Shown: in pieces, positions 1 to 16,017 of the stretch
How positions within the stretch are numbered: the stretch's first letter is position 1
Layout of the letters: each line of letters starts with the position of its first letter
DNA from: a virus
Taxonomy: Duplodnaviria > Heunggongvirae > Uroviricota > Caudoviricetes
DNA: 16,017 nt
Direction: 5' to 3' (one strand)
IMG/VR virus record: IMGVR_UViG_2622736468_000001
Notes under the pieces: generated by a model
Seen by the model: the letters and a program-made list of their open reading frames with translations, nothing else
What the model was told of the DNA's origin: nothing
The model's database searches: none
Program-made: the position numbers and the translations under genes

Positions 1-1215
1 ATGTTGCTTTCAGACCTTGCTATCCGCCGCGCGAAGCCAAAAGAGAAAGCCTATACACTCAATGACGGCAACGGGCTTTCGTTACTCATTGAGCCGAACG
101 GTTCGAAGGGCTGGCGATTGCGATACAGGTTTGCAGGCAAGCCCAAAATGTTGTCGCTGGGTGTTTATCCTGAGGTGTCCCTTTCTGATGCCAGGACGGC
201 AAGGGATGAGGCCAAAAGGCTTATCGCTGGTGGAGTTAATCCGAGTGAGGTCAGAAAGGCCCAAAAGCGAGAACAGGCGAACAAATGCGGTAACACCTTT
301 GAGGCGATCGCCCGTGAGTGGTATGAAAAACGCCTGGACCGATGGTCTCCCTCATATGCAGAGGAAATGATAGAGACGTTTGAAAAAGACGTTTTTCCGT
401 ACATTGGAGGTAGGCCCATCGCAGAGATTAAGCCGATGGAATTGCTCGCGGTTCTATCCCGTCTTAATGACCGTGGCGCAACTGAAAAATTGCGTAAGGT
501 TCGCCAGCGATGTGGCGAAGTGTTCCGGTACGCAATAATTACCGGACGCGCTGAATATAACCCCGCTCCTGATCTGGCAAGCGCATTTGCACCACACAAG
601 AAAGAGCATTACGCGTATCTGAAAGTTGATGAGCTACCGGAGTTTTTCCGCGTTTTTAATACGTACACCGGAAGCCAGATCGTCAAGCTGGGTATGCGAT
701 TGTTGATTCTTACAGGACTCCGCCCTGGTGAATTACGGCAGGCAGAGTGGCAGGAGATTGATTTTGATAATCGTCTGTGGGAAGTGCCGAAAGAACGAAT
801 GAAAATGCGCCGTTCTCATTGCGTGCCGCTTTCAGAACAGGCGATTGCTATTCTGGAACAACTGAAACACATGACGGGGCAGTATCCGTTTATTTTCCCT
901 GGTCGAATACAGCACAGTAAACCGATGAGTGAAATGGCGATGAACGTGCTTATTCGTCGTATTGGTTATGCAGGGCGTGTTACTGGTCATGGGTTCCGGC
1001 ACACCATGAGTACGATTTTGCACGAGCAGGGGTATAACTCCGCATGGATAGAAACGCAGCTGGCGCACGTCGATAAAAACTCGATCCGTGGCACATACAA
1101 TCACGCGCAATATCTGGACGGACGGCGGGAGATGCTCCAGTGGTACGCCGACTATATGGACTCACTGGAACAGGGCGGTAACGTGGTGCACGGCAAGTTT
1201 GGTGTATGTGCATAA
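1..1215 (+). CDS. int: Tyrosine recombinase / integrase, P4-type; start coincides with the window edge so the N-terminus may be clipped
   Basis: 404-aa ORF. N-terminal arm-binding-like region (AKPKEKAYTLNDGNGLSLLIEPNGSKGWRLRY) typical of P4/CP4-57-type integrases; C-terminal catalytic signature HGFRHT ... RGTYNHAQY (His-x-x-Arg plus catalytic Tyr). Confidence 0.9.
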   Translation: MLLSDLAIRRAKPKEKAYTLNDGNGLSLLIEPNGSKGWRLRYRFAGKPKMLSLGVYPEVSLSDARTARDEAKRLIAGGVNPSEVRKAQKREQANKCGNTFEAIAREWYEKRLDRWSPSYAEEMIETFEKDVFPYIGGRPIAEIKPMELLAVLSRLNDRGATEKLRKVRQRCGEVFRYAIITGRAEYNPAPDLASAFAPHKKEHYAYLKVDELPEFFRVFNTYTGSQIVKLGMRLLILTGLRPGELRQAEWQEIDFDNRLWEVPKERMKMRRSHCVPLSEQAIAILEQLKHMTGQYPFIFPGRIQHSKPMSEMAMNVLIRRIGYAGRVTGHGFRHTMSTILHEQGYNSAWIETQLAHVDKNSIRGTYNHAQYLDGRREMLQWYADYMDSLEQGGNVVHGKFGVCA

Positions 1216-1745
1216 AAACGACTGGACAAGTATACAGATGTATACTAACGTACACGGAAAGCTACAGCTAACATCCTTACAGAGGGTTTTTCACGCAGTT
1301 ATCCGTCATGTATGGGCGCTCTTTGTAACAACGAAGATTGAGTCTTCTACGCAGCTGAAAAGCTGGATGCTCTTTAACAGCCTTTAGTGCTTTCCTGATG
1401 CAGGAAAGAATGGTGATATATGCACTATTACAAAGCATGTAATGATTCATCCATGAGGCGGTGGAGCGCTGGCAAAGTGCTGTTGATCTTTAACATTGAT
1501 GCGGCGGGATGGTTCGTCCCGCAGTGACCGATAGATTTGCTATCGGGAAACATACAACGATTCAAATATGAATCTACGGCGCTGACAAAGCGCAATTGCT
1601 TTCTTGTCCGCCCACCATGTACTGAAAAAACGCTCTTTAAAACTACTGGACGTCACGCCTAATCGTGTGACCCCGCCGAAAGCGGGAATAGCTCTACCTT
1701 GCTGGAGCATACCAACCAAACAATCTGAATTTATCTTATGCAATA

Positions 1746-1775
1746 CCACAACATGTTTTCATGTTGTGGTTTTTG
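1746..1775 (+). terminator. Rho-independent terminator-like hairpin between int and alpA
   Basis: Perfect 10-bp inverted repeat CCACAACATG / CATGTTGTGG with a TTTT loop, followed by TTTTT (1770-1774). Confidence 0.55.
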
Positions 1776-1857
1776 TCGTGTTCGTAATTTGACGCAAATA
1801 AAACTCTTACTAAGCCACAGGAGGGGATTTCCGCGTCAACATTAAGGAGATTGATAA

Positions 1858-2061
1858 ATGGCTAATAACAATTCATTCATCCGTCTTTCTGAAGTTATGC
1901 GCCGTACTGGTTATGGTCGCGCATGGATTTATCGCCTGATCAGCCTGGGGCGTTTCCCTAAACCGGTAAAAATTGGTCCCCGCTCCGTGGCTTTTATTGA
2001 AAGTGAAGTCGACGAATGGATTAACCAGCGTATTGATGCTTCTCGCAACAACGCCGCGTAA
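1858..2061 (+). CDS. alpA: AlpA / Vis-like small DNA-binding regulator (excisionase-type helix-turn-helix)
   Basis: 67-aa ORF with AAGGAG 8 nt upstream of the ATG; sequence (FIRLSEVMRRTGYGRAWIYRLISLGRFPKPVKIGPRSVAFIESEVDEWI) matches the AlpA / prophage CP4-57 regulatory family. Confidence 0.85.
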   Translation: MANNNSFIRLSEVMRRTGYGRAWIYRLISLGRFPKPVKIGPRSVAFIESEVDEWINQRIDASRNNAA

Positions 2062-2125
2062 TAATCTTTTGGGTGGGGGTATTCTCCCCCAGCACTAAAC
2101 CTGATCCGATAGCAGGAGTTTTTCA

Positions 2126-2764
2126 ATGAAACGTCCGAATATGCTCGTACAGGGGCAGGGCTTCGTTCAGCCCGAAGAACTGAGCCAACAGTATTTCGCC
2201 GCAATTATTCCGGTAATTTCCGGCAATGAGATTATTGCTGACGGAATAAATAAAAATGCACTCACCGCGCCGGAAGTGTTTCCTTCTGGCGGTGAGCCTG
2301 TAACCACTTCACAGGCTATCGCCCGATTTTTCAGAAAGGATCACGATAAGGTTGTTAACCGGATTGAAAACCTGTGTTGTTCTGCTGAATTTTTAACCCG
2401 CAATTTTCGGCGGGTAAAATTTGAGCATAAGGGGCGCGTATTGAAAGCCTACGAAGTCACCAAAGACGGCTTCGTGTTTTTAACAATGGGATTTACCGGA
2501 AAAAAAGCGGCTGCATTCAAAGAGGCATACATTGCGCAGTTTAACCGCATGGCTAACTGGATAGCAGAGAGATGTGAGGCCAAAGCTGAGATGCGCTCTA
2601 TGGGGGATGCCATGAAGGGATACATTGAGCGCACTGGAGATACTCAACACGGTCATGCTTATAACAACGAATGTACTTTCATTGCGCGCCTTGTATTAGG
2701 GATGCACCCGCCTGTATGGGCCAAAAAAACGGCATCCCATCAAAAAAAGTTCGTGACCATATGA
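2126..2764 (+). CDS. Rha-family phage regulatory protein, N-terminal reading frame; the family-typical C-terminus continues in the -1 frame to 2916
   Basis: AGGAG Shine-Dalgarno; core VTTSQAIARFFRKDHDKVVNRIENL ... YEVTKDGFVFLTMGF resembles the Rha domain. The -1 frame (to 2916) encodes VRDHMTADQLALLAYLESRNCALLDMDMPTPERKERL, which resembles the usual Rha C-terminus. Confidence 0.7.
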   Translation: MKRPNMLVQGQGFVQPEELSQQYFAAIIPVISGNEIIADGINKNALTAPEVFPSGGEPVTTSQAIARFFRKDHDKVVNRIENLCCSAEFLTRNFRRVKFEHKGRVLKAYEVTKDGFVFLTMGFTGKKAAAFKEAYIAQFNRMANWIAERCEAKAEMRSMGDAMKGYIERTGDTQHGHAYNNECTFIARLVLGMHPPVWAKKTASHQKKFVTI

Positions 2765-3222
2765 CCGCTGATCAACTGGCGTTGCTCGCGTATCTGGAAA
2801 GCCGTAACTGTGCGCTACTGGATATGGATATGCCAACGCCAGAACGTAAAGAACGTCTCACCGAATTAGCCCAACGCTGGCTGGTCCGTCGCCTGGGAGA
2901 ACGTGAACATGCCTGACATCCGCAACGCTGCCGCCCTGTACATCGATACTGCGGATAAGTTCGCACAGGTGAGCATCAACCATGCTGATTACATGCGCCA
3001 TATCGTGAGCCATTTCGCCGCTGAGCGCATGAAACACGTTAAGCATTATCAGAAGGAGGCTTTATCAAATTATCGCGCTGGTGGCCCTGTACGGCGCGAA
3101 TATCCGCATGATGCAGGAATGGCAGGCAAAACAAAGGCGACCACGAAAGGGTCGCCAGTGGAGATAAAGGAAATCAAGCGCATTATCCACAATGCCATAT
3201 CTGAGGCTGGTGGACAATGCTA

Positions 3223-3501
3223 TCAGCCTGGCGGGCGATTTTTGGTTGCTTTTAGCCGCCGTGGGTATTTCCTGAGAAACTCTTCAAGTGCAAATTTTTT
3301 ATCTCTTGTATGCGATGCCTTTGACTCGTCGTCACATGTTTTTCCTCGTCTTATCCTGTTTTCAATAAAACGGGAAGCGGCCTTTTTATTCAGCGATGAA
3401 TCAATGGGGCTGCTCCCTGTTTGCTGCTCGACAATGGCATCCATGAGTAGTTGGTGTTGTAGTTGTCGTAAAAATTTCTCATCTTCTGGTGGTAAATCCA
3501 T
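3223..3501 (-). CDS. Hypothetical small protein, paralogue A (92 aa, MDLPPEDEKFLRQLQ...KKFALEEFLRKYPRRLKATKNRPPG)
   Basis: ATG at 3501 (minus) preceded by AGGAAA; C-terminal 22 residues conserved with the ORF at 3598-3777, with several synonymous third-position differences between the copies. Confidence 0.4.
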   Translation of the reverse strand: MDLPPEDEKFLRQLQHQLLMDAIVEQQTGSSPIDSSLNKKAASRFIENRIRRGKTCDDESKASHTRDKKFALEEFLRKYPRRLKATKNRPPG

Positions 3502-3597
3502 ACTTATTTCCTGTACAGCGGAGCGACGCAGCACCTCACACCACGGCGCTGATGGTTGTTATTCGTTTTATGGAGTCAGAGAAGCAAAAGCGGATCG

Positions 3598-3777
3598 CTA
3601 TCGGTTTTTAGGCGAGATTAATCGCCGTGGGTATTTGTCCAGAAATGCCTCAAGCGCAAATCGTTTTGGTCTGGTGAGAGGAGAGGGATTAAGCAAAGAC
3701 TCGCGTTCCAGGCGTACTTTTTCGCGCTGTCGCTCAAGTATGGATAATGCGATTTCCTGTAGTTCTTCATTTGTCAT
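3598..3777 (-). CDS. Hypothetical small protein, paralogue B (59 aa, MTNEELQEIALSILERQREKVRLERESLLNPSPLTRPKRFALEAFLDKYPRRLISPKNR)
   Basis: Translated by hand from the minus strand (under the 60-aa cut-off of the ORF track); C-terminus KRFALEAFLDKYPRRL matches paralogue A. Confidence 0.4.
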   Translation of the reverse strand: MTNEELQEIALSILERQREKVRLERESLLNPSPLTRPKRFALEAFLDKYPRRLISPKNR

Positions 3778-4060
3778 TGTCTGTACCCGTAAAGCGGTGC
3801 GCTGTAGTACCTCATATCACAGCGCAGGTATTTTTTATGGTTGTAATTTGCGTGATGATTCAGGTCGCTTTGCGACACACTGCATAAACATAAATAACGT
3901 GATGTTATTATGTGCTTTCAAAGAAAACGCAGGTATTTTTCGCACAAACTTCTCTCGCAACACATCCGACCACTTAAGCAAAAAAGCGGCATATACTGAG
4001 GCTATCCCTTATAAAACGGGGATCGGGATTACCACCCCGCTGGAGTTAGAGGCGATACAC

Positions 4061-4081
4061 GACGCGCCAGCGTCTTTTTTT
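4061..4081 (+). terminator. Possible intrinsic terminator (short GC stem plus T7 run)
   Basis: GACGC (4061-4065) / GCGTC (4070-4074) stem with a 4-nt loop, followed by TTTTTTT (4075-4081). Confidence 0.35.
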
Positions 4082-4246
4082 GTATCGGCGCACACGCACA
4101 CCTCAACAATGGTGGGCTGTATGGGGCCGACTTCGGTCGGGCTGGTTTCCTCTAACGCCAGTTGTGGTAACCCTGTACAGTCCACCGCCAGCGAGCTTAC
4201 CACCTCCGGCGGTGGGTATAATCCCAAAGTCAGAGGAGCCTTTCAC

Positions 4247-4417
4247 ATGGCTGTATCCGCACGCCCTTACTTTGTCTGGCGCTTTATGCAGTGCCTGACA
4301 GGTAGCATTGCAATATTCACCGTTACCGCTGCCACTGAGCGCGAAGCACGCGCGCAGCTGCCGCACGCACATCTGATTTTTGTCGCCCGTATCCGTCAGG
4401 AGGTGACTCATGCTTAA
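4247..4417 (+). CDS. Hypothetical small protein (56 aa), first gene of the operon leading to the primase
   Basis: GAGGAG 8 nt upstream of the ATG at 4247; a TATAAT hexamer at 4217-4222 lies just upstream; stop overlaps the next start. Confidence 0.45.
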   Translation: MAVSARPYFVWRFMQCLTGSIAIFTVTAATEREARAQLPHAHLIFVARIRQEVTHA

Positions 4418-4664
4418 AACCTTCCGTGTTTTTTCCCGTGCCGTTAATGCACGCGGCTATACCGTTGGCATCACGCAGAACGTGAAGGCCGAAAACGTCC
4501 AGGCTGCAATCAGCACAGTAATTAACAAATCAGCTAAAGCCGGTTTATCCGGCGTAATTATCCACGCCGTTCATGAAATTAAGGGGTGCAGTAATGCAGG
4601 AAATGACACTGGCAGAAGCCTCACTGAAAGCGCAACAGGTCGAAGTAATCAGCCGCATGATTGA
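4410..4664 (+). CDS. Hypothetical small protein
   Basis: AGGAGG 7 nt upstream of the ATG at 4410; the N-terminal ~57 aa look protein-like, the C-terminal tail is low complexity and overlaps the next gene, so the true end is uncertain. Confidence 0.45.
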   Translation: MLKTFRVFSRAVNARGYTVGITQNVKAENVQAAISTVINKSAKAGLSGVIIHAVHEIKGCSNAGNDTGRSLTESATGRSNQPHD

Positions 4665-4785
4665 ACGCAACCACGAAGAAATAGACGACCATGACCTTTC
4701 TGTTATTGCGGGACTTATCAAACAGCTTTCCAGCAATGTGGCGGTGTGGTTAATGACGGAGGAAGAAAAACGCGGCGAACAATAA
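4594..4785 (+). CDS. Hypothetical small protein (63 aa, helical/charged)
   Basis: AAGGGG 7 nt upstream of the ATG at 4594; the track ORF starting at 4573 is probably an upstream extension. Confidence 0.5.
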   Translation: MQEMTLAEASLKAQQVEVISRMIERNHEEIDDHDLSVIAGLIKQLSSNVAVWLMTEEEKRGEQ

Positions 4786-4841
4786 CGGCAAAAATAAACG
4801 GGAAATAAAGATTAAGACAACTCCTTCAGGAGATTAACTCA

Positions 4842-5141
4842 ATGACATCAAAAAATTCTGGCTTAACTGCCAGTGGCAAAGCTCAACCTGAATTTATGCG
4901 CGGGGATATTTACCGCGATAAGTACGGCGGCATCGTGACAATTATCAGCGTGAGAGAACGCCGTATCGCCTACCGCCGTGAAGGCTATGACTATGACTGC
5001 GTAATGCCACTGTATCAGTTCGCGCGTGATTTTTCTCTGGTGCAGTCCGTGCCGCGCGGTAAGCCAGCCAGCAACGCAAAAGCAGAGGCGAACATCCGAA
5101 AGATGAAAAACATGATTAACGCATTCAGGGGCAAGAAATGA
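4842..5141 (+). CDS. Hypothetical protein (99 aa), translationally coupled to the primase gene
   Basis: AGGAG upstream of the ATG at 4842; stop overlaps the primase start in an ATGA arrangement (5138-5141). Confidence 0.6.
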   Translation: MTSKNSGLTASGKAQPEFMRGDIYRDKYGGIVTIISVRERRIAYRREGYDYDCVMPLYQFARDFSLVQSVPRGKPASNAKAEANIRKMKNMINAFRGKK

Positions 5142-7276
5142 AAAGCGCACCGAATTTAAAAAAACAGCCGAAAGACAAAATGACCGAAGTCATTATCTTT
5201 GCGGGTAGTGATGCCTGGGCACATGCGAAAGAGTGGAGCGAATGGGCCGGAAAGCATATTGCAGCAGATGATACACCGCCCGTTATTCTTGGACCGAAAC
5301 AACTGGCGAGCCTGGAAGACACGAAAATCATCGATAAAGGGCGCAATTACGTGCGCGTTTATCGTGCTGGTGAAATATCAGAGACAGCACTTTTACAGAT
5401 AGCAACACTGCTTGCGGTGGCGGGTGTAAAGGAGGCACGCTGCTACAGCGGCTTTGTTGACCAGCAGCCGGAGGACTGGACACCGCGCATGGCTGGACTG
5501 AAGGATGATGCGGAACGCGGCAACTGCCTGGTGATCAATCTTCCGGCAAAGACAAATTTCACCGGAAATTATGATGACGAATTAAAACCCCGCGTTGAAT
5601 GCCGTCCTGATGGCGTTTACTGGGTGACGCCAAAGGTTGATAAGCAATCTGGCGAAATTATCCGTCCGTTCGAATGGCTGTGTTCTTCCGTTGAATTACT
5701 CGGTTCAGGTGTCATTGGTAACGAGCATTACCGCGTGATGCGCTGGACAGATTCGACAACAAATCGGCTTGTCACTATGGCTGTGCCTTGCTGCGGAATA
5801 GGCGACACTGACGGCTGGCGATTACTGAAAGCCAACGGGCTTAAAGTCACGACAAACGGAAAACACAGGATCCCCCTGGCTGACTGGATGCAGTTAGGCG
5901 GACAGCATGAGGAATGGCACTTAAGCCCGAAGGCTGGCTGGCATTTTGGCGCGTACATCATGCCGGACGGTACGGTTATCGGCGAATCTGACAAGCCCGT
6001 TTTGTTTACCGGAAAAAGTGCCGCGATTAACGGTTATTCCGTGGCAGGAACGGCGGAAAGCTGGCGCGACAGCGTGGCGCGGCTGGCTGGTGGCAATCCG
6101 TTCATGATGCTGGGTATAGCGACGTCATTATCCGCGCCATTAGTCGGGCTGACAGGCGCTGATGGTTTTGGCGTGCATTTTTTCGAGCAATCCACAGCAG
6201 GCAAGACCACAACGCAGAGCATCGCGTCGAGCTTGTGGGGCGATCCTGAGGCGCTGCGATTAACCTGGTACGGAACGGCGCTGGGGATAGCTAACGAAGC
6301 AGAAGCACACAATCACGGACTCCTTCCACTGGACGAGATAGGGCAGGCAGGAAGCCCCCGTGACGTGTACGTATCCTCATACACTTTGTTCAATGGATTC
6401 GGAAAATTACAGGGGGCAAAGGACGGCGGCAACAGAGAGCTGAAAAACTGGCGGACCGTTGCTATCAGCACCGGAGAGGTGGATATCGAAACATACCTCA
6501 AAACGTCGGGGATAAAAGTTAAGGTCGGGCAACTTGTGCGCCTGCTCAATATCCCGATTCAAAAAGCCACGCAGTTACACGAATACAGCAACGGAAAGGA
6601 TCACGCTGACGCATTGAAGGCGGCATGGCAAGAAAACCACGGCGCAGCGGGGCGTGAGTGGATTAAATGGCTTGCGGAGAACCAGCAGGAAGCTAAGGAC
6701 GCGGTTAGAGAGAGCCGTGCACGCTGGCGAAATATCATTCCAGACAATTACGGTGAGCAGGTCCACCGCGTGGGTGAACGTTTCTCCATACTGGAGGCCG
6801 CGCTTGTGCTTTCCGGTCATGTAACTGGCTGGTCCGTGCAGGAATGCCGCGATGCAATTCAGTATGTATTTAATGCCTGGGTAAAAGAATTTGGCACGGG
6901 CAACAAGGAACACAAACAGATCATTGAGCAGGCAGAGGCGTTTCTTGCTGCCTACGGCATGAGCCGTTTTGCGCCCGTTGATTATGACCCAGCCAGCCTG
7001 CCGATTTCTGAGCTGTACGGCTACAGGGATTCGGGAAGCCGTTACGATGAACCATTGTTGTTTTACGTATTATCGGAGCCGTTTAAATCGAAAGTAGCGG
7101 AAGGCTTCAACAAGGATACCGTTGCAAAAATACTCCACGAAGCTGGAATGCTGAAACGACCAGAGAGCGGGAGAGGATGGAAAATCAAGACCCCACGCCT
7201 TAAGAACCTTAATGGAGCGCAATTATGGGCCTACGGGATGTTGTTCGCTAATCACGATGAGGAGGGAAGCGATTAA
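5138..7276 (+). CDS. Replication initiator: primase/helicase-like protein (pri-rep; P4 alpha / DUF927-like)
   Basis: 712-aa ORF with a Walker-A-like STAGKTTTQS motif mid-protein; sits immediately upstream of an iteron-rich AT-rich origin, the arrangement seen in P4-like and PICI replicons. Family assignment is from recall, not a search. Confidence 0.8.
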   Translation: MKSAPNLKKQPKDKMTEVIIFAGSDAWAHAKEWSEWAGKHIAADDTPPVILGPKQLASLEDTKIIDKGRNYVRVYRAGEISETALLQIATLLAVAGVKEARCYSGFVDQQPEDWTPRMAGLKDDAERGNCLVINLPAKTNFTGNYDDELKPRVECRPDGVYWVTPKVDKQSGEIIRPFEWLCSSVELLGSGVIGNEHYRVMRWTDSTTNRLVTMAVPCCGIGDTDGWRLLKANGLKVTTNGKHRIPLADWMQLGGQHEEWHLSPKAGWHFGAYIMPDGTVIGESDKPVLFTGKSAAINGYSVAGTAESWRDSVARLAGGNPFMMLGIATSLSAPLVGLTGADGFGVHFFEQSTAGKTTTQSIASSLWGDPEALRLTWYGTALGIANEAEAHNHGLLPLDEIGQAGSPRDVYVSSYTLFNGFGKLQGAKDGGNRELKNWRTVAISTGEVDIETYLKTSGIKVKVGQLVRLLNIPIQKATQLHEYSNGKDHADALKAAWQENHGAAGREWIKWLAENQQEAKDAVRESRARWRNIIPDNYGEQVHRVGERFSILEAALVLSGHVTGWSVQECRDAIQYVFNAWVKEFGTGNKEHKQIIEQAEAFLAAYGMSRFAPVDYDPASLPISELYGYRDSGSRYDEPLLFYVLSEPFKSKVAEGFNKDTVAKILHEAGMLKRPESGRGWKIKTPRLKNLNGAQLWAYGMLFANHDEEGSD

Positions 7277-7677
7277 CTACGCGTATATAAGATGAAAAAA
7301 TGTTGCCTCAGTTGCCTCAAACAGTAATAAATATATATATGTGATTGATTTATATGTTTTATTTCTGTTTTTACTGAGGCAACAATTGCTCATTTTGAGG
7401 CAACAATTACCCATTTTGAGGCAACAACTGCCCATTTTGAGGCAACACGGCTGACAGGTTTTGTTTGTCTGAACGGAACCAACGTGATGTTGCCTCAAAT
7501 ACCCCCTATTGTTGCCTCAAATCGACATGATGTCGCCTCAATTTTTTTGTGATTATTAATCAAATCAATACGTTAAGACGTTTGAGGCAACTGAGGCAAC
7601 TGAGGCGACTGAGGCGACACGTTTTTCCTATATATATAAAGCGTGTGAATGATGTGATGCCTGGAAGGAGACGATTC
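7277..7677. repeat. Putative origin of replication: iterons (TTGAGGCAAC / GTTGCCTCAA) plus AT-rich tracts
   Basis: Four copies of TTGAGGCAACA at 22-bp spacing (about 7394-7449), three inverted copies GTTGCCTCAA(A) (7488-7540), four tandem 9-mers CTGAGGC(A/G)A (7581-7616), two more inverted copies near 7304-7321, and AT-rich stretches around 7326-7375 and 7627-7640. Confidence 0.7.
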
Positions 7678-8094
7678 ATGATCAAAAAAACAAGTGAAAC
7701 GGAATCTGTTGTGAGGTTCGTATCGGTACGAGGCAGAGCCACGCTTTATATACCTGACGAACATCTGCATCACTGCGATGAAAAACATATCCCGATCCTG
7801 ATTGTCTGGAAGCGAACGGTATACGCCGATGTGACATGGCTGAATGATTCGCTGATGTTGATACACCGTGACCTGTTTGAACGTGAAGAGTTCCGGCGGG
7901 ATATTGAAGAGCGGGCAGAAAAAATCTATGAGAAATATTCAGCAAACAGCAAAAGATCCGCACGGGCAATCGCTCACCATTTCATGACGCTGTATGACCT
8001 GAAAGCGGAAGATGCAGAAAAAGCGGCATGTGATTTATTCGATATGACAATGGGGATTATCCAGGAGTACCGGAACAAGGAGCGCAGACCATGA
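7678..8094 (+). CDS. Hypothetical protein (138 aa), coupled to the downstream ssb
   Basis: AAGGAG 8 nt upstream of the ATG at 7678; the longer track ORF from 7549 merely translates the iterons. Stop overlaps the ssb start (ATGA at 8091). Confidence 0.65.
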   Translation: MIKKTSETESVVRFVSVRGRATLYIPDEHLHHCDEKHIPILIVWKRTVYADVTWLNDSLMLIHRDLFEREEFRRDIEERAEKIYEKYSANSKRSARAIAHHFMTLYDLKAEDAEKAACDLFDMTMGIIQEYRNKERRP

Positions 8095-8540
8095 CAGCAC
8101 AGATTGCAGCTTACGGGCGGCTGGTGGACGACCCGCAGGTAAAACAGACCAGCAAGGGAACAGCGATGACGCTGGCGCGTATGGCGGTATCACTGCCATG
8201 CAGTCAGGCACAGGACGGACAGGCGACGTTATGGCTATCAGTCCTGGCATTTGGTAAGCAGGCCGACGCGCTGGCGAGACATGAAAAAGGCGACCTTATC
8301 AGCGTGGCGGGTAACATGCAGATCAGCCAGTGGACCGGACAGAACGGGGAAACACGGCAGGGCTGGCAGGTTATCGCTGACAGCGTAATCAGTGCCCGTT
8401 CGGTGCGCCCTGGCGGGAAGCGGGGGCAACAGGGGAAGGCGACTGAAGCACTGGAAAGAGCAAAACGACAGACCGGACAGCAGGGAAATCAGCCACCAGC
8501 GGGAGGTGATGACCCGTTCTCTGACGATATTCCGTTCTGA
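8091..8540 (+). CDS. ssb: Single-stranded DNA-binding protein
   Basis: OB-fold-like core alignable by eye to E. coli SSB (WLSVLAFGKQADALARHEKGDLISVAGNMQISQWT), glycine/glutamine-rich linker, and the canonical acidic tail DDIPF at the C-terminus. Confidence 0.85.
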   Translation: MTAQIAAYGRLVDDPQVKQTSKGTAMTLARMAVSLPCSQAQDGQATLWLSVLAFGKQADALARHEKGDLISVAGNMQISQWTGQNGETRQGWQVIADSVISARSVRPGGKRGQQGKATEALERAKRQTGQQGNQPPAGGDDPFSDDIPF

Positions 8541-8565
8541 ATGACAGCACAACATGAACCAGCAG

Positions 8566-8595
8566 ACCGACCGTTCACCAACAGAGGTAATTCAA
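8566..8595. repeat. 30-bp direct repeat, left copy (GACCGACCGTTCACCAACAGAGGTAATTCA)
   Basis: Identical 30-mer recurs at 11573-11602; the two copies bracket the methyltransferase cassette. Confidence 0.85.

Positions 8596-16017: not shown

Follow-up and report, generated by a model that had tools for sequence, protein, structure and literature searches.

A split Rha-family gene in a P4-like Escherichia coli island is probably the result of a one-nucleotide deletion in a poly-A run

The window (the whole 16,017-nucleotide stretch of DNA analysed here) contains an integrative island of about 13.5 kb, an E. coli satellite that lies at tRNA-Gly in related genomes. The gene order is integrase, AlpA, Rha, C4-type RNA with the end of an Icd-like ORF, DUF4222, DUF927 primase-helicase, SSB, DNA cytosine methyltransferase, KilA-N fragment and Q antiterminator (Table 1). 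The succession of integrase, AlpA, a CI/C4-type RNA with an Icd-like ORF and a primase-helicase is that of a P4-like element. None of sid, psu, delta and epsilon is listed in the annotation of an identical island, which has the SSB, methyltransferase, Q antiterminator and KilA-N fragment instead. Among the small ORFs neighbouring the Rha gene, AlpA alone matched a Pfam family. The C4 RNA is located just upstream of the end of the Icd-like ORF and the primase operon, marking a P4/P1-like immunity module.

Table 1. Features of the island and of the Rha locus, in window coordinates
Feature	Position	Strand	Evidence and remarks
Tyrosine integrase	1..1215	+	ORF list; annotation of relatives
AlpA-family HTH regulator	1858..2061	+	Pfam PF05930, E 2e-20; directly upstream of the Rha gene
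Rha-family ORF, truncated	2126..2764	+	212 aa, ORF list; ends at TGA 2762-2764
A7 tract, site of the 1-nt deletion	2723..2729	+	Sole gap in the DNA alignment; intact alleles have A8 (GCC AAA AAA AAC) or AGAAAAAA
Displaced C-terminal coding segment, -1 frame	2728..2916	+	N201 to A263 of the intact protein, stop TGA 2914-2916; translation equals the C-terminus of intact homologues
A_AAA_AAG heptamer	2743..2749	+	Within an A7 run (2742-2748) followed by G; zero-frame codons CAT CAA AAA AAG TTC (CAA at 2741-43)
51-aa ORF	2761..2916	+	Called by gene finders; ATG 2761-2763 is the conserved Met213
C4-type antisense RNA (P1 c4 / P4 CI class)	4105..4192	+	Rfam RF01695, 77.7 bits
Primase-helicase, DUF927	5138..7276		Annotation of identical islands; preceded by the end of the Icd-like ORF and DUF4222

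Several observations concern the island outside the Rha gene. A stop-free ORF of 504 aa runs through 2903-4417 (+) and is annotated by PGAP as a 502-aa 'Icd-like protein'. It crosses the C4 RNA as well as plausible minus-strand genes at 3223-3534 (-) and 3598-3777 (-), which have the C-terminal motif FALExFLxKYPRRL in common, and its ATG at 2909 overlaps the stop codon of the intact Rha gene (ATGCCTGA). Because the Icd-like gene of relatives is only 62-154 aa long, the long ORF has probably been extended too far or is a shadow ORF. The region of about 8758-10909 holds the DNA cytosine methyltransferase and then an overlapping gene for a 358-aa hypothetical protein (coordinates from the annotation of an identical island), and the two may constitute a restriction-modification or defence pair. 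In strain JNEC-KY203 (NZ_AP045179.1, 1-2780; H1, also L001), an IS421 transposase is inserted between alpA and Rha and the integrase is frameshifted, both of which represent further decay of the element. Alignment with the near-identical island of S1-KEN-03-A stops at window position 13473, and the right end of the window (about 13473-16017) differs from the flank of that island, which carries GH15 and ETT2 remnants.

The Rha-family ORF starts at ATG 2126, 8 nt downstream of an AGGAG, whereas PGAP places the gene start at ATG 2141. Residues 60-143 of its 212-aa product match Pfam PF09669 (Phage_pRha) with 79.9 bits and an E value of 2e-22, and this score, above the gathering cut-off of 29.9, places it in the Rha family. 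Residues 1-200 are native, and the final 12 are read out of frame (TASHQKKFVTI with the preceding shift). The -1 frame is open across 2671..2916. The first-pass annotation had the Rha frame stopping at 2764 and the -1 frame continuing to 2916, and all of the coordinates that it gave are correct. Its reading of the -1 frame as the normal Rha C-terminus also agrees with the protein alignment and with PHROG 2657, which covers residues 52-251 of the A8-repaired protein, that is, the translation with one A restored to the run at 2723-2729. The start of the 51-aa ORF overlaps the premature stop in an ATGA. A 51-residue gene is called in carrier loci, and its equivalent in a divergent allele is P0135. 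A separate start at ATG 2671, giving an 81-aa ORF, was rejected, as its first 19 codons are conserved Rha sequence read out of frame and no gene caller uses it. The gene is split inconsistently by annotation pipelines, either into a 212-aa Rha protein and a 51-aa ORF or as a pseudogene.

Two A runs lie near the point where the frames part. A megablast search of 2126-2916 against 5,426 complete E. coli genomes yielded seven full-length copies, three of them 99.9-100% identical to the window and four 91-96% identical and one base longer. Within the gene body, the DNA alignment revealed a single gap against the intact relatives, and this gap falls in the first run. The window reads GCC AAA AAA ACG there in the zero frame; its A7 is found also in H1 and in H2, where the length was checked by direct search. 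Among the copies with intact Rha genes (H4-H7), the run is A8 in H5 and H6, and H4 reads GCC AGA AAA AAC. The second run and the G behind it are the same in all aligned copies, and the intact genes read them as TCA AAA AAA GTT (Ser-Lys-Lys-Val). Because the only gap lies in the first run and the second run is identical throughout, we place the lesion, a 1-nt deletion, at 2723-2729, which is 14-20 nt upstream of the heptamer.

The heptamer itself is as the first-pass annotation described it. It stands in the zero frame (AAA 2744-46, AAG 2747-49), as in dnaX, and a -1 slip at 2743-2749 would give a 263-aa fusion where about 260 aa had been predicted. However, the X_XXY_YYZ register exists in the deleted allele only, and it arises because of the upstream deletion. 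A frame change at the heptamer, as claimed in the first-pass annotation, was not confirmed, since the base missing against intact relatives is in the first run; across the interval between the two sites, homologues read NGIPSKK and not TASHQKK. This first run, which the annotation had pointed out as a second A7 stretch, is itself the lesion. The number of AAAAAAG motifs in the window is no greater than expected by chance (7 versus 4.8 ± 2.1), and A7 runs number 11 versus 7.3 ± 3.3 expected. Another in-frame slippery heptamer, A_AAA_AAA, is present at 2500-2506 (GGA AAA AAA GCG), where it codes for the conserved TGKKAA of the Rha domain and is linked with no frame anomaly.

Comparison with homologues gave the same picture at the protein level. 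The intact E. coli protein P0134 (NCBI, 258 aa) has 0 mismatches to the A8-repaired translation, therefore an intact form of the same allele exists; P0134 is known here from its protein sequence only, as is P0137, a second A7 allele. With the A8-repaired protein as query, hundreds of relatives were retrieved, 250-270 aa in length. The 17 homologues that were aligned, whether their N-terminus is of the Rha or the AntA type, all contain WAKxxGIPxKxVRDHM.. in a single frame, and full-length homologues read ..LVLGMHPxVWAKxxGIPxKxVRDHMxADQLALLAYLESRNCALLDLD..ERKxKLTELAQRWL.. in one frame. The single-frame proteins include those of Salmonella, Klebsiella, Enterobacter, Buttiauxella, Xenorhabdus, Photorhabdus and Orbus, and the frame is single also where the C-terminal domain follows an AntA/AntB N-terminal domain rather than Rha. 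The junction of the A8-repaired protein, WAKKNGIPSKKVRD, agrees with these homologues, whereas the junction that a slip at the heptamer would create, WAKKTASHQKKVRD, disagrees. Of the 16 species loci, 15 yielded the motif region at the DNA level, and it was single-frame in all 15, with A runs of at most A4-A6 or with none. In addition, Streptococcus phage Rha proteins aligned over residues 62-259 as a single tblastn piece. A conserved heptamer or two-frame layout was not found among the 15 located species loci and all the aligned proteins. That the intact genes slip in a programmed manner at their A8 or A7 runs was considered and rejected, these runs being unconserved beyond the E. coli/Salmonella clade.

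The first-pass annotation, headed by a frame change, had proposed to ask whether Rha homologues are single-frame and had named a single continuous A8 frame as evidence against it. All the homologues compared proved to be single-frame, and close relatives do have A8 in one continuous frame. The frameshifted state of this Rha allele is already known: PGAP/RefSeq labels identical copies as 'Rha family transcriptional regulator, frameshifted' and gives the relatives intact genes, 263-268 aa in length. Aligning a few close relatives is sufficient to tell recoding from an upstream deletion.

The surroundings of the heptamer were searched for the stimulators of a dnaX-type site, an internal Shine-Dalgarno element about 10 nt upstream and a stable hairpin or pseudoknot 5-8 nt downstream, and neither was found. 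The 28 nt upstream of the heptamer (TATGGGCCAAAAAAACGGCATCCCATCA) contain no Shine-Dalgarno-like element. Downstream, the folds of 2750-2799, 2750-2829 and 2730-2789 have energies of -10 to -17 kcal/mol, and none exceeds dinucleotide shuffles in stability (z = 0.16, 0.66 and 0.72). A scan of the whole window with Rfam gathering thresholds detected no frameshift element, its sole match being the C4 antisense RNA.

The A7 allele is widespread. The exact 212-aa product was found on 429 contigs and in 678 collection blocks from NCBI, JGI, Logan and ENA, with E. coli MRE600 (CP014197) and an NCTC assembly among the carriers; the source types comprise complete genomes, NCTC, Illumina-type drafts and SPAdes or MEGAHIT metagenomes. 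In each of the nine loci retrieved, as in three RefSeq genomes, the run was exactly A7 and identity over 2126-2916 was 99.9-100%; MRE600 matches the window at 100% over 1-5764. Intact versions of the same allele occur on about 1-10 contigs each in the sampled part of the cluster, against 429 for A7. Across eight carriers, MRE600 included, the 870 nt of chromosomal flank from actS to tRNA-Gly vary by up to 0.7% and the island by no more than 0.09%, therefore the broken allele resides in more than one host background. As judged from these 870 nt, this could reflect horizontal spread, local recombination or sampling. Two copies (L006 and L020) have an internal deletion of about 4 kb that joins window position 3992 to 8014 and removes the C4 RNA, icd, DUF4222 and the primase region; both keep the A7 Rha gene, and therefore the frameshift is older than that deletion. 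The displaced C-terminal frame bears no secondary lesions, but this is uninformative since the carriers are about 100% identical; the sole variant among them in this segment, 2901 A>G, leaves the protein of the -1 frame unchanged.

Run-length changes also recur. P0137, from a second allele lineage that is about 88% identical, is likewise 212 aa long and ends in the same out-of-frame tail; the C-terminal part is called there as the separate 51-aa ORF P0135. From the same lineage, P0011 (L015; 210 aa) has A9 at the DNA level. A metagenome scan with a pattern that allowed 6-10 bases in the first run and fixed the second at A7G found the first run as A6 once, A7 three times and A8 twice, which are small counts, and the A6 contig, at 2.25x coverage, may be an error. 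Viral contigs were scanned for the region of both runs, with the run lengths free to vary, and gave no match. AAA is the preferred lysine codon of E. coli, so A runs arise without selection for slipperiness. Taken with the sequences of the relatives, the pattern fits replication slippage at an A8 run, and the tract appears to be an indel hot spot, at which variant calls need care.

We therefore favour, with a probability of roughly 87%, a heritable 1-nt deletion that shortened A8 to A7 at 2723-2729, an ordinary frameshift mutation and not dnaX-style recoding. Of the four options left by the first-pass annotation, this is the '1-bp deletion pseudogene', which gains support from the mapping of the lesion and from the intact relatives: intact orthologues exist, near-identical ones included, and the 1-nt change of run length is reproduced across independent assemblies. 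Replication slippage would shorten the coding A8 to A7, and out-of-frame alleles would arise repeatedly. Past Lys200 the ribosome would read 12 out-of-frame codons and stop at the premature TGA. The heptamer would be a by-product, in which the deletion has shifted the normal Ser-Lys-Lys-Val run into a slippery register. The gene so affected encodes the Rha-N/Ant-C-type regulator of a P4-like integrative island and is situated between alpA and the C4-RNA/icd/primase module. A perfect in-frame A_AAA_AAG beside a frame break can mimic recoding while passively following from an upstream homopolymer deletion, and such sites call for caution.

The consequence for the protein was considered on the AlphaFold model of the intact homologue P0001, which is 96% identical (mean pLDDT 74.6). 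The model has a disordered N-terminus (1-46), a Rha domain (52-120), a long helix (126-170) and a helical C-terminal domain (178-260) with pLDDT of about 85-93. Residue 200 lies within this confidently modelled helical domain, which the frameshift cuts in half; the helices 215-233 and 238-260 are lost, and with them near-invariant residues including R210, M213, Q217, L218, Y223, L224, D233, D235, R241, K242 and W252. The product would retain the winged-helix-like Rha domain and the long helix and would lack the last 63 or so residues, with which the conserved helical C-terminal domain loses its second half. From this model we infer that truncation abolishes or changes the function of Rha. The best hit of a Foldseek search against the PDB was the DNA-binding dimer DdrC, a weak similarity over the whole chain (E 1e-4, TM 0.34-0.38) that is a lead and not a classification. 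A PDB sequence search with the family profile gave chance-level serpin matches only.

Two considerations temper the description of the deleted allele as a plain dead pseudogene. In the databases the A7 allele is far commoner than its intact counterparts, and it occurs in hosts with differing flanks; its abundance could stem from a hitch-hiking clone, from horizontal spread or from a selected hypomorph. Against complete loss, A_AAA_AAG is the most slip-prone heptamer of E. coli, and some rescue is conceivable (PMC10861913, PMC4066793). Residual full-length or split protein is possibly made at the percent level, and three routes may be envisaged. The first is an unprogrammed -1 slip at A_AAA_AAG, which would yield 263 aa with five substituted residues; such a product would contain VWAKKTASHQKKVRDHM, and the product of slippage at the first run would contain VWAKKNGIPSKKVRDHM. 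The second is the addition of an A by RNA-polymerase slippage in either A7 run, a process that works efficiently on runs of 9 but weakly on shorter ones (PMC5009743). The third is termination-reinitiation at the AUGA formed by TGA 2762-2764 and ATG 2761-2763. Since MRE600, a standard strain for ribosome preparation, carries the A7 allele, claims of rescue are directly testable in existing material.

The alternative that survives best is that the locus is a phase-variable contingency switch, in which slipped-strand mispairing toggles Rha, or else a selected hypomorph whose low residual expression is advantageous. We consider it very unlikely. Run lengths of A6, A7, A8 and A9 among close relatives and the -1 lesion in two diverged alleles would be in line with it, some of these states coming from low-coverage contigs and in small counts. 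The shifted allele predominates in hosts with differing flanks, although contig counts are not counts of independent lineages. The out-of-frame stop overlaps the conserved Met213 codon, a 'savior indel plus compensatory frameshifting' is a category recognised elsewhere (PMC5009743), and under overexpression a C-AAA-AAA sequence has restored the product of 1-nt deletions at 25-60% (PMC1851650). However, E. coli is proficient in mismatch repair and A8 is a short tract. The tract is also interrupted in H4-type alleles (AGAAAAAA) and missing from other genera, and the codon preference for AAA makes selection needless for explaining such runs. Furthermore, other parts of the island decay too, as seen in the IS421 insertion, the frameshifted integrase, the KilA-N fragment and the internal deletion. 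In its fullest form, this alternative would make the poly-A tract an on/off or dimmer switch, whose A7 'off' form gives the 212-aa protein, a trickle of full-length protein by -1 or RNA-polymerase slippage and possibly a 51-aa reinitiation peptide, the hypomorph being selected since it tames the island; we regard that version as very unlikely. If true, a switch or hypomorph would add one modest case to the known compensatory frameshifts, here in the regulator of a phage satellite.

If a programmed event took place at 2743-2749, be it dnaX-type -1 frameshifting or transcriptional slippage, the gene would deliberately produce 212-aa and 263-aa Rha forms; this we judge highly improbable. The allele is abundant, the heptamer is in the right register, a -1 slip there restores the conserved C-terminus, and A_AAA_AAG is among the best slippery motifs of E. 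coli (PMC4066793, PMC10861913), with error frameshifting above 1% cited for it (PMC10861913). Nevertheless, a slip at the heptamer would repair a discontinuity that maps to the upstream run and would leave TASHQKK in place of the conserved NGIPSKK; single-frame intact versions of the same allele exist; and the 15 located species loci conserve no heptamer and no two-frame layout. The site has no SD-like element upstream and no downstream structure beyond shuffled controls; heptamers lacking stimulators reached just 2-10 times a background of about 0.055% in a systematic study in E. coli (PMC4066793). The two-isoform reading of the first-pass annotation, whether by frameshifting or by slippage, is thus left unsupported by the position of the indel, the single-frame homologues, the unconserved A runs and the missing stimulators. 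A homopolymer sequencing or assembly error in a genome with a true A8 and an intact gene, also raised in that annotation, is scarcely credible and was rejected: a 1-nt under-call in a long homopolymer is a classic long-read error and some low-coverage metagenome contigs with odd run lengths (A6, 2.25x) may be errors, but the identical A7 allele and 212-aa product have been assembled independently hundreds of times, by different projects and with different assemblers, and every sampled carrier has exactly A7.

The split Rha gene may be set beside known systems. Similar to the Rha and AntA-AntB phage regulatory (antirepressor-like) proteins, the present protein has the Phage_pRha N-terminal domain, and with the enterobacterial AntA/AntB proteins its family has in common a C-terminal domain of about 115 aa at 60-70% identity; unlike them, the present copy is cut in the middle of that domain. 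The programmed -1 frameshift of E. coli dnaX uses A_AAA_AAG together with an upstream SD and a downstream hairpin, and the single tRNA-Lys of E. coli is slip-prone on AAG. The identical heptamer stands here in the zero frame of the shifted allele, whereas the upstream SD and the downstream hairpin are absent and the heptamer is unconserved. In addition, the slip in dnaX brings the ribosome to a stop codon and shortens the product, whereas a slip in Rha would merely repair an upstream deletion, the frame break being elsewhere. The 'savior/problem indel' of the herpesvirus thymidine kinase G-run (Atkins et al. 2016, PMC5009743) is alike in that a homopolymer indel lies near a slip-prone sequence and could yield a trickle of full-length protein, although any full-length Rha product here is one that we purely infer. 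With the homopolymer-indel pseudogenes or alleles flagged by PGAP, the Rha allele shares a 1-nt loss in an A8 run, intact orthologues and the 'frameshifted' label; in contrast to a casual pseudogene of this sort, the A7 allele of Rha is unusually abundant and recurrent.

Follow-up and report, generated by a model that had tools for sequence, protein, structure and literature searches.

The 1.5-kb region that follows the Rha gene in an E. coli phage satellite is probably used on both strands: the plus strand would carry a long read-through ORF of the eta/kil type known from P4, and the minus strand an array of genes for small proteins. The window analysed is the whole 16,017-nt stretch of IMG/VR record IMGVR_UViG_2622736468_000001, and all positions given are numbered along it. 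An initial annotation had listed a 504-aa plus-strand ORF (2903–4417) and two minus-strand ORFs (3223–3501 and 3598–3777). All three are present at those positions. It had also treated the two strands as alternatives, and this either/or treatment appears to have been its wrong step, since the evidence set out below favors a reading of both.

The window represents an integrative island of E. coli, a phage satellite of the PICI/P4-like kind, with the order int, alpA, rha, long ORF, DUF4222, DUF927 primase and SSB, after which come accessory genes and insertion-sequence elements. The integrase (1–1215) and AlpA (1858–2061) represent the integration zone, the Rha gene (2126–2916, frameshifted in the window copy) and the long ORF belong to the immunity or Bro zone, and the DUF927 primase (5138–7276) and SSB represent the replication zone. 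This layout agrees with the zones (integration, Bro, replication, late) into which Gram-negative phage-inducible islands have been divided (PMC10111431), and the stretch studied here is the Bro zone of the satellite. Identical or near-identical islands are held by complete E. coli genomes, where PGAP calls the entire 1.5-kb frame one “host cell division inhibitor Icd-like protein.” Of 5,426 complete E. coli genomes, 776 contain DNA homologous to the small-protein family described below, for the most part as a diverged O157-type remnant.

The recognizable immunity factor of the island is an RNA. A C4/CI-type antisense immunity RNA is encoded on the plus strand at 4105–4192 (Rfam RF01695, 77.7 bits; gathering score 45) and is full-length, with model positions 1–87 covered. 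Upstream of it is an isrK-like leader (4004–4080, plus strand; 48.3 bits, just below the gathering score of 50), which contains a seqA-like target recognized by its complementarity to C4 (4040–4052) and ends in an intrinsic terminator (4061–4080). A seqC-like downstream target, likewise complementary to C4, is located at 4197–4211, directly before the ribosome-binding site of a nested Icd/Kil-like gene (4247–4417, 56 aa; NF033153, 53.4 bits) that forms the C-terminal end of the long ORF; both are on the plus strand. A scan for sigma-70-like promoters on both strands of positions 2600–4500, the minus-strand array included, found none. The sequence TATACT at 3992–3997 (plus strand), 6 nt upstream of the leader start, is a candidate −10 box for a constitutive PLE-like promoter. 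The two minus-strand ORFs are thus oriented opposite to the main operon in an immunity zone, as initially proposed, and beside a C4/CI-type RNA gene.

The start of the long stop-free ORF is likely to be the ATG at 2909 rather than the GTG at 2903, giving a feature at 2909–4417 on the plus strand that is defined by the ORF listing, the PGAP call and the openness kept in relatives. This ATG overlaps the upstream Rha-C ORF, which stops at TGA 2914–2916, and has GGAG 9 nt upstream of it; because Rha is frameshifted in the window copy, translation of the long ORF may be less well coupled there. The first ~100 aa (2909–3220, plus strand) make up an N-terminal domain (...HIVSHFAAERMKHVK...GKTKATTKGSPVEIKEIKRIIHNAISEAGGQ) that is conserved in the island comparison, is fused to a Rha-type N-terminus in some islands, and has no match in Pfam or NCBIfam. 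From there the frame crosses the antisense genes, the isrK-like leader and the C4 RNA gene, with the Icd/Kil-like protein as its end. The middle part translates to Cys/Ser-rich sequence that is wholly different among islands with different antisense genes, so that what is conserved there is openness, not protein sequence. Among protein families (Pfam, PHROG, NCBIfam), matches to the plus ORF were found only over the C4 RNA stretch and Icd; the Pfam Phage_ASH match and several PHROG “repressor” matches cover residues 337–504, which are simply the leader, the C4 RNA gene and Icd in translation. A rut-like, C-rich plus strand over the antisense genes was also looked for and is absent.

Judged from its sequence organization, the 1.5-kb plus frame is the counterpart of the nested eta/kil ORF of P4. 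Neither C4 immunity nor the eta/kil design is new. According to the part of PMC10111431 that draws on Forti et al. (1999), the constitutive promoter, seqA and CI all lie within eta, Kil is a truncated eta, and transcripts that start at the upstream late promoter are saved from termination by translation of eta. In P4, a 214-codon open frame abuts vis and extends over the C4-family CI RNA (8420–8507) and an isrK-like leader, and residues 161–208 of Eta/Kil match NF033153 at 73 bits, compared with 53.4 for the Icd-like end of the island frame. In both elements the ORF abuts the gene upstream of it, starts upstream of the constitutive immunity promoter (a candidate in the island), and covers a seqA-type target, the CI/C4 RNA gene and a downstream target, and in both its last ~60 codons encode an Icd/Kil-family protein. 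The island frame differs in its length (504 codons, vs. ~200 in P4), in following a Rha/Bro-type gene rather than coming directly after vis/alpA, in having a conserved N-terminal domain, and in hosting two antisense protein genes (up to four in relatives).

Nothing else at the locus is conserved as strongly as the absence of stops from the plus frame. Across 11 island types, which differ in their antisense genes and replication modules, it contains no stops over 347–674 codons, while each other main-strand frame has 13–35 (Poisson P for the stop-free frame, 1e-8 to 1e-15). In eight of the 11 it extends between the upstream gene and the Icd-like stop, and L008/L009, a ninth type, has it open beyond that stop; L011 and the L015 type have a frame shift near C4/icd, before icd. 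Relatives with 96% identity that carry the PGAP label “frameshifted” nonetheless have a plus frame open for 574 codons. The initial annotation had dismissed this frame as unlikely to be one real protein. That holds for its middle, which encodes no conserved protein, but for the frame as a whole the dismissal is not supported, given its conserved openness.

The antisense genes themselves also bear on this point. Stop-free plus frames are found over 15 of 16 antisense small genes, unrelated RHH genes among them; by synonymous resampling the chance of such openness per gene is ~0.05–0.65 for most and 0.86 for one. At 48 at-risk sites, which are the informative dicodons in 14 diverged antisense genes, the synonymous choice that creates a plus-frame stop was taken just once, and that single case comes from the O157 remnant; at control sites 31% of codons end in T (Fisher P=9e-7). 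Among synonymous codons, the antisense genes favor those that leave the plus frame open. Tandem antisense genes are mutually in phase at every locus, as read from their coordinates.

On the minus strand, the two ORFs look, from their sequences, like real paralogous genes. Gene 1 (3223–3501) encodes 92 aa from an ATG (MDLPPEDEKF...KKFALEEFLRKYPRRLKATKNRPPG), or 103 aa if the GTG at 3534 is used, and gene 2 (3598–3777) encodes 59 aa (MTNEELQEIALSILERQREK...KRFALEAFLDKYPRRLISPKNR). Their C-termini are identical at 18 of 25 residues (BLASTP E=3e-10), which together with the recurrence of the family in 36 clusters bears out the paralogy first suggested for them; the 16-residue block singled out at that time is shared and C-terminal, with 13 rather than 14 identical positions. 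The underlying duplicated block of 75 nt (3235–3309 and 3601–3675) is identical at 51 of 75 nt. It preserves 18 of 25 residues in the minus frame and 14 of 24 in the plus frame, and 13 of the 24 nt differences are at third codon positions, with eight of the differing codons synonymous on the minus strand. The block is thus better kept in the minus frame, as had been claimed, but the register is such that minus codon position 1 lies opposite plus position 2 and the third positions lie opposite each other, so synonymy on the minus strand discriminates poorly between the strands.

For the same reason standard dN/dS cannot separate the two frames, and third-position arguments of this kind were dropped as strand discriminators. 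The strand-by-strand comparison of substitutions across islands that had been called for could be made in another way: minus-frame replacements are milder, with a mean BLOSUM62 score of −0.51 vs. −1.15 in the plus frame and the same direction in 44 of 45 pairs, a result biased toward the minus frame, whose proteins guided the alignment. In this same alignment, minus codon position 2 is less variable than position 1. Base composition is a further indication. Coding sense strands are usually A-rich; within both ORFs it is the minus strand that is A-rich (the plus strand being T-rich and A-poor), the opposite of nearby plus-strand genes. Given the plus protein, the probability of an open minus ORF in synonymous resampling is ~0.02–0.66 for 13 of 14 genes tested and 1.0 for one, and since the minus ORFs came from ORF-based searches, their intactness is partly an ascertainment effect.

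A profile search places the two proteins in a family that forms 36 clusters when grouped at 90% identity; at 50% identity there are 24 representatives among 1.84 billion proteins. Where sources are named, all members are “hypothetical proteins” of E. coli or Shigella. Members have 56–92 aa, with an N-terminal helix (..LxxIALSILERQRE..) joined by a linker rich in proline to the C-terminal sequence FALE(D/E)F(L/V)xKYPRRLKATKNRPPG. The motifs ILERQRE and FALEDFxxKYPRRLKATKNRPPG are kept, with exchanges of F/Y, L/V, D/E and K/R; gene 2 of the window lacks the last three family residues. An AF2 model of its product has helices at residues 3–29 and 41–53 and no strand (mean pLDDT 80); the family consists of fast-evolving, hydrophilic proteins with a predicted helix-linker-helix form and a basic tail. 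The genes are always antisense and between the alpA/Bro genes and the C4-icd module, in arrays of one to four diverged paralogs, and this synteny and orientation are constant among islands with different replication modules. In another island the same position and strand are taken by a bona fide YlcI/YnfO gene (59 bits, with a cut-off of 30), in the same kind of array and within the open frame, so real antisense genes do occur inside this frame.

The statement that the small proteins belong to no recognized family has held up. Neither has a match in Pfam or NCBIfam (both at E<=1), in PHROG, or with PADLOC, for which their paralogs gave weak partial matches only (E>0.003). Foldseek comparison of the AF2 model with PDB and viral structures gave nothing significant, and no family relative was found by a profile search of PDB sequences, in the GTDB species representatives scanned, or in a tblastn search of 50,697 phage records with one family member. 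Two more specific identities were considered and rejected. A YlcI/YnfO or other ribbon-helix-helix repressor does not agree with the absence of a model match for either ORF or with the two predicted helices and no N-terminal strand, and a type I toxin does not agree with two hydrophilic, strongly charged proteins that lack any hydrophobic stretch.

Putative expression signals in the minus orientation accompany the family. The ATG, a purine-rich ribosome-binding site, the stop position and an upstream module are all conserved among its genes. In the window, where ribosome-binding sites had been assigned to both ORFs, gene 1 does have one (AGGAA, 7 nt ahead of the ATG), while gene 2 has only a weak GGG where its relatives have AGG or AGGAG. 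The upstream module, present ahead of most family genes, is ~70 nt long and has the form accatcaGCGCCGT-loop-ACGGCGC-attgctttacAGG-N8-ATG. Upstream of gene 2 it includes a stem-loop, GCGCTGT-N13-ACAGCGC (3799–3825, minus strand; dG −16.5 kcal/mol, z −1.95); the copy upstream of gene 1 (3523–3549, minus strand) is degenerate and has no energy excess. Across the family 88% of cells in the stem are paired, and three pairs have changed on both sides. Eight core-helix pairs are G-U in minus-sense RNA, compared with three that are G-U only in the plus sense, which favors the minus-sense RNA as the one that would form this candidate stem-loop. At the far end of the array, an intrinsic terminator (GGCGACC-loop-GGTCGCC followed by TTTGTTTT; 3136–3156, minus strand) has a fold z-score of −4.2. 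Although inside the plus coding sequence, it is found in all nine island types examined, with the stem weakened in L011.

Readings in which only one of the strands encodes protein of any consequence have to be set against the use of both. In one, there is a single gene, the 504-aa plus ORF, and the minus-strand frames are its shadows, kept open by the third-to-third register. PGAP and other gene callers do call the long ORF; openness of a minus ORF given the plus protein has a probability of ~0.1–0.4 (0.02–1.0 over the 14 genes, synonymous resampling); and in this register selection on one frame mimics purifying selection on the other. A shadow would not, however, be expected to conserve its own ATG, ribosome-binding site, stop position, upstream module and terminator, or to show protein-like substitutions with the more conservative replacements. 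The units of homology and duplication are minus-strand cassettes, a gene of a curated RHH family is found at the same place in the same orientation, the AT skew suggests that the minus strand is sense, and in the decayed O157:H7 remnant two of three minus ORFs are still intact although the plus frame is broken. The shadow explanation is accordingly regarded as improbable. The converse, that the plus frame is meaningless and only the minus-strand small proteins are functional, as the immunity proteins of the island, is rated slightly lower still. It accounts for a Cys/Ser-rich middle that is not conserved between islands with different antisense genes and for the lack of family matches outside the C4 RNA stretch and Icd, but not for openness conserved in divergent islands (each P<1e-8) or for antisense codons that avoid plus-frame stops (P=9e-7), and it sits poorly with the precedent of P4 eta/kil and with a recognizable immunity factor that is the C4 RNA.

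The remaining two alternatives concern the RNA. The minus transcript could be a long antisense RNA directed against the eta-like mRNA and nothing more, with the stem-loops as kissing loops and the ORFs incidental. A stem-loop module with a conserved loop is found ahead of each cassette, the read-through mRNA would have full complementarity to such transcripts, and the adjoining C4 system already acts by RNA pairing. Amino-acid motifs that survive many nucleotide changes (F/Y, L/V and D/E exchanges) are nevertheless difficult to explain in this way, as are conserved start and ribosome-binding sites, and one of the two stem-loop copies in the window is degenerate; this possibility is given the same low standing as a meaningless plus frame. 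Least probable of the four is that the hairpins are plus-strand terminators or pause sites acting against read-through from the alpA side, so that the repeats would be duplicated terminators and not genes. On the plus strand a T-rich tract does come after each hairpin (ACAGCGC-aggTATTTTTTAT at 3819–3838 is one case), but the T-run begins 3–4 nt past the stem and none of these sites came up in the terminator scan. The distribution of G-U pairs (eight vs. three) favors the minus-sense RNA, and the conserved coding blocks would be left unexplained.

If both strands are used, the plus strand would work by analogy with P4. Induction would start from an upstream promoter on the alpA side, and ribosomes on the long frame would trail the RNA polymerase, shielding the transcript from Rho-dependent and C4-dependent termination so that icd and the replication genes are reached; plus-strand translation, in other words, probably keeps induced transcripts from terminating. 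The minus strand carries two cassettes, in each of which a small ORF with its ribosome-binding site follows a 5′ stem-loop, and the array is closed by the intrinsic terminator. It is suggested, with some reserve, that the quiescent island is the state in which this array is probably expressed, and that convergent transcription or antisense pairing may let it counter leaky read-through. Its protein products may contribute as well, perhaps by acting on a regulator or on a partner from the helper phage, and the several diverged paralogs hint that there is more than one partner.

A broader and more doubtful version may also be put forward, tentatively. The eta-like frame could be a pure “translational conduit,” selected only for having no stops. 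Being free in its protein sequence, it could then serve as a landing pad for antisense small genes, a nursery in which FALEDF-motif genes and RHH repressors are always accommodated in the one register that synonymous choice is able to keep open. Together they would add a second layer, made of protein plus antisense, to a convergent bistable switch that decides whether the island stays quiescent or is activated by the helper.

Other known systems resemble the locus in part. The immI region of P1/P7 (c4, icd, ant) likewise has a C4-family RNA with flanking complementary targets, then an icd-like gene, and antirepressor-type genes (Rha/AntA/Bro) are found in the same zone; in the island the antirepressor-type gene is upstream of c4-icd, not downstream. 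P1/P7 immI is not known to contain an antisense small-gene array. The small RHH-like YlcI/YnfO proteins (NF041551) are encoded in related islands with the same antisense array, open frame and register, but the window proteins match neither NF041551 nor other models and are predicted to be helix-linker-helix proteins. Antiparallel overlapping genes have been described in E. coli O157:H7, for example laoB and ano (PMC5810103, PMC5960689). Like them, the island genes are short coding ORFs antisense within a longer annotated ORF; here, however, the host frame is apparently selected for openness only and not for its protein, and the embedded genes are a conserved multi-copy family with their own terminator. 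The family is not listed in the Sakai small-gene supplements or in an Enterobacteriaceae small-ORF survey, and no description of a nested antisense array, of the FALEDF-motif family or of a synonymous-codon signature that preserves an open host frame was found in the publications examined.

Should both strands prove to be used, the locus would be a natural case of two-strand coding in which one strand is selected only to be stop-free and the other for protein, with a measurable signature in codon choice. The anti-termination design of P4 eta/kil would extend to a large group of E. coli satellites, and a small-protein family largely overlooked by genome annotation would be exposed, its members being candidate regulators of satellite-helper or satellite-host interactions. 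There would be consequences for existing annotations as well, since Pfam Phage_ASH, some PHROG “repressors” and the 500-aa “Icd-like protein” of PGAP would then probably be translations over a regulatory RNA and a read-through frame, not folded proteins. The arrangement is found more widely in IMG/VR, where 12 further loci have opposite-strand open frames of 204–485 codons, seven of them with an Icd-like C-terminus.

The minus-strand intrinsic terminator at 3136-3156 of the window lies within a conserved plus-strand coding segment (codons GKTKATTKGSP), and the plus-strand Lys-Thr-Lys-Ala codons provide the complement of its U-tract. It is a second site with information on both strands. The Pfam Phage_ASH match is restricted to the translation of the long ORF over the isrK-like leader and C4 RNA gene (window 3992-4252, residues 364-450), and so are the matches to several PHROG families that carry the label "transcriptional repressor" or "regulator". 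Phage_ASH and these PHROG families may largely represent a regulatory RNA region translated in an eta-like frame.

Some related islands carry tandem pairs of C4 RNA plus icd-like modules, at 3096-3183 and 3577-3664 in L012 and at 2829-2916 and 3310-3397 in L017. The roxA-side island L003 (NZ_CM169472.1), in which C4 RNA was not detected, has three copies of TGTGCGCACA around a TTGACA-like box at 3330-3420, between a YlcI/YnfO-type gene and icd; a protein repressor may take the place of C4 RNA here. Its long frame is nonetheless stop-free, over 408 codons. E. coli O157:H7 SS17 keeps a decayed remnant of this region next to iha (L002, 3700-4450), with three minus paralogs in tandem and a plus-strand 90-aa ORF called by PGAP on top of one of them. 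Matches to the region are found in 776 E. coli genomes, the majority of them to L002-type remnant DNA approximately 75% identical to the window.

The Rha-family gene that precedes the long ORF (window 2126-2916) is frameshifted, with a 212-aa ORF at 2126-2764 followed by another at 2671-2916, and in an identical island it is labelled a pseudogene by PGAP. The frameshift may weaken translational coupling into the long ORF in the window copy.

Elsewhere in the window, a gene for a C-5 cytosine DNA methylase (8765-9904) and a 358-aa ORF without a Pfam match (9840-10916) overlap; together (8765-10916) they could be an island-borne restriction-modification pair. A phage antiterminator Q-like gene (12581-12979) is followed by insertion-sequence genes at 13534-15620, comprising an HTH_Tnp_1 ORF and an IS66-family transposase on the minus strand.

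Follow-up and report, generated by a model that had tools for sequence, protein, structure and literature searches.

A C4/CI-type antisense RNA with flanking targets ahead of the replication operon of a PICI-type Escherichia coli island

The closest described counterparts of the locus analysed here are the immunity systems of satellite P4 and of phages P1 and P7, with their small antisense RNAs CI and C4. The CI/seqA/seqC mechanism of P4 has been described, as has an RNA of ~80 nt that is processed from the region downstream of IsrK (PMC4825925). Processing of the C4 precursor by RNase P is mentioned in a secondary account that cites Hartmann 1995 (PMC2190699). Gram-negative PICIs share a four-zone layout, and matches to C4 and isrK have been reported before in the Bro zones of these satellites (PMC10111431); the module as such is already known. 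The window is the whole 16,017-nucleotide stretch of the viral record IMGVR_UViG_2622736468_000001. The region ahead of its replication operon probably holds, with a likelihood of about 0.8, the immunity module of a PICI-type island, organised as in P4 immunity and P1 immI (Table 1).

By its gene layout, the element is a Gram-negative PICI-type satellite island of E. coli beside tRNA-Gly. A tRNA-Gly gene lies just upstream of the island in the matching genome, and the co-oriented genes fall into the four zones of such islands: Int with AlpA, a Bro-network gene, primase/SSB, and late genes. The Icd-like ORF is the first gene of the operon and is followed by DUF4222, the DUF927 primase-helicase and SSB; its stop codon (4415-4417) overlaps the next ORF, whose ATG is at 4410. 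The kil ORF of P4 matches the same NCBIfam Icd-like family, NF033153, with 76.1 bits, and a BLASTP comparison of the Icd-like ORF with the annotated P4 'cI' ORF gave no match. An identical copy of the module is carried by 14 E. coli strains, S1-KEN-03-A among them. The Rha gene of the island is frameshifted and KilA-N is partial, and because of this decay the module could be idle.

Table 1. Features of the island and its RNA module, in coordinates of the window.
Feature	Position	Strand	Details
Integrase	1-1215	+	
AlpA	1858-2061	+	
Rha-family ORF	2126-2916	+	
Long open frame, 504 codons	2903-4417	+	In frame with the Icd-like ORF; spans leader, C4 and targets
Predicted -10 TATACT of leader/C4/icd promoter	3992-3997	+	Aligns with the P1 P1c4 -10
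IsrK/SeqA-like leader RNA	4004-4081	+	Hairpin 4004-4023, a1 hairpin, b1, intrinsic terminator
Target a1 UUACCAC	4029-4035	+	Loop of hairpin CGGG/CCCG 4024-4027/4036-4039; exact complement of a'
Target b1 GUUAGAGG	4045-4052	+	Exact 8-nt complement of b'; duplex -13.7 kcal/mol
Weak intrinsic terminator	4061-4081	+	GACGC/GCGTC 4061-4065/4070-4074, 4-nt loop, seven T 4075-4081
C4/CI-type antisense RNA	4105-4192	+	Limits from the Rfam RF01695 model
Closing helix, 17 bp	4110-4126/4171-4187	+	Rfam alignment; encloses hairpins 1 and 2
Predicted mature C4-type RNA	~4111-4190 (~79-80 nt)	+	Ends inferred from mature P1 c4 (L005 1344-1420) and tRNA-like GCCA 4187-4190
Hairpin 1, 5-bp stem, UUCG loop	4127-4140	+	Rfam C4 model
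Hairpin 2	4141-4145/4158-4162	+	12-nt loop 4146-4157; Rfam alignment
b' CCUCUAAC	4149-4156	+	Hairpin 2 loop; complementary to b1 and b2
a' GUGGUAA	4164-4170	+	Single-stranded junction 4163-4170; complementary to a1 and a2
Alternative a2 hairpin	4180-4189/4208-4217	+	Watson-Crick core 4182-4189/4208-4215, CCACCGCC/GGCGGTGG, plus two G-U pairs
Target a2 UUACCAC	4197-4203	+	Loop of alternative a2 hairpin; complementary to a'
TATAAT hexamer	4217-4222	+	24 nt upstream of ATG 4247
Target b2 GUCAGAGGAG	4229-4238	+	Overlaps Shine-Dalgarno GAGGAG 4233-4238 of the Icd-like ORF
Icd-like ORF, 56 aa	4247-4417	+	First operon gene; NCBIfam NF033153, 53.4 bits
DUF927	5138-7276	+	
SSB	8091-8540	+	
Q antiterminator	12581-12979	+	

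The initial annotation had suggested that a small RNA analogous to P4 CI, acting by RNA-RNA pairing, lies at this position, and had named a covariance-model scan for C4/CI-type families as a check. The scan bears the suggestion out. The segment 4105-4192 matches the Rfam C4 antisense RNA family RF01695 with 77.7 bits, well above the gathering score of 45 (E = 4e-14 for the whole window), and the match is full-length, covering model positions 1-87. RF01695 also detects P4 CI (74.9 bits) and P1 c4 (68.8 bits), and a custom covariance model of C4 gives 87.1 bits at the same place. The minimum free energy of the segment is -42.7 kcal/mol (z = -4.15), a stability reached in none of 200 shuffles, and the corresponding fold is the three-way junction of the Rfam C4 model. 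On these matches, the RNA is real and an ordinary member of the known C4 (P1)/CI (P4) family of immunity RNAs. Its sequence is also compatible with processing by RNase P, with GCCA coming after the helix and a 5' end in register with that of mature P1 c4. The 5-bp UUCG stem had been placed exactly and is hairpin 1 of the Rfam model; what dominates the fold, namely the 17-bp closing helix and hairpin 2, had been missed. An unfiltered search of the window with the custom model found no second C4 copy, the next best match scoring 9.5 bits. Short repeats at 3079-3092 and 3365-3380 look like parts of the module and were rejected as degenerate copies of the RNA. The stretch from 3850 to 4246 had been described as structured and non-coding: structure beyond chance is indeed present, but 3850-4003 is a divergent intergenic region without any structured element, almost identical in an O157 relative, and the plus-strand frame runs open through the whole stretch.

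Structures of homologues were compared in a covariance-model alignment, because parsing of minimum-free-energy folds recovered only half of the genuine ones. Across 72 distinct homologues, the C4 stems have 99.8% of their cells paired, both sides have changed in 16 of 27 pairs, and the covariation score is 0.599, against at most 0.124 in controls with slid partners. The alignment was fitted to the covariance model, which favours pairing, yet the structure is still supported because the slid controls reach only 51% paired or less.

Complements of the a' and b' elements of the RNA were found on both sides of it when the flanks were searched, as had been proposed: a1 and b1 lie upstream, a2 and b2 downstream, and all four co-vary with the RNA in homologues. 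Pairing of b2 with the b' loop involves nine of ten positions around an exact core at 4232-4237 (duplex -13.7 kcal/mol), with one mismatch and one G-U pair, and b2 is equivalent in position to the annotated P1 b2 site. In scans of the window alone, complementarities of 7-8 nt and duplexes of -9 to -14 kcal/mol are not rare; chance 7-9-mers are many, and ~7% of windows attain -10 kcal/mol. Because chance complementarities are this common, the support for the targets comes from position and co-variation. The latter was assessed in 94 unique loci with 29 variants of a' and 52 of b', by comparing each RNA with its own flank and with those of other loci. The own flank holds a perfect complement, 6 nt or longer, for a1 in 92/94 loci, a2 in 92/94, b1 in 67/94 and b2 in 85/94; among mismatched pairs of RNA and flank the frequencies are 9%, 5%, 11% and 15%, respectively.

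Two relatives provide a natural set of compensatory changes. In a near-identical O157 island (L127), whose flanks are 91-100% identical, a' reads AGGCCAA in place of GUGGUAA and both a1 and a2 have changed to match, while b is kept; the b' of the window recurs there beside a different a'. A targeted search recovered the a' of the window in two further viral contigs, L128 and L129, of which L128 was the one read: it retains a, and its b', b1 and b2 have all changed. No viral contig matched the exact combination of a' and b'. The 94 loci contain 65 combinations of a and b, and the pair of the window is unseen in the other 93. It is proposed that the a and b sequences set specificity, and with it hetero-immunity.

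A further structure is the alternative hairpin that holds a2 in its loop. The 8-bp GC stem reported at 4181-4211 is this hairpin; the stem is real, and the coordinates were slightly off (Table 1). Folded alone it has -19.4 kcal/mol (z = -3.6), and it is also present in P4 and P1. Among 32 loci selected by a2 offset alone, 86.6% of the cells are paired, against 27-62% with slid partners, and both sides have changed in 6 of 10 pairs. These pair counts replaced an own-versus-other test, since the latter (78% vs 44%) discriminated the hairpin poorly, the arm being conserved family-wide. Covariation among homologues, which the initial annotation had named as the evidence to look for, is present for the C4 stems and the a2 hairpin alike. 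One stretch serves both as 5' arm of the a2 hairpin and as 3' arm of the closing helix, and the hairpin and the C4 fold are for this reason mutually exclusive.

The promoter of leader, C4 and icd likely sits upstream of the leader, with TATACT as its predicted -10. This hexamer lines up with the -10 (TATAGT) annotated for the P1 promoter P1c4/P51b and resembles the TATAGT of P4 PLE, and the Rfam isrK model begins 7 nt 3' of it. No full sigma-70 site came out of a promoter scan, and TATACT has no recognisable -35. The initial annotation gave the positions of TATAAT and of the ATG at 4247 exactly; the hexamer is probably not a promoter. Were it the promoter of the operon, the hairpins would be a terminator or insulator and no RNA would act in trans. 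Such an arrangement seems very unlikely: a perfect -10 hexamer does stand 24 nt before the ATG, but it has neither a -35 nor an extended -10 and is not matched in the scan; P1, a P1-like phage, Stx phages and L128 lack it, and the four co-varying targets and the Rfam match would be left unexplained.

The leader scores 48.3 bits against Rfam isrK (RF01394), slightly below the gathering score of 50, which the leaders of P4 (60.8 bits) and Stx phages (61.8 bits) exceed. It does not reach the threshold of the c4-a1b1 motif RF03163 (18.5 bits vs 46.7), and the a1 and b1 sites are nonetheless there. Its predicted fold differs from the isrK model and is not unusual (z = -1.6), and the leader is colinear with those of P1, P4 and Stx phages. 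The possible terminator noted earlier at its end holds up, with a stem and seven T in the sequence. A scan of 1.4 kb found this one site where shuffles give 1.3, and because shuffles yield as many, the weight of the terminator comes from conservation: a run of at least five T lies within 80 nt upstream of the C4 RNA in 64 of 73 related loci, and the site aligns with the Rfam isrK terminator.

The same leader raises the possibility of positive control of the IsrK type: it would be the main regulator in trans and would activate translation of the downstream ORFs, through remodelling of the read-through mRNA or sequestration of the C4-like RNA, as shown for IsrK of Gifsy-1. Acting in trans, IsrK raises orf45/anrP more than 100-fold, and the ~80-nt STnc1160 lies downstream of it (PMC4825925); the leader of the window combines an isrK-like match and a terminator with a1 and b1 sites that are perfect decoys for a' and b'. 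Against this stand the score below the family gathering score and the equivalent P4 site, seqA, which works in cis, in termination; moreover, such control is compatible with C4-type repression, to which it adds an anti-repressor layer. It is possible, if on the improbable side, that the leader acts in this way.

By analogy with the described systems, the RNA most likely pairs with its own mRNA and so holds the replication genes of the island in the off state. Family membership, structure, the four target sites, their co-variation, the Icd-like first gene and the overlap of stop and ATG are observed; the steps that follow are modelled on work with P1, P4 and Gifsy-1. Transcription would start at ~4004, and the weak terminator would stop most transcripts, yielding a short IsrK/SeqA-type leader with a1 and b1. 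Read-through transcripts would include the tRNA-like three-way-junction RNA, and excision by RNase P at ~G4111 on the 5' side and near CCA 4188-4190 on the 3' side would release a stable RNA of ~80 nt. Acting in trans, its a' and b' would bind a2 and b2 in the mRNA of the same operon, the b'/b2 duplex covering the Shine-Dalgarno sequence of the Icd-like ORF. Blocked translation of this ORF would abolish translational coupling to the next ORF and open the RNA to Rho-dependent termination, and the DUF4222, DUF927 primase-helicase and SSB genes would thereby be kept off. Pairing with a1 and b1 in the leader may reinforce early termination, as in P4; alternatively, the free leader may titrate the repressor, as proposed for IsrK.

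RefSeq/PGAP annotates a 502-aa 'Icd-like protein', WP_001625862.1, across the RNA, in the frame that is open from 2903 to 4417. A locus that is only protein-coding, with incidental hairpins and no functional RNA, would account for this call and for the frame in 65 of 92 related loci, where it stays open for 48 codons or more downstream (the other two frames do so in 22 and 5), counts which are not independent since the loci are mutually related. However, matches to protein families are confined to residues 457-499; residues 1-362 gave no tblastn match in phages and residues 1-116 no match in Pfam or PHROG. Relatives differ by changes that compensate one another in the RNA and are not synonymous, a 1-nt difference in the T run breaks the frame in the O157 relative, whose annotated Icd-like gene has 56 aa, and P1 c4 lies in no open frame. 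The sequence upstream also probably encodes a conserved 62-aa protein on the opposite strand. Taken together, a purely coding role is hardly credible.

The long frame resembles eta/kil of P4, where an open frame (8812-8168) is nested in the same way and ends in kil. Where it crosses the RNA module, if not over its full length, the frame of the window may be the counterpart of P4 eta. A dual use would then combine the repressor RNA with a long eta-like ORF translated from an upstream promoter that is activated by AlpA or a helper; ribosomes crossing a1/b1, C4 and a2/b2 would override immunity and the replication operon would be expressed. The nested P4 frame, whose function is described in PMC10111431, and the excess of loci with this frame open speak for the idea, as does the start of the long ORF, which overlaps the end of the Rha-family ORF by 14 nt here and in O157. 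Speaking against it, the upstream ~1 kb of the frame is non-protein-like in appearance and overlaps a minus-strand gene that is probably real, the frame is broken in O157 and the loci counted are related. Over 2900-3990, homologues of a minus-strand 59-aa ORF favour the minus strand; the synonymous/non-synonymous comparison with the O157 island did not separate the strands and so did not decide the matter, and tblastn of either candidate ORF against phages gave no match. A dual use is a tentative reading, more doubtful than probable.

Still less probable is the joint case in which the a2 hairpin and the closing helix compete for the 3' arm of the latter, each primary transcript serving as repressor or messenger, and the eta-like frame, which runs across the RNA in most members of the family, overrides immunity when translated from an upstream promoter. 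Neither layer is known to have been described as general in the C4/CI family. If true, they would, together with a and b elements that reassort independently, amount to a combinatorial, recombination-driven immunity code common to satellites and Stx phages.

Recognition of the module is above all of practical value. RefSeq, in annotating the identical island, omits both the RNA and the leader, and other E. coli genomes carry the corresponding RNA beneath CDSs named "ash family" or "Rha family"; with the module recognised, these gene calls and that of the 502-aa Icd-like protein can be corrected. The likely control point of the replication operon of a PICI-type island is located, and an antisense RNA with four targets provides a clean natural case of compensatory evolution. 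Switches of specificity between near-identical islands bear on the hetero-immunity of co-resident satellites and Stx phages. Knowledge of the C4/CI family itself is unchanged by these findings.

P4 and the island both have an RNA of the RF01695 family, an isrK-like leader (seqA in P4) with a terminator upstream, targets of the a and b type on both sides, a conserved a2 hairpin, an Icd-like first ORF past the RNA (kil in P4) and an open frame across the entire module, and in both the element has integrase and AlpA and a primase operon that the module controls in P4 and would control in the island. Unlike P4, the island has no counterpart of sid, psu and delta in the RefSeq annotation of its identical copy, on which it falls outside the P4-like satellites, and its replication protein is of the DUF927 type, not the alpha type. 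Its leader also lies nearer to the RNA, with a1 at -75 instead of -159, its a and b sequences differ, and its promoter lacks a -35.

The module is likewise colinear with immI of P1/P7, for which the order a1, b1, c4, a2, b2, icd has been annotated experimentally in P1. Shared features are the 7-nt a and 8-nt b, the placement of b2 at the icd ribosome-binding site, an Icd that is 50% identical and a tRNA-like end for RNase P. P1 differs in controlling the antirepressor gene ant, whereas the operon of the island is a replication operon; the C1 operator and two promoters are features of P1, and its c4 is outside any open frame. Gifsy-1 IsrK/STnc1160/orf45-anrP (PMC4825925) has, as predicted for the window, a short terminated leader and a read-through transcript processed to an RNA of ~80 nt, and the AUG of 'orf45' corresponds to an AUG in the 5' arm of the C4 fold. 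In Gifsy-1, however, IsrK activates downstream translation, an antirepressor lies downstream and no Icd-like ORF is described. Stx-converting phages such as P13374 and VT2phi_272 are ~86% identical over exactly 4007-4241, but there the module precedes Rha/antirepressor genes and the a and b specificities are unlike those of the window. Finally, Gram-negative PICIs (PMC10111431) have the same arrangement of Int and AlpA, Bro gene and RNA, primase and SSB, and late genes, with 'immunity RNAs' in the Bro zone.

The structured stretch upstream of the replication operon encodes a C4/CI-type antisense RNA. C4 antisense RNA (RF01695) at 4105-4192 (+) is the sole Rfam match at gathering thresholds in the whole window; it is full length (E = 4e-14), and its score of 77.7 bits exceeds the gathering score (45). 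The same model matches P4 CI (74.9 bits) and P1 c4 (68.8 bits). The initial annotation, which had suggested a small RNA like the P4 immunity RNA and a covariance-model scan for it, thus made a real finding and interpreted it correctly, since one model matches the window RNA and P4 CI alike. The RNA is already known, as a member of a curated, experimentally characterized family previously reported in this genomic context. The predicted fold of the 88-nt segment is exactly the model structure (-42.7 kcal/mol, z = -4.15). The 5-bp stem closed by UUCG is present at 4127-4140 as described; the largest elements, a 17-bp closing helix (4110-4126 / 4171-4187) around this hairpin and a second hairpin, had been missed. 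No second C4 copy was found in the window by an unfiltered search with our own covariance model. A permissive Rfam scan of the region also returned isrK (RF01394) at 4004-4080 (48.3 bits, just under the gathering score of 50) and c4-a1b1 at 3991-4043 (18.5 bits against 46.7). An isrK-type match of 60.8 bits likewise lies across the P4 seqA leader.

Scanning viral contigs for the pattern yielded 120 loci, and a covariance model derived from 41 sequences recovered 105 copies in 100 sources. In the alignment fitted to this model, 99.8% of stem cells are standard pairs and the covariation score is 0.599, versus at most 0.124 for controls with slid partners. The hairpins do covary in homologues, with 16 of 27 stem pairs changed on both sides.

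In the P1 record, promoters, a1, b1, the 77-nt c4 RNA, a2, b2 and icd are annotated on an experimental basis, and the window is colinear with every one of these elements. The single-stranded elements a' and b' of the C4 RNA each have an upstream target (a1, b1) and a downstream target (a2, b2; see table), 9 of the 10 nucleotides of b2 pairing with the b' loop. Within the window alone these matches are not significant: many chance 7-9-mers are complementary to the C4 RNA, and the duplex energies (-9 to -14 kcal/mol) lie inside the upper tail of the background. The evidence for the targets must therefore be comparative. Among 94 unique loci, which carry 29 distinct a' and 52 distinct b' sequences, exact complementarity over 6 nt or more was sought in the flanks of each locus and in mismatched RNA/flank pairs. 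Sites were found in the locus's own flank for a1 in 92 (9% of mismatched pairs), a2 in 92 (5%), b1 in 67 (11%) and b2 in 85 (15%). The flanking complementarity that the initial annotation had proposed to seek therefore exists, and it co-varies with a' and b' across loci.

The most telling comparative case is a natural compensatory set in a near-identical island of E. coli O157:H7 ATCC 43889. Its flanks are 91-100% identical to the window and its b elements are the same, with a' changed to AGGCCAA and both a1 and a2 to UUGGCCU; compensated changes also occur in the UUCG hairpin and at the inner end of the closing helix. Conversely, one viral contig (L128) retains the a elements of the window with b', b1 and b2 all altered. 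The a and b elements are therefore separate, reassorting specificity determinants. None of the other 93 loci shows the a/b combination of the window, and a search of viral contigs gave no exact match to it. Some viral contigs hold two tandem C4-type modules (L100, at 7024-7114 and 7893-7983; L019, L020 and L082, 650-870 bp apart; L055), and the copies differ in both a' and b' in every case.

Features of the window, with target elements of the C4 RNA
Feature	Position	Strand	Sequence or remark
Integrase	1-1215	+	
AlpA	1858-2061	+	
Rha-family gene	2126-2916	+	frameshifted
Paralogous small ORFs	3223-3534, 3598-3777	-	shared C-terminal motif FALExFLxKYPRRL
a1	4029-4035		UUACCAC, in loop of small hairpin
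b1	4045-4052		GUUAGAGG, in leader
Hairpin 2	4141-4145 / 4158-4162	+	12-nt loop
b'	4149-4156		CCUCUAAC, in hairpin 2 loop
a'	4164-4170		GUGGUAA, junction strand
a2	4197-4203		UUACCAC, downstream of C4 RNA
b2	4229-4238		GUCAGAGGAG, over SD GAGGAG, 8 nt before ATG 4247
Icd-like ORF	4247-4417	+	NCBIfam NF033153, 53.4 bits
Two small PHROG families	between Icd-like ORF and DUF4222	+	
DUF4222	4842-5141	+	
DUF927 primase/helicase-type protein	5138-7276	+	
SSB, cytosine methyltransferase, Q antiterminator	after DUF927	+	

The 8-bp GC stem described earlier does exist as the octamers CCACCGCC / GGCGGTGG, with its coordinates corrected slightly to 4182-4189 / 4208-4215. This stem shares an arm with the C4 closing helix (its 5' arm being the 3' arm of the helix), and a2 sits in the loop. 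Alone, this a2 hairpin is predicted at -19.4 kcal/mol (z = -3.6); in a 118-nt precursor the C4 fold is predicted to win. The hairpin is present in nearly all relatives with varying arms (CUAUCGCC/GGCGAUAG in P4). In 32 loci selected by a2 offset alone, 86.6% of cells are paired, versus 27-62% with slid partners, and 6 of 10 pairs have changed on both sides. The shared arm and the conserved pairing make the a2 hairpin a conserved alternative, mutually exclusive with the mature RNA fold, which may switch the primary transcript between "repressor" and "messenger" fates.

The TATAAT (4217-4222) and ATG (4247) noted initially are present, but TATAAT was rejected as the operon promoter: it lacks a -35 and has no promoter-scan match, and comparison with P1, a P1-like phage, an Stx phage and L128 shows no conservation. 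TATACT at 3992-3997, 7 nt ahead of the isrK match, aligns with the annotated -10 of the P1 promoter P1c4 and resembles the -10 of P4 PLE. It has no recognizable -35, so the leader promoter may be weak or activator-dependent. The possible terminator at 4061-4081 holds up: a GC-rich hairpin of 5 bp precedes a run of seven T, and a terminator scan also detected it. The terminator is flanked by CGAUACA (4053-4059) and UGUAUCG (4081-4087), which are able to pair around it and could form a structure after read-through; P4 has the same arrangement with other sequences (GCGACA / UGUCGC). Mature P1 c4 begins at the GG of AUGGUGGG, a tRNA-like GCCA (4187-4190) directly follows the closing helix, and the C4 precursor is processed by RNase P, according to a report citing Hartmann 1995 (PMC2190699). 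The mature RNA is therefore predicted at ~4111-4190.

A 504-codon open frame (2903-4417, +) shares the reading frame of the 56-aa Icd-like ORF and spans the leader and the C4 RNA as well as the intergenic region and the minus-strand ORFs. In RefSeq it appears as a single 502-aa "Icd-like protein". Several results speak against an ordinary protein-coding gene: the family match is limited to residues 457-499, residues 1-362 have no tblastn match in phages, and in the O157 relative a 1-nt difference in a T-run breaks the frame, the Icd-like gene being annotated there as 56 aa. In other E. coli genomes the RNA sits under CDSs named "ash family" or "Rha family" proteins. The frame may instead be an analogue of P4 eta, a nested ORF over the CI region; translation of eta, driven by an upstream promoter, reportedly prevents termination (PMC10111431). 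The eta frame is likewise open, from 8812 through PLE, seqA, CI and seqC into kil. Moreover, 65 of 92 unique loci keep at least 48 downstream codons open in the frame that the AUG in the RNA's 5' arm defines (22 and 5 loci for the other two frames), counts that are not independent because the loci are mutually related. An eta-like translational bypass as a second layer, rather than an artefact, is plausible but on balance doubtful.

Compared with the O157 island, the window contains a tandem duplication of ~366 bp, which accounts for the two paralogous minus-strand ORFs. Their transcription diverges from that of the immunity module. The 59-aa ORF has E. coli homologues of 61-62 aa, hypothetical proteins without family assignment; at 76-85% identity with conservative replacements, they indicate that the small ORFs noted initially are probably real, a synonymous/non-synonymous test being undecided. 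The divergent intergenic region (3778-4003, 226 bp) is nearly invariant between the window and O157 islands. Only one position differs from the O157 island across 3717-4003, which includes the start of a minus-strand ORF, against 8-17% divergence in flanking DNA, a pattern suggestive of either recent exchange or strong constraint.

In P4, CI is processed from the primary transcript and pairs with seqA and seqC, causing premature termination (PMC4825925; PMC10111431). Modelled on P1 and P4, the processed C4 RNA would pair with a2 and b2 and stop translation of the Icd-like ORF, whose stop (4415-4417) overlaps the start of the next ORF (ATG at 4410). Lost coupling to that ORF and Rho-dependent polarity would then silence the replication operon. 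The IsrK/SeqA-like leader might act in cis, aiding termination at 4061-4081, or as a free short RNA that titrates the repressor. In Gifsy-1, a homologous IsrK RNA activates downstream translation, and a ~80-nt processed RNA (STnc1160) lies just downstream. The joint reading, in which the a2 hairpin acts as a switch, an eta-like bypass is general and a and b form a combinatorial specificity code, is given roughly a one-in-four chance.

Window 1-13473 is 99.8% identical to an island adjoining tRNA-Gly in E. coli S1-KEN-03-A. In 14 complete E. coli genomes there is a segment of 99% identity or more, at a single site in each of the two listed (H56 and H57). A direct repeat of ~130-180 bp (90-95% identical), with copies just after the DUF927 gene (7469-7597) and near 13473, where the S1-KEN-03-A match ends (13255-13426), could relate to an origin or recombination boundary. 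A 14-nt inverted repeat (AATACCACAACATG / CATGTTGTGGTTTT) accompanied by a T-run (1742-1773, +) precedes alpA by about 90 nt; one of its arms is a 9-nt complement of the a'-containing C4 junction, probably by chance (~0.2 such sites expected per window). Taken between the predicted transcription start and the ribosome-binding site (4007-4241), the module is ~86% identical to that of many Stx-converting phages and shares 74% identity with the c4-icd region in a P1-like phage. The Stx phage P13374 (NC_018846; L003) has a strong Rfam match to sRNA-Xcc1 (4021-4104, 79.6 bits; gathering score 53) ~0.9 kb downstream of its C4 module, within the annotated antB2 antirepressor ORF (3986-4132) and just upstream of the ORF26 antirepressor gene.

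Gram-negative PICI satellites have been described as having four zones (integration, Bro-network genes with immunity RNAs, replication, late), a layout that the gene order here fits; several of these satellites are matched by the Rfam C4 and isrK profiles (PMC10111431). P4 kil (65 aa), the first ORF after CI, is likewise a member of the Icd-like family (76.1 bits); the arrangement in the window is therefore that of P4, in another kind of satellite.
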